Source: a virus
Lineage: Duplodnaviria; Caudoviricetes
Length of the DNA: 64,000 nucleotides
Reading direction: 5' to 3' (one strand)
IMG/VR virus record: IMGVR_UViG_3300027819_000006
A program made the translations under genes and the position numbers. The notes beneath the pieces were generated by a model. That model searched no databases. It had not been told where the DNA came from and worked only from the letters and a program-made list of their open reading frames with translations. The first letter of the stretch is position 1. Each line of letters starts with the position of its first letter. Of this stretch, positions 1-64,000 are shown piece by piece.

Positions 1-66
1 TTAACTTCCCATCGATTTGGAGCATAGTAGCCTGAACCATTCCAGTAAATAACTGTTTTCATTTTT

Positions 67-1308
67 TCAATCCTCCACTTTACAGTGTGTAATGATTGTC
101 TGTTTGCAACCCTTGAATTCAGAATGATCTTTTACAGTTCCTTTAACTTTGTAGAATTTTCCTTCATCAAGATTGTTTGAAGAAGCAAACCAATTAACTT
201 TATTTCCACTCATATCTTCAAAGATGTGTAGATGAGAAATTCCATAAGCTGTTTCAAAGCTTGTAACTTTATTTAGTTTCAGCTCAAAGATTTCTCTCTT
301 TCCAATTGTCCCAACATGGTTTGAAATCTTTGCTTCTTTTGCAATCTTCTCATAATGTTCAACTTCTCTGTTATATGCAGGAACCAGACAAGCTGCAAGA
401 TTGACCATTTTATGATCAATCATCTCTGAAGAAGTTATGACTCTCAGATTAAAATCGAAATCTGAAAGAGTGTCAACATCTGCATTGACAAATTTATTTG
501 TAGCCCAGTCAATGACTTTGACAATCTTTTCTCTGTTCTTTGTAGTAATCTCTACCTTGTCTCTCGAATCAAGTTTGAATCCACGGAGGCCATAATAGAA
601 ATTGTCAAATGCCCTGCTTGAAGTTGTAGGAATGTAGTAATCTGTCTTACCAGAATCATAGAGTTCATTAGACTTCTTCTTACTCATCCAACCAAACTTT
701 TCAATGCAAGCATCTACATAGACAAGAAACTGATCAAGAGGGATGTATCTACTTTCTCTGTGACCGTAATAAGAACCTTCACATTCATCAAAAGTAGCAG
801 CAATTGTATGCCAAAATTCAGCATATGCCAAGAAATATTCAGGATTGGGATGACCCAAAAAATCTCGAATACAGCTTCTGCCAACCTGCTTATAGTCATT
901 CAAATCATTCTTGACTACAAAAGTTTCTCTACGATAGATTCCTTTGTGGCAATGATCACAATTGTAACGATTAGCATCTCTATACTGAAGAGGAACTTCT
1001 TCTCCAGGAACTTTCTTGATCAGCACTGCATTTGCTTCATCAGAAACATGCTGAAGTTCTGCAACAAGATGCCATCCATTGATTACTGGAGAGTCTCCAA
1101 CAACTTTTACATCTAACGTCTTGATCATTCCAAGAGACTCTCCAGTAGTTTCATCCTTCTTTTCTACAAAATGTTCAGAAACTACCACAATCTCAAGAGT
1201 ATTGCATCCTAACTTCACAGCTTTCTTGTTTATCTTTTCAATCTTCTCTTTCAGAATGAACATATTAGATTCAGGAATGCTTCTAACTTCTGTCTCTTTG
1301 AGTTCCAT
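67..1308 (-). CDS. Conserved phage protein with CxxC zinc motif and C-terminal OB-fold-like domain
   Basis: AGGAG RBS precedes the ATG at 1308 (MELKETE); the ORF-track start at 1371 lies inside the promoter. Motifs: CDHCHK, KQVGRSCIRDFLG, and C-terminal HVGTIGKREIFELK...GTVKDHSEFKGCKQTIITHCK. Confidence 0.55.
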   Translation of the reverse strand: MELKETEVRSIPESNMFILKEKIEKINKKAVKLGCNTLEIVVVSEHFVEKKDETTGESLGMIKTLDVKVVGDSPVINGWHLVAELQHVSDEANAVLIKKVPGEEVPLQYRDANRYNCDHCHKGIYRRETFVVKNDLNDYKQVGRSCIRDFLGHPNPEYFLAYAEFWHTIAATFDECEGSYYGHRESRYIPLDQFLVYVDACIEKFGWMSKKKSNELYDSGKTDYYIPTTSSRAFDNFYYGLRGFKLDSRDKVEITTKNREKIVKVIDWATNKFVNADVDTLSDFDFNLRVITSSEMIDHKMVNLAACLVPAYNREVEHYEKIAKEAKISNHVGTIGKREIFELKLNKVTSFETAYGISHLHIFEDMSGNKVNWFASSNNLDEGKFYKVKGTVKDHSEFKGCKQTIITHCKVED

Positions 1309-1349
1309 TTTAGAGCTCCTGAATTGAGATTGTCTATTTTGTATGGTTA

Positions 1350-1378
1350 AATATAAACAATCTATGTTCAAAAGTAAA
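1350..1378 (-). promoter_or_regulatory. Sigma70-like early promoter, repeat family copy 1
   Basis: Minus strand TTTACT-N17-TATATT; near-identical copies occur elsewhere in the window. Confidence 0.85.
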
Positions 1379-1386
1379 GGACTTTT

Positions 1387-1686
1387 TTAAAACTCTTCTG
1401 GAGGTCCCCAATCCATCATATCATCAGTATCTAATCCAGAATACATGCTATATCCATAGATAGGGTCTTTGCTATAGTATGCTTTGTATTCATGTCTTTT
1501 TCTATCCAATGGACACTTAACATGAATCCACCAATTTTTGCAAGAATTGTCAATTAGCGTAGTTCTTATCTCATCCCCTATATAAATATCTCTTTGACAA
1601 GCTCTGCATATACCAGAATATCTTGCTATAGCTGTCTTTTTAACGTGCTTAGCTATTGATTCATTAATTTTATTGATGTTGATCAT
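1387..1686 (-). CDS. Small zinc-finger-like hypothetical protein
   Basis: ARYSGICRAC...IYIGDEI...WIHVKC pattern. Confidence 0.5.
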   Translation of the reverse strand: MININKINESIAKHVKKTAIARYSGICRACQRDIYIGDEIRTTLIDNSCKNWWIHVKCPLDRKRHEYKAYYSKDPIYGYSMYSGLDTDDMMDWGPPEEF

Positions 1687-1833
1687 TTTATTCTTCTACA
1701 GCATAATAAATTGTGAAGGCTGAAAGATTAAAAAATATGAAACATGCATTTACTAAATCTTTAGCTATGACAAAACACATAGCATTTATGATAGCTAAAA
1801 TTAAGTGAAAGTTTCTTCTAAAATGAATGCTGT

Positions 1834-2982
1834 TCACTGTGAAATCCTCTCAAGAAACTTGACAGCATCGCCTAAAGTATTAGTCTGTTTTCTAATGAAA
1901 ATTTTGATATTATTTTCTATATCTTCATATTTTAGATCGTTCTTCTGCTCTATAATAGAATAGCACTGCATGATTACAGGAAACAGAAACTCTGATTTAT
2001 TAGCAATTGCTAAATCTTTCCTGCTTCCTTCAAAGACCATAAACTTCATTTCTATTTCATCGATCGATTTAATCATCCAATGCAGTATTTTATGTGTAAT
2101 ATCTTCAATTTTTGTTCTTGCAGGATCATCTTTATCAATTGCAGAAACTGCATCGTCAACATTCTCATTTAAAATTGCTGAAATAATCCAATTCTCTTTT
2201 CCAATATCTTCTGTGAGTAATTTATGATTATCAAGATACCACTGAGTTTTGATCTTCATCATCTGTCCATCTTCAAAAGTAACAACCCAACCTTCTGTAT
2301 CTTTTAAATCTTTAGTCAAATACATGAGATAGTCTAAATTATTAGACAGAGGAGTGAAATATGGAACAGTTTTGATGCCAAATCTATCTTCATATTTATA
2401 GACATCTAAATACTTGCCAGTGTCTTCTTCTCTTAGTTGCAACAACTGCAATTCACTTTTCCTATATCGTAGAACAATTCTATTTGCAGGGCTAATGTAT
2501 TCAAAAATTGCTGCCAAATTGTTGTCTAATGTGTAATCAATGAAATATTTGAATTCTTTATCTGAATTATAGACACTTTCAGCAAATGTAGTCTGATCAT
2601 TTCCAAAATCATATTTAGTTTTTGCAATAACTCTACCATTTGGAAGACGAATAAAACGAATCATTGTCCCATCTAACTTGTCCTGAATTCTGATAATCTT
2701 CTTATATTTTACGTCTGAATAATGATAACCTTCAGTTTGTCCAAGGTTAAAGAATTTATGAAGCATTATATACCTCATATTTCTATAATTAATATAAGAT
2801 AATCCTCTGAGTTCAAAAGCTTTATAATCTTCATCGCGCAAAGGTTTTTCAAAATCAGAATAACTTGCAAGTCTATAATTGAACACATGAATATCATAGC
2901 CATCAACATTGACAATCTTTTTAAGAAAAGCATCATTATTTCTGACTATTTCTAGAGCTTGATTATAGTTTGGTATAAACAT
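1834..2982 (-). CDS. rnlA: RNA ligase, T4 Rnl1 family
   Basis: FELRG, HKFFNLGQ, motif I QDKLDGT, FEYISPANRIV, EGWVV and MMKIKTQWY nucleotidyltransferase motifs. Confidence 0.85.
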   Translation of the reverse strand: MFIPNYNQALEIVRNNDAFLKKIVNVDGYDIHVFNYRLASYSDFEKPLRDEDYKAFELRGLSYINYRNMRYIMLHKFFNLGQTEGYHYSDVKYKKIIRIQDKLDGTMIRFIRLPNGRVIAKTKYDFGNDQTTFAESVYNSDKEFKYFIDYTLDNNLAAIFEYISPANRIVLRYRKSELQLLQLREEDTGKYLDVYKYEDRFGIKTVPYFTPLSNNLDYLMYLTKDLKDTEGWVVTFEDGQMMKIKTQWYLDNHKLLTEDIGKENWIISAILNENVDDAVSAIDKDDPARTKIEDITHKILHWMIKSIDEIEMKFMVFEGSRKDLAIANKSEFLFPVIMQCYSIIEQKNDLKYEDIENNIKIFIRKQTNTLGDAVKFLERISQ

Positions 2983-3893
2983 TTATTTTATTTCTTTTAT
3001 CGACCATCCATTAGTGTTGTTTCGCAATTCTGTTTTTCTATTACATCTGCTTTCTGATATGATGCCCTTGTCTATATGAATTCTTATAGTATTATATGAA
3101 AGTTTATTCTCTTTACAAAATTCTGTTAATCTGCCGTGCACCATATAATAATTATCAGATCTATCTATTAAAACATAAGTTTTTGCATTGCTTTTTACTC
3201 CATTTCTTTTTCTTGTTTCTTGAATTTTGTTTATATGCTCTTTAGTAAGTTTGCATCCAGTTTTATGTTTTTTAGTAGATATAGATATCTTTTCTCTCGT
3301 TTCTAAGCTGTGAGTTCTTCCATAGAAACTATTTCCTTCTCCAGTTTGAGATTTACTAATTTTATCTTTATTTTCTTGTTTATATAGAGGATTGTCTTTT
3401 TTAAATCTTTCAGATGCTTCTTTTTTTCTTTTTTCTATTTCTGAACTATCTTTCATTATTTCTTCATAAGACTTTCCTTTAAAAGCATCAGAAAGTTTTT
3501 TTTTTGTTTCTGGTAGGGTTTCATGTCCCGTAAGAGATTTTGATATTTTTGATTTTATATCGTCAGATCTTTTTATACCAAAATTTACACTATCTTCTCC
3601 AGCGCCCCAGCCATCTCCTCCAGGAGTTATGTTATATCCATCTTTCTGACTATTATAGAATTTAATATAAAACATTTCTTTGTTTTTTATTTCATTTATG
3701 TCATCTGATTCATCTAAAAGCTTTACTTCAAAATTTTCTTTTGAATATTTTTTAATAGCTGAAGCTATAATACTTCTACCCCTTTTACAATCATTGTTGC
3801 AATGTTCTTCAAATCTTTCTTGTATAGTTTTAGAAGTATATCCTATGTAGCATTTATTGTTATACATGTTATTTTATATATTTTATATTTCAT
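2983..3893 (-). mobile_element. Free-standing GIY-YIG homing endonuclease with NUMOD3 repeats; frameshift near the N-terminus
   Basis: KCYIGYT, RFEEH, EMFYI...GYNITPGGDG and HxxETxxKIS repeats. The RBS-preceded ATG at 3893 (MKYKIYKITC) is in a different frame from NNKCYIG. Confidence 0.85.
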
Positions 3894-3962
3894 TTAAAAG
3901 CTCCTTAAAGTTATAATAAATATAACTCTCAAGAGCTTATTGTTTGGTTTATTATAAAAAAA

Positions 3963-4199
3963 TTACCATTTGTTGAGCATTAAATATCTTGCATTTCTAA
4001 AATGTGTGAATGAAATTCCTCTCAATTCAAATGCATCAATGTCATCATTGTCAGAAATTGGATGCACAAAATCATTCAATGAAGCAAGTCTGTAGTTATA
4101 AATGGTGATAGGATAACCATCAATAGTTACAGTCTTCTTCATGAATGCTTCGTTATTTTTGACTATTTGATCGCAATCATTTTGAGTTGGGATGAACAT
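3963..4199 (-). pseudogene. Truncated 5' duplicate of the RNA ligase gene
   Basis: MFIPTQNDC...YNYRLAS...AFELRGISF...RYLMLNKW* aligns with residues 1-77 of 1834..2982. Confidence 0.85.
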
Positions 4200-4485
4200 T
4201 TAGTATCTTTTAAAAATTAAATATCTCTATGCAGTATATCAGCATTCTAAACATTTCTGACATGATAGTTAGATAGCTGCATAGAGCCTTTATATAAGGA
4301 GATTTTAACATTTTTGTGACAAACCATACTTTATAGCAAAAAGAAAAGTAACTAAGCACATGCTAAAAACAAAACATATTAAATTTATAGAAATTCTATC
4401 AACATAGATATTAATAAAAAGACTTAGTGCTGCTGCAAACATGTTGATAGCAATAGCAAGATTTAAATATTTCATGATGCACTCC

Positions 4486-5553
4486 TTAAAAAATCCAATT
4501 GATTTCATCAAACTCATCATAAGCAGGAACCATGAATTGTCTCATCTTATTCACGATTACATCTTTAGCCAATGTTTTCTTCACTCTGTTACCATTTCTT
4601 TCCATGATCGTATTGTATCCTGTAGCAAAAACAATTGCTATTGTATTATAGATATTCTTAGGAATATTGCTCAAATACTTCCTCCTAAACTTTCTTGTCA
4701 TATTCGTCATATCTATAACAAAAGTCTTATTCTTGTTCAGCAATTCTTTAAATTTAGCACTGACAATTTTGTCTATTGCATCATGATCAACATTTCTGAA
4801 ACATTCATTGTAGTCTGTATCTACAGGAAATATGGAAGTAACCACATCGTCTCTGCTTAATACATTGCAATTTGCATAATTGGCCAATTGATATGTAGTC
4901 TTGCCACAATTGGGTGGTCCAACCATGAACACTACTTCTGCTTTCTTTTTGACATATTGCTTTGAATTGCTTGCTGTTTGAAAAAGTATGTCATTAAATA
5001 TAGCATTATTTAGAACTTCTTTGTCAAATACTTCATCTGTAATTCTGCCAAGATGATCACATAAGATGTGTCTAAAAACATAATCCATCAAATGTATCTG
5101 ATTTGTGAATCTTTCTGCTACTTTTTTGATAAACTTTGTAGTCATAACTTCTGGATTTAAAATTCCATAGAATTCTCCATGCAGAGATATGATATTGAGA
5201 ATCATCTTTTTGTCAGCAACAGATATTTCATCTCCTAATTTATTCAAGACATCAATAGCTAAATAGAAAGATAGACCAGCATGCCCAATGAAATTTTTCC
5301 TACCATTATTTTCATTGTATCCTGTAGCCATGGGCTTGCCAAGATCATGCAAAAGTATAGCAGATTGCAAAATATCATCTTTTGGATACATCTCTTTTGC
5401 ACAGTCATATACCATCATTGTATGCTTAAGAATATCTCCCTCCATGTGAAACGGAGATATCACAGTCTCAGAATGATGAGAGCAGTTGCTCATCAAATCT
5501 TTTAAACTAGAAAATTCTGTATTCAGAAGATCTAAAATTTTAGTGTTTAGCAT
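4486..5553 (-). CDS. HD-domain phosphoesterase fused to P-loop polynucleotide kinase (RNA end-healing enzyme)
   Basis: HMEGDILKHT, LLHDLGKP (HD) and CDHLGR in the N-terminal half; MVGPPNCGKTTY, LSRDD and VIDMTN...RRKY in the C-terminal half. Adjacent to the RNA ligase. Confidence 0.8.
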   Translation of the reverse strand: MLNTKILDLLNTEFSSLKDLMSNCSHHSETVISPFHMEGDILKHTMMVYDCAKEMYPKDDILQSAILLHDLGKPMATGYNENNGRKNFIGHAGLSFYLAIDVLNKLGDEISVADKKMILNIISLHGEFYGILNPEVMTTKFIKKVAERFTNQIHLMDYVFRHILCDHLGRITDEVFDKEVLNNAIFNDILFQTASNSKQYVKKKAEVVFMVGPPNCGKTTYQLANYANCNVLSRDDVVTSIFPVDTDYNECFRNVDHDAIDKIVSAKFKELLNKNKTFVIDMTNMTRKFRRKYLSNIPKNIYNTIAIVFATGYNTIMERNGNRVKKTLAKDVIVNKMRQFMVPAYDEFDEINWIF

Positions 5554-5788
5554 TTAAATTTAGTTCACCTTTGTAAAATTCATTTCTGTCAATCTGTACA
5601 TATAAGACGTGTCACGACTATTTAAATATTTTACTTCTTTTACTCCATTTTTATAATGCTGTTCAAAAAACAAAGTATTCGCATATGGAGAATTCATTTT
5701 CCAATTTGCATCTGGATTTTGTCTGGTTTTTATTTCTACAACATAAATTTTCATAATGTCTCCTTTGTGAGAACCATTTTATAGTTTA

Positions 5789-5817
5789 AATATAACAAAT
5801 TAAATTGCTAAAGTAAA
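5789..5817 (-). promoter_or_regulatory. Early promoter copy
   Basis: TTTACT-N17-TATATT. Confidence 0.8.
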
Positions 5818-7111
5818 GGAGTTTTGTTCATGTTCAATCTTTTTTATCTTTATCTATTTGCCAGAATGCCCAGCAAGTTATGATTATTGCATCTCTTTCA
5901 GTTTCATCTTCTGCTAAATTGAATTTATCGTAGTTTTCCTGATACTCTGATTCCTTTATGCTTCCTTGTTCGATACTTTTTGTAAGTATAAAATCTATAT
6001 AGTAGTGCCTCTGTTCTTCTGTTAATTTTGGAGGATCAGTTTTACTTACTAGAATGTCCATATTTATCCAATCTTTGACATGTACCATCTACTGGCTGCT
6101 TCATCAAGAATTGCTGCCTCAACAAGCATCAGAGCTGTTTGATGGCAGTGTTCTTTTGCTATTTCTGTATACAATTTGAAAATGTGAGTATTTTCTTTTA
6201 TGATGTTAGTGTTTCTGAGAATATAAAGTTCATTTATCAAAGTTAGCAAGTTTTCATCTGTGCATCTTGACATGTACCAAGAGTTAATATCATTGAGTGT
6301 CATCTTAAACCCTTTCAGCATATAGTACTATAGTTTACTGTGTGCCCTTTTATAGTTTCTAAATAGTTCAATCCACCAATCGTAATACTTCTGTTCTTTT
6401 TCATCAATTTCTTTGAGATCAAACTTTCATATACAACATCTTCAAATTTTGGTCTAAATGCTGCAATTAAAGCTCTTGAATAATATAGAGCTTTCTTTTC
6501 ATCTTCTGTAAGTTCAAAATTGTTATGCTGTGGTAAAAACTGAGTAGCATCTGAAGATGTATAGATTGTACAAGACTCAGGATATGTACTAATTTTTACA
6601 ACTATGCAACTTGCCGGTACTTCAATATCATTCTGCTCACCTTTGTAGTTGTAATCTAAACCCGAATAATATAAATCTTTGTCATTGAGTTCAACAAATT
6701 TGTCATTTTTTAAAGCAAAAACTTTATAGAAATTAGAGCAACCATCATGCCAAGGAGCATGAATTGAAAACTTTCCCTTCTGATCAATTGCAAACTTTCT
6801 CAAATCTTTTTGAAGCTTTGACTTGACATAAGTTCTGATTTCATATGGAACTTCAGAAGATTTGATGATCATGTTTTTTAATCTCCATTATTATCAAGCT
6901 TCTGTATAAAGCCCTTGAATGCCAGCCTTCTTCATCTCTGGAATTGTATAAATCTTTGTGAGCTGAGGATCTGAAACAATCCAGACGATATGATCAGTGT
7001 CAAACTTCTTCGTCTTTGATTCGATATCCCTAGCATCTTGGAAGTTTGTAATCCATTTCATTGTAGTTCTCCATTTTAGAAGTGGAGGAACCATATTTTA
7101 TTTAATGATTA

Positions 7112-7140
7112 AATATAAACAATCTACGATGAAAAGTAAA
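7112..7140 (-). promoter_or_regulatory. Early promoter copy
   Basis: TTTACT-N17-TATATT. Confidence 0.85.
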
Positions 7141-7667
7141 GGACTATTTTAACTATTGTCAAAACCATTATCTCTGACCCATCTTGATGTGCATTCTTTA
7201 TATAATGTCAATTCTATTAAATTAACCCAATTTAAAATTCCAACTGATCCATAAGAACTGTAGATAAATAGTCTAATACTGGAGAAAGTTTAACATTTTT
7301 ATATTTTAAAAAACAGTGTAGTTCAAGCACTAACTCATTCAGTCTTTCATCGTCTAAATTGTAAATAAAATTGTCAAAAACTTCTTTGGTGGAGCTAAAT
7401 TTATAGTTCATTTTAACATCTCCAAAGCTTTTTTAGTTGCTTTAATAGCTTGTTCGTAAGCAGCAATTTTCACTTCTAACTCTATTTCGTCAGCAAAATA
7501 TTTTGTTCCATGTGTAGATAAGATTAAAACAGTCTTATTCTTATGTCTTGCAACATATCCTTTATAGTCACATTCCCATCCGCTCCATAATATAGGAAAT
7601 TCATACAATATTTCTATATTATCATCTTTGTTCACATATTTTAATTTAGAATAACTTCTCATGTTGC

Positions 7668-8285
7668 TCATATGTCAATAAACTCTAACTCATTCAAGCA
7701 TATAAACTTACAATTTTTCAAAGTCCATTCTCTACACTGATGATGATGACCAAAAACCCACAACCTGGGCTGATGAGCATCAAACATGTTGGTTAGAAGA
7801 TTCCTTGTCAAACTCTTGTCATCAAAATGATGACTTATCATACCTTCTAAAGCTTGCTGAGGACAGTCATGAGACAGAACAATTGAAGGCTTTGTCTTGA
7901 CATATAGATCAAAACAATCTATAGCTTGCTGATAATTTAGTTCTTCATTTCTCCACCAAGATTTATCTTCTGTTCTAAGATGCTTATCTATACTTAAAGC
8001 ACCGCTGACATAAAAGAAATCTGTGTTTCCAACATTTGCATTTCCATATCGGCCAAGATAGAAGCTTCCAAGAATATCAAGATCATCTTGAGAATCGTGA
8101 TTTCCACAGAAAAATTTATGATCATCAAAATTGAAATCAAGCAGAGCATTATTCTTATACTGTAGCAGCTCTAAATATGTTTTCTTGAATCCCATGTCTC
8201 CGATCTGTACAGAATTATTTGCTCCACAGACTAAAAATATGTAACCTTCGACTTTTGCATGCACATCGCCTACCACGCGGAGCAT
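7668..8285 (-). CDS. Calcineurin-like metallophosphoesterase
   Basis: GDVH, QIGDMG, CGNHD, LSHDCP and FGHHH motifs. Confidence 0.85.
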   Translation of the reverse strand: MLRVVGDVHAKVEGYIFLVCGANNSVQIGDMGFKKTYLELLQYKNNALLDFNFDDHKFFCGNHDSQDDLDILGSFYLGRYGNANVGNTDFFYVSGALSIDKHLRTEDKSWWRNEELNYQQAIDCFDLYVKTKPSIVLSHDCPQQALEGMISHHFDDKSLTRNLLTNMFDAHQPRLWVFGHHHQCREWTLKNCKFICLNELEFIDI

Positions 8286-10120
8286 TATAGACCTTTCATG
8301 AGCTCTTTTAACAGAGCTGGGTGATCTTTAAGAATATCTTTTGCTTGATTGAACTTATCTTCACCTAATACTTTCAGATCATCCAAAGATCTTACTTTTA
8401 ACAAGTCAATGAAAGAATCATTTAGCAATTTCTTAAGTTTCAATACAGCATATATTTCTGACATAGTAACCATTTTTATTCTCCTCCTGACGAACCAGAG
8501 TCTGATGATCATGAGTCGCTTGAACTTCCGTTGTCGCTAGATGAAGAGCTATCAGAACTATAATCTGAAGAAGAGCTCTGATCTTGCTGAGATGAATCAT
8601 CTTTATCCCAAGAGCTAGATGCTCCTGCTCCAGAAAATTCTCCATCTTCCGGAACAATATTATCTACTGCTGCTGGCTGATCATTATTCTGTTGACTTGA
8701 AAGTAGTTCCGCCAGAACAATTGTGCTCAGCAATGAACTAGAATCATCTTCTTTAACTACTGTATTAGCTCTTTTGTCTTCTGATCTATTAAGATTATAC
8801 TGAGTTTTCAAAGCTTTAAATCTGTTCCTATCTACATCACTCAATTCAATATTAGGTGGTGTATCTACTGATCTGTCAACTTTTTTCTTCCAGAACTTTA
8901 AAAATTCAAACATGTTAATCTCCATTAAAAATTGTCAAGCACCTGTCTCCACCCATTTCAAATTTTCTACATGCTATAGGTCTGCTCTCATGAATTGTAC
9001 ATAGACCGTCTTTGAAAGCTATACAGTCACCATTTTTCTTCTTTTTCAGAATACATATTTTTAAAAAATGATTCTTCTCAATCATCTCTTCTGGAATGTT
9101 CTTATCTGCAAATGGAGCTAATTGGATGTATAATCTATTAGACTTGCAGCATTTGCCACCACACTGCTCACATAGAGTTTTCATTCAGATTCCATAGAAA
9201 CAAAAATATCATAACCCACTATAAAAAATAAAGCTGTTGTAGGAATCGCTGCAAATATAGGGTGAAAATTTTCACAAATAGCAGCAACTAAAAGACTTGT
9301 CAGTCCTACAACAATAATGTTATAATAAATCCTTTCACACATCTGAATACTCCTTTCTCGATTTTTCTGCTAGTTCACATATCATTTGTTCTACATATTG
9401 AGAATATGACTTGTTTACTATAACAATAGCTTTTCTCAATCCTTTTATTTCATCATAAGAAGCAGTTAGACCAAGTATCACTTCTCTATTTATATTGTCG
9501 ATGATCATTTGAACTAATGTATCTTCTTGGCACATAGAAATTATTCCTCCACTGTAATTTCTGAATATTTAGAAGCTCCAATACAAACACCATAAATATA
9601 ACATAAAAGAATATCTTGCAGTGAAGGCTCTATATATTATTTCGATTTTTAAAAAGAAACATATTTTTTGTTAATTCTATCAAGAAATGTATTTGCTTCT
9701 TCTAAAAATGTTATTGCTCTGCTAGCATTCGAAAAATAATAATTATGATCATAGAAGTCATCTTGATTTTTTGGAGTATTTTCTTTGTTTATGCTATTGA
9801 TAATGTTTTTTATGTTATCAATATGGCTGATAATCTGATCTTCACTTAGCATTGTAGTATAACCTTTAAAGTTTAAATACTTTTGTAATTTTAATTAGAT
9901 CAATGTCTCCACCTACTCCCCAAGTTTCCCATCCTTCGAGAGTGGTAGCTTTTTCATAAACATTCATATATGTGCCCTCAAAATACCCGAGAGTTGGCTG
10001 ATGCTGTGATCCACTGAAATCACAATTAGAATCTTCACCTTTTACAATCCAAGTTCCATAAATATGAGGCTGATACTTATGTATATGAACAATCTTTCCA
10101 TCTATAAATTTACGTTCCAT
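8285..10120 (-). other. Small hypothetical ORFs (8285-8512, 8509-8925, 9335-9535, 9649-9852, 9866-10120)
   Basis: Contiguous minus-strand ORFs. 8509..8925 has a GEFSGAGASSSW motif and an acidic Ser-rich tail. Confidence 0.6.
8915..9184 (-). CDS. YkgJ/FliB-like Cys-cluster (Fe-S or Zn) protein
   Basis: CEQCGGKCC...CIAFKDGLCTIHESRPIACRKF. Confidence 0.8.
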   Translation of the reverse strand: MKTLCEQCGGKCCKSNRLYIQLAPFADKNIPEEMIEKNHFLKICILKKKKNGDCIAFKDGLCTIHESRPIACRKFEMGGDRCLTIFNGD

Positions 10121-10135
10121 TATAATAACCTTTCT

Positions 10136-10639
10136 TTATTTAATTCCCGCTATCAATTCCTTATATCTTTCATAAAGAACTGGACCCCATTCTTGAGCAC
10201 TCTTTTCTGCATCTGCTTCTTTCGGGTTATGATAATATGTAGAGTTAAAATGCTTTGAATAATCCTGCTGAGAAATATTATGCATGATAGTTGGAATACT
10301 GAAATGCATATCAAACTGAATAACATGCTGAAGTTCATGAGCAAGAATATGAAAGAAAGCAGAAAATCTATTAACTTCCATATACAGATCTACCATTCTC
10401 CAAACATGTTCTTTGTTTCCGAGTTTATCAACAATGTCGATCTGAAAAGGAGAGATTGTAACCTTACGTTTTGTATATGATCTACGATACCTTCCTGCAA
10501 TATGCTTGAGTTTACCGTCCATAGCAATAATGAAACTGCTTTTAATCTTGTCTCCGTAAAACTCTTCAACAATTTGCTTGATGTAATCAGGATTGAAACC
10601 ATACTTTATAACATTTTTTATTGTAACTTCCATTTTCAA
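10136..10639 (-). CDS. Zincin-like (HExxH) metallopeptidase domain protein
   Basis: ILAHELQHVIQ followed by YYHNPKEADAE. Confidence 0.7.
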   Translation of the reverse strand: MKMEVTIKNVIKYGFNPDYIKQIVEEFYGDKIKSSFIIAMDGKLKHIAGRYRRSYTKRKVTISPFQIDIVDKLGNKEHVWRMVDLYMEVNRFSAFFHILAHELQHVIQFDMHFSIPTIMHNISQQDYSKHFNSTYYHNPKEADAEKSAQEWGPVLYERYKELIAGIK

Positions 10640-10681
10640 AGCTCCTGATTAATTTTTGAAAATGTTTATTTTGTATAATAT

Positions 10682-10710
10682 AATATAAACAATTTGCTTC
10701 AAAATGTAAA
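10682..10710 (-). promoter_or_regulatory. Early promoter copy (TTTACA variant)
   Basis: TTTACA-N17-TATATT. Confidence 0.75.
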
Positions 10711-11207
10711 GGTTTATTGTGAATCTTCTACAATTTCTTGTTCAACTTCAATTGTATCAATATCTTTTAAACGTACATAGAATGGATTGCCAAGAAATTC
10801 ATCGTTTTCTTGATCTCTACCAGTAAGGAAAACCCATTCTGAATTCACATCAATTCCTAAAAATATGTAATTATGCCAATCACTTCTACTATCTTTCCAA
10901 GTAATTATTACATTTTCTCCAACTGGCCAAAAATTGTTCTCTATAGAGACTGTATCAATCTTATACATTTTTGTTTACTCTTTCTTTGTTTTCACCAATT
11001 GTAATATTCAACAAATTCAAGAGCTTCTGTAAGCTTTGTAAATATTTTAAGTTCATTGTTTTTCTTAACTTCAAAACCATCTTGAATCTTTTTGATAAAA
11101 GAGAATTTTGAAAATGTCATAATCTTTCCAGCTGCAGCTGTTTTAAACTTATTGATCTGATGCATTGTGTGATTTTCCATTTTGTTCTCCTTTATTTTGT
11201 ATAGTTA

Positions 11208-11236
11208 AATATAAACAATCTATGTTCAAAAGTAAA
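11208..11236 (-). promoter_or_regulatory. Early promoter copy
   Basis: TTTACT TTTGAACATAGATTGTT TATATT, identical to the copy at 1350-1378. Confidence 0.85.
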
Positions 11237-11248
11237 GGAGAATTTGAA

Positions 11249-11968
11249 CTATTTATATTTAATCAGAGGATTAACCTGCTCTACTGTATCTTGTGCATTA
11301 TCTGCTCCAGCAGGTTCTTTATCTTCCAAATTTTCTTTAAACTCGTTGATCACGTCTTGAATGAAGTCATGTCTTGCTTCTCTGTAATTCTTTAAACAGT
11401 CTTCGCACATTACATAACCAGCATATACATCTTCATGTTCAATTCTTGGTTTCTTGTCCAGCATTACAGACTCAATAAAATACTTCACACAACACTGAGG
11501 ATAAGAAAATAAAATTCCCAACCACATCTCTCTTTCATTTGTTCTATCAATTTCATTTAATACTCTATTTGCAGCATGAGCACAGTCTAAATCTTTGATA
11601 CCTGTCCAGATGTCATCAACTATCTTTCCATCGCAGACATCTTTAAAGTACTTTTTATAATCTTTGATCTCAGAATCTTTGAATATCTCAGAACACTTGA
11701 TGTCAGGAGCCAAGAATATCTCAAATAGATGTGTATCCCATTCTTCATCTTCATCTGCTTCATAAAATTCTTCATTCTCTACTGTCTGTAACCCAAACAT
11801 CTTTGCCAATTCCATGATCTCATGCTTCTCATTGTAATAGCAAAATAGTTCTGGAGGATAGTCTTCATCAATAGCTACTTCAGAAGATACTAGAGTGACT
11901 AGCTTGTTGCCATTGAGAACTTTGATGATATTGGTATAGTCAACTTTGTCGATGTAGTCTGTGAACAT
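11249..11968 (-). CDS. Hypothetical protein with GxLFSYPxCCVxxF and CxxC motifs (DUF483-like)
   Basis: LGILFSYPQCCVKYF...YAGYVMCEDC. Confidence 0.45.
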   Translation of the reverse strand: MFTDYIDKVDYTNIIKVLNGNKLVTLVSSEVAIDEDYPPELFCYYNEKHEIMELAKMFGLQTVENEEFYEADEDEEWDTHLFEIFLAPDIKCSEIFKDSEIKDYKKYFKDVCDGKIVDDIWTGIKDLDCAHAANRVLNEIDRTNEREMWLGILFSYPQCCVKYFIESVMLDKKPRIEHEDVYAGYVMCEDCLKNYREARHDFIQDVINEFKENLEDKEPAGADNAQDTVEQVNPLIKYK

Positions 11969-11982
11969 TAGAAAATCCTTTC

Positions 11983-14289
11983 TTATATTGTTGGTTTGTG
12001 AAAAATTAATAGCTTTTCTTCATGAGTCTTTTTAATTTTAGAGAAATGAGAACCTTGAGAAGATATGACAAAAACATCTTTTAATTTAAATCCTACTTGT
12101 TCATATATTTTAATAAAATCATTTGACAATTTATTCGATACTACTAAAATACATAACTGAGGGTCTAAATTTAATTTGCTATAAATGTTAATTGCTGTTT
12201 TTCTGACATATTTATCTAGCCAGTTTTCATATGTTTTATAATTTTCAGCAATATCGTAATCATAAGTTTCTGTATTCCAATATGGAGGACATGTAAATGA
12301 AAAATTTATATCTTTGTTAAGTTCTAAATTTTCAGATTTTTCAGAATACATTTCAACATTTGTATCCTCTAATGTTTTAACTAGCAACTGATTGTTTTTG
12401 AAAGTTTCTGTATCAGGATCTGTGCCAATATAATATGAATTATTAACTACTTTAGAAGACAAGTATCGAGACCCAAACCCCATAGACGGATCATATATGT
12501 ATAACTTATCAAATTTATCTTCATATTCTTTCAAAAATAGTTTATAAACCATAGAAGCTAAATTTGGTTTAAAAAAAGACACTGATTTTTGTTTAACGAT
12601 TAAACCTCTAATTATATTTTTCACAGATATATCAAATGTTTCTTTAGTATTTATAATATCACCATTTCTAAGAGTATAAGAATACATTTTAGAATTATTA
12701 ACTCCACATCTATATATAATACTTTCCATCATGTCTTTATCATTTTCAAACATTTCTATTACTGATTTGCAATTATTTCTTTTACAGTTATAAAAATTAG
12801 CAAAATGATGTTTTAATTCTTTACAACCAAAATTATTATAATTTTTTATTATTTTGTCTTCTATATCTATATATTTTTCTAATTTTGTATTTGAAAATGT
12901 ATTTATATGGTCATTTATAATTTCTCTAGTCATCAATTGTTGTTTATATGGAAATTGTGGAAAAAATGCTCGTACATATTCTAATATAGACGGAGCATAA
13001 TTCATTATTACCTGTCGTTCGTAATCAGTATTTTTAAGTTTAGATTTTAGAAGTTTCTCTTTTGTCATGAATATGTTGTTAATATCCTGTATAATATCTA
13101 AATATGGAGATTGTTTTATTACATTTCCATATTCATCTTGATAATAATAAGATATATCTTCTAGATCTTTTATATCTCTTATGATAAAATTTTCTAATTC
13201 TCTGGTTTTATTGTCTAATATTCTAAATATTTTTCTTTTTATTAGAATAGCTTCTTTGTTTTTTTCATAATCATTTGTAATTCTATTATAGAAAATAGTA
13301 GAATCTTTTATTGGTATATGGAAAATTCCATCAATTTCTACTATACAATTAAATTTCTCTATAATAAAATCCCATCTATTTATTCTGTTAACTCCTTCAT
13401 ATTTTTGTTCTAAAAAATCAATATTAGAGTGTATTAGTATATTTCTAAATCTTTCTTCAGATTTATAACTCTTTTTCCAGATAAAATTTGCATTTACTTT
13501 ATCAATATTTTCCGATTTTAATTTATTTGTATGCTGAGAAGTTATTTGAGCTCTTGGAAATCTAATTTTAAATTCTTCTATAGTAATGTTATGTTTAAGA
13601 TTAAGATGTTTATTATTTATATGAAGAAGTTTTATATTACACAAAGGACATTCTATTCCATATTGTTCTATGAGTTTAAGTTTTTCTATTTCACCAGCTC
13701 TTAAAAATATATTTTCTTTTTCTTTGTCATATTCATTTATATAATCTACTGTATCTATATGATGAAAACTACCCAGATGTGTTCCAAAAGACTCTTTAAG
13801 GGTTTCAATTGAATCAGCAGAAAAATCTTTAGTACATATTTTACATGTGTAGTTGAATTCTTTTTTAATACTATTTAAATATTCTTTTTTGTCTAATATA
13901 TCAAAATATTCTTTTACATTGTTTTCATTTACTTTTATAATTGCGATTTGTATACAATTGTGATTTTTATGTTGAGAAAGAGCTCCACCAACATTGCTGT
14001 CAGATATAAAATCACAATATTTGCATTTCCATAATTGTTCTTTCAATTTCAAAGCTTCACTAGATCTATTTTTTCTATATTCTCTATATTCTTCATCTTT
14101 AAATTTACAACTATTAGAACAATATACTCTGCTACTATGTATTATATTCGGACATATTTTACATTTTATTCCAAATTTCTCTATTTCATAATCATGTAAA
14201 GAAATCAAATGTTTCATAGACATATGATATGATAAAGATTTATTATTAAAACATTCTTTTTTGCAATCATCAAATGGGCATATTTCCAT
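11983..14289 (-). CDS. Multi-zinc-finger + Vsr/DUF559-like endonuclease + amino-DNA methyltransferase fusion
   Basis: Several C2H2/C4 fingers; WDFII...VEIDGIFH...NDYEKN nuclease motif; IYDPSMGFGSR (motif I) and FTCPPYWNTETY (motif IV-like). Confidence 0.7.
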   Translation of the reverse strand: MEICPFDDCKKECFNNKSLSYHMSMKHLISLHDYEIEKFGIKCKICPNIIHSSRVYCSNSCKFKDEEYREYRKNRSSEALKLKEQLWKCKYCDFISDSNVGGALSQHKNHNCIQIAIIKVNENNVKEYFDILDKKEYLNSIKKEFNYTCKICTKDFSADSIETLKESFGTHLGSFHHIDTVDYINEYDKEKENIFLRAGEIEKLKLIEQYGIECPLCNIKLLHINNKHLNLKHNITIEEFKIRFPRAQITSQHTNKLKSENIDKVNANFIWKKSYKSEERFRNILIHSNIDFLEQKYEGVNRINRWDFIIEKFNCIVEIDGIFHIPIKDSTIFYNRITNDYEKNKEAILIKRKIFRILDNKTRELENFIIRDIKDLEDISYYYQDEYGNVIKQSPYLDIIQDINNIFMTKEKLLKSKLKNTDYERQVIMNYAPSILEYVRAFFPQFPYKQQLMTREIINDHINTFSNTKLEKYIDIEDKIIKNYNNFGCKELKHHFANFYNCKRNNCKSVIEMFENDKDMMESIIYRCGVNNSKMYSYTLRNGDIINTKETFDISVKNIIRGLIVKQKSVSFFKPNLASMVYKLFLKEYEDKFDKLYIYDPSMGFGSRYLSSKVVNNSYYIGTDPDTETFKNNQLLVKTLEDTNVEMYSEKSENLELNKDINFSFTCPPYWNTETYDYDIAENYKTYENWLDKYVRKTAINIYSKLNLDPQLCILVVSNKLSNDFIKIYEQVGFKLKDVFVISSQGSHFSKIKKTHEEKLLIFHKPTI

Positions 14290-14389
14290 AATATTTTATC
14301 CTCCAAATAGGTTGATTATTATATTTACTATTTAATAAATATATTTAAGTTTATAAATTGTAATCCTTATTTAAGGATAAAATATTATA
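14288..14389 (-). promoter_or_regulatory. 14-bp inverted repeat sequestering the RBS and start of the 768-aa gene
   Basis: Plus-strand TAATATTTTATCCT (~14289-14302) and AGGATAAAATATTA (~14374-14387). Confidence 0.7.
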
Positions 14390-14403
14390 AATTTGTGTAT
14401 AAA

Positions 14404-14435
14404 AATATAGGGCCATATAAAAATATGACCCTATA
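14404..14435 (-). terminator. Intrinsic terminator after the major capsid gene
   Basis: ATAGGGTCATA-loop-TATGGCCCTAT followed by a T-run on the minus strand. Confidence 0.75.
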
Positions 14436-14457
14436 AATTGATATAACTTATTATTTA

Positions 14458-16197
14458 TTATACACTTGAGGGTGAACCTAAAAATCCGAGATCCGACACT
14501 GTAACTGTCCCATAATAGTCTGCTCTGACCATGGCTAGAGCCGATCTTTGCATAACGCCTTTCCGTGGAGTAAAGTCATTTGGCTCGAATATTGTCGGTG
14601 TAACAATTAACGGTACATAGGGTGCATATACGAATCCTGCATCTAGTGCTCCCGAACCCTTATACCCTAACAGAATCTTATTGACTGGGAAATAAGGATC
14701 TTTGTATACAGTAAATCTATTTACAAGTGTTCCAACTTTCTCAATACCAAGACTATATTGAACCTCTGAAGGGTCAAATGTAGCATTTGGTTTGAATGTA
14801 GCAATGCTTTCAATAATTGAGCAGACATCTGGAGATGTTACCATCCAGTTTGCACCTGATCTCATATTTCTCTTGTGGATCTCATTGCTTACAGTTGTAA
14901 CAGTTTCGCCTAATGTTTGATACCATTCTTGCTGAGTTCCGAAGAATGCTTGATAGGTGAATGATGTATTTGCAGAACCAGCAGGAATTACTGTAGAAAC
15001 TACATCATTAGCATTCCATTTTACATATCTACCGATAACTCTTGACCATGCAGCTCTTACTGCGGCACCTGAAAGTAGCATTGCAAGAATATTTCTGTCT
15101 ATTTCTGTGGTGATTACTTCAGATAGAATTGTTGTCAATTCTACTTCTGCATCAAGAGCATGATAGGCATTTAGATCTTGTGCTAGTTCAGGAGTCCAGA
15201 TAGCTTTTAGTTTTCTTGTCTCAGCATTTACAGCAATTGAAGAAACTGATATATTGATTTCTGGAATTGCAGATGTTGATTCAAAATCACCTAAACTATT
15301 TGAGCCAGAGTCTACTGACACAACAGTTCTTCCTGGACCAACTATTACTCCTGCAGTTACTGAACCGTCAGACCATGATTTGTCTGGTCCTGGCCAGTTT
15401 GCATTAGGTCTCTTTAAGAATACTTGGATTAGAGCTCCTGTTAGTACAGTCATTGTATGATCCATGTCTCCGAAGAAAGATCCACCTGTTAGTGAGTGCA
15501 GAGCTCTTAGAGTTCTGAATGTTTTTGTACCATCTTCATTTAGCTCACCAGATGCAGCACCTCTGATTTCCATAAGAGAACCAATATCTGTTGCAGCTGA
15601 AGAAGCTAGTGTAAAGTTATAGCCTGAAACAGTTACAGAACCTAACATTTCTGAAGTAGCTGTTACACCAGAGTATGTAGGAGCTGCTGTAGATAGAAGA
15701 AACATTCTTTTTGAATAACCAGTTTGCATGTTGTAGAATCCACCGGATGCGTTCTGTTCACCTACGGCATGTAACTGTGCATTATTATTTGGAGGACCAT
15801 TTTCAAAGTTACCATAGACAGATCCACCACCAGTGAATCCTGCTCTTGTACGATCAAATTTGAAATCAAGATAGAAAATCAAACCTGATGGCAAGCTCAT
15901 CGGTTGTACAGATACTAGTTCGTTGGCTAATAGCTGTCCGAATACTCTTCTTACTAGTGGGAATGCAATCTTTTGAAAGTTTGCGATATCTCCAACTTGC
16001 GAAGCAGATTCGTTCATGGTTCTTCTTAGTTCAATTGCTTGGTTTTCAAGCAATCTTGCCATAATAGGAACTTTGTTGTCAGGTAGCTTTTTTAGCAGTC
16101 CTGTTCTTGACCATTTGGCAACGAGTCTTTTTGCTTCCTCGTTCATGTTTCTTTCATGATGGTCTCTAGTCATTTCTAGAATAAGTTTGTCGTTCAT
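14458..16197 (-). CDS. Major capsid protein (T4 gp23-like)
   Basis: LVSVQPMSLPSGLIFYLDF, ETRKLKAIWTPELAQDLNAYHALDAEVEL and AGFVYAPYVPL...FTPRKGVMQR. Confidence 0.95.
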   Translation of the reverse strand: MNDKLILEMTRDHHERNMNEEAKRLVAKWSRTGLLKKLPDNKVPIMARLLENQAIELRRTMNESASQVGDIANFQKIAFPLVRRVFGQLLANELVSVQPMSLPSGLIFYLDFKFDRTRAGFTGGGSVYGNFENGPPNNNAQLHAVGEQNASGGFYNMQTGYSKRMFLLSTAAPTYSGVTATSEMLGSVTVSGYNFTLASSAATDIGSLMEIRGAASGELNEDGTKTFRTLRALHSLTGGSFFGDMDHTMTVLTGALIQVFLKRPNANWPGPDKSWSDGSVTAGVIVGPGRTVVSVDSGSNSLGDFESTSAIPEINISVSSIAVNAETRKLKAIWTPELAQDLNAYHALDAEVELTTILSEVITTEIDRNILAMLLSGAAVRAAWSRVIGRYVKWNANDVVSTVIPAGSANTSFTYQAFFGTQQEWYQTLGETVTTVSNEIHKRNMRSGANWMVTSPDVCSIIESIATFKPNATFDPSEVQYSLGIEKVGTLVNRFTVYKDPYFPVNKILLGYKGSGALDAGFVYAPYVPLIVTPTIFEPNDFTPRKGVMQRSALAMVRADYYGTVTVSDLGFLGSPSSV

Positions 16198-16241
16198 TTG
16201 TTGCTGTCTCCTGAGTTTATTTTAGTCTCCCTTTATTTAGA

Positions 16242-17081
16242 CTAAAGTTGTTTATGTACTGCTTTTTGAAGTGTTTTACCTATTTCTTCTAAATGCTCGC
16301 CTATTTCTAAAATATATTCTGCATCTTCCTCGCTTATTGAGCTAACTTGTTGAAAATACATATCAAAACCTATAATATCTTTATCTATTTCCATCAGTTT
16401 TTGAAGTTTATTTTTGGTTGTGACAGAACTTTCATTTTCTAAAAGTTGGTTAGATTTTATTTCTTCTTTAATCAATTTTCTTAGTTGTTTTATAGTCATT
16501 GAAATTGAAATTTCCTTATTCAGACTAAAGTTGTTTTTGTTTATTTTAGTAAATTCTTTACTTTGATTTTGAAATTATTACCTTTTGATACTTCTTTTAT
16601 TAAATCTGTTATTTGCTCTGCTGCATAATTAGATGCAGCTCCTGGAGTATATACATTTTTACCAACATCTCTTGCTAACATTTCGTGAAGAATTAGAGCA
16701 ACATTTTCTAATGCTATGTCTAAATCATCAAATATTTTTGTGCTTATTTCTTCTTTAATAATTTTTTTCAATTCTGTTTTTGTTATAGTCATTGTATCTC
16801 TATTTATTAAAATGGCTTGTATATCTTTTAAGAAAAGATATTGCACCATTCCCTACTTTGTAATTAGTTTTAAATTGTTCAAACATATGGCTTAATACAG
16901 AAAACATTAATTCATCTCTTTTATCGCCATCTTGTATTTTTGGAATATTAATTTTTAAAGCTTTTACAAATTCATCAGCTTTTTCATTAATTATATCAGA
17001 AACTCCAGCTTCCCAGCTTTCATTGCCAGGTTCTTTACCAAGCTCTTCTTTAATCAATTTTCTTAGTTGTTTTATAGTCAT
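16242..17081 (-). other. Three small leader-bearing ORFs (16242-16499, 16541-16792, 16800-17081)
   Basis: N-termini MTIKQLRKLIKEEIK, MTITKTELKKIIKEEIS and MTIKQLRKLIKEELG. Confidence 0.8.
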
Positions 17082-17087
17082 TGAAAT
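16462..17087. repeat. Identical 44-bp direct repeat (16462-16505 and 17044-17087)
   Basis: tcttctttaatcaattttcttagttgttttatagtcattgaaat in both places; it covers the start codon and the leader codons. Confidence 0.9.
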
Positions 17088-17100
17088 CTCTTTTGTTTTA

Positions 17101-17142
17101 GAATGTTTGAGCAGTAGTTTTTTAAAGTACTGCTCAAGTTTG
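17101..17142 (-). terminator. Hairpin after the scaffold gene (terminator or RNA stabiliser)
   Basis: TTGAGCAGTA...TACTGCTCAA stem. Confidence 0.55.
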
Positions 17143-17149
17143 ATTCACT

Positions 17150-18208
17150 TTATTTAATCCCTGCCAATTCTTCTAGTCTAGAACCTTCAGATTGTCTGTC
17201 TTCATTCATTTGAGATCTTGTTGACTGTACATTTCTTGAAACTTTTTTGTCTCTTCTTACTGCTGGTCTTACAGAAGCAATACCTTCTTTCAGTGCACTG
17301 TATACTTTCTTCACTTCTAGAATTGTAGAAGCCTCATCAAATCTGTCAATTACTCTTTCTTGTTGTTTTCTGCTCATGGGAGTAGCTTTCAGAAGTTTTG
17401 TAGCATATACAAGTCTTGCATTGAATAGGTTGACCTCATCAATTCTTTTCTTTAGAATTGTCAGAGCTCTTTTGTGTTCAGATAAACTTCTTTTCATCTT
17501 TCTGCTGTTTCTGTATTCTAGTCTTAGTTTTCTGCGAAGAGATTCTTCAACCTTGTCTTCTTCCTCTTCATCATCCTCATCTTTGGTTTCAGATACTGGA
17601 TGTGGTCGCGGTTTGTTTCTACCTCTTCTGCATCTTTCTTCTAGCTCTTCTTTGTCGTCATCATCATCTACAACTTCAATGACTTCATCGTCCTCATCTT
17701 CATCATCCTTTGCTTCATCCATGTCTTCTTCATCATCATCTACTTCCATCATCTCATCAAGATCATCTTCATCTTCGTCTTTTGCCTCTTCCATATCCTC
17801 ATCTTCCTCATCGTCAACTTCTAAAGTAAGAGCTTCATCCATGTCGTCTTCATCATCTTCTTCGTCTTTGTCTTCTGTAACTTCTACTTCGTCATCATCT
17901 TCATCGTCTACAGAAGCTTCCACTACATGATAAGGACCTGGATCACCGTCACCTTCTTTTGAAAGATGTTCTTGAGCTTCTGCATCTTCAGGATCACCAT
18001 CTTTTGGATTTTTTCTCTTCTGCTCGCCATCTGCATCATAACCCTTAGGTTGGTCTGCATTAATAGCAAGTTCTTCATTGATAGTTCTTGATAGTTTTGA
18101 TTGAAGTTGGCTTTTCATAGCTTCGGCTAAAGTTGATTTAGCTGATTCTAGAGCTACTTCTTTCATTTTCTTTGCTGATCTGATTGCATCTTTTACGATA
18201 TCTGCCAT
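17150..18208 (-). CDS. Prohead scaffold/core protein
   Basis: Very acidic D/E-rich middle and conserved EVNLFNARLVYATKL...VKKVYSAL C-terminus; lies upstream of the MCP. Confidence 0.8.
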   Translation of the reverse strand: MADIVKDAIRSAKKMKEVALESAKSTLAEAMKSQLQSKLSRTINEELAINADQPKGYDADGEQKRKNPKDGDPEDAEAQEHLSKEGDGDPGPYHVVEASVDDEDDDEVEVTEDKDEEDDEDDMDEALTLEVDDEEDEDMEEAKDEDEDDLDEMMEVDDDEEDMDEAKDDEDEDDEVIEVVDDDDDKEELEERCRRGRNKPRPHPVSETKDEDDEEEEDKVEESLRRKLRLEYRNSRKMKRSLSEHKRALTILKKRIDEVNLFNARLVYATKLLKATPMSRKQQERVIDRFDEASTILEVKKVYSALKEGIASVRPAVRRDKKVSRNVQSTRSQMNEDRQSEGSRLEELAGIK

Positions 18209-18310
18209 CTGTTAAATCTCCATTTGTTTTTGTTTAAATTGTTATACTTGAAACAGTTACATTTTCATAATATAAATATACATGAATTTTAAGAAAAGAC
18301 ATTTTATAGT

Positions 18311-21300
18311 TTAAAATTTATTATCTGGATGGTTTATTTTAATATTCAAAAATCCTTCTAATTTATCCATAGATTCTACTGCGGTTTTATAAAATTTGTC
18401 TGCTGTAGATCTATCATTTGGACCAAGTTTAGCAACAAAGTCTTCTATCAAATCATAATATTCGTTTTTTACATCTTCTAATCTGTCATAAAGTGTATAT
18501 TCTTTTAAAACTTTCTTTGATTTGTTCAACTCTTCTTTTATCAGCTCTCTCAGTTCTTTTTTTTGTCATTATTCTATTCTCCATTAATTATTATTGTTGC
18601 CACAGTTCCCAAATATTTTACTTTGATCTGAATATCGTCATAGTACCGTAATAATTTATTTCTCATCAATTTTGTCAAATCTTTCATAAAGCTCAAATCT
18701 GATTTAGATCTTGTCTTCTGTTTCTGTTCTTTAAAATCTATTATATAATCATCACACAACCACATGCCTTTGTTGAATGCTGGCATATCTGTTTTGAATT
18801 TTACAATTTTCTTTTTAGGTGCATTATAAACATGTCTCTTCCAACTCTTTACTTTTTTGAATGCTTCTATAGCTTGTACTAATTTGAATTGAACTAATTT
18901 TCTAATTATTCCTCTATGTATTGGCTTGAAGTCATTTCTGTGAAAGTAGAAAGATAGTTCTATATTAGCATCGCTACTACCAAAATATTTAGTACGCACC
19001 TCGATGTGAAAAGGAACATTTATGTCCGATAACTGAAAATCTTCTTTGTCACCTTTTCTGTCAAGAAATAAATCTCTTTTTGCTTCTGATAAATTGATCA
19101 CATTAGTTCTCTGCCATCTGATGTTTTACGTCTTCTTCTTTTTAGTCTTCTTTTCTGAGATTTTGTAAGGTAAAAATCTGATTTACGTATTTCTTGCATG
19201 CGCCCCTCAAACTTCATCTGTCTTTTAAATCTTTTCAGCAATCCTTCTGCTGATTCATTGTCATATGCTTTTATGTATAAGCTCATTTAGTTCTTTCTAT
19301 TGTTTCTTTTTTGGACCATACATCGCATTTGAGATCGCGAATGGATTTGTAGGTTTGGTTTGGCCTGTCTTTTTATCTTTATATGTCTTTGGTATTTGTC
19401 CAGTCTGTACTCCTTTTTTGATTCCTTTTATCATTTTTTCTCTGTCAGCTTCTACATCTTCAGATATTTCTGTATCGCATTCTTCTACAGCATGAGTATG
19501 ATGCATTGCATTTTCCTGAATAAAAGTTTTTATTTCTTCATCTGATATTCCTTGTCTAATTTTTTTATTGAATGCAATTTTTACCATGTTTAGAAGCTCA
19601 TCTTTATCTAATATCCCATTTTCCATATGTAAAGCTATAAATTGAGATATGGCTGATTCTGCCATTTTTCTGAGATTGGGAGATGTAGCTTCTGCAATAG
19701 ATATTTTCGATACTTCTTCTTTTATAATTTGTTTTAATTGTTTTATTGTCATTCATATTTCTCTTAATTAAATTTGAACTTGCTTAATGCTTCACATATT
19801 TCTAGTATTTTATCATTCGAATATCCCTTGAGAAATCCGTGCAAATCAATCCAATTACCAGGTCCACCCATAGCATTTGGCGTGATTTTAATGTAACTAT
19901 TTATTCCCAATTTTATAATAACTTCTCCTTTTTCTTTGTATCTGTTTTCATCTACTTTAAATCCCAAAGATGCAAAATGTTCAATAGTATCTGATATTTT
20001 TGCTTCGTCTTTATCTTTTTCTAGAGCATTTATACCAGCTTGATCACCAGCTTTATATAGCTCTTTTTCTTTATTTTTAAGATTTTCTTGTCTAGGTCCA
20101 TTTACAGAAAAATTTACATATTCTTTGAGATTTTTCTTCAATTCTTGTCTTATAGTTTCTCTTAATTGCTTTATTGTCATTCTATTTATCCAAGCTTGCG
20201 ATCAACACATTAGCTTCTTTTTTAACAGCGTCCATAGCTTTTTCTGCTACTCTTGACATTTTTACAAGATTTGCAACTTTGATCCTAAACTCTTTCAAAT
20301 TGTCTGGATCCATTTTCTCTATCTTTTCTGCTATAGCACTCTGAGAAGATCCCACATACCAGTATCCGCTTTTGCTAGTGAGAAGATTAGCTATATTATT
20401 AAATTGTTTTAACCAAGCTTGCCAAGTATTTGCTACTTTTTTAGCTTCTTCTTTGCTCAATCCTTTTGTTTCTAGTCCTGGATCTTTATAAATAGCTTCT
20501 TGTATCATTTTCTTTAATTCTGATCTTGTTATCTGCATTACTTTATTCTCCATAGTTTGTTTGTTTTCTAATTGTATCCATTCAGGTTTCACTCTTATCA
20601 CATCATTACTACCTTCAAAATTTATAAGAGTAGGATCATTATCTACTAGATAAGCTTGTCCATTTCTACTCATATTTTGCAATTGTTGAGGTGCTTTTGC
20701 TGTAATCATAACTTGTCTTTCATTTCTCTTTCGATAATCTTCTCTTCTTCTAAATTGCATTTCTTTAATCTCTTCTGTCTCATATATGTCTAGAAGTCCA
20801 GGTTCGTAGTAGACGTACTTTTTCTTCTTTTTCATCATGTTTGTTTGTCAAATAAAATCACAGAATATACTAGTTTTTTATCAAGTAATATTTCTCCTAA
20901 TCCTTTATTTGTTTCTTTTACTACTAATGTTTTTCTATTCACTTTCAATATTTCACCAAAAGAACCATCCATACCTCCTCGAACTGGTATTCCAAATGTA
21001 ACTCTAGTTCCAACTTGATAGTCAAAATTTAATTTATCTTGAACAGAATTAAGTTTAGTTTCATCAATTCCATGATCTTTTGGATTATATTCTTTCAAGC
21101 TTTTAACTTCTTCTTTAATCAGTAATTTAAGTTCTTTTATTGTCATTTTATATTCCTCATTCTAAATAGCGGCTAAAATCTATATTTTCAGGATCTATTT
21201 TTCCAGTAGCTACATCTTCTGCTTTAATTTCTGATACATCTACTACTGGTGTAGACAGTATTCTATTTTCTCTTTCTAATATTTTATTATTTATTCTTTC

Positions 21301-23630
21301 TGCTGGATCAACTGCATCCATTACGAGATCAGCAAGCATGTCATTGCCAAACAGTTTCTTGGCTACAGCAGCGCCTTTTTGTCTTGCTGCCATTTCATGC
21401 TGTCTTCTAGCTACAGCTTCTTTTGCTTCTGAAACATTATTGCTACTTGTTTTTTTTGCAGGAACTCTTTCTGAAGGTTCATCATCTTCAAGTTCATCAT
21501 TTTCATATAATGATCTGACTTTCTTACTTCTACTGATAACAGATTCATAGACTAAATCTTTGACTGTAGCTTGGACTTCTTCTTTGATAATTTTTTTTAT
21601 TCTTGGTAACAGAAGTTTTGCTACTTCCAATGCTATATTTTTTGATAATTGTTCTGTACTAACTTTCATGTTTATCCTATATTAGTATATCTTCTAATGT
21701 TTTCTTCATATCTTGCAACTTATGAAATATATTTATAGCTTTATTATTGTCATTTTCTGCCATTTCTATCATTTTATCTTTGAATTTAGATTCATTTTCC
21801 ATAATTATCGAATGCAAATCTTCTATAGCTTTTATATATTGCTTTGCAAAATGATTCATTTCAAGCAGTTGTCTAAGTTTCATTATTTATGCTCTATATA
21901 TTTGTAAATGCTGAATCTATAGCTGCCAATAATGACTGCTATACTTCTAATTTTACTACATCTTTATCAGTTATTCTAGAAATAGCTCCTTTATATTTAT
22001 TAATTAGAGAAACTACTGACTTGCTAGTTGCTGCATATAAAGTTTCTAAATCTGTTGGAAAATTATTTTTAAATGTTTCATCTTGCGATTTAGCCAATTC
22101 TGTTGCAAAACTTTGCTGAATCTTTGTACCGGTAGTAACTATTTTTTGTGCAGCAATTTTGACAGCAGATGTACCAACTTTCTGTCCAAGTCTTCCAATA
22201 GCTTTTAAATAATCCATTGGACCTTCTTGAAGCTGATCTTGCAACTCTTTTCTTACAACCTTTCTTAATTCTTGTTCAGTTATAGTTTTCTTCATCTCTT
22301 TTTAGCTCCAATTATTTGCATGTTTTTTGCTTCGTGTTCCATGTCTCTAAGATTCTTGATCAGAATGTTAGAGTTCTCTTTATTTTTCAGCATTAAATTT
22401 GTTATAGTTTTATCTATTCTTCTCTTGCTTGAATCAAAAGTAGTTTTATCACATCTCATAATCATTCTAAAAACTTCTTTTATGTCGTTGTTTATAATGT
22501 TGTAGTTGTTGATGATTATATCTATAAGCTGATCAGTTGTTTTCATGTTTTTCTATAAAGTTTTTCACTGCATAAATATCATTTACGTCACCATCTTCAA
22601 TTGCTGAATTCAGTTCATTTGATAGCTCTCTAGACGTTTCTGATTCTCCGAATTTATTAAATATTAAGTCTATTCCCTGTTTCATCAAGTCTTTCTTCTG
22701 CTCATCTTCATAGTAGTCATTAGGGTCCGCTTTCCAATTAGATATACCAGTTACTTGCAAGTATCCAGATGTATTCCATGTAGAGAAAGTTGGAGTATCT
22801 TCTTTGAGCAAAAGTTTTATGACTTGTCTAAGCAGCATCTTCTTGTTTCTCCAAATCTATATTTATGTATTTCTTAGAAATTGCAATCACTTTCTTCAAG
22901 TCTCTAAAACTCTCTACTCCATCAAAAACCATGTTGCCTCTGTCTACAGGCTTCTTCTCATTCTTAAATTTAATTAGTGCCCATGCATATACATGTTTAT
23001 ATTTTGCTACTTGAAATTCATATCTGATCATAGAATCTTCTGAATACCATTTCCATAACATGATACCAGGATGCTGTTCAGTGTTTAAGTTAGTCATTTT
23101 ACTGCCAGCAGCATGTAGAAGTCTGTATTCTTCTTTTGTGAACATGAGCTGATGGCCAAATTTAGCATCTATAACTTTGAAGTAGAGAATTTGTCCAGAT
23201 AATATAGCTGAAGATAGTTTTAATTCATTGACAAAATACAGGATTTTTAGTTTCATTTCTTTTTTGGCTCCATAATTTCGTACACTGCTACATTTCCTGA
23301 TTTTAATATTTCTGCATCTAGTGGCATTGTTTCTTTTTCTGTGGGATCATTTAAGTCCCAGTATTGAAGCATGGGTTGACCTTTGACATTCACAAACCCT
23401 AGAGCTCTGATTTCATAGTAGTAGCCGCCTTTCTTGGGATTTTGTACAATTAAATAGTTGAGATCTTTGGCAATGTGATAGACAGAGTGGATACGTTTGA
23501 GACGAGATTTGTTGATATGGATGTCGTAGGATGAGATCCACGAAGAAGCGTCGTCATAAGCAATTTCAGATAAATTTGTAGGTAAAAGAGATTTTAAAGT
23601 AGTCATCATTAATTTTATATTATTCTCCAA
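18311..23630 (-). other. Array of small head-module ORFs, most with the shared N-terminal leader
   Basis: 18311-18569, 18574-19101, 19297-19752, 19764-20180, 20182-20838, 20835-21146, 21157-21669, 21677-21883, 21939-22295, 22292-22546, 22533-22838, 22828-23256, 23253-23630. Confidence 0.75.
19098..19286 (-). CDS. rpsU: Ribosomal protein bS21 homolog
   Basis: 62 aa, NESAEGLLKRFKRQM...EIRKSDFYLTKSQKRRLKRRRR, matching the bS21 pattern. Confidence 0.85.
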   Translation of the reverse strand: MSLYIKAYDNESAEGLLKRFKRQMKFEGRMQEIRKSDFYLTKSQKRRLKRRRRKTSDGRELM

Positions 23631-24563
23631 GAAAAATCAACTTCATCTTGCCAGATACGGACAATTCTGTAGCCCAAATCTTTGGCAATATCATTTTTAT
23701 GTTCATCACATTTAATTCTCATTTCTGCATTAGGAGGGTGTTTTCTTCCAGGTTTACAATGCCAATAGACCCCATCAACTTCCACCAATATGTTAAAATC
23801 TGGCAAATAGAAATCATAATATCTGTTCTCTTCGGGGTAGACTGATCTTAAATTGCTTCTGATATCTTATATTGCTGTCAATGAAATGTTGCTCTACTTG
23901 TTTTTCGCATGTAGTTTCTTTGAATATTTTAACATTTTTGCCAAACATTGGATTGCCAGAACCTTTTCGAGCTTCAGACATTCTAGCTATTCTTTCATCT
24001 GTTTCTTTTGTCAATCCATTATTCCACGATTTAGTTTTTCCAGATGCTAAATTTTCTTTTCTGGTTTTTATTGATTTATCTATAGAATTTTTTAATTTGG
24101 GACTAGTTTCGACAGTCAATCCAGTTTGCCAAGGTTTATTACCTTTTGGAAATCTATAATTTATTCCATTTTCATTATTGTATTTTAAAGAACATGGATG
24201 ACCACAAAATTTATGACATTTATTGTTTTTGATATTTGCAACATTCTCAAACCAATTATTACAATTTAAACATTTAGTGTAGCATTCAAACCATCTTTTA
24301 GCTTTACTAGGTTTTCCTCTTAAAGTATAAGATGTTGAGCAACTAGAAGAGCAACACTTACTATAATTTCCGTTAATATGTATAGTATTATCAAACCATT
24401 TATTACAATTCAAGCATTTTGTAGAGCAGTAAAAACTTTTATTTTTTGTGGGATAATATGGAAACATTTCTTTATATTGTTCATTTGTTATCTGGTGTTT
24501 ATCTCTTAAATGACTATTAGTTAGCGATTTAAATTCTTTTCTACATATAGCACATTCTATCAT
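23615..24563 (-). mobile_element. Zn-finger/NUMOD3 + Vsr-like (DUF559) homing-type endonuclease split by a +1 frameshift
   Basis: Frame 0 ends KQFKISLPRREQIL*. The +1 frame from the CCCC run (23834-23837) reads PEENRYYDFYLPDFNILVEVDGVYWH...DEHKNDIAKDLGYRIVRIW. Confidence 0.8.
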
Positions 24564-24572
24564 TTTATTTCT

Positions 24573-24643
24573 CCTGTTAGATTTTTAAGGGAGTCAGATT
24601 AAACAGGTAATCTGATTAAGAGGTAATTAGTCTCAGCTCCCTT
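24573..24643 (-). ncRNA. Structured cis-regulatory RNA (three-way junction + RBS pseudoknot), copy 1
   Basis: AAGGGAG/CTCCCTT stem, ATTA-CCTCT-TAAT and CAGATTA-CCTGTT-TAATCTG; the loop is complementary to AACAGG at the RBS. Confidence 0.7.
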
Positions 24644-24649
24644 GTTTAT

Positions 24650-25264
24650 TTATTTTAAGTTCAGTATTTCATTTAGAATTTCGTCTAGTAAGATTAGACG
24701 ATTTGATTCTGTAAGTATTCTATAATCTTTTGATTCTCTTAAATTCATAAATGCTCCAGATGTTGATGGATTTCCTACTGCATCAAATGCTATTAAGCTT
24801 AAAGATTCATCAACAACATCAATACCATTAGAATTTCTTTTTGTTTCTCCAAGACATCTACTAGATATTCCCAATTTTATGTTTCTTTCTACTAATTTAG
24901 CCAATATATTTCCTTTGGGAGTATCTAATACTTCTAATTCTCCATATAAATTGTCGCCTTCCCAGAATGTCTTTGTAAATAAATGCGAAACATTCTGCAA
25001 TTCTACACAAGAACTAGAGGGATGATCAAGTTCTCCTAAAGCTCGTCTGTCCTTGATCAACTCCTGATATTTCTTATCCTCCCGTTCCAAGATGCTGCGA
25101 GGATATAGACGCCCATTAGCATTTACTTTATTGGCTATTTGAATAATCCCTTCCATCTTTAAAATCCCATCAGAACTAGTTGAAGGGTGTATGTCGCCAT
25201 GTTCAAATAACATGAACTCTCTCAATAGCTTTCTACTATCTGCTGTATTTTTTTTATCTTCCAT
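24650..25264 (-). CDS. Prohead maturation protease (T4 gp21 family)
   Basis: NANGRLYPRSIL, ALGELDHP, LGISSRCLG and FDAVGNPSTSGA. Confidence 0.93.
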   Translation of the reverse strand: MEDKKNTADSRKLLREFMLFEHGDIHPSTSSDGILKMEGIIQIANKVNANGRLYPRSILEREDKKYQELIKDRRALGELDHPSSSCVELQNVSHLFTKTFWEGDNLYGELEVLDTPKGNILAKLVERNIKLGISSRCLGETKRNSNGIDVVDESLSLIAFDAVGNPSTSGAFMNLRESKDYRILTESNRLILLDEILNEILNLK

Positions 25265-25282
25265 ATATTATTCTCCTTTTTC

Positions 25283-26987
25283 TTAATGTAATGTCTTTGC
25301 AACATTTTCAAATTCCTCTATTGCCAGTGCTAACTGATTATTTGCTTCACTCATATGACCAGTAGCTTTTAAAGTAGCATCTTTTCCTTTTTCTGTTGCT
25401 TGCCACATGAGAAATTTGATTTCTTTTAAATGCTTGTTCAGTTCTCTGATATAGTGATTGCAGTCATCTTTTGTAAATGGTATAGGATTGCTGAACATTA
25501 TAGCTTCTTTGATAAGCTTTCTAAGTTCCGATTTAGTTATTTTCATTGTATTATATCTCATTTCACCACATGTATATTATAGCTTGTCTTTTCATTTACA
25601 TCTATGACTAAATCATACATCTTACTTTTATCATTTGCATCGGTAAGATGAGCAGTAATTATTATTTGCTGAGGACCTTGATAGTTAAGTGTGAAATCTC
25701 CATTTGTTACCATTTTGCCAAGATCTTCTACTTTTATAGATTTCCATGTATGCTGAGACTTTTCTTTTGCTTTGCTTTTATCTGCTTGTTTGAGCTCAGC
25801 TTCTACAAGCTGTCGTATTTGTTTTCTAGTTATTGTCATCTTATTCTCGCCATTACATTTTGCAAATGTTTCAAATCTTGATTTATTAAATCTATATTTA
25901 CAAAATTAAATTTAGTTCTATGTTTTATTTTCAGCAATTCATGCTCAGCATTCATCAAATCATTATGAGCTGTTTCTAATATTTTCTCATCTGCAAAATT
26001 ATCTTCTTCATTTAATATATTCTTCAATGTCATATCTTTGTTCTCCAAATAATTCCAACCTCTTGGCTCTGATTTACTTCTTCCTACAGCATTCTGTGCA
26101 GCTTTTTGTTTGCTTCTTCGAACTACATTTGGGTCTTTTCTGACATCATATATTCCAAGAGGCAGAGCAAAACCAGCAACATTGCCAGTTACAGAAGTTT
26201 CTTTTTTGAGTTTTTTCTTCTTGCGTTTCTTTTTATCAGGTGTTTTCATTATTTTGGCAGCACATCTTTACCATAAGCATTCGATCCATCTTTTTTGGCA
26301 TTATATGTGTCTGCTCCACCAAGCAATGGATTTCGATTTGCATTCTGTCCAGGTGACAGAGTTGTAATCCCCTCTAAAATTAAGCCTGATGATCTAAATC
26401 TATTATACAGAGCTATATGCTCTCCTTGATCATTTTTGTCTCCAAGATATAGATCTTTGTCATAAGCTACTTCTGGAGTCCATACATCTATAAGTTGTGT
26501 TAGAGCCATTTTGTCGTCTAATTTTTCTGTTTTGCTTGGTGTCTTGTCTGTTACTTTGTGAAATGGTTTATTTACAGTTATATCATTGAGCACATTTATT
26601 CCGTCTGCTACACCATTGGCATCAGAATTTCTGTCTGCAAATACTTTTCCTTGCTGATCTATGATTGCTGGCATTTTTATACTCCTATTTTAATTCGCCA
26701 ATAATTTCGTCTATCAAATCTATAACTTCATTCATTTTTTCTTCTATAGAGCCTGCTAATTTGGTAATTTTTCTTTTATCAATGTGTTCTACATTGTTCA
26801 ATACATTGTCTAGAGCTTGTTCTAAATCTGCAGGACCAAAAGAATCTTCAAATTGCTGTTTGAGTTTTTGTATTTTATCTTTTGCTTCAGAAATATGTTT
26901 AGTATTAGCTCTTCTATCATCCATAGACAGAGCTGGTTTCATAGCTTCTTGTATCATCTGTTTAAGTTGTGTTCTAGTTATTTTCAT
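25283..26987 (-). other. Small head-module ORFs (25283-25546, 25558-25839, 25836-26249, 26249-26674, 26685-26987)
   Basis: Leaders MKITKSELRKLIKEA, MTITRKQIRQLVEAE and MKITRTQLKQMIQEA; internal MTLKNILNEE. Confidence 0.75.
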
Positions 26988-26998
26988 TCTATTGTTCT

Positions 26999-27868
26999 CT
27001 AAAATAATTTTAAGTTTTCTTTAAGCTCAATAGCTTTCATAACAACATAGATGTTATCTTCAGTCAATTCTTCTTTCAAGACATTTTTCAGCTTCTGTTC
27101 AGTCATTTCTAGTTTGTCATAGACTGTATCATCTTCTACAAATTCTTTCTTTGATTCGATCTCAACAAGAATCTTTTCTACTTTCTTTTCTAGCCATCTC
27201 TTATATAACTTGTCTGAAGCTGTAGTCAAGTATTTTTCCAAACACTCATTCTGCTCTTTCAGTAAAGTATTTGAATACTGTTTGCTAAATTCATCATAAG
27301 CAAGTACTAAAGCTAAATTATTAGTAGATAACTTTTCTTCATTGTGTTCCATACTATTTAAGTATTCTGCATCTTTCAGAACTTTGACATTTTCTCTGTT
27401 TTCTAGTAAATGCTTGACAATAGTTCTTTCACAATTTAGCTTGTCAATCTGTGTCAATGATACTTTCTTCAGCTTTTCATCTACTAGAGTCTTAAAGCTT
27501 GCAAATAATAGATAATTGTCTACTTTCTCTTTGATAAGTTTCTTATGATCAGTTACTCTGTCAATTCTATTGATCATTCTATCTATTTCTGTATTCACTT
27601 TTGAATAATCTATTTTAGCAGCTTCATCTATCAAGCTGTTGGCATAATTCATTGCTTGATTCTCACCAGCAGCATTACCATATAATACTTGAGAATATAG
27701 TTTCCAAGTTTTAGAAATCTCAGTATTATTTAAATAATGTTCTTTTATAACTCGAAGCAATCTTGAGCTGATATCATTATTGCTGCTGTTGTTCAAATTA
27801 TGAGTTATAGTACTATTCAAAGTTTCAAATAGGACTCCAACATTTCTTAGTTTGTTATGTTTTACCAT
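26999..27868 (-). CDS. Conserved head-module protein between portal and protease
   Basis: MVKHNKLRNVGVLFETL N-terminus, helical, syntenic position. Confidence 0.6.
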   Translation of the reverse strand: MVKHNKLRNVGVLFETLNSTITHNLNNSSNNDISSRLLRVIKEHYLNNTEISKTWKLYSQVLYGNAAGENQAMNYANSLIDEAAKIDYSKVNTEIDRMINRIDRVTDHKKLIKEKVDNYLLFASFKTLVDEKLKKVSLTQIDKLNCERTIVKHLLENRENVKVLKDAEYLNSMEHNEEKLSTNNLALVLAYDEFSKQYSNTLLKEQNECLEKYLTTASDKLYKRWLEKKVEKILVEIESKKEFVEDDTVYDKLEMTEQKLKNVLKEELTEDNIYVVMKAIELKENLKLF

Positions 27869-27888
27869 GTCTTTTTCTCTTTTGTTAG

Positions 27889-30800
27889 TTATAATTTAAT
27901 TTCTGTTGATGCTGCTAAAATTTGTTTCACTGCCATTGGACCATCAGTACCCTCATATTCATCTACAGACTTACTACCATCAGCATTCTCAGCATTTGCA
28001 AAGTCTTTCAAACCCTCAATAATATTTTTAGTGAATCTATCATGTTGCATTACATCAGTGATATAGCGGTCAAATACATCAGTCTTCTTTCTATTCTTAA
28101 TTATATCTCTTGCTTTTGCTCTTTTTCTAGATATTATTTCTGAGTTAGAAGTTTTTGCTTTTGACAATCCTACATTAGATTCTTTCTTTTTGCCTACAGA
28201 TCTAACACCTGGAGTTCCTTTTGTACCAGCAGGATCAGCAACTTTCATTGGATTCTTGTCTGTATCTGTGAATGTTTCTCCGTCCTTCTTTTTAGGCTTG
28301 CCTCTAGTAGATTCTTTGTCAGAATCTTCATCTTCAGTAGGTTTTTCTTTATTTTCATCTGAAAAATCTGGCATGTCTGAATCTGCAGATTCTCCATCTT
28401 TCCCTTCAGCACCAGAATCATCAGCAGGTTCTTCTGTCTGCTCTTCTTCTTCTAGTTTGCCATTCTGTTCAATCTGTCCAAGCTCCCATTTCTTCTTAGC
28501 GTCAAGTCTTAACTGCTCATTGATCTCTTCGATTTCATCATCTGTTAGACCAAGTACATGTTTCTGTGTATAAGGTTCGGAAACAAGATGAGAATCACCC
28601 ATTCTAGTAGATATATCAAATCTCTTCTCTACTAGTTCAAGATGCATAAGATCCATCACAGTAGAGGGGTTGGTCAGTTTAAGCTCGAAGTTATAAATAT
28701 CATCTTCATCAAAACCTTTTAAAAATAGATGGATTAGACCAATTTTAGATAGTTCAGATATAACAGCTTTTTGTACACGCTGAATTGTGCGAGCGAATCT
28801 AATGTCTTCTTGAGAATTTGCGATAAAAATTCCAGCATCTATAGCAAAATTATGGAATTCATTATCAACAGTTATACATCCAACATCTACAGTATAGGGC
28901 AATAACTTTACTATTTTAATTTTCCAACTAGATAATTCATATGTTTCAAAATTTATTGGATTAAAATCTATAAATCCTTTTACTGGTTCTGATAAATCAT
29001 AATCTTCTAATTTTATTTTTTTACCTTCAAAAGTAACTAACTCGTGATTTTTAGTACAATCTAAATATTTACCATTTTCGAAGTGAACTCTATATATAGT
29101 AGCATTTCTTTGAGTAATACCTGCCCATTTTATTAGGGATGAAATAATTCTATTTTTATTAGAATCATAAGATATAATTGTATCTTTTAATTCATTTTTA
29201 TTGAATAAGTCAATAATTTCTTTTAGGGTTTTAGTTTTACTATGAGCTAAAACAATTTTAGTATTTAAATCTATACATAGAGTCTGCTTGCCACCTAAAG
29301 ATTCCATATTTTGAAGATAAGCTTTAGGTACTCCGAGCGAAGTAAAGAGCTGGTTCTGGATAAACTCGACATCCGCAATCGCGTCTTGATTTGTCCCTCC
29401 TGGAAGTTGTTCTATAGAAGAACCTCTATCTCCACGAATTGGGATGTAGAAATTTTCTAGAATGGAATTCTTAATTATTATTCCGCTTTCATTTCCAGTA
29501 ATATGTTCATAACAATCTCTACTACCTATAGTTGCAAAATTTCCATATTTTTCTACTGTTATACAACCTACATCTTGTTTTTCTTCTAATAATTCAATTC
29601 TGGTTACTTTGTGATTTAATATTCTATTACCTCTTATAGTATCTATATTACAATCAGTTTTTATTTTAAGAAACTCCGGATATTTATGAGATAGAGTTTT
29701 TATTAATAATTTTATAGTTGTATTATTCAAATCAAATTTTCTTTCAATTTGTCGAAAAGTTATAATATCTTTTTTACTACAATAATTAACTATTTTATTT
29801 ATATCTATTTTATTTTTTAAGAGCCAAATAGATTTGTATTCTGTAAATCCAGAATATCCTAAAGTTTTAAATAGACTACTAAATCTTCCTCTACCCAATT
29901 TATCTTTAAAACCATTATTGAATGTAATATTTTTATCTATTAAATAATTTGTAAAATCTTTGTTTTCATTTATCTGTTTCATAGCTTCATGAGCTTTTAT
30001 ATTAACAGTAGAATTATCTAATATAGTATCAATAAATTTTATAAATATATTTTCATCTATAACTAATGACAGCAATTCACTTACATTTTTATAGTGTTTA
30101 TTTTTTTTATCTTTGTCATTCCAGTGATTAGTAAAATGATATAATTTTCCTTCTTTCCAACTTTTTGTCATTCTATTTTTAGAATTTTCTCTACCAATCT
30201 CTGATTTATTATATTCTAAAATTGCATCACCATGAAGTTTTTGATGATCGTGCCAACTCATTACTTGCAGATTGTCTGGATTATTGTTTCTTTTATTATT
30301 TTTGTCTTTTAGAAAATTTTTGTGATGAACAACTGCTCTTCTATTTTTTTCTACTTTGCAATAGTCATCTTGAAATAGTTTACCAGCAACAATTTTATGT
30401 GTATAATCAAATGCATTTGTATTTGGGTCATAAATCATTTCATATCCATTTGTAGATAAATTTTTATATAATGGCATCAAACTATCATTCTCTTTTAAGT
30501 GTTGAGCTTCAATATATTCTCCGATTCTTAATAAAAACTTATGATCTAAAGTTGTATCTATGTAAGTATTATTGTCTAAATGAATACGTATTATTTGCTC
30601 ATTTTTTCTTGTCATTTTAGCATTTATTACTCTTCCTGGAACTATAGCATTATTGTTTTCTCTATCTATCGAATAAACCCATTGATTTTTTTTGCCATTA
30701 TTTCTTTCATTTATTATTTCTTCTAAAGTAAGAGTTCTTCCATCTAATAATTGAACTAAGTTGTTTGCCAGTATACAAGTTGGATTGTATCTCATATCTA

Positions 30801-31617
30801 ACCCTCCAGTACTTTCTGTCACTAGCGGTGTCCTTAACATTTTGTCTCTTACATTGTTCATGTAAGAATCCACATCTTTTGGAGGAATATTTCCAACATC
30901 AACTTTAAACACTAATCTTTCTGGAGCTCTCGATATCCTATAAATTAACATTGCATCAATTGCAAGTATTAGCTGCTTCCAAGCTCTTCTACCAGAATCA
31001 AGAATTGATCTACCATAGGGCAAAAACCTGTCATCTCCAAGAAGTCTAAAATGAGCAATTTGATAAGGCTCGAATGCTTGGTTTGACTGAGTCATCCATC
31101 TAAATCTAACAGATGCAGGATCACCATCGTAGCCTTCTTCTCTCGACATTTCCAACAATGGTAAAGGAATGGCTCCTAAAACTCCATATTTATTTTCTAT
31201 ATCTAATAATGTAAAAACGTCTCCATATTTTACGAGGTTCCTGACCCACAACCATAAGTTAAAATCTATATCTAGTATGTCAAAGTATAATTCTTCTAAA
31301 GTCTTAACTATAGTTTCTTCTTCCGATCTAATATCTAGTATTTTACCTTCATAATTATATGTGGTCGAATCATCCGCATAAATATTACAAGCCGTACTAA
31401 TCTCTGGACTCTGATCCATCTGTTCATAGTCTCTTACTCTTTCAGTTCTTTCAGCTCCACCAGCCAATGCTTGCAAATACAGAGAACTAGCCGATTTTTG
31501 GAAACTGTCATACGGGCGTCTTCCACCCGCACGATTTGCAGGAGAGTCAGTTGGAATTTTTTCTGAAGCTCTCCTCCCGCGAAGTATGCGCTTGAGCAAG
31601 CTGATCTTATCGGCCAT
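27889..31617 (-). CDS. Portal protein (T4 gp20-like) with two inteins
   Basis: IAHFRL...PYGRSIL, DAMLIYRISRAPERLVFKVDVGNIP, ENFYIPIRG and EDIRFARTIQR. Confidence 0.93.
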   Translation of the reverse strand: MADKISLLKRILRGRRASEKIPTDSPANRAGGRRPYDSFQKSASSLYLQALAGGAERTERVRDYEQMDQSPEISTACNIYADDSTTYNYEGKILDIRSEEETIVKTLEELYFDILDIDFNLWLWVRNLVKYGDVFTLLDIENKYGVLGAIPLPLLEMSREEGYDGDPASVRFRWMTQSNQAFEPYQIAHFRLLGDDRFLPYGRSILDSGRRAWKQLILAIDAMLIYRISRAPERLVFKVDVGNIPPKDVDSYMNNVRDKMLRTPLVTESTGGLDMRYNPTCILANNLVQLLDGRTLTLEEIINERNNGKKNQWVYSIDRENNNAIVPGRVINAKMTRKNEQIIRIHLDNNTYIDTTLDHKFLLRIGEYIEAQHLKENDSLMPLYKNLSTNGYEMIYDPNTNAFDYTHKIVAGKLFQDDYCKVEKNRRAVVHHKNFLKDKNNKRNNNPDNLQVMSWHDHQKLHGDAILEYNKSEIGRENSKNRMTKSWKEGKLYHFTNHWNDKDKKNKHYKNVSELLSLVIDENIFIKFIDTILDNSTVNIKAHEAMKQINENKDFTNYLIDKNITFNNGFKDKLGRGRFSSLFKTLGYSGFTEYKSIWLLKNKIDINKIVNYCSKKDIITFRQIERKFDLNNTTIKLLIKTLSHKYPEFLKIKTDCNIDTIRGNRILNHKVTRIELLEEKQDVGCITVEKYGNFATIGSRDCYEHITGNESGIIIKNSILENFYIPIRGDRGSSIEQLPGGTNQDAIADVEFIQNQLFTSLGVPKAYLQNMESLGGKQTLCIDLNTKIVLAHSKTKTLKEIIDLFNKNELKDTIISYDSNKNRIISSLIKWAGITQRNATIYRVHFENGKYLDCTKNHELVTFEGKKIKLEDYDLSEPVKGFIDFNPINFETYELSSWKIKIVKLLPYTVDVGCITVDNEFHNFAIDAGIFIANSQEDIRFARTIQRVQKAVISELSKIGLIHLFLKGFDEDDIYNFELKLTNPSTVMDLMHLELVEKRFDISTRMGDSHLVSEPYTQKHVLGLTDDEIEEINEQLRLDAKKKWELGQIEQNGKLEEEEQTEEPADDSGAEGKDGESADSDMPDFSDENKEKPTEDEDSDKESTRGKPKKKDGETFTDTDKNPMKVADPAGTKGTPGVRSVGKKKESNVGLSKAKTSNSEIISRKRAKARDIIKNRKKTDVFDRYITDVMQHDRFTKNIIEGLKDFANAENADGSKSVDEYEGTDGPMAVKQILAASTEIKL
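28816..29277 (-). mobile_element. Intein 2, mini-intein (154 aa)
   Basis: KQTL|CIDLNTKI ... CTKNHEL ... HNFAIDAGIFIAN|SQED. Confidence 0.9.
29467..30777 (-). mobile_element. Intein 1 (437 aa) with an HNH endonuclease domain
   Basis: YNPT|CILANNLVQLLDG ... IIIKN|SILE; internal VVHHKN...NNNPDNLQVMSWHDHQKLH. Confidence 0.9.
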
Positions 31618-31682
31618 AATATTCTATTACCTCTGTTACAACTATTCTATTTCTATCTATCATCTATATTCTTTCTTTATAA

Positions 31683-31922
31683 TTATCTAAGTTTTAATAC
31701 TACTTCTATGACTAAATATATCAATACTGGTATCAGTCCGCCCATCAAACCCCAGATACCAGATTTAACTTTCAGTATTGCTACTTCTAATCTCAATTCA
31801 TTTATTCTTTTTTCAGCAGATTCTAACCAATCAGATAATCTCTCTAATTCAGATAACACCAACTTTTGATATTCACTCCATCCATTTATTGTAGTTTCTT
31901 TATTGCTATTGTTATGATTCAT
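31683..31922 (-). CDS. Small coiled-coil protein with C-terminal TM helix (holin/XhlA-like)
   Basis: LVLSELERL...LKVKSGIWGLMGGLIPVLIYLVI. Confidence 0.45.
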   Translation of the reverse strand: MNHNNSNKETTINGWSEYQKLVLSELERLSDWLESAEKRINELRLEVAILKVKSGIWGLMGGLIPVLIYLVIEVVLKLR

Positions 31923-32304
31923 TCAGTTTTATCTCTATATTTCTATGTTAACTTTGAAAAATTCCCCGTGCAAAACTTTTCAATTCACCATTTCAATATG
32001 CGTATTTGCTGTTTCTTGAGACAGTTTTTCAAATTGCTGTCTTAAAATGCGTATATTGCTTTCTCGTATAAACTTTTTTTCAGTATGCGATTTAACTATA
32101 TTTCTGATAAAATTTTCAATACTTTTCATCAACATGTTCCCTCTTCAAATTGTTTTCAAATTCTTCAAACATTTTTTTAAGTAATTCTATATGACATTTT
32201 TTTGTCTCTATTACTCTATTACAATCTACACAAAAATTTTTACAAATGTATTTTCTAATATATGTTTCTAAAATTTTCAATCATTATTCTCTGCTTAATT
32301 GCTT

Positions 32305-33954
32305 TTACAAAAGCCATCTAAATTCATTTATTGTATCTATTGCGCTTTTATGTTGCAATGGAACTTTTCTTATTACACCAGTATTTGCATCTTTTATTTC
32401 ATGTTCTGTGCTCATTACAGAAGCGAAAGATTTAGATTCTTGTCTAAAACTATTTACTAGAGTATGTTGCATTTCTATTGAATTATTGAATTTGACTCCA
32501 GCATTTCTAGCATACATTCCAATTCCCAGCGACATGACTAAATCGTCATGAGCATCTTCAGATGCCTGTGGTTTGCCATATAGCATGATAAATGTTTTTA
32601 GTTCTTCTAATACTCTGTTAGAGTGCAATATAATTTCTTTATTTCTTATATCTTCTTGCATTTTTGCGATCATTACTGGTCTAGTCTTGCCACTTGTAGT
32701 GAAACCAGCAACAGCATTTTTAGAATATATGTCAATAAATTCTTCATCAGTATTCATGTTGACTACAGATAAAGAATCTCTTCTTTTAGAATAGTATACA
32801 TTAGGATATTCAGCTTGTATAATATCTTCTAATACTCCAAGACCGTAGCTATTATTTTCTACTACTAATGTTGCTTCATTATATTCTCTACCTACTTCTA
32901 TTAACATTTGAGCAAATAGTTCTGGTACAATTTTGCCTTTATATTCTGCTACTTGTTCATATTCTTCTAATTCTATTACGTGAAAAGCTGAAAAATCTGA
33001 AGAATCTCCTTTAGCAACGTCTGCAGATATTGTATATTGTTTGCCAAACTCTGGATCTTTCCAAACCCATAGATGGTTGTCTATTCCTTTTTTGTATAGT
33101 GGGTCTCTGATATATAGTTGGCCTTCACAGAAAGGGTCAAATGATTCTTTGTACCATATTAATGATTTTGGATCAAAAACAGAATTGCCAGACATCAAGA
33201 AATCTGCATCTTGCTCTTGTGCGAAGGCTTGCTCACCGATCTTCGCCTTCATTTCATCAGCCCAAGCTTGATTTCTATCTGGATGATTTTTCCAAGATAA
33301 TCTTATTGGATTGAAAAATTGCAATTTATTTCCTATTTGAGTTTGTATTCCAGATTCTGCTTCTATATATTGATTATAAAACCAACCATTAGCTCCATTT
33401 GGAGTAGACAATATAATACAATCTCCACCAGTAGATAATGTTGGTTGAGCAGATGTCCAAATGGTACGAAAATTTTTTACAAATGCGCACTCGTCTACTA
33501 CTAAAAGACTCAAAGCTTCAGATCTTGCTGCGTCTTTTGTGGTAGAAGAAGCTTGAGCTTTTGATCCATTAGCTAATGCAACAGATTGTACATTTTTTGT
33601 TTTTTGTTCTGGCTTTAACCATTCTGGTAGTTCTTCTAAAAATACCTTTATCTTTGATACAAGATTTGTTGCAACAGATGATTTAGTTGCTACTATATAT
33701 ACTTCTTTGTTAGCAAAAAAGGTTATTAACCAAGCAATATATCCTGCCACTAAAGTAGATATTCCTAATTGTCTACCTTTAAGTATTATATTATATGAAT
33801 GCTCAACAAATGCATTGATACATTCTTTCTGAAAATCCCAGAGAGCAAAGTCAATTAATCCTTTTGTGGGATGGCGCACTTTTCCATAATTTTCAAGAAA
33901 ATAGATGGGATTTTCTCGACATTTTATGTATTCTTCTAATTCTGAATTGTTCAT
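32305..33954 (-). CDS. terL: Terminase large subunit
   Basis: KGRQLGISTL Walker A, LLVVDECAF Walker B, LSTPNG, ISADVAKG and HDDLVMS nuclease motifs. Confidence 0.95.
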   Translation of the reverse strand: MNNSELEEYIKCRENPIYFLENYGKVRHPTKGLIDFALWDFQKECINAFVEHSYNIILKGRQLGISTLVAGYIAWLITFFANKEVYIVATKSSVATNLVSKIKVFLEELPEWLKPEQKTKNVQSVALANGSKAQASSTTKDAARSEALSLLVVDECAFVKNFRTIWTSAQPTLSTGGDCIILSTPNGANGWFYNQYIEAESGIQTQIGNKLQFFNPIRLSWKNHPDRNQAWADEMKAKIGEQAFAQEQDADFLMSGNSVFDPKSLIWYKESFDPFCEGQLYIRDPLYKKGIDNHLWVWKDPEFGKQYTISADVAKGDSSDFSAFHVIELEEYEQVAEYKGKIVPELFAQMLIEVGREYNEATLVVENNSYGLGVLEDIIQAEYPNVYYSKRRDSLSVVNMNTDEEFIDIYSKNAVAGFTTSGKTRPVMIAKMQEDIRNKEIILHSNRVLEELKTFIMLYGKPQASEDAHDDLVMSLGIGMYARNAGVKFNNSIEMQHTLVNSFRQESKSFASVMSTEHEIKDANTGVIRKVPLQHKSAIDTINEFRWLL

Positions 33955-34024
33955 AGAATATTCACTTCTTACATAATATAAATATAATTTGCAAAACAAA
34001 AAAGTACAATATCAGAAAACACAA

Positions 34025-34057
34025 AAAGAGCCCCATAAATTAATATGGAGCTCTTTG
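34025..34057 (-). terminator. Intrinsic terminator after the MoxR gene
   Basis: AAAGAGCTCCATA-loop-TATGGGGCTCTTT followed by a T-run. Confidence 0.7.
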
Positions 34058-34083
34058 ATATTCTATTATAATCTATTTTCTAT

Positions 34084-35340
34084 CTACTTCTTCACAAAGT
34101 GTCTCTGTGCAATTTCTTTTACGATATTTCGATCATCTGTATCAAGCCGTGCATATACCACATTTTCCAGTGCTGTCTTCAATCCCCATTCATTGATCTT
34201 TTTTACAAACATCTTGAGTCTGCGAGTAGAGATTGTGCTAATGATATTTTCTGAAGCATTTGACTTGCGGACATCTAAAATGAATTCCATGATCCTCAGA
34301 GGTGTCACATCTGAAGGTTCATTCAGAATTGCTGTCACAATGTCAATTTCTTTATTTGTATATGACATTTCGAAGAAAGCATTGAACCTGTCAAGAAATG
34401 CTTCATTCAACTGAACTGTGCCTGCAAATTTCTGCTGATTCTCACCAAGTCCAAGAGTATTTGCAGTAGCAAGTACAGCAAAACCATTAGTGGGAGTCAA
34501 GACTTCTCCACCATTATCCATCAGTACGAGCTTTGCATTGTCGTCATCGAGTATAGAATGCAGAGCTGTCAGATAATGTGGGGGAGCAGAATCAATCTCA
34601 TTTACAATGATTGGAGCACCCAGCTTTATAGCCTGAGGAAAAATTCCATAAGCAAACTTTGTAATGTTTCTTCCATTCTCATCTACTGTAGCTTCTTTTG
34701 TTCCAAGAAATGTTGCCTCATCTACTCCTTGAGAAAAATCAATGTCAAAAGGATAGACTCCATCAACACAGAACTGAGGATACATTTCCTTGACAAGCAT
34801 TCTCAGAGCTGTAGTTTTACCACAGCCTGCAGGGCCATAGATATAAACGTGTTCACCATTCTCTACGCATTGCTTGATGTTATTGTAAAACTTTGGAAAA
34901 TAAAATTTGTTAGCATTCTCTTTCTTTATAGCTGTTTTTTCAAGGACAGAAATCAGATCTTCTTTAACCTGTTCAGGAGCAATCTCTACACCTTCAGAAT
35001 TAGTAGGGACAGTAGCAATGATTTTGTCAAAGTCACCAGCATTTATTTTATGGAAATTGCTGGGTATTGTCAGATGAACTGAATCTGTAAATTTTGCAAG
35101 TGGCTGAATCATGAAACCTTTGTACAATCTAGACCTGCTTATAGCTAGACTGTTATGGTTTTTGAGATTTTTACCAACTTTTGGACTAAAAACATTCCTG
35201 TACTTGAACCTATTATTGAGTGAATACTCGCAAATGAAGAATTCTCCATTTGCTTCTGGTATAGCTAAATTCAGCTTGCTATAGACATCAGAGATTTGAA
35301 TTGCCAGTTCTCTAGCAGCATATTTGTCGAATCTAGACAT
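34084..35340 (-). CDS. MoxR/CobS-like AAA+ ATPase
   Basis: GPAGCGKTT, VNEID, ATANTLG and LNEAFLDRF. Confidence 0.9.
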   Translation of the reverse strand: MSRFDKYAARELAIQISDVYSKLNLAIPEANGEFFICEYSLNNRFKYRNVFSPKVGKNLKNHNSLAISRSRLYKGFMIQPLAKFTDSVHLTIPSNFHKINAGDFDKIIATVPTNSEGVEIAPEQVKEDLISVLEKTAIKKENANKFYFPKFYNNIKQCVENGEHVYIYGPAGCGKTTALRMLVKEMYPQFCVDGVYPFDIDFSQGVDEATFLGTKEATVDENGRNITKFAYGIFPQAIKLGAPIIVNEIDSAPPHYLTALHSILDDDNAKLVLMDNGGEVLTPTNGFAVLATANTLGLGENQQKFAGTVQLNEAFLDRFNAFFEMSYTNKEIDIVTAILNEPSDVTPLRIMEFILDVRKSNASENIISTISTRRLKMFVKKINEWGLKTALENVVYARLDTDDRNIVKEIAQRHFVKK

Positions 35341-35387
35341 TTGAAGAATCTCCTTTGTTTGTAGTAACCATCATTTTGTAATGGTTA

Positions 35388-35416
35388 AATATAAACAATC
35401 TATGTTAGAAAGTAAA
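35388..35416 (-). promoter_or_regulatory. Early promoter copy
   Basis: TTTACT-N17-TATATT. Confidence 0.85.
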
Positions 35417-35421
35417 ACGTT

Positions 35422-37149
35422 TTATGATAAAGATGCAATTAATTTATTCTTGAGATTCTTCAAAAATGATTCTTCAAGATTTTCTACATCTTTTGCATAT
35501 ATAGAATTTTCTTTTCCATAATATTTTTCAATTTTTGTTGACCCACCAAATCCGAATGCAAATAGTTCAATATCAGTTTCATTCATGATTTTATTTACTA
35601 CATGCTTCAGATAATCATGTAACATAATTTTGCTATACTTTTCATTTATAACACCTTGTGGAGTTCCATCTGACAGTACAAATAGAATTTTTTTGTCTAT
35701 AGGACTAGAATTCTTCAACAAATGTTTTGCTGCATATTCAACAGATTCTCCATCATTATTTTCTGTGCTGCTTGGCAAGCCAGGTATTTGAAATTCATAA
35801 TCTGCATGATGAGCAAGTGCTTGAGACATGACATTGGAAATTGCAGAATCAGAATATTTGTCTTTGAAATCATGCATTATTTCATAAAACTTGGGATAAC
35901 AAGAAACATAATTCTTTGATTTGTGACAATGTTTGAATATCCAATCTCTATCTGGATTATCACTCGAAAATCCAATAACAGAAAATTCAATGCCGAGCAT
36001 AGACAAAGACTTGGAAATTATTTTAGCAAGATACAGAGCATTATAGAACCTGCTTTTACCATTTGTTTCTCGAGCAACCATTGAACCTGACATATCTACA
36101 AGAATAACAACTTTTGCATGTATTTTTTCTGTATTCACAACTTTATAGAATGGTGCATCTGTCAAATTGCAAGAAAACAACCCTAACTTGTTTTTAGCAA
36201 TTCTCTTACCTTTTTTGAAACCAGAAAATTTGAATTTGCTAGTCTTTGACCTCAGAATTGTAGCCATGATCTTTGTCATAGTACTTAGTTTAGAATTATT
36301 AGACTTGAATTGATTAGATACAGCATCATTCTTCTTGTACTTGTAGATATAGTCTCCGTCTGTATAGTTAGTAAATTTAGATATCTTCATTGAAGACTTT
36401 GAAATTGTCTTTATATCTTCTGATAATATAGTTTCTATAAGTTCTTTCTCTATATCTTTAGCTATAGCTTCAAGTTTTGTATTAATAAGACTAGTTTTAG
36501 ACTCATCAGAATCAGTTCCGGGAACTGGTTTCATAGAAATTCTTGTGACATACTTCTGTTCCTGCTCTTCCATTTTAATCTTGTCTTTGATAAATTCATA
36601 AATTTCTTTTGAGACATTGTAGACGTCTTGCAAATTTTTGGCCTTTGAAGCCTTGTCAAAATATGGCGAAAGCTCTGAATAGGCTTTCTCTACATCTTCT
36701 GGCAAGTCAAATTTAAAATGTGTTCTGTACATGTATGAAGAAATAGCATTTGCATATTCTGCGCCATCAGTTTTAGTTTCTTTTTCAAGCTTGTGTAAAT
36801 ATTCATTTAAATACTCTTCTCTGAGTGAATAAATATTCAGAGTTTCTCCAGGCTTATCTTGAATTGCATCAATTCTTGCATCTTCCAAACAATTACAGAT
36901 CTGCTTCAACAGCATATTTTTTTTGAACTCTGGAATATAGTCGTTCCATCCGAATGTATACCTCTTGTGTCGAACCTCATGATCAACAAAACCTCGAACC
37001 TTTTTGATATCTTTGTCTGAAATCTCTAGATCATTGATCTGCGGCAAGTGAATGATGTCTTTTTCATCAATATATGCTCCATCTTCTGAATCCCAGTAGA
37101 CTTCTGTATTATCAAGGTTTGCAATTGCTTCTGTTCTTGATTTCCACAT
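35422..37149 (-). CDS. CobT-like protein with HExxH and vWA (MIDAS) domain
   Basis: GFVDHEVRH, NCLEDARI, VDMSGSM, NNDGES and LSDGTP. Confidence 0.88.
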   Translation of the reverse strand: MWKSRTEAIANLDNTEVYWDSEDGAYIDEKDIIHLPQINDLEISDKDIKKVRGFVDHEVRHKRYTFGWNDYIPEFKKNMLLKQICNCLEDARIDAIQDKPGETLNIYSLREEYLNEYLHKLEKETKTDGAEYANAISSYMYRTHFKFDLPEDVEKAYSELSPYFDKASKAKNLQDVYNVSKEIYEFIKDKIKMEEQEQKYVTRISMKPVPGTDSDESKTSLINTKLEAIAKDIEKELIETILSEDIKTISKSSMKISKFTNYTDGDYIYKYKKNDAVSNQFKSNNSKLSTMTKIMATILRSKTSKFKFSGFKKGKRIAKNKLGLFSCNLTDAPFYKVVNTEKIHAKVVILVDMSGSMVARETNGKSRFYNALYLAKIISKSLSMLGIEFSVIGFSSDNPDRDWIFKHCHKSKNYVSCYPKFYEIMHDFKDKYSDSAISNVMSQALAHHADYEFQIPGLPSSTENNDGESVEYAAKHLLKNSSPIDKKILFVLSDGTPQGVINEKYSKIMLHDYLKHVVNKIMNETDIELFAFGFGGSTKIEKYYGKENSIYAKDVENLEESFLKNLKNKLIASLS

Positions 37150-37182
37150 TTTGAAGTTCCTTTCATTATTTTGTAATGGTTA

Positions 37183-37211
37183 AATATAAACAATTTAGCC
37201 ATAAAAGTAAA
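37183..37211 (-). promoter_or_regulatory. Early promoter copy
   Basis: TTTACT-N17-TATATT. Confidence 0.85.
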
Positions 37212-37212
37212 C

Positions 37213-37247
37213 AAAAAAGAGCAAACCACTAAAAAATAGTTTGCTCA
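37213..37247 (-). terminator. Intrinsic terminator
   Basis: GAGCAAAC...GTTTGCTC followed by TTTTTT on the minus strand. Confidence 0.75.
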
Positions 37248-37269
37248 TTAAAATAGTATGCAACAAATA

Positions 37270-37605
37270 TTAAATTTTTACAGGCCAGCGTGCTCTAAAT
37301 CCTCTTTTTGATATCAAAACATTAGTTATTCTATCAACTAAAAATTTCTTTATGCTCTGCTTTTTGCCAGGAGTTATGTCATAAGCATACAGATAAACTC
37401 CATATTCTCCAATTTTCATTTCGTAGGGTTCAGTTATGCGTAAGCTTGCTGCACCGGACAGCTTTGTATAATTGATATTGATTATCTTCACTTTACTCAA
37501 AGCTTGTCTTATATGAGCTACTATAGCATCAGACTTCATAGTTCCCGGAGTTCTTTCAAACCAGTCTGTAGCTTCTGCAAGATGCTGCTTGTCTATACTG
37601 TTCAT
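37270..37605 (-). CDS. WYL-like domain protein
   Basis: RITEPYEM...YLYAYDIT...IKKFLVDRITNV. Confidence 0.65.
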   Translation of the reverse strand: MNSIDKQHLAEATDWFERTPGTMKSDAIVAHIRQALSKVKIININYTKLSGAASLRITEPYEMKIGEYGVYLYAYDITPGKKQSIKKFLVDRITNVLISKRGFRARWPVKI

Positions 37606-37625
37606 TTATTGGAACTCCATTTTAT

Positions 37626-38375
37626 CTAATTTTTGTTTGATACATAAAATAAAGCTATATTTTTGATAAATTCTGCTGCTTTAATAGCATAATAATTGTC
37701 AGTTTCAACAATAACTTCATGACGATTATTATGTTTTAAAATATCTTTTAAATTACTATAACCATCAAAATGCAACTCTAATGCTTCTTTAATTTCATTA
37801 TATATCACATAAATATTAAAATTTAAAATAGTAGCGGGCTTTTTATATTCTTCCTCATGTTTTTCTATATATTCAATAATATCTTTTATCGTTTTTTCTT
37901 CAAATTTTTTATCTTGTTTGCATTTATCTATTAATTTTTGAAATATTCTATTGTGCAGCGTATAAAAATCATCAGTATGTTTTGATTGAAAGTATTTTGA
38001 TCCATCAATTGGGAATACAATATATGGATCACCATATCCAAAACTAACTGTTGCAGATGTATTTATTATACTTGTGTAGCAGAATATACTTTTTTGTCTT
38101 GATGGCAAATGTGAATAATGATTAATTCTATAATATTCTATAAACTCATCTATTCTACTATCAGTATCTATCAACTTTCTTTTACCATTTTTATGTATTT
38201 TATAAGCATTTGAATTTATTCCAGCTGACCTTCTCAATCCTCTAATCAGACATCTATCTATTTCATTAAATGCGTTATAAGCTTCTGAACAATATGTTTT
38301 AACATGAGTGGCAAATTTAGATATCGATATCATTTCATATGTAATGTTTTCTTTTAGTAGCGAAGATAATTTCAT
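37626..38375 (-). CDS. Leader-bearing hypothetical protein, possibly ADP-ribosyltransferase-like
   Basis: MKLSSLLKE leader; LIRG...PSRQKSIFC...YGDPYIVFP pattern. Confidence 0.4.
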   Translation of the reverse strand: MKLSSLLKENITYEMISISKFATHVKTYCSEAYNAFNEIDRCLIRGLRRSAGINSNAYKIHKNGKRKLIDTDSRIDEFIEYYRINHYSHLPSRQKSIFCYTSIINTSATVSFGYGDPYIVFPIDGSKYFQSKHTDDFYTLHNRIFQKLIDKCKQDKKFEEKTIKDIIEYIEKHEEEYKKPATILNFNIYVIYNEIKEALELHFDGYSNLKDILKHNNRHEVIVETDNYYAIKAAEFIKNIALFYVSNKN

Positions 38376-38376
38376 A

Positions 38377-38640
38377 TTAATCGTCTAATAAACTATACTG
38401 CGAGAACAACTGAATCAAATCTTTCTCAGTATGTATATTCAGCAGGTCTCCAATAAAAAATTTGACTGAATTAAAGTTCCAGCCCTTTCCAATCAATCTT
38501 CCAGTGATCAGTCCTTTATACTTACTAACAGCTGTAATGTTATCTTTTTGCATTGAGTTCACATATCTTATACATAGTCTCTCAATATCAGACATTGAAT
38601 CTTGAATTTCTATTGTTTCGGCTACTGTTCTTAATTTCAA
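38377..38640 (-). CDS. Small leader-bearing hypothetical protein
   Basis: MKLRTVAE start. Confidence 0.6.
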   Translation of the reverse strand: MKLRTVAETIEIQDSMSDIERLCIRYVNSMQKDNITAVSKYKGLITGRLIGKGWNFNSVKFFIGDLLNIHTEKDLIQLFSQYSLLDD

Positions 38641-39284
38641 GTGTTTTCTCTATTTAAATCTATCATTAATTCTTCTTTTCTGATAATTTTTGTATCTTCT
38701 GAGAATACTAAAATTTCTTTCTGCTCTTCGTAAGCTATTTCTTCTTTGTGTATAGAATATTGATTTTGACCATACTGATAATATTTCCTCAAACAGCCAA
38801 TCACTTCAACAAATAGCTCTATTAATTCAGAATATGTTCTATTTTCTTTATGATTTTTTACTATATTTTCTAAAAAATCAGTTTTAGCTAATTGTTTCAA
38901 AATATTGTGCACAACTACTATATTTCCATTCATTTTAGCTAAATTTTTACAGATAATGAAACCATAGCTCTTATTGAAAGTTTTATTCAGCTGTTCAGGT
39001 TTTAATATGCTAAAAGAAACAGGCTGAAAGTTTAGATTATGAAAACCTATAGTATGTATATCTTCAATAAATTTAGCATATTCTTTTTCTATTAGATCGA
39101 ACCATCTGTAAACAATCAAATTTTTAGGAAGTTTTATACTAAATTTAGAGCTTGCAACAAGACTTTCATGTCTGAGTATATTTGATAAAGCTCGTCTTCT
39201 TTCTTCGCTGAAAGAATAGACATATTCCAATATTATGTATAGAGCATTTATATCATTGCTGTATAATATATCTTTCAGTTTCAA
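38637..39284 (-). CDS. Putative R-S-E clade ADP-ribosyltransferase
   Basis: IVYRW (R), PVSFS (SxS) and EEQKEILV (QxE) in the expected order; TTG start. Confidence 0.5.
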   Translation of the reverse strand: MKLKDILYSNDINALYIILEYVYSFSEERRRALSNILRHESLVASSKFSIKLPKNLIVYRWFDLIEKEYAKFIEDIHTIGFHNLNFQPVSFSILKPEQLNKTFNKSYGFIICKNLAKMNGNIVVVHNILKQLAKTDFLENIVKNHKENRTYSELIELFVEVIGCLRKYYQYGQNQYSIHKEEIAYEEQKEILVFSEDTKIIRKEELMIDLNRENT

Positions 39285-39490
39285 AATTTATCTCTATTTA
39301 AACATTCCATTACATATTCAAAAGCTTTTTCTAGTTCTTTAGCAGCAACTTCAGGTTTAGCATTTATCTTTTTAGCTAATTTGAAACAAGGGTATGAAAA
39401 ATCCCCAAATTTATTCCTTAATTTAGGATCATTTTCTTTTATATCATTCAAAACACTATTAAAATCTTCTTCTATAATATAACTAATTAT
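39281..39490 (-). CDS. Minigene or remnant resembling the arginyl-tRNA synthetase N-terminal domain
   Basis: Hand translation: ...PKLRNKFGDFSYPCFKLAKKINAKPEVAAKELEKAF...*. No ATG; ATA, ATT and TTG are candidate starts. Confidence 0.6.
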   Translation of the reverse strand: MISYIIEEDFNSVLNDIKENDPKLRNKFGDFSYPCFKLAKKINAKPEVAAKELEKAFEYVMECLNRDKF

Positions 39491-39537
39491 AGTTGTTCTA
39501 TAAATATAATGGAGCTGATAAAAATTGCATCTATTAT

Positions 39538-39882
39538 TGGTGGACCTGGAGAATATCGAAATTCTCGTGTAGTCTATGCTACATAAAAATTGTATTGTAC
39601 ATGCTTTTGCAAATTCTAATTTTTCATTCTGTTATAAAGAATTAGCAAAGTTTATAACAGAATTATTCTTTCTATTTATTAAAAGAAGTGTTCTTATCAG
39701 ATATGAATGATGCTATTCTATTTCCTATCTGCAAAATTTAGATAGCATAGCTGTTTAGCTCTTAAGCAGCTAGTTTGTATTGATTTTTGTCAATTACTAT
39801 TTTGCTGTAAGTTTAAAGAGTTTATAGCAAACTCTGCATGCAATTCTTACTTTACATACCTATCGATTCCAATTTCAGGCCC
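39538..39882 (-). ncRNA. ssrA: tmRNA (complete, 345 nt), tag (A)DKNQYKLAA
   Basis: 5' GGGCCTG pairs with 3' CAGGTCC-ACCA including G3.U70; T-arm GAGAA-TTTCGAT-ATTCTC; tag ORF 39762-39791. Confidence 0.93.
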
Positions 39883-39891
39883 AAAATCTTT

Positions 39892-40201
39892 CCTACTACA
39901 TGCTTTTTGTAGAATTCTACATTTCAACAATATTTTGAATCCCTACAAAGTATAATATTATTGAATTAGATTGATTTCATTTGCATCTATCTAACCAATC
40001 AATGCAAATTATCTCATTTAAATGATATCTCAGTAAAATCTATGAGATAAGACTTTATAGAGACAAGCAGTTTAATCTCCTAAGCTGCTAGTTTGTAGCT
40101 TTGATTGTCATTTAAGACTTTAATCAGCTTTTAACGAAGCCTCTGATTAACTTCGGCATGCAATCATACTAATTATTATCCAGTCGATTATAATCGCCCC
40201 C
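39892..40201 (-). ncRNA. ssrA: Second, 3'-truncated tmRNA, tag (A)DNQSYKLAA
   Basis: 5' GGGGGCGATTATAATCGAC, GCATGC helix and tag ORF 40080-40109; no complementary acceptor strand or CCA before the next tmRNA begins. Confidence 0.8.
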
Positions 40202-40253
40202 GTTATTTTTGATTTGTGTTGATATTTACTTCTGATAGCTTCAAGTTTGTTCT

Positions 40254-41804
40254 CTAAATAAGTACAGTATTTCCATTTGAGTTCAGAAATGTTGTAGTCT
40301 TTTCTGGTCCTTTTGATTCTAATCTTACAGGATTACTCCACAATATAAATATACTGTTGAGAACCTCTTTAGTATCAGCTATATCTAAAGTAATATCTTT
40401 ATCTGTATTATGTTTTAGCAACAGAGTTCCATTTCTACCATAGTTCATATCTACTACTTCTAGATTCGGCCTACCATGATTTGTTAACATGAATAATAGT
40501 TTTTGTTTCACATCTTTGAATTCTTTTGAAGATATTTGATATGTTATACCTTTTGGATCACCTTCTGCAGGTTCAGCTTTTGATTTATCTATTGTAAAAA
40601 GTTTCAGCTGAACACAAAGTTCTCTTGTAAAAAATTCATCTATGAACTCAACATCATTATAATATTTTCTAACTTCAAATATCTTTTCATGTCCAATATT
40701 CAGCTTCTTGTCCCAGTTCTTTTTTGTCTTGTAATCATCACATTCTTCCCATTCTCTGCCGAACTGTCCTTTATTCCATCTTTCTTCAATATCATTCCAT
40801 ATTTCTAGACCTAGTTTGTATGGATTCAAAGATCTAGATGATCCCATGGTGGCAGCATGATGCTCAGCATAATCTATAATTTCTGAATCGTCAAGAATTC
40901 CTCTTTTTGTAAGAATATGACTATGCCAATAACTTGCCCATCCCTCATTCATAATTTTCGTCATTCCTTGTGGAGCAAAGTAATATGCCTCTTCTCTGAT
41001 CATAGACATAATATTTCTCTGCCACTGTTTCATCGGAGCATGTTCAATCAGAAATAGAAGGAGATCTTTATAGGGTTTCTTAAGACTTTTTGCTTCCTCT
41101 TCTTCAAGTTCTTTCTTCTTTTCTTTTTTAAGTTTTTCAATTTCATCATCAGGATTAACAAATTTGTCCATATAAAATTTATCTGCAGAAACTTTAATTC
41201 TGTCTATATTCTGAGATTCTAAATCTATGTTCTTGTCTTCTTGTTCTTCTGGTGCTTTACTCTTTGCCATTAATATTTCATGTCTATCAATGTGTTGTTC
41301 TAAACTTGAGCAGATATCAATGAAATCTTCTACTTCTTTTTCTCCATATAGATCTATATATTGACTTACAATCTTAGCATGATTGCTGAATTGATTGATC
41401 ATTTTTCTATCTGTATTGGAAAACCAGATATTGTTTTTAAAGAAATCAGCATGTCCATAGACATGAGCCATAACTAATTTCTGATCTACTAATGTATTAT
41501 TTGTCATTAGATATGCATATACAGGATCTGTATTTACAACCATCTCTGATATTTTAGATAGACCGTAAAAATATTCTTTGTACATATGAGAATATGATTG
41601 TCCAAATTCCCAGTGAGAATATCTTTCCATGAAACCTGTTCTTGCAGCTATCTGATAAAGATCATCTGGTGAAACCATTTCAAAGACAGTTTTAAAAAAA
41701 TCAAGCTTTTCTTCTATAGCGATATCTTCTATTTTATATTTCCATTCTTTAAGATAATAAGGAAATTTTATTACTTGATCAAATTTATTATATGATTTTT
41801 CCAT
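40254..41804 (-). CDS. spoVR: SpoVR/YcgB family protein
   Basis: RYSHWEFG, SKISEMVVNTDP, MAHVYGHADFFKNN, TKIMNEGWASYWH and LNPYKLG. Confidence 0.95.
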   Translation of the reverse strand: MEKSYNKFDQVIKFPYYLKEWKYKIEDIAIEEKLDFFKTVFEMVSPDDLYQIAARTGFMERYSHWEFGQSYSHMYKEYFYGLSKISEMVVNTDPVYAYLMTNNTLVDQKLVMAHVYGHADFFKNNIWFSNTDRKMINQFSNHAKIVSQYIDLYGEKEVEDFIDICSSLEQHIDRHEILMAKSKAPEEQEDKNIDLESQNIDRIKVSADKFYMDKFVNPDDEIEKLKKEKKKELEEEEAKSLKKPYKDLLLFLIEHAPMKQWQRNIMSMIREEAYYFAPQGMTKIMNEGWASYWHSHILTKRGILDDSEIIDYAEHHAATMGSSRSLNPYKLGLEIWNDIEERWNKGQFGREWEECDDYKTKKNWDKKLNIGHEKIFEVRKYYNDVEFIDEFFTRELCVQLKLFTIDKSKAEPAEGDPKGITYQISSKEFKDVKQKLLFMLTNHGRPNLEVVDMNYGRNGTLLLKHNTDKDITLDIADTKEVLNSIFILWSNPVRLESKGPEKTTTFLNSNGNTVLI

Positions 41805-41806
41805 AT

Positions 41807-42931
41807 CTAGTTGCCCTTTCCCAGCATGCTATGTATAACATTATAACAATCATTTCTAGAACTAGCTTTTGTCATTACAGTTTTTTCTTTAAACTCTTTA
41901 TCTTCGCCAAATTTACCAATTAGATGATCTGAAAAATTTTTATAATTTGACATATAAGAATATTGACCAGAAAGCATGCATAAACTTAGCTGATTTACAT
42001 TCGGAAGTATACTTTCTAATATTATTTTTGCTGTCTCTTCATCGTCTTCAGAATTCCAATTTTGATAATCTCCAAAATAAGCACAATAAATATTCCAATC
42101 AACTGAAGGATAAAATGTTCTCATTCTATCATCTAATATTTTAAATGCGCTTGAAATTAATGTTCCGCCTCCAGGAGTTAATTTATAAAATCTCTCCTTA
42201 TCAACTTCTGCAGCTTCTGTATCATGTAAAATATATCTAATATCTACATCATGATAAAACTTTTTTAACCATATTTCAATCCAATAGCATATTGTTTTTA
42301 CTATATCTAATTGTTCATCTGTCATAGAACCGGATACATCCATCATGTAGAATATGACAGCATTATTCATAGGCATAGGTTTAGTTTTCCAAGATTTATA
42401 TACAACATCATCTGTATAAGGTATTATTCTCGGAGATATTGGATTATATTGATTAGATTTAAGTTGTTTAAGAATAGTTTTAAGAATAGTTCTTTTTTTG
42501 TGTCTTAATGTTCGAGGTCCAGTAGAAGCAACAGTATTATATTTGTTTTTATAACCCTTCATCATTCTCTTGCCTTTTGGTAAAATATTAGGCAATGCTA
42601 ATTCTTCTCCTAACATCTCAGCTAATTCTTCTATATTCAATTCTGCATATTGTGAATGTCTGCCTTTTTCGTTACTAGCTTTACCTATTTCTTCTTCATC
42701 TGGATCAAAATCGACTATATCACCAACTTCTCCATCACCTCTACCAACAGAGCCAACTTCTCCTTTACTATATTTTATAGTAGGAATATGAATAGATTCA
42801 ATTGGAATTTTTATGGAATCTTTACCTCTAACAGAATTTATCTCACCATTAATAACTTTCTTTATCTTATCTTTGGCATTCTCACGCAATTTTTTTCTAA
42901 ATCTATCAGCGTCTTGTAAAGTTGAACCCAT
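41807..42931 (-). CDS. yeaH: YeaH/YhbH (DUF444) vWA protein
   Basis: VGRGDGEVGD, LALPNILPKG, AVIFYMMDVSGSM and GGTLISSA. Confidence 0.9.
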   Translation of the reverse strand: MGSTLQDADRFRKKLRENAKDKIKKVINGEINSVRGKDSIKIPIESIHIPTIKYSKGEVGSVGRGDGEVGDIVDFDPDEEEIGKASNEKGRHSQYAELNIEELAEMLGEELALPNILPKGKRMMKGYKNKYNTVASTGPRTLRHKKRTILKTILKQLKSNQYNPISPRIIPYTDDVVYKSWKTKPMPMNNAVIFYMMDVSGSMTDEQLDIVKTICYWIEIWLKKFYHDVDIRYILHDTEAAEVDKERFYKLTPGGGTLISSAFKILDDRMRTFYPSVDWNIYCAYFGDYQNWNSEDDEETAKIILESILPNVNQLSLCMLSGQYSYMSNYKNFSDHLIGKFGEDKEFKEKTVMTKASSRNDCYNVIHSMLGKGN

Positions 42932-42953
42932 TATTTATATCTCTCTTAAACGT

Positions 42954-44945
42954 TTATGAAGTCACTTTTGGATTTGACCTACTCATGATAGAACTTACGA
43001 AATTCAAACTATCAGTTGCACAATTATCGCAATAACCATATTCACTAATTAATCTTCCTTTAACTATATCTATTTTAGCTTGAGTATCTGAATCTACTAC
43101 ACCCGTAACAAGCTGATTAAGTTTAATTGTGTCTTTCTGATCTTCAAACAATTTCAGTTCAAGAGCCATTTGCAATCTTGGATTAGACTTATAATCAAAT
43201 TTCTTTCCGTCTACAGCTAACCCTCCAATATAGTTCATGATTGCAAGTCTGAAATCTCCTTTTCTTTCATCTGGAATATCAATTTTTTCTTCAATTGCTC
43301 GCATCAATCTTTCATCTGGCTCTTCATCTTTACCAGTATATTTATTTTTAACCTTTTCTTTTGAAGTGAAAGCTTTAATATTGTCGATATAATTCTGACA
43401 AATTCTAGCTAAACCTTGATCATCTGCTGCAATAGCTCTCTGAACTTCTCTTTTTACAATGTATTCATACTCTTCTTTTACATCATTTAATAAAGCTCTA
43501 AATTTCTTTCTTGTTTCTGGAGATGAAGTAAGTGAATAAATATCTAAACCTTTGTCTAATTCATTCATTACCATGAATGGGTTAATACATTTGAATTCTG
43601 AATTAACAATTGCATTTGAAATCTTATCTTGAATATATCTTGGAGAAATCCCTTCCATACCTTCTCTAGATTCTGCTTGCATCATTTCTTTTACATGATC
43701 TTCTGTAAATCCAGGTAAAGTTTTACCATTATACAATTTCATTTTCTGTACAATTGATAATTTACCACCTTCAGGATCTCTCAGTCTTGTCAAAACTGAC
43801 CACATTGCTGCAACCTCTAAAGTATGTGGAGCAATATGAGGATCTTTCATATTTTTAAATCTTTTTTCATAAATTTTCATTTCAGAATCAAGAATCTTAA
43901 TATATGGAATATCTACTCGAACAGTTCTATCTCTTAAAGCTTCCATACTCTCGTTTTTTTGCAGGTTTACGAAATCGGAAGCATTACAATGTCCCAAAAT
44001 TACTTCATCAATATCAACATGACTAAATTTCTTGGGTTTTATCTTATGCTCTTGTGAAGCAGTTAATAGATCATAAAGGAATGCTACATCTAATTTGAGA
44101 ACTTCAATCATTTCAATCATACCTCTATTTGCTACACAAAATTCTCCATCAAAGTTGAATGCTCTTGGATCAGAATCTCTACCATATTCAGCAATTTTTC
44201 TATAATCAATGTCTCCAGTTAACTCTGTAGAGTCTTGATTCTTTTCATCTTTTGGTTGAAATGTAGCAATTCCTATTCTATCATCTTCTGAAAATACATA
44301 TTTGAATACTTTAATATGATTGTCATAAATTTTTTCCACATCTCCGCTATATTTAGTCATCAGTTCATTGAAATAAAATCTGCATAAAGGACATAGATTA
44401 CCTAAAGATTTTCCAAATCCAAAAGTTTCTCTATGCTCTAATGGAATTAGATGTAGAGGATCTTCGTGCATTGGACAGACTACTTCAGTCTTATTTTCAT
44501 CATCTAATATCCATTTGAATGAATATACAGCTCCATCATCTTTCTTGCTGTATTCTTGAAGTCCCTTCTTCATTAGTCTAGCAATAGTAGATTTAGATGA
44601 TCCTACTGGCCCATGTAATAGAAAAATTCTACTTTCTGTACCATAACTATTCGCAGCAGATTCAACTAGCTTTACAAGCTTCATTAAATGGGGATCTATT
44701 CCATATACTGCATCTAGACCATCTTCCATAGGATCATCAAAGAAATTATAATGAATTACTCTTTCTTTAAAATGAGTATATTCATTAGTCCCATGAGATA
44801 AAATCATGTCAAACATTCTCTGAAATGCATTTCTATATAACTTTGGATTTTCTTTACATAGATCTATATAATTATTGAAACTCCCCTCCCAGTGCTCCCT
44901 ATCATACTTTGTCTGTTCTAACGCTGAGATAGATTTAAAATCCAT
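42954..44945 (-). CDS. prkA: PrkA/YeaG AAA+ ATPase/kinase
   Basis: [39 protein letters not shown] and EGMEGISPR. Confidence 0.95.
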
Positions 44946-44970
44946 TTTGTTTCACTTTCTCCTATTTTTA

Positions 44971-45669
44971 TTATATGAACTGCTCTATGTAATTTCTATC
45001 TTCTGTGAATATTGGAATTTCATTATCTATTTTCCAATAACCTTCTATTTTAAAACAACACGCTCCTCTTTTAAAACTTGTTATTTCTTTTTCCCAACAA
45101 ACATCAACATCTTCTAATAGCATCTGTTTGACTTCTTTTGTGCTCTTGCTATCTAATTGTTTGTGAGAAAAGTGTTTCTGTCCTAAACAATTTATACTAT
45201 TTCTTTCACAGTCTTTCTGTCTCCAAATGAAATAATTGCAAACTTCTTCTTTGGGTAGAGAAAATACTCTGCAGTCAAAGAAAGCTGTTTGTAGTGGTAC
45301 TTTTAATTTAATAGGTTGCAAATATATATTTGCATAAGCTGTACATAATGAAGCTGCTACAGAAACTATCTTTTGAATATTACCACCAAACCACTGTTCA
45401 GTTTCAAATGTTTCATAGTCTGTCAACAATAAAGAAATTTCATCTGATTGAGTATAAGCTAATTTACAGTTCTGAACTTCACCACACAAATCTAATATTG
45501 TATATTTGAAAGCATTCATTAGATCTTCGTCATACGGCTTTTTCAGATGCTTTGTAAATGTATGGAAAGCCTTGCCATCCAATCTGATAATTGCTGGCAT
45601 TCTTGGAATTAGACGTTGTTCAGTGAAACATTTCTCAAATTTCTTCATGCGATCTGCGATATTTATCAT
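44971..45669 (-). CDS. thg1: tRNA(His) guanylyltransferase Thg1/TLP family (3'-5' polymerase)
   Basis: IIRLDGKAFHTFT, AYTQSDEISL, FDCRVF and YFIWRQKDCERNS. Confidence 0.93.
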   Translation of the reverse strand: MINIADRMKKFEKCFTEQRLIPRMPAIIRLDGKAFHTFTKHLKKPYDEDLMNAFKYTILDLCGEVQNCKLAYTQSDEISLLLTDYETFETEQWFGGNIQKIVSVAASLCTAYANIYLQPIKLKVPLQTAFFDCRVFSLPKEEVCNYFIWRQKDCERNSINCLGQKHFSHKQLDSKSTKEVKQMLLEDVDVCWEKEITSFKRGACCFKIEGYWKIDNEIPIFTEDRNYIEQFI

Positions 45670-45677
45670 AAAAACTC

Positions 45678-46403
45678 CTATGGATTGAATCTACTACCCC
45701 AATTATTATGGATTTCTTTATGACACTTCCTGCAAAGTATTAATCCATTCAATAAGTTTTCATCTTTTATTCTATCACAATTAGCTAAATAAGCAGCTTT
45801 ATCATCGTCACAATCGAAAACAATATTACATTTTGCTAATTCCTCTTTTATTAATATGACCATAGGAACTATATGATGAGCATCTAATTGTTCTTTGCTT
45901 CCGCATTTTGAACATTTATCATATGCAGCATACATTTTATTGTACCATTTAAATCTTCTACTGACTTCTATTTTAACTTTAACTGTTAGAGTGTGAAATC
46001 TACCACCTTTCCATGCAGTAGCATTTTTGCCGGTCTTGCCTGTTCTCGATATAGACATTTTATTCCTAGTAGCTATAGAATGTTTTTTATGATACATACT
46101 ATTTTTAGGACCAGATGTATCTCTAATTTTTATAGCATTTTGATATTTTTCTGAATTTCTTACAGCATTTCCATGTTCTTTCTTTTTTTCATCAGTCCAA
46201 AATGCTTTAGTTCTTTGAGGAGGATGATTTATGGGAACTATTTTTCTATAACATGGCTGGCATATATCTATATGAGATTGTCTATTTATTTTATTTCCAC
46301 ATTCACACATCATATTATTTCTACAGGGTCCACATATTTCGTATCCACATCTTATAGAATCTTCTTTTAATTCATTATTACAGCTGCGTATTTCACATTT
46401 CAT
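45678..46403 (-). mobile_element. NUMOD3 + HNH homing endonuclease
   Basis: True start MKCEIRSC after AAGGAG; KHSIATRNKMS, AWKGG, CSKCG..LDAHHI and NGLILCRKCH. Confidence 0.85.
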
Positions 46404-46523
46404 TTTTATCTCCTTGAATATAATAAATATACTCAAGAGAGACAAATGAATCAATCGGCCAGAGAATCTTCGATCATAGTAACCTCCTGTTTGTCTTTAT
46501 TTTTAATAAAATAGCAATCAGAT

Positions 46524-46670
46524 TTAATCTAGAAGCAGTTTTTTATTCTCTGTTAATGATTGCTCTTTTATAATTCCAGTACCTAAGCAATTAGGACAGA
46601 TTTCAATCTTTTCTTCTAGTTTTATTACTTTCTTGCCTTCACAGATCTTGCATATGATCACATCTGACAT
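46524..46670 (-). CDS. 48-aa DnaJ-type zinc-finger peptide
   Basis: Hand translation MSDVIICKICEGKK...ICPNCLGTGII. Confidence 0.65.
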   Translation of the reverse strand: MSDVIICKICEGKKVIKLEEKIEICPNCLGTGIIKEQSLTENKKLLLD

Positions 46671-46671
46671 G

Positions 46672-47391
46672 TCATTTTTCCCTCATTAATATGATGATTT
46701 TATCTAATCTTACTACAGTATTTTCAATCACAGTCATGAATTGCTCTATAGTTTGTTCAATGTTTTCTATATCTTCTTTATTATATTCTTTTTCTAAATT
46801 TTTGAATATAGTATATAGCCTGAGTACTTCAATTTTAACTTTGTCTTTATTTCTCATTTTTAATAGTTATGTAATACATTGATTATAACTTCATCAGGTA
46901 GATTGTCCATATAGATAAAATAGTTGTTCTGAACCACAGATTTTACAAACTGAAAACCATAGACATTTTCTACTACATTTTTAATTTTAGCTTCACCATA
47001 TTCCATTGGAATGACTATTATTCTTTTATTTGTTATGCTTGCTTGTAATATCTTCCATACCAAATCTGGTCTTGTTTTGAACGTTCCAGTATATAGAATT
47101 TCAAAATTATCTCCCCACACTTTCTCTGTCAAACTATTTCTCCAACTAAGTTTGTTCTACAACTTGATTGTTTGCTACTTTCCATTGTTCAGCTGACAAA
47201 ATGATATCACTTGTTTCATCATCTATTCTCATGTTCAGAGGCCAAATACTTTTACACTGATTAGATTTGCCATCTTCAGTTTCTATCCATACAGTGCCCT
47301 CTATTACAGAATCTGGCAAACTATTTAGACAGTTTTTTAGCTGTCTAATTGTGATTCCATTTGAATTTTCTAGTTTTTTGATCTCTTCCAT
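46672..47391 (-). other. Small hypothetical ORFs (46672-46857, 46860-47132, 47146-47391)
   Basis: Contiguous ORFs with RBSs. Confidence 0.6.
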
Positions 47392-47392
47392 T

Positions 47393-47602
47393 TTAACACT
47401 CGAATGAATTTCTTATGAAATGTATCAGATATTCTTTACTAGCTCCTTCAAGCTGCATTTCTTCTGCTTTATCAAGTATCAGTTTAAAATGTGGTCCTGG
47501 CTTAATTCCAAGAGTAATCAGATCATTTCCAGTTACAAGTCTTGGTGCATTAATCTTGTCTTCAGTAAAATCAGGTTCTGCAAGTTTTGCAACCAGAAAT
47601 TT
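47393..47602 (-). pseudogene. C-terminal remnant of a CCA-adding enzyme/poly(A) polymerase
   Basis: Hand translation KFLVAKLAEPDFTEDKINAPRLVTGNDLITLGIKPGPHFKLILDKAEEMQLEG...*; no start codon or RBS. Confidence 0.75.
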
Positions 47603-47608
47603 GTAATA

Positions 47609-47637
47609 GTTATAAACAATTTTGATGCAAAAGTAAA
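47609..47637 (-). promoter_or_regulatory. Early promoter copy (TATAAC variant) fused to the CCA remnant
   Basis: TTTACT TTTGCATCAAAATTGTT TATAAC. Confidence 0.75.
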
Positions 47638-47703
47638 TAAAAAGATGCTTCCCATATAAAATAAATATATAAGAAACATCACTTTAAAACATCTGTCTAA
47701 CAA

Positions 47704-50700
47704 CTAAACAATCTTGAAACCATCTACAGAATATCTAGAAATTCTATTAACCTCTTCTTCTTCATGTTTCTCCATCTGATTCAAATAGAAAGCAAATCTC
47801 TCTTCTATATGCTCGTTCAAATCGTAAACTTTATCAGAATAAACTTTCAAATCTGCTGCTTTCTTCTTTGATTCTTCAAAATTCTCGACATGTTTAGATA
47901 TAGCATCTGTCCACACTTTAGGAGCTGTAACACTTACTGCCATGTTTTCAAATCTTAGTTTATCGGGAACAGTTTTCCAGAAGTCATGATAACCTCCATA
48001 ATTGCTGAATACTGGGACTGCTCCATAATACAAAGATTCTATCAGCTTTATCTCTGATTTGCACTCGCTAAATGTATTATGTTCTACATATGCCAAAGAT
48101 ATATCAAACAGAGTATAGAATTTAGCATATTCTTCTAGAGGCAGAGCATCAAAAATTTTTATTCTCTTTGGATCAATACCTGAATATAGTTTCTCTACTC
48201 TGTTTCTATAAGTCAAGCTCTTGTCTTGCAATTCCATTTCTCTGAATTTAGCCTGACCATTCTCGTCATATTGTATTTCTACTTGTGAATCTTTCAATGC
48301 CATACCAGCAAGCACAAATACAGTCTGTGGATATCTGTCATGTATGACTTTTAGAATGGAATACATTTTTCTCAGATCTTCAAAATGACTTGTAAGACCT
48401 GCCCAGCCAATAACAATTTTATTGTCAGTTGAAGGAAACCATTCTGGTAACATTTGCTGTCTAGTATCAGAAATATTTAAATTCCATTGTGGCAGTTGCC
48501 AGTCAAACATATTTCTGATTATATGCACATTCTTATTGAAATTTCCAAATGTTTTACATAGTTTCTCAGTAGTAGTTGTAATAGCATGACTCTTGCTTAG
48601 AGAGTGAATGCTCATTTGATCTTTTTTGCTTGCATCAATTATGTTGCGATGATATCGATTCCATATCATCTCTTATGGTCACCCATAAGTTCAGACTATT
48701 TCTTGTGCTATATTCAAAAGCACCTCTCTGTTTCAGCTTCTCTTGAAGCTTACATTATATAGTCGTTGCACTATCTGTGTTTCAAATATTCAGCTATTAT
48801 GCTGATTACTGCAATAAGAGATATTACAGATAAAGCATATATTAAAATATACTTTCCAAATAGCTCAGAGTTTTCTCAGTGAGATTTTCTCTGAATTAAG
48901 AGAGTTTTTATTATGTGAAGCAATTTAATACCACACATCACGCATCAATTATGTTATCTTAGAAGTTCTTTATCTTCTAATTCTGATAATTTTATTCTTA
49001 TCAGTTCGGACTATATCATCAGTATTGAAATACTGTCTCTTTTTCTTGGATATTTCTATCTAGTCTCTGAACCTTCTATTTTATCAATAGTTTAGCTGCT
49101 GATTAGCATTTCAGCTTTCCAGCAATTTAAGAGATTTTTCATTGAATTATTCAATGCCCCAATTTTTATTCAGGGTGCGTTCTTGGTAAGTTGAATTCAT
49201 TATCTATTTATTTGTTAACTGCAATTTCTTTTATTATAGTTGCAGATCGGACTATTTCATCTAGTTCTATGTCTAGTCTCTGAACCTTCTATTTATATAG
49301 CTTGGCTGCAGATTGTCTCTGTCTGAGATATCCCTGCAATTTATAGAATTTATTGTGGACAATATTTGAATTCTAAAAACTTAATCCACATCATGACAGA
49401 CCCAAGCAGATTTCTCTGTCTTCGGCCACATGTTTACTGCTGATAAAAAATGTGAATGTAAATTTCCACATCTGTGCATTATTATTCCATCTGCTAATTT
49501 GAGATGATTCGGTTGTCATTTATGTTGCGGAATTTATTCGCAATAAGCTGCTGAAAATAATATGCATGGTTTCTTAACTTTTATATTGATTTCTTCGAAG
49601 CTATAATCTCTAAAAGTATGAAAATTAAATTCATCTTCATTTCCAAAAGATCTTTTTAGTGTTGCTTTAGCCTCTTCTAAATCTTTTGCTGCTATAAAAA
49701 TTATACTAAGTGAATAACCTTTACATGCTTTTACTTTAAAATATTTCATAATAAATTCCTCTACAATTTTTTATATTGTTGTAGTTCGGACTATCACATG
49801 ATCTTATAATATACTAAGCTGCTACCATTCAATTTTACCAGATTTACGAACTAATTTGTTGCCATATAGAGTAACTACTAATACATCTTCTAATACTTTA
49901 TATGTTCTTTGTGCAGCGTTTGATTTAAATAATTTCTTAACAGAAGCTGCTTGTTTCTTAGTCATATATCTGTAATTCACCATAAGACCTCCAAGGTTTA
50001 GTCTCTTCTACTGCATTTTCATGCTTGTAGTTTGTTAGCTTTAATTATGTTTCTAATTTGTTTTTTGTCTAATTTATCAGAAGATATTACGCATCCAAAA
50101 TCGCTAGTATTTTTAGTGTCAGGATGTTGATAAATGTGTAATCCAAATTTGTATTTTAAAACATGTTCTAATATCTCTATGTAGCTCATTGGACCTCCTG
50201 CAATTATTTCTTGATTCATAGTCAAAGCCTTTCAATTTAATTACTTAAGATTCTCATTTCTATATTGCTATAGAATGATCCACATTGTCTAGATTTTCAG
50301 TATAAACTAAATTTATCTCATCTCTAAAATTCTTCCACAGTACTCTCATCGGTTCAAAGATTCTGAAATATGCTTTCATGTTAGCTACAATTTTTGATAT
50401 AGTTGTAGTTCGGACTATCATATGATCTTTATGCTTTACCAAGTCTCAGGATCATTTCTATAAAAGTGTACAAATGCTAAAAATATTATAATACATCCTA
50501 GTGGTAAAATTAAACATTTTAGATCTCCAATCGTTTAGTCTCTCAAGCTGCAAAATTGTTTATAAAGCTTCCTGTCTTGATTAAAATATACTTTTTCTAT
50601 TGAAAGCTCTACTAAATTATAAATATATGCACACTTTCTATTATCTTTGGGACATCCTGGATCTTCTGCTTCTAAATATATAAGAGGAGAATATTTATCT

Positions 50701-51309
50701 CTATATATTTTAGCAATTTTATAATCCCAACTTTTGAGCTGTCTTACCTGAACTTCAACCCAAAAAGGCATGTACCTATAGTTCATCATGTTTTGCTTGC
50801 TCCTTGTTGTCTGATTTCTATGATCAGATATTCAAGTGATTAGATTAGATTCTCATTCTATATTATTAGAATGACACCATTTAAAATGTTCCAGTTTCTG
50901 CTTTATGTTAATCTCTAATTTTTTGTATAGTTAGAGTTCGGACTATCATATGATCTTTACAGATTATTAAAATCAAAACCTTCTCCTTTATAATTCTCTG
51001 TACAATATGTCGCAACGAATATTAAAAGAAAAATTATTATTCCGCCCATAAAAATCTCCAATCGTTTAGTCTCTCAAGCTGTATTTAAACTTGTTCCTTG
51101 TTGTCTGAATTTTATTCAGATATTCAAGTGATTAGATTAGATTTTCATTCTATTGCTTATAGAATGCCGCCAGAATTTAACGGAGTGCTAAAAACGATAC
51201 AGCGCTTAGATCGATCGATGCTAGATGGATTAGTGAACATTTGTTTCAACTTGTTTCTTTCTTCAGCATTTTTATAGTTCAAATGCTCTTCTACATTTTC
51301 TTCTGTAAT
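47704..51309 (-). CDS. GT-B glycosyltransferase (GT4-like), 446 aa after splicing out six group I introns
   Basis: Exons 51309-51180, 50900-50886, 50372-50291, 49516-49384, 49204-49172, 48945-48930 and 48635-47704 join to 1341 nt in frame: RCIVFSTPSETGTSYFRIFEP...HDVDDNEFNLPRTHPMRDVWYASKK...VIGWAGLTSHFEDL...FSECKSEIKLIE. AUU start after AAGGAG. Confidence 0.88.
48636..48929 (-). mobile_element. Group I intron F (294 nt)
   Basis: AATTCAGAGAAA, AACTCTGAGC, GTGCAACGACTA and GAAATAGTCTG; P9 hairpins; end GCAACATAATTG. Confidence 0.87.
48946..49171 (-). mobile_element. Group I intron E (226 nt)
   Basis: AATTGCTGGAAA, AATCAGCAG, GTTCAGAGACTA and GATATAGTCCG; end AACATAATTG. Confidence 0.9.
49205..49383 (-). 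mobile_element. Group I intron D (179 nt, non-canonical 3' junction)
   Basis: P1 GUGGAU/GUCCAC, AATTGCAGGGA, AATCTGCAG, GTTCAGAGACTA and GAAATAGTCCG. Confidence 0.85.
49534..49749 (-). CDS. 71-aa hypothetical ORF in the P9 region of intron C
   Basis: GAGG RBS overlapping the P9 stem; MKYFKVKACKGYS. Confidence 0.65.
   Translation of the reverse strand: MKYFKVKACKGYSLSIIFIAAKDLEEAKATLKRSFGNEDEFNFHTFRDYSFEEINIKVKKPCILFSAAYCE
49822..49983 (-). CDS. 53-aa hypothetical ORF in the P8 loop of intron C
   Basis: GGAGG RBS; MVNYRYMTKKQAASVKK...GKIEW*. Confidence 0.65.
   Translation of the reverse strand: MVNYRYMTKKQAASVKKLFKSNAAQRTYKVLEDVLVVTLYGNKLVRKSGKIEW
50019..50189 (-). CDS. 56-aa hypothetical ORF in intron C (upstream of R)
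   Basis: GGAGG RBS before MSYIEILEH. Confidence 0.6.
   Translation of the reverse strand: MSYIEILEHVLKYKFGLHIYQHPDTKNTSDFGCVISSDKLDKKQIRNIIKANKLQA
50373..50885 (-). mobile_element. Group I intron B (513 nt)
   Basis: P1 ACAU/GUGU; core nearly identical to intron A; terminal G before CATATTTC. Confidence 0.88.
50535..50789 (-). CDS. 84-aa hypothetical ORF inside intron B
   Basis: AAGGAG RBS; its stop codon lies within the R element; no endonuclease motif. Confidence 0.7.
   Translation of the reverse strand: MMNYRYMPFWVEVQVRQLKSWDYKIAKIYRDKYSPLIYLEAEDPGCPKDNRKCAYIYNLVELSIEKVYFNQDRKLYKQFCSLRD
50901..51179 (-). mobile_element. Group I intron A (279 nt)
   Basis: P1 CCGU/GCGG, P10 UUCUG/CAGAA, R CTTGAGAGACTA, S ATGATAGTCCG, terminal G. 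Confidence 0.88.
50957..51049 (-). CDS. 30-aa hydrophobic peptide in the P8 loop of intron A
   Basis: GGAG RBS; MGGIIIFLLIFVATYCTENYKGEGFDFNNL*. Confidence 0.5.
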   Translation of the reverse strand: MGGIIIFLLIFVATYCTENYKGEGFDFNNL

Positions 51310-51357
51310 GTTAGTTCTCCTTATTTAAATGTTTAACATCTATTTATTTTATAAAAC

Positions 51358-51393
51358 AAAAACAAAGCAATTTAAACTGCTTTGTTTTTTGCT
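51358..51393. terminator. Hairpin with flanking A/T runs, possible bidirectional terminator
   Basis: AAAAACAAAGCA...TGCTTTGTTTTT. Confidence 0.55.
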
Positions 51394-51448
51394 GAAATAT
51401 GATGCCGCTACATCTATTTCGTTACTACATCTTCTCTTGGAAGATAAG

Positions 51449-52321
51449 CTATTTAACTTCTACTTCTACTTTATCTACTGGTTTTGGAATTTCATCTGTA
51501 AATTCTGTGATTGAAATAGAATCTAAATCTACTCTGCACTTACCTTGCAGAATCAGTTTCAATTTTGTTGCAGATTCTCCACACAGCATTCTACAATCAT
51601 TACCAAATTGTACATATAGAAAATCATTATTTACGTGAGCATTTGTAATCTTGTTTAAGTCTAATATAGAATCATTGACTTTAACAAAATAAGGTTTAGC
51701 ATTATCGACCAATATCTTCAATTCATCTACTACTCTATTAAAATCTTTATTCTGTGATTTAATATCTATGTTTTGTTTAATGATAGTCTCATCTAGCTGC
51801 TGATTAACTGATTTCTGATTTTTGAGTTCTAATTTTATCTTTTCTAATTCTTCTTTCAACTGTTTTACATCTTCTTTCTTTTTACCCAACATTTGTAAGT
51901 TCCTTTTTAAACAATATTAACTGTTTTATTTAGTAGTTCTTTTTAATTTATTAGCAATTGCTCCGTAATATTTTTCAGCAATACCATTAACTAATATAAT
52001 TTCTATATTCTCTTCATCTAATACTTTATTTGATTTCACTGTGCATATTTTATTTAAATCTATTGTATTGTCTTCTACTGACACGAAATGGTTCTCATTC
52101 TTACAAGTTATTAATTTCAATTCATCTATCACAGCATATAATGCATCAAATTCTTTTTTAGATAACTCTTTTTCTTTTAACCTATTCTGTAATTCTTTTA
52201 TAATGTCAGATTGTATTGCAAATAGACTATTCACACGCTTCAGTTCTTTTTCGATACTTAACAGATCTTCTTTTAATATTTCGATTTCTTCGTTCTTGTC
52301 GCTTTGTCGCATAAACAGCAT
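51449..52321 (-). other. Two tandem paralogous coiled-coil proteins (51449-51892, 51926-52321)
   Basis: Shared FVxVxDxxxDLNKI C-terminal motif. Confidence 0.7.
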
Positions 52322-52333
52322 ATGTATTCTCCT

Positions 52334-53556
52334 CTAAATAGTGTTCACAATTGCTTTATAGTAGTTGTTTGTATCCTTTCTGATAAAAATTTTGTATTTG
52401 TCTCTATAATTATATATTGTCTCATCTTGATCTGATACTCTTCTAGCTTTACCTTGAAACACATGAACATTAATTTTTTCCAAAGCAAATAGAGCTGATT
52501 GATAACTCATAGGTCCAGACTGCACTTCTTTGTCATTGACTTTAAAAAGTGTAAGTTTTGCATCTCCTCTCATCAGTTTGAGAAGAATTAGATCTGTGAT
52601 TGCTTCAGATAAGTTCAATCTATTTCTTCTCTAATTCATATACAGAAGTTATGCAATAAGCAACAGTTCTATTTGTTTGCTGTCCCATTGCTCTAAAATC
52701 TGTGTCTACATGTTTTACACTGTATCCAGAATGTCCTTTTTCTCTCAGTACTCTTGGAATATCTTTTGCAATTTCATCCATCTCATCTTGCATGCTCTTC
52801 TGAGTATCTGTATAGTTTGCCGGAGCATACCTCTGAGTCTTTAAAAGCATTTTAGATCCTTCAAACTTCACATTTACTTCTGGGATCTTTGCTACATAGT
52901 TTCCGACAGTTTCTATAGCATCTCTGACACTAGTATCTTTGACTCTGTTTGGAGACTTGTCATATACATCTCCTACAGCTTTTCTGACATCTTTTTTGAT
53001 ATTGTAGTCATCTTTTGGTATGAAATCTGCTGCTTTTTTTGCTGGCATTTCTATTTAAGCTCCATGTGTGAATCTGTTTCTTTTAAATATTCTTCTACTT
53101 CAAAATAGTGAGGATTAAACTTTTTAAAACAATCTCTGCACATACCTAATATTGCGTAATATTCAGAGTCATCTGCATCCATCAGTTTATTGCATCTTAT
53201 ATTGGTATCAGGATCTAGACATGTGCAATACCATTGCCTGATATCTGAATCTTCACTTTTTCTTTCAATTAGTTTGTAACCTGATTTTTGTGTTACAGTT
53301 TTCATTTATCTGATTTTTCTAATGGGAAGAATTTGCCTTCGTCTAAGTGGTTTTTTCTAGTACATTCTTCACAAGCTCCAAACTGACTAAAAAATTGTGC
53401 TGACCATCCCGTCAGTAGATTACCACATTTTTTACCATGTTCATCGACTCTGTCGCAAAAAACTGGAGAAATAGGTTTGTGATTTTCTTTTATAGTGCTC
53501 ATGTTGCTGTGCCATTTTTTTGTTTTATTTATTGGCAATCCTTGAAAGTTTTCCAT
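52334..53556 (-). other. Hypothetical ORFs (52334-52618, 52620-53048) and two paralogous zinc-binding ORFs (53051-53305, 53302-53556)
   Basis: CNKLM...YAILGMCRDC and CGNLL...FSQFGACEEC. Confidence 0.65.
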
Positions 53557-54428
53557 TTGCTATCCTTTTTTAAATCTTCATAGAACAATATATAATATAT
53601 GTTTTCTAAATTATATTTTTCTAGAAAGTTTTTTATTTTAATTTTATTACACTCTGTTAAATATCCTTTGACTTCTTCTATTCTTATCAAATTATCATTC
53701 TCATCATAAATAAAGAAATCAGGAGTATATGTAGTTCCTTCTAATCTATATGTTATTTCTTCATACTTCCAGTTTGCAGATATAGAATCTAAAAATTGAG
53801 CCCTCTCTAATTCATAAGAAGATTTCAAATAATAATCTCTATATTCACTTTTTATATATCGATTTTTTATATTTGGGCTAACTTTTCTGCTCTGAACTAT
53901 CTTAACATTTCTATCGAACCACATCTCTTCAGCTTTTTCAACACCATATTCAGCTATCCACATATCTTTTACTGATACACCAAACATCCCATTCATAGAG
54001 CCAGTTAAACTCCAAGTTCCATTTTTCTTTTTACTTTCTTCTGATTTTGTAGTAATTTTTATCATAGTTTCTTTAGAATGGCGATGTCCAGTCATAGGAG
54101 GTATCTGTTGCAAACGTTTATCACGTCTTTCTTTTGAATCATAGACATGTTTTTTACAATATCCGTATTTATTCGGATTAATCCTTTTATTACAGCCTTC
54201 ATGTTTGCATATTACTTTTCTGTCATCAAAATATTTTCGCTTTCCATAGTTTGGACCATGGTGTCCTATACAAATGTAACATCTCAAAACTTTATTACTA
54301 ACGATATTATTCAGACATTGATTGCAATATTTATCTATATTGCTACAATATAAGCAGAAACTATATTCTTCAAATTGCATAGAGCGTTTATTACATTTGC
54401 TACATTCTCTGATAATTTCTTGTATCAT
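53529..54428 (-). mobile_element. Zn-finger/NUMOD3 + PD-(D/E)XK (TnsA-like) homing-type endonuclease
   Basis: HSKETMIKI; LKSSYELE...WKYEE...YTPDFFI...IEEVKGY. Confidence 0.75.
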
Positions 54429-54437
54429 TTATCCTCT

Positions 54438-54503
54438 CCAACTAAAGTTAAAGGGCTTCAGCTGAGTTGGCAGCTAATTAAGAGGTAATTAATCTCAAGC
54501 CCT
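54438..54503 (-). ncRNA. Structured cis-regulatory RNA, copy 2
   Basis: AGGGCTT/AAGCCCT stem, ATTA-CCTCT-TAAT and TAGCTG-CCAACT-CAGCTG; the loop is complementary to AGTTGG at the RBS. Confidence 0.7.
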
Positions 54504-54607
54504 GGTTATTATTTTTATTCTTCAGGTTTTGCTAGTTTTTAAATTTTTCTTCCAACCTCTAGTTTTTCTGATAGGAAGTCCAAGCTCTTCTGCTATATTA
54601 TTTTTTT

Positions 54608-54925
54608 TCATACTCTTCTTTCTTCGAATGTTGTGTATTTTGGAAATCTTTTATAATCTTTGTTCATCTTGTAGTCATTATACCACCAACTCTTTATTTC
54701 TGTATTCACTCTATCTAGTCCATGTTGCTCTACATATTCTTTAAATCCAAAATTGTCTTTGAACCCATCATAGCTACTCTTCATATCCATAGATCTAAAT
54801 ACTTCTGCAATCTTTGTGATAGTAGCTTTTCTATCTCTTTTTTGTAGCATAGCAAGAGCTATATAAGCTAGTTCAGAGAAAGAGTTAGTTTTAGTAGATT
54901 CATTTAGAATATTTTTTAATTTCAT
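54608..54925 (-). CDS. Leader-bearing hypothetical protein
   Basis: MKLKNILNES start. Confidence 0.65.
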   Translation of the reverse strand: MKLKNILNESTKTNSFSELAYIALAMLQKRDRKATITKIAEVFRSMDMKSSYDGFKDNFGFKEYVEQHGLDRVNTEIKSWWYNDYKMNKDYKRFPKYTTFEERRV

Positions 54926-54971
54926 ATATTAAATTTAATCAATCTCAATGTAAAAGTAAACAGCTAAATAT

Positions 54972-57900
54972 CTATGCATGTACATTTCCAAATTGTGGAG
55001 TCCATACAAAAGCTCTGAATGCAGATGCTGAACCTGTAAATCCACCAGCATTATAAATTCTAATCCATCTATATGCACCATTCCCTACGTATGCAGAAGC
55101 CGTAATATCTCCAACACTAATCCAGTTTCCTTCAAAATCTGTAGCAGAAGCAGAAGCTTGATTAAATCCAGATGCATTGCTTGTAGGTTTGAAGGAGAAA
55201 TTAGTTGGATGAACATAGTGCCCAGCCTTTGCTTCGTCAAATGGATTGCTATTATTTACTTGCAGAATGAATGTTGTTCCAGATGCAGGTGCAGCTGTTC
55301 CATTTGGAATTATCATTGTCCAAGCATTTGTATTAATATATGCAAAATTTGTTGCAGTATTTGTTGATTGCATGATATTGGCAGACAGTGATTTTGCAGA
55401 AACATCGTCAATAATTCCACCACCTGTAGAAGATCCAGTCATTAATGCAGACACTGCATCTACTATAGCTCCACCTGTTGGAGATACTAAACTAAAACTG
55501 ATATCATCTACATAAGAAGTATTAGTTATTCCATTTAGAACAAAGTTGAAATCATCTAATATTACACCGCCAGTTACAGATTGTTGAGCTAATGTAATAG
55601 AATCTATTTGAGCTGTTGGACCATTTACTTTTACGAATGTTCCAGTAACTGTATCAATATAAGCTGTTACAGAATTGTCTGTAGATTCGCCAAGCCACAC
55701 CCAAACTGTTGAAGCAGTATTAGCCCAAGTCAGAGATAATTTCTCATATGCAGCTGTTACAGTAGAAGTTGTACTTGCTTGCCAGTTAGTTCCCCCTGAA
55801 TTGGGTCCTACTCTCATTACTACTTTACCTGCTGTTGGTCCTTCTACATATACAAATGCAGATACAGCATAATCAATACTTGTAGATAAGCTAGTCAATT
55901 GTTGAGCTATTACAGAAGATAAACCAACATTTGATACATATCTAATTTGTTGTGATGAAGATCCTGCATTTACTGGAGTGGCTGTTCCTGCTCCTGACAA
56001 TGAAAATGAAGTTACTTCTGTCGCAGATACTGCGTCTAGATATACTAAACATGCTGTTGCAACGTTAGCATTTGTTATTGTGACCCAAACATTTGAAGCT
56101 GTATTAGTCCAATTTACAGTTTTGAGTGTATATGTAGCTCCAGTTACAGATAAAACATTACTTGTAATAGATCCAGAATCTGCAGAATTTGCTTTAATTG
56201 CTAAGGTTACTGCTAATCCATTACCGCTATTTGTAGCATTTAAGTTTTCAATTCTTAATAATGCAGATAAACTATATGTTGCATAAACATCTAATCCTGT
56301 AAGATTTGTTGCAAAAGCACTTGTTGAAGTGGAGTTCAAAGGATATCTTAAAACTTGAGCAGATAATCCTTCATAAGCTCCAGCTCCGGAAGTTATAGAA
56401 GCTGTAATCGTTGCATTTGCTACCCAACCTGAAGCAACATTGCTTGCATCAAATCCTTGTTGAAATCCAGAGTTAGAAACTATATTTGAAACTGCATAAT
56501 TTCTAATTGTAGAAATCCATCCATTTCCTATACCATTTGTAAATCCATTTTCAAATGTTCCAGATCCAACAATTGCAGTTTCTGGAGTAATTGTATCTGT
56601 TACCCAAATCCATAATGAAGTGGCGGTATTAGTCCAACTAAATGCAGTATTTGTATATGCTCCGGTTACAGTAGCAGTTGTTGAAGCTTGAAAATCCTTT
56701 GCTCCAGAATTAGGTCCAACTCTTAACATTAATTTATGCATTTGTAAAGCTGTTGTTGAAGCTAAGAAATTTATGTAAGCACTAACAGCATAGCTTACCC
56801 AAGGAGTTAATCCTGTAATATTTTGTGATAGGGCTTCTGTTTCATCTGCTGTTGAACTAAATATTAATTCTTGCGCTTGAGTTCCAGAATATGGAGCTGT
56901 TGATCTTTGAACAATTAATCCATTTGAGCTCTTTAGCCAGCTTGCCGCTAATCCATTCGTAAATGTTGATTCAAAAGTTCCATTTGCTATTTGATTAGTT
57001 GTATTGCCTTTATATCTTGATCCAACCCACATCCAAATACTATTAGCACTACTATTTACTGTGGTTGTTAAAGTTTGTAAAGCTGCTGTATTTGAAGCTG
57101 TCATTGAATTAGTCCAATCTTTTCCTCCAGAATTTGGCCCTAATCTAATATATGTGTCATATACTCCTGAAGTATTTAAGCTAGCTAATTGAGCACTTAC
57201 AGTTACAGAATAATCAGATAATGAAGATAATCCTGTAAGATTTTGTGTAAATATTTGTGTTTCATTGGCATTTGTATCCCAAGCTAATCTTTGAGCAGAA
57301 ACACCCAAACCAATAATCGTTGTTTCAACAGATCCAGTGATTCCAGAACTTGATCCAGACCAAGAATTTGCAAAACCTCCGTTATAAGCTCCTTCAAATC
57401 CAGAATTTGAAATAATATTTGTTGTACTTGCTCTGAAATCATCAGTAACCCAAACCCACACTGAAGTTGCAGTATTTGCCCAAGATAATACTAAAGCTTG
57501 ATATGCTGCCGTAGAAGAATCAGATGCAGTTGCAGATGCTTGCCAGTCTCCAGCTCCAGAGTTAGGTCCTACTCTAAATACTAAGTTATGTTGTTTGAAT
57601 GCACTTAAATTATTTGTTCTTACCCAAGCTGTTGCAGAATAATTGTGGTTTGTACTTAAACCTGCAACATTTTGAGCAAATGAAGCTACACCAGATGCAG
57701 CAGTTTTAAAAGCCAATAACTGAGAAGATACTCCTCCATGAACTATCGTCCCATTTGCTTGTGCAGACAGAGAAGAATTTGGAGAAATTATCCATCCTGC
57801 TTCTATACCATTTGTATAAGCAGCTTCCATATCTCCATTAGCAACCATGCTAGAAGTACTTCCAGTATAAGAAGCAGTAACCCACACCCAAACATTAGAT

Positions 57901-58769
57901 GCAGTGTTAGTCCAGTTTACAATCATTCCAGAGAACGATGCAGTAGCTGAATTTACAGCACTAGATGAAGCTTGAAAATTTGCTCCACCACTATTAGGTC
58001 CGACTCTTAAAGTTACTACATAATCACTAACAGCTGTCGATGTTGGAATTCTAATATTTGCTGAAAGTGAATAATTTTGATTCGGCACTAAATTTGTAAT
58101 ATTTCTTGCAAATGCCTGTGTTCCGTTTGCATTTGTATCCCATGCAAGTCTCTGAGCAGAAGTACCAGCATGAACAGTTGTAGTTTCAACAGTTGCTGTA
58201 ATTCCACCAGCAGAAACACTCCATCCTGGAGCGACACCATTTATATATCCTCCTTCCATGCTACCACTCAAAACTACATCATTATTATTTCTTCTAATAG
58301 TAGTGAACCACAGCCAGACACTAGAAGCAGTGTTAGACCAAGTTACTATCAATTGCTGAAATGCTGCTGTATTTGAAGCTGTTGCTGAAGCTTGATAATT
58401 TGTACTTCCAGAAGCTGGACCTACTCTAAATACTAAATCATTCAATTGAGATGCAGAAAGAGTCAATATTTCTACCCAGGCTGTTGCTCCATATGTATTA
58501 TTTGTATCTAGTCCGTTTAATTGTTGAGCAAATCCTATAGTTCCGTCTGCTGTAGTTGCCCATGAAATATTTTGAGCAGAAGTGCCCCCATGAGTTACAC
58601 CTGTATTGATTGTTGCAGTAACACCATGACCGGGAGTAGCAGAAATTATCCATCCTGGAGCTATACCATTTGTAGCAATGCCTTCCATATTGCCACTTGC
58701 TACTCTGTCGGCAGTATCTCCTCCGAAAACTAATTGTGGAGCTAATACTACTCTGTCTGTGTTGAACAT
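54972..58769 (-). CDS. Virion fibre/decoration-like protein with seven CBM4/9-like beta-sandwich repeats in a nested arrangement
   Basis: Repeats of NGxFE..NG...GW / AQ.L / Y.VSA / RVGPNSG / W.NTASSVWVW; Thr/Ser/Ala/Gly-rich composition. Confidence 0.75.
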   Translation of the reverse strand: MFNTDRVVLAPQLVFGGDTADRVASGNMEGIATNGIAPGWIISATPGHGVTATINTGVTHGGTSAQNISWATTADGTIGFAQQLNGLDTNNTYGATAWVEILTLSASQLNDLVFRVGPASGSTNYQASATASNTAAFQQLIVTWSNTASSVWLWFTTIRRNNNDVVLSGSMEGGYINGVAPGWSVSAGGITATVETTTVHAGTSAQRLAWDTNANGTQAFARNITNLVPNQNYSLSANIRIPTSTAVSDYVVTLRVGPNSGGANFQASSSAVNSATASFSGMIVNWTNTASNVWVWVTASYTGSTSSMVANGDMEAAYTNGIEAGWIISPNSSLSAQANGTIVHGGVSSQLLAFKTAASGVASFAQNVAGLSTNHNYSATAWVRTNNLSAFKQHNLVFRVGPNSGAGDWQASATASDSSTAAYQALVLSWANTATSVWVWVTDDFRASTTNIISNSGFEGAYNGGFANSWSGSSSGITGSVETTIIGLGVSAQRLAWDTNANETQIFTQNLTGLSSLSDYSVTVSAQLASLNTSGVYDTYIRLGPNSGGKDWTNSMTASNTAALQTLTTTVNSSANSIWMWVGSRYKGNTTNQIANGTFESTFTNGLAASWLKSSNGLIVQRSTAPYSGTQAQELIFSSTADETEALSQNITGLTPWVSYAVSAYINFLASTTALQMHKLMLRVGPNSGAKDFQASTTATVTGAYTNTAFSWTNTATSLWIWVTDTITPETAIVGSGTFENGFTNGIGNGWISTIRNYAVSNIVSNSGFQQGFDASNVASGWVANATITASITSGAGAYEGLSAQVLRYPLNSTSTSAFATNLTGLDVYATYSLSALLRIENLNATNSGNGLAVTLAIKANSADSGSITSNVLSVTGATYTLKTVNWTNTASNVWVTITNANVATACLVYLDAVSATEVTSFSLSGAGTATPVNAGSSSQQIRYVSNVGLSSVIAQQLTSLSTSIDYAVSAFVYVEGPTAGKVVMRVGPNSGGTNWQASTTSTVTAAYEKLSLTWANTASTVWVWLGESTDNSVTAYIDTVTGTFVKVNGPTAQIDSITLAQQSVTGGVILDDFNFVLNGITNTSYVDDISFSLVSPTGGAIVDAVSALMTGSSTGGGIIDDVSAKSLSANIMQSTNTATNFAYINTNAWTMIIPNGTAAPASGTTFILQVNNSNPFDEAKAGHYVHPTNFSFKPTSNASGFNQASASATDFEGNWISVGDITASAYVGNGAYRWIRIYNAGGFTGSASAFRAFVWTPQFGNVHA

Positions 58770-58862
58770 GTTTTAAATTTCTCCATTCATTTATTTCGCA
58801 TAATTAAAAAATAAGAACACGTTTAAATTTCAAACTTTTATTCTAATATAAATATATTGGAG

Positions 58863-58900
58863 CAAAAAAAAAAGATCATCTCATTAGAAATGATCTTTTA
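58863..58900 (-). terminator. Intrinsic terminator
   Basis: AAAAGATCATTTC-loop-GAGATGATCTTTTTTTTT. Confidence 0.7.
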
Positions 58901-58926
58901 ACATATTCAATTTTATAATTGTCTAA

Positions 58927-59727
58927 CTAAAATAATACATAGATTAATCTTAAAGTAGCAAATTTATTCATGTATTCAACATTTGCATCATAGTGTTTTC
59001 TCAATCTAACAGATGAGCTAACATATAGACTATTAAATTTACCTATATATGAATTGAAATCTTTGATTCTTAAATAGACTACTGGCATAATAACTGATTT
59101 ATACGAATTGTCTGTACTTATCAATCCTCCAAATCCTAATGAGAATCTTTTTTCTGTATTCAGTCTTGATATGTTGAGTTTAATATTTGAAAATCTTGAC
59201 CTGTCATAGTCTAATCTTGCTACTTTTAGACCTTCTGGAGTAGAGCTAACTATTAGATTTAATTCTACAGGATCTTCTGTTATAAACACATTTTCTAAAC
59301 TAGATTTGAAATTGCTAAAATTTGAATTTGTGTCATAATGAAATGAAGAAACTATGTTTGATTGCAATCTCAACCATTTAATTTTCTGATCTATAGAAGA
59401 AGTGAATTCTACATTTCTATTTACAGTATCTCTTTTTACTATGACTATAGTGTCAGTTTTGATTTCTTTGACATATATTGGAATTACATCCATAGTTATT
59501 TTAGACACTTCTTCTAGTTTCTCTTGGTTCTTTTTCAGTACAATTTTCAAGCTATCTGTTATAAGCTTGTTCAGCTTTCTTTCATTTATAATTTGCACCA
59601 CAGTAGCAGTAGAATCTCTAGTATATTTTTCTTTGTATGATCTACCTATTTCTCCCTGAATCAATTTCTGAACAAATATTACACTAAGTATTGATGCTAT
59701 ATAAATTATAATCCACTTTTTCATCAT
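58927..59727 (-). CDS. Membrane-anchored coiled-coil protein (possibly i-spanin-like)
   Basis: N-terminal TM helix, DTIVIVKRDTV repeats and a beta-rich C-terminus. Confidence 0.4.
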   Translation of the reverse strand: MMKKWIIIYIASILSVIFVQKLIQGEIGRSYKEKYTRDSTATVVQIINERKLNKLITDSLKIVLKKNQEKLEEVSKITMDVIPIYVKEIKTDTIVIVKRDTVNRNVEFTSSIDQKIKWLRLQSNIVSSFHYDTNSNFSNFKSSLENVFITEDPVELNLIVSSTPEGLKVARLDYDRSRFSNIKLNISRLNTEKRFSLGFGGLISTDNSYKSVIMPVVYLRIKDFNSYIGKFNSLYVSSSVRLRKHYDANVEYMNKFATLRLIYVLF

Positions 59728-62700
59728 TCAATCCTCACTTCTGAAAATCCTTCTTTATTTCTTTCAACATGGATAAAATGATCCATGCTATCTTGCAGTT
59801 CTGTTATATGAGAAATACATATTACAGTCTTGAATATACTTTTTAGATGATCTAATAGAGAAGATAGATTTGATAGATGTTCGGTATCTAGAGAAGAAAA
59901 TGCTTCATCTAAAAAGAAAATATCAGATTTAGGTAATACAGAAACTTTTGATAAAGCAGTTCTTATTGCTATAGAGGCAACTATTCTTTCCATGCCAGAA
60001 CCTATTTCTATATTTCTTTTGTCTCCTTCGCTGTTCTCTATGTATATAAATATACTCTGACTATCGTCTATTTCCAAATAGATGTTAAAATCTACTGTAG
60101 TAGCTAATACTTTTTTGATCTCTTCATTAATTGATGGAATTGCTGATTTAATGATCTCTAGCTGTATACCATCTTTTGACAGAGTAGAAGTCAGCATACT
60201 ATGAATTTTAAAGCTATTTTCAATTTCTCGTACTTTTTCTACTGATTCTCTAACATCTTTTATCTTTTGTTTGACAGATCCTAATTCTATATTCTTTTCT
60301 GTTATGAACTGATTCAGATTCTTTATCTTTGATTCTAAGTTATTTAAATTCAGTTCATTTTCTTCTATATTAGCATGTATTTCATTATTCAGTTGAATGA
60401 TGTCTTTGTTAATTTCATATACTTTAGCTTTATCTTCTAGTTGTAGCTTTATATTCTTTTCATATTCTAATATCTGCTCTTCTTTTTTCAGTTCTGTTTC
60501 TTTATGCTTGAGATCACTTTTAGCATATTCAATTTTACTTGCTACTTTATCCAGTAGCTTCAGCTTGTCTTCATACTCTGTAAATTCATCAATTTTTGAG
60601 CTGACATCTTCTATGTTTGTTTCTATATCTGTTTTACTAATTTGAATAGATGATATTTTAGAATCTGACTCAAATGCATCTTTCAGAAAATTACATTTTT
60701 TGCACAATTCAGATGTTTTGAACCAATCATGAGCATTTAAATTTTTAGCATATTTCTGATTTATTTCTAAATCTTTTATAGTAGATGTTCTTTTGCTTTC
60801 CTGTTCTTTTAAATACTTTCTCAGCTTATCTAATAGTTTGTTCTGTTTTATCAGAAAATCTCTATCTTCTTCTATCAGCTTGCTGAACTCTTCTATTGAT
60901 TCATTTAGAAACACTATACTTTTGTTAATATTTTTCTTATTGTTTGTTATAGAATCAATCTTTTCTGCTACCAATTTAAGCCCTAATTCTATATTATCTA
61001 TATTAATACTATCAATATTTTTTAACTGGTGCTTCAAATTATCAATACTAGAGACTGTTCTATTCTTCTCTTGATCGATAGTTTCTTTTAAATCAGAGCT
61101 TTTGTCTATAATATCTGAAAGATCTACTTCTTCTTTTATTAGATTTTGTTCTAGAGCTAGATAATCATTATTTTTATAATGACTCAATATACTTTTCAGA
61201 TTATTAGTATTATCTTTTACTGTAGCATAAAGTTCTTCAATTATGTCAATACCAATAAATTTAGATAGCAGTATTTTTCTTGCAGACTGACTTTCATCTA
61301 TAAAACAAGTTAGATCATTTTGAAGTCCGAATGTGGTCATTCTGTGCTCTTGGAATCCACCAATCAGATCTCTGATAATCTTTTCTATTTCAGATGAATT
61401 GCTTTCACCTCCAATATCTATTATTTTGCCATCTTTTATTTCAAATAGACTGACTCTGCTTCTAGCTTTATTTTCAATCTTCTTGTAGTTTCTTTTAATT
61501 AGATATTTTTTGCTATCTAGAATGAATTTTACTTCTATATCTGCATCGTCTAATCTTTTATTTATTACATCTGCTAAGTTTCCTTTGCTAGTTCTATCAG
61601 ATTGATTGAATAATCCGCACAATAGCGAAGACAACATGCTACTTTTGCCTTGCATGTTTGGCGAGAACATTCCAACAAGACCATTCAGATTATTGAAATT
61701 AACAGAATTATCTGCTCCATATGAAAATGTATTAGAGAAATTCAATTCTTCTATTTTTAGTATTTTTCCATAGTTCTTTGTATGAATATCTATTGCAGAA
61801 TAATAGTCTGAATGAAGTTTTAGAACTTGCTGAACAGCAGTAGCATCTTGATCTTTCAAATATTCTTTAATTAGATCTTGCTGATTATTTATGTTAGTTA
61901 TATTATAAGATATTAAATTGTTTTTTTTACTGCTACTAGAATCGAATTCTTGCTCAATAGACAAAGATAATGGATTGAACTGTAGCTTTATATGGTTCTC
62001 TATCTCTTTTACTTTAGTGGCATTGCATTCAGAATGAAGAATTAATCTGATATATGGATTTTTTGATATGTCTTTGAAGTCGTATTCATATATGTTCTCT
62101 ATATTATCTTTATCTATATGATATGTATGAAATCCATAGTCATTCTGTAATTTGACAAATTTACAAGTTTTTTCAACTATGTTCCAAGCTAAATATCCTT
62201 TGTCTCTGCTTTCTCCCTGGTTGTTCTGTAGAGTTGCTCCTGAAAATCCTATATTAGGATGTCCTTCTTTATCATATCTTAAGAATTGTTGTTTATGTAT
62301 GTCTCCTAAGAATGCATAGTCATAATTCTTAAACAGAGACAAATCAGAAGTACTATTCATAGTAAATCCAGTGTCTGTCTTAGAATTATTTATAGGACCA
62401 TGAAACAAAGCTATATAAGTTTTATCATCTTCTCTTTTAAAATTGATAGGATAGTTTGCTACATCAGTCAAAGAAAATATTCCATAGACTACACTATTAG
62501 AAACTTTAACTAACTCTGATCTTTCATATAAAGTAGTTTTATGTTTAGTATCTATTATTTCTACTATAGGTTTTATAGAATTCAATCTATTCTGCTGATT
62601 TACTACTAGATCATGATTGCCACAAATAATATCTAGATCAGCACAGTTTCCTAAATTTGTCAATAGCTCTATAGCTAATTTAACAGATTCAGGAGATAGA

Positions 62701-62861
62701 TGATTCTTAGAATGGAATAGATCGCCTACTAAAACTATTCTATTGGGTTTCTCTATTTTTACAGCTTTATATAGATTTTCAAAAACTTGTCTGAACTCAG
62801 TATGCCTCTTGTAAAGAGGTAAATGAAGATCTGCGATGTGAAGAATTCGTTGAATGTCCAT
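59724..62861 (-). CDS. Fused Mre11/SbcD nuclease - Rad50/SbcC ATPase (gp47-gp46-like)
   Basis: HIADLH, VGDLFH, CGNHD and LGDIHK; SPNMQGKSS Walker A, CKKC hook, GSGME signature and FLDEAFSSLD. Confidence 0.92.
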   Translation of the reverse strand: MDIQRILHIADLHLPLYKRHTEFRQVFENLYKAVKIEKPNRIVLVGDLFHSKNHLSPESVKLAIELLTNLGNCADLDIICGNHDLVVNQQNRLNSIKPIVEIIDTKHKTTLYERSELVKVSNSVVYGIFSLTDVANYPINFKREDDKTYIALFHGPINNSKTDTGFTMNSTSDLSLFKNYDYAFLGDIHKQQFLRYDKEGHPNIGFSGATLQNNQGESRDKGYLAWNIVEKTCKFVKLQNDYGFHTYHIDKDNIENIYEYDFKDISKNPYIRLILHSECNATKVKEIENHIKLQFNPLSLSIEQEFDSSSSKKNNLISYNITNINNQQDLIKEYLKDQDATAVQQVLKLHSDYYSAIDIHTKNYGKILKIEELNFSNTFSYGADNSVNFNNLNGLVGMFSPNMQGKSSMLSSLLCGLFNQSDRTSKGNLADVINKRLDDADIEVKFILDSKKYLIKRNYKKIENKARSRVSLFEIKDGKIIDIGGESNSSEIEKIIRDLIGGFQEHRMTTFGLQNDLTCFIDESQSARKILLSKFIGIDIIEELYATVKDNTNNLKSILSHYKNNDYLALEQNLIKEEVDLSDIIDKSSDLKETIDQEKNRTVSSIDNLKHQLKNIDSINIDNIELGLKLVAEKIDSITNNKKNINKSIVFLNESIEEFSKLIEEDRDFLIKQNKLLDKLRKYLKEQESKRTSTIKDLEINQKYAKNLNAHDWFKTSELCKKCNFLKDAFESDSKISSIQISKTDIETNIEDVSSKIDEFTEYEDKLKLLDKVASKIEYAKSDLKHKETELKKEEQILEYEKNIKLQLEDKAKVYEINKDIIQLNNEIHANIEENELNLNNLESKIKNLNQFITEKNIELGSVKQKIKDVRESVEKVREIENSFKIHSMLTSTLSKDGIQLEIIKSAIPSINEEIKKVLATTVDFNIYLEIDDSQSIFIYIENSEGDKRNIEIGSGMERIVASIAIRTALSKVSVLPKSDIFFLDEAFSSLDTEHLSNLSSLLDHLKSIFKTVICISHITELQDSMDHFIHVERNKEGFSEVRIE

Positions 62862-63762
62862 TAAGTTCTTTCTTTACTCTAGTTGTAATGTCATATTCAA
62901 TTAAATTGTGCTCTACTGCTTCAAAAGCTTTGTTTCCAAGATCAGCTATATCTTCTTTTATGTTAATCCAATCTACATAGCTAACTTTGATTCCATAGTT
63001 ATAGAAATCATCAGACATCTTTAAAGCTTTATCTTCAGCATCAGGATCTAGACATATTGCTACATCTGTTTCATTTTTTATGATCATTTTAAACAATCTA
63101 GACTTTGTATTTAGAGTAGATCCTAATAGTGGCACAGCATTGCTGTCTAGAACCATATAGTCAAATATGCCTTCTACTATATATAATCTTTTAGACCAGT
63201 CTATATTCCACTCATTGAAAATAATTTTAGTCTTATCCTGTTCAAAATTGATGTATGAATTATTCTTTCTAATAGATCTTGTAATGTAGTAGTTCAGATT
63301 GAAATTTTTGTCATATGAGGGTATGAGTATTCTTTCATTCAAGATGTTGTAGTGAATGTTATATTTCATAACATTTTCTTGCTTTACATTTCTACTTACT
63401 ACATAGTTATATGCAGCAGAATATAGTTTGCTTTTCTGTTTATGATACAAATTTTTATAGTTGTCTGGAATATATGGCTTTTTGACTACTTCTTTTTTGT
63501 TGTCAAAAACATTATCTATATCTCCAGCAATTTCTTTTCTTATTCTTTTTGCTACATCTGCTCTACCAGCTTTTCGAAGTATAGAATAGATGTTTCCTTT
63601 TTCGTTGCAACTCCAACAATGAGCAACAAATTTTTTGACATTGATCACTAGATGAGGTCTTGGATGTTTGCAAAAAGGGCACATAAAAGTTATATCTTCT
63701 TTGATGTGATAAGATTCTGGCTCTCCAAACACTTCAACTAAGTTTTTGATCAAGTCTGTCAT
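62797..63762 (-). CDS. DNA primase (Zn finger + TOPRIM)
   Basis: CPFCKH...AHCWSC, YIVEGIFD and CLDPDA. Confidence 0.9.
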   Translation of the reverse strand: MTDLIKNLVEVFGEPESYHIKEDITFMCPFCKHPRPHLVINVKKFVAHCWSCNEKGNIYSILRKAGRADVAKRIRKEIAGDIDNVFDNKKEVVKKPYIPDNYKNLYHKQKSKLYSAAYNYVVSRNVKQENVMKYNIHYNILNERILIPSYDKNFNLNYYITRSIRKNNSYINFEQDKTKIIFNEWNIDWSKRLYIVEGIFDYMVLDSNAVPLLGSTLNTKSRLFKMIIKNETDVAICLDPDAEDKALKMSDDFYNYGIKVSYVDWINIKEDIADLGNKAFEAVEHNLIEYDITTRVKKELNGHSTNSSHRRSSFTSLQEAY

Positions 63763-64000
63763 TTCGATGTTCTTCTATATATGCTAAACTTATTACAATA
63801 GAATCTGTCACGTCTGCTGCTTGGTTAATCCACTTGTTTTTGTTTTTATCAAATAGATTTTCCAAATTAAACCTTGCAGTAATTTTTTCAAATGCAAAAT
63901 CTTTAGCTTTTACACCTTTTGGCACTTTTTCATTCAAAGCTAATTTTCTTGCATGCAATACATTTATATGTTCTGGTTTGATACCAAAAATACAATAGCA
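63734..64000 (-). CDS. RuvC-like Holliday junction resolvase (partial, runs off the window)
   Basis: FGIKPEHINVLHARKLAL...ADVTDSIVISLA; the frame is open to the window edge. Confidence 0.6.
   Translation of the reverse strand, partial: CYCIFGIKPEHINVLHARKLALNEKVPKGVKAKDFAFEKITARFNLENLFDKNKNKWINQAADVTDSIVISLAYIEEHRNDRLDQKLS

Follow-up and report, generated by a model that had tools for sequence, protein, structure and literature searches.

A very small phage group I intron that lacks P8 and almost certainly ends in A

The terminal guanosine of a group I intron is treated as a near-universal need for the second step of splicing. Group I introns occur in several protein genes of phages, including td, nrdB, and nrdD/sunY of T4 and orf142 of the Staphylococcus phage Twort, and in Twort there are several per gene. 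The 3' splice site of the T4 and Twort introns is defined by P9.0 and P10. To our knowledge, all of them end in G and all keep P8. The intron described here, intron D, lies in a phage gene within a 64,000-nt stretch of viral DNA (the window), and unlike the T4 and Twort introns it is without a terminal G, P8, P2, and P7.1/P7.2. It resembles the Azoarcus pre-tRNA-Ile intron (205 nt) in being a very small group I ribozyme without an ORF. An initial annotation of the window had remarked that intron D, at 179 nt, is the shorter of the two, and the numbers agree. However, the Azoarcus intron has P2, P8, and a terminal G, none of which is present in intron D.

The hexacoral mitochondrial intron ND5-717 ends in A and its exons are exactly ligated in vivo; its authors suggest that the A prevents hydrolysis at the 3' site and circularisation (PMC6545197, PMC8146996). 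Like ND5-717, intron D has an A instead of the conserved G, a compact core, an ordinary guanosine site, and a protein-coding host gene. The two differ in that ND5-717 resides in mitochondria, is passed on strictly vertically, and has whole genes within a giant insertion in P8, whereas intron D belongs to a phage and has no P8. The splicing of ND5-717 was shown by RNA data, with back-splicing in some taxa, whereas that of intron D is predicted from sequence. Another precedent comes from Coxiella. Going by the title of Raghavan et al. (2007), cited in PMC11270868 (see also PMC4990558), its 23S rRNA gene holds a self-splicing intron without a canonical terminal G, and a title cited in PMC11270868 indicates that this intron and its partner flank a 34-bp exon. 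As far as these titles tell, the Coxiella pair is matched by introns D and E of the phage gene, which flank a 33-nt exon and of which D is without a terminal G. Going by the same titles, the Coxiella host is a bacterial rRNA gene in which splicing was demonstrated, whereas intron D interrupts a phage protein gene and its splicing is deduced. A terminal A is a rare but already documented exception and is not new in kind. What is particular to intron D is that it has no P8, that P9.0 supports the register of its 3' end, and that its family sits at three adjacent re-targeted insertion sites.

Intron D is one of six group I introns that, with hand-curated junctions, separate the seven exons of a gene on the minus strand. 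The gene encodes a glycosyltransferase-like protein of ~443 amino acids. Hundreds of intact homologues of this protein are present in metagenomic phage contigs, and a tblastn search with intact homologues located its pieces between 51309 and 47731. Junctions were set by hand; automatic junction scoring was confounded by the micro-exons, which are 15, 33, and 16 nt long. With all six introns cut out, a single open frame results, whose product aligns with the intact homologue P0020 over 433 residues at 63.5% identity. All seven exons are intact, and the gene has no frame errors elsewhere. Gene finders annotate just its last exon. The six introns and the two exons that flank intron D are the following:

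51179-50901, minus strand: intron A
50885-50373, minus strand: intron B
50290-49517, minus strand: intron C
49384..49516, minus strand: exon 4, 133 nt, encoding QPNHLKLADG...WVCHDVD (homologue residues 77-120 by tblastn)
49383-49205, minus strand: intron D, 179 nt, group I, lacking an ORF, P2, and P8 and having a short P5 (from Rfam RF00028, alignment to L043-D and L035-D, and splice coordinates)
49204-49172, minus strand: exon 5, 33 nt, GAT AAT GAA TTC AAC TTA CCA AGA ACG CAC CCT, encoding DNEFNLPRTHP
49171-48946, minus strand: intron E, 226 nt, canonical, with U.G, terminal G, P7.1, and P8 (Rfam 61.8 bits)
48929-48636, minus strand: intron F

The exon 5 peptide, with G49204 as its first base, is identical to residues 121-131 of P0020 at 11 of 11 positions (100%). 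An option in which a frameshift at intron D is mended by a shifted cut at intron E was rejected because exon 5 fits the homologues at all 11 positions in this frame. Introns A, B, C, E, and F have U at position -1 and G as their final base; intron D is the sole A-ending intron of the six. In a blastn search against known phages, the sole match was a 70-nt P7-P9 stretch of intron E, found in Staphylococcus phages.

The assignment of intron D to group I rests on its score and its fold. RF00028 matched it at 51.4 bits (gathering threshold 50; E = 5e-12; 49228-49407, minus strand) in a scan of 821 bases. Scans of 64 kb and of 12 kb (E up to 10) gave no group I match, so the speed filters lose intron D. 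P1, P4, P5, P6, P7, and P9 were all recovered by an unconstrained fold. The parts of the intron are given below, with a colon between the two strands of a helix:

49389-49384, minus strand: 5' strand of P1, GUGGAU, the last six bases of exon 4
49361..49373, minus strand: P10 strand in the P1 loop, GAAUUCAAAUAUU, which pairs with the 3' exon sequence GAUAAUGAAUUC (RNAduplex)
49360-49355, minus strand: internal guide sequence, the 3' strand of P1, GUCCAC, whose G pairs with U49384
49343..49348, minus strand: 5' strand of P3, UUCUAU, with its partner AUAGAA at 49270-49265 (compensatory change relative to L043-D)
49289..49338, minus strand: P4-P5-P6, with P4 UGCAG:CUGCA, a short P5 UCUC:GAGA, and P6 CUAU:AUAG (minimum free energy fold and Rfam alignment)
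49274..49286, minus strand: J6/7 and the 5' strand of P7, GGUUCAGAGACUA, which contains the canonical guanosine-binding G
49261..49270, minus strand: 3' strand of P3, AUAGAA, then a 4-nt linker, CUAG, at the position of P8 in relatives
49245..49260, minus strand: J8/7 (AUGAAA), the 3' strand of P7 (UAGUCC), and J7/9 (GAUC), in which A49247 and U49246 form the 5' strand of P9.0
49219..49245, minus strand: P9 hairpin, CUGCAA...UUGCAG (fold)
49205..49218, minus strand: 3' tail, UUAACAAAUAAAUA, in which A49207 and U49206 form the 3' strand of P9.0 and A49205 is almost certainly the last intron base

The catalytic centre is of the ordinary kind. P7 with its guanosine-binding G-C pair, J6/7, and J8/7 are present (GGUUCAGAGACUA ... 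AUGAAAUAGUCC). The guanosine-binding pair is the same as in the relatives, and the closing pair of P7 co-varies among them (G-C versus A-U). Compared to L043-D, intron D retains P3, P4, a shortened P5, P6, P7, J8/7, P9, and P9.0. Its P3 has kept the pairing with a changed sequence (UUCUAU:AUAGAA versus UUCCG:CGGAA in L043-D), and its P9 is unlike that of the relatives in sequence and still pairs. Such retained pairing suggests selection on the intron. P8, on the other hand, is absent: no nucleotide aligned to the 59 P8 positions of RF00028, and L043-D carries CACUUGAAAAAGUG where intron D has only CUAG. It is the missing P8, on which the initial annotation had not remarked, that makes intron D so short. 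P7.1/P7.2 are also absent, as is P2. A search of the literature on the smallest group I introns and on P8-less introns found nothing usable, including on the activity of P8-less introns. In other words, intron D has the score, P1, P7, and P10/P9.0 of a group I intron, and it lacks P8 and the terminal G.

The 5' splice site was placed with the help of related introns, which were taken from contigs with truncated homologues and from one metagenome pattern match. Exon 4 ends in ...CAT GAT GTG GAT at 49384, and its last six bases form P1 of intron D (GUGGAU:GUCCAC), including a U.G pair. In five of six loci, L041 excepted, a guide lies 10-23 nt inside the intron, is complementary to its own exon end, and ends in U.G. 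For example, the exon end and guide are GACGUU:GAUGUC in L005, AUGACGUU:GACGUCAU in L019, CGACGUU:GGCGUCG in L043, and GACGAU:GUCGUC in L035. The co-variation of guide and exon among relatives indicates that intron D is cut after U49384. The cut after GTG GAT that the initial annotation had read from P1 is thus borne out by the fold and by the guides of four relatives. The introns interrupt the protein motif at different sites, given here with a slash for the cut and the last intron base in brackets:

V/DD: L005 (G), L043 (G; 229 nt, no ORF), and L019 (A)
VD/D: intron D of this phage (A)
VDD/N: L035 (G) and L041 (G)

One intron family occupies three neighbouring sites, 3 nt apart, in different phages, with each guide re-fitted to its site.

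Where does intron D end? The first line of evidence is the protein. In the motif HD[VA]DDNEF, all 95 intact full-length homologues have D121 and 94 of the 95 have D120, and AAAUA/GAU is the only cut that restores HDVDDNEF in frame. Cuts at both canonical positions give a frameshift. This cut and the frameshift had been raised in the initial annotation, together with a proposal to align homologues for DD versus DY, and that alignment finds the second D in all 95. The second line of evidence comes from the tails of related introns. In a MAFFT alignment from the 3' strand of P7 to the exon, A49205 and the A of L019-D share a column with the terminal G of L005-D, L043-D, L034, L035-D, and L041-D. 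For example, the tail of L043 ends CUAACACAAAUG/GAUGAC and that of L019 ends UUAACACAAAUA/GAUGAU. Because the A occupies the terminal-G column, a G-to-A substitution is indicated and not a lost G.

The third line of evidence is P9.0, a two-pair helix in which the central two nucleotides of J7/9 are paired with the two that immediately precede the terminal base. The pairs are AU:AU in L005, L043, L034, intron D, and L019, AA:UU in L035, and GU:AC in L041, so that two P9.0 pairs have changed on both sides (G-C in L041 and A-U in L035). All 14 cells are paired in this small comparative set of seven tails, which includes two clear terminal-A cases and sits beside one ambiguous case (L032). When the 3' partners were slid by +1, the register in which G49204 would be terminal, the four scored pairs (P9.0 and the two outer P9 pairs) fell from 96% to 29% paired. 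Among D-, E-, and F-type tails, 10 of 11 terminal-G introns obey the P9.0 rule. Introns A, B, and C of the same gene do not follow it, which indicates from a small sample that the rule is specific to the D/E/F sub-family. The initial annotation had stated that P10 cannot separate the two in-frame positions of the 3' end; this is correct, and P9.0 can. Taken together, protein conservation, the tail alignment, and the P9.0 register indicate that the last base of intron D is almost certainly A49205.

How would the exons be joined without a terminal G? In the proposed mechanism, an external guanosine would attack after U49384, the usual canonical 5' site. P9.0 and P10, and not a terminal G fixed tightly in the pocket of P7, would set the 3' splice site. 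In P9.0, A49247-U49246 of J7/9 would pair with A49207-U49206, the two bases preceding the terminal A. An unusually long P10 would pair exon G49204 with the U directly 5' of the guide, and this G would be kept out of the guanosine pocket. GAU would then be joined to GAU to give HDVDDNEF. G49204 directly follows the A and could itself serve as terminal G, in which case the frame would shift. The terminal A would have arisen by a G-to-A substitution within the family at the three neighbouring sites and would be tolerated at some cost in rate. Since the G-C pair of P7 is unchanged, there is no sign of a pocket adapted to A; weak binding of the terminal A is expected, and the exons may be joined slowly.

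Several features of P10 are relevant to this mechanism. The pairing of GAAUUCAAAUAUU with GAUAAUGAAUUC has a predicted energy of -7.5 kcal/mol compared to -2.7 +/- 1.7 kcal/mol for shuffled exons, of which 1% were as good (RNAduplex). It is the strongest P10 in the family, and its intron strand is carried by a long P1 loop. It opens with a G(+1).U pair directly beside P1. Both clear terminal-A introns have a U immediately upstream of the guide, and this U pairs with exon G(+1); the two terminal-G introns at the V/DD site have a G there.

Based on these results, in which the sequence, the register, the conservation, and the covariation are observed, intron D is probably a working, stripped-down terminal-A group I intron (with a probability of roughly 0.6), its splicing and the accuracy and efficiency of that splicing being predicted. 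Exact ligation of its exons is suggested by exons that are intact and conserved in two to three diverged lineages. A more far-reaching proposal is that a natural ribozyme of 179 nt without P8 and a terminal G splices accurately, with its 3' site set only by P9.0 and an extended P10 that sequesters the exon G, and that within its family the terminal G has disappeared more than once and guides have been adapted to new sites, spaced 3 nt apart in one conserved motif. This proposal is tentative, and its chances fall somewhat short of even.

A second terminal-A lineage is represented by L019, a contig with a coverage of about 4x. The A of L019-D is also followed by an exon G, and with A/G junctions the gene forms an intact frame of 457 amino acids that is 66% identical to homologues. 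With the terminal-G tails of L005-D and L043-D, the L019-D tail shares 86-88% identity, but with the tail of intron D only 65%. In the last exon, the host proteins of L019 and of this phage are 59% identical, and each is nearer to the terminal-G host L005. From these comparisons it would follow that either the terminal G was lost twice or a terminal-A lineage persisted through a long divergence. The presence of this G-to-A state in a diverged relative makes a simple assembly error unlikely. Two of the three introns of L019 seem to be without a terminal G, which may instead be a sign of decay or sequencing error in this contig. L032 may provide a third case. It is 45-46% identical, carries an ORF-filled intron, and reads GAU/G...AAUAA/GUUGAU, with the same sequence in a second, independent assembly. 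Boundaries of U/...A/ and of G/...G/ would give an identical mRNA, and on this reading of its junction L032 is a candidate terminal-A intron only.

The initial annotation had left three options for intron D, namely a terminal-A intron, a splice in a shifted register, and a defective or mis-assembled copy. The first is favoured here, a shifted register and a missed G are disfavoured on the grounds that follow, and a defective copy is the rival that survives best. According to this last explanation, intron D is a crippled relic that can no longer splice accurately because it lost P8 and exchanged its final G for A, and the gene is a recent pseudogene or is expressed at a trace level. It is an unlikely explanation with some points in its favour: two defining features, the P8 nucleotides and the terminal G, are gone together, the guanosine pocket has no compensating change, and the two L019 introns without a terminal G could reflect decay. 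However, all seven exons are intact, including those of 15, 16, and 33 nt, in a gene that has kept 63.5% identity to an intact homologue. Even the nearest relative shares just about 65% identity in the last exon, so any change that inactivated the gene would need to have happened very recently to leave the exons intact. Furthermore, a second lineage with an intact gene shows the same terminal-A state. P1, P3, P4, P6, P7, P9, P9.0, and P10 all pair, P3 and P9 by way of changed sequences, and the guide of intron D is re-fitted to a new site. These observations argue against a relic and for the terminal-A intron.

It has also been considered that G49204 is the true terminal G and that the 5' cut is shifted. 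Under this explanation, only two cuts keep the frame free of stops: one base later, GAUU/...AUAG/, which gives DVDYNEF, and two bases earlier, GUGG/...AUAG/, which gives HDVDNEF. Either would retain the near-universal terminal G. The later cut would use a different P1 (GGAUU:AAUUC) followed by a P2 hairpin (UAUUG-UCCA-CAAUA), a layout like that of introns A, B, C, and E of the same gene, and a small intron in another locus, L067, ends ...ACAAAUAG/. Yet each version loses a residue that is invariant among the homologues (D121 in 95/95, D120 in 94/95), and neither is cut at a U.G pair, as the initial annotation had already recognised for the one-base-later cut. The four closest relatives have no P2 and place their guide where intron D has GUCCAC, which argues against the alternative P1 and P2. 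A one-base slide of the register disrupts P9.0, and the terminal column of the tail alignment holds A in intron D and not G. A shifted cut is therefore improbable.

A sequencing or assembly error, in which a G was misread at 49205 or left out and the intron has all canonical features, is hardly credible, even though this phage is represented by a single assembly and exact-pattern scans gave no second copy, because the independently assembled L019, from a diverged phage, also shows A in the terminal column with the exon G next to it, the A/G junction of L032 is identical in two independent assemblies, the remainder of the gene is free of frame errors, and a dropped G (AAAUAG/GAU) would put UA and not AU before the terminal base and break P9.0, so that the only error left is a substitution, and errors of that kind are rare in assembled contigs.

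Each natural exception to the terminal G informs how P9.0, P10, and the guanosine pocket share the choice of the 3' site. Intron D is small and ORF-less, and with its close terminal-G relatives L043-D and L005-D it offers a ready comparison for kinetics and structure. As a P8-less intron, it would be a test of how far the textbook core can be reduced. If the more far-reaching proposal is true, intron D would serve as a minimal natural model of how exons are joined in the absence of a terminal G. The published hexacoral mitochondrial and Coxiella precedents temper the finding. Annotation rules that demand a terminal G would misplace the junction of such an intron by one base and predict a frameshift. 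The placement of one family at three sites 3 nt apart with re-fitted guides bears on the mobility of ORF-less introns.

Pattern scans of viral contigs and of genome contigs gave nothing relevant and no second copy of intron D; the pattern scan of metagenomes gave 23 loci, of which the relevant one was L019. A search with the 44-amino-acid exon 4 peptide gave no match. P0106 was considered as an intron-bearing case and was rejected as a frameshifted long-read gene. The protein-based scan gave no loci in genome contigs and 30 loci in viral contigs; nearly all of the 30 are intron-less, and one, L067, carries a canonical small intron.

An intron that may end in C was found in a homologue of the glycosyltransferase-like gene, which is carried by the Hainich contig (L019).

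Intron A of L019, the Hainich contig (L019:1837-2060)

The 5' splice site of this intron is of the U.G type and lies after ACACCGU, and its P10 pairs CAGAA with UUCUG. Given this 5' site and P10, the 3' cut is placed between CCAGGUGAC and CAGAAAC because the conserved protein motif STPSETGTS needs it, and an intron cut in this way would have C as its last base. A terminal G is possible by one option only, which changes the motif to STPPETGTS and puts C at position -1; S44 of the motif is present in 94 of 95 full-length intact homologues. Judged from sequence, intron A would be the second non-G intron within one gene, though the contig is covered only ~4x. The first is intron D of L019, whose last base is read as A, as is that of intron D of the window (A49205). 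In the minimum-energy fold of the window's intron D, the partner of the P3 5' strand (UCUAU, window 49343-49348) is the AUAGA located at the 3' splice site (49203-49207), which repeats the genuine P3' sequence, AUAGAA. Pairing in this alternative way would cover both the last intron base, A, and the first exon base, G(+1).

Insertion sites in the window gene (47704-51309) were compared with those in L019 and six other contigs (L001, L005, L034, L035, L041, and L043). The same conserved motifs host related introns at slightly shifted positions from phage to phage. For example, the L035 site falls between SET and GTS, and the window has its sites at STP(S) and GT(S); L005, L001, and L035 share a site after QP, versus one after EN(L) in the window; and the L034 site follows NLP, versus THP elsewhere, with CCCU preceding both. 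A matching guide sequence was found for each shifted intron at the compared loci. From these comparisons, it looks as though ORF-less introns have been re-targeted repeatedly. In another contig, L032, a called ORF of 368 aa (L032:2678-3784) spans the entire intron, including the ribozyme core; its start ATG overlaps the final exon bases (CACG ATG AAT...) and its stop lies just beyond the 3' splice site.

The start codon of the window gene appears to be ATT (51309-51307), with AAGGAG located 7 nt ahead of it (51322-51317). No in-frame ATG, GTG, or TTG occurs upstream of the region that aligns with homologue residues 1-4.

Rfam scans of 64 kb and 12 kb missed all six group I introns of window 44000-56000 owing to speed filters, and a short scan scored two of the six above gathering. 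Rfam negatives on AT-rich phage DNA are unreliable. Other genes in the window are as follows.

39538-39882, minus strand, tmRNA gene (Rfam RF00023, 56.7 bits, gathering 47)
42954-45690, minus strand, two adjacent ORFs of 665 aa and 239 aa

By eye only, we take the 665-aa ORF to resemble a PrkA-type kinase; the 239-aa ORF, viewed likewise by eye only, looks like a Thg1-like tRNA-His guanylyltransferase.
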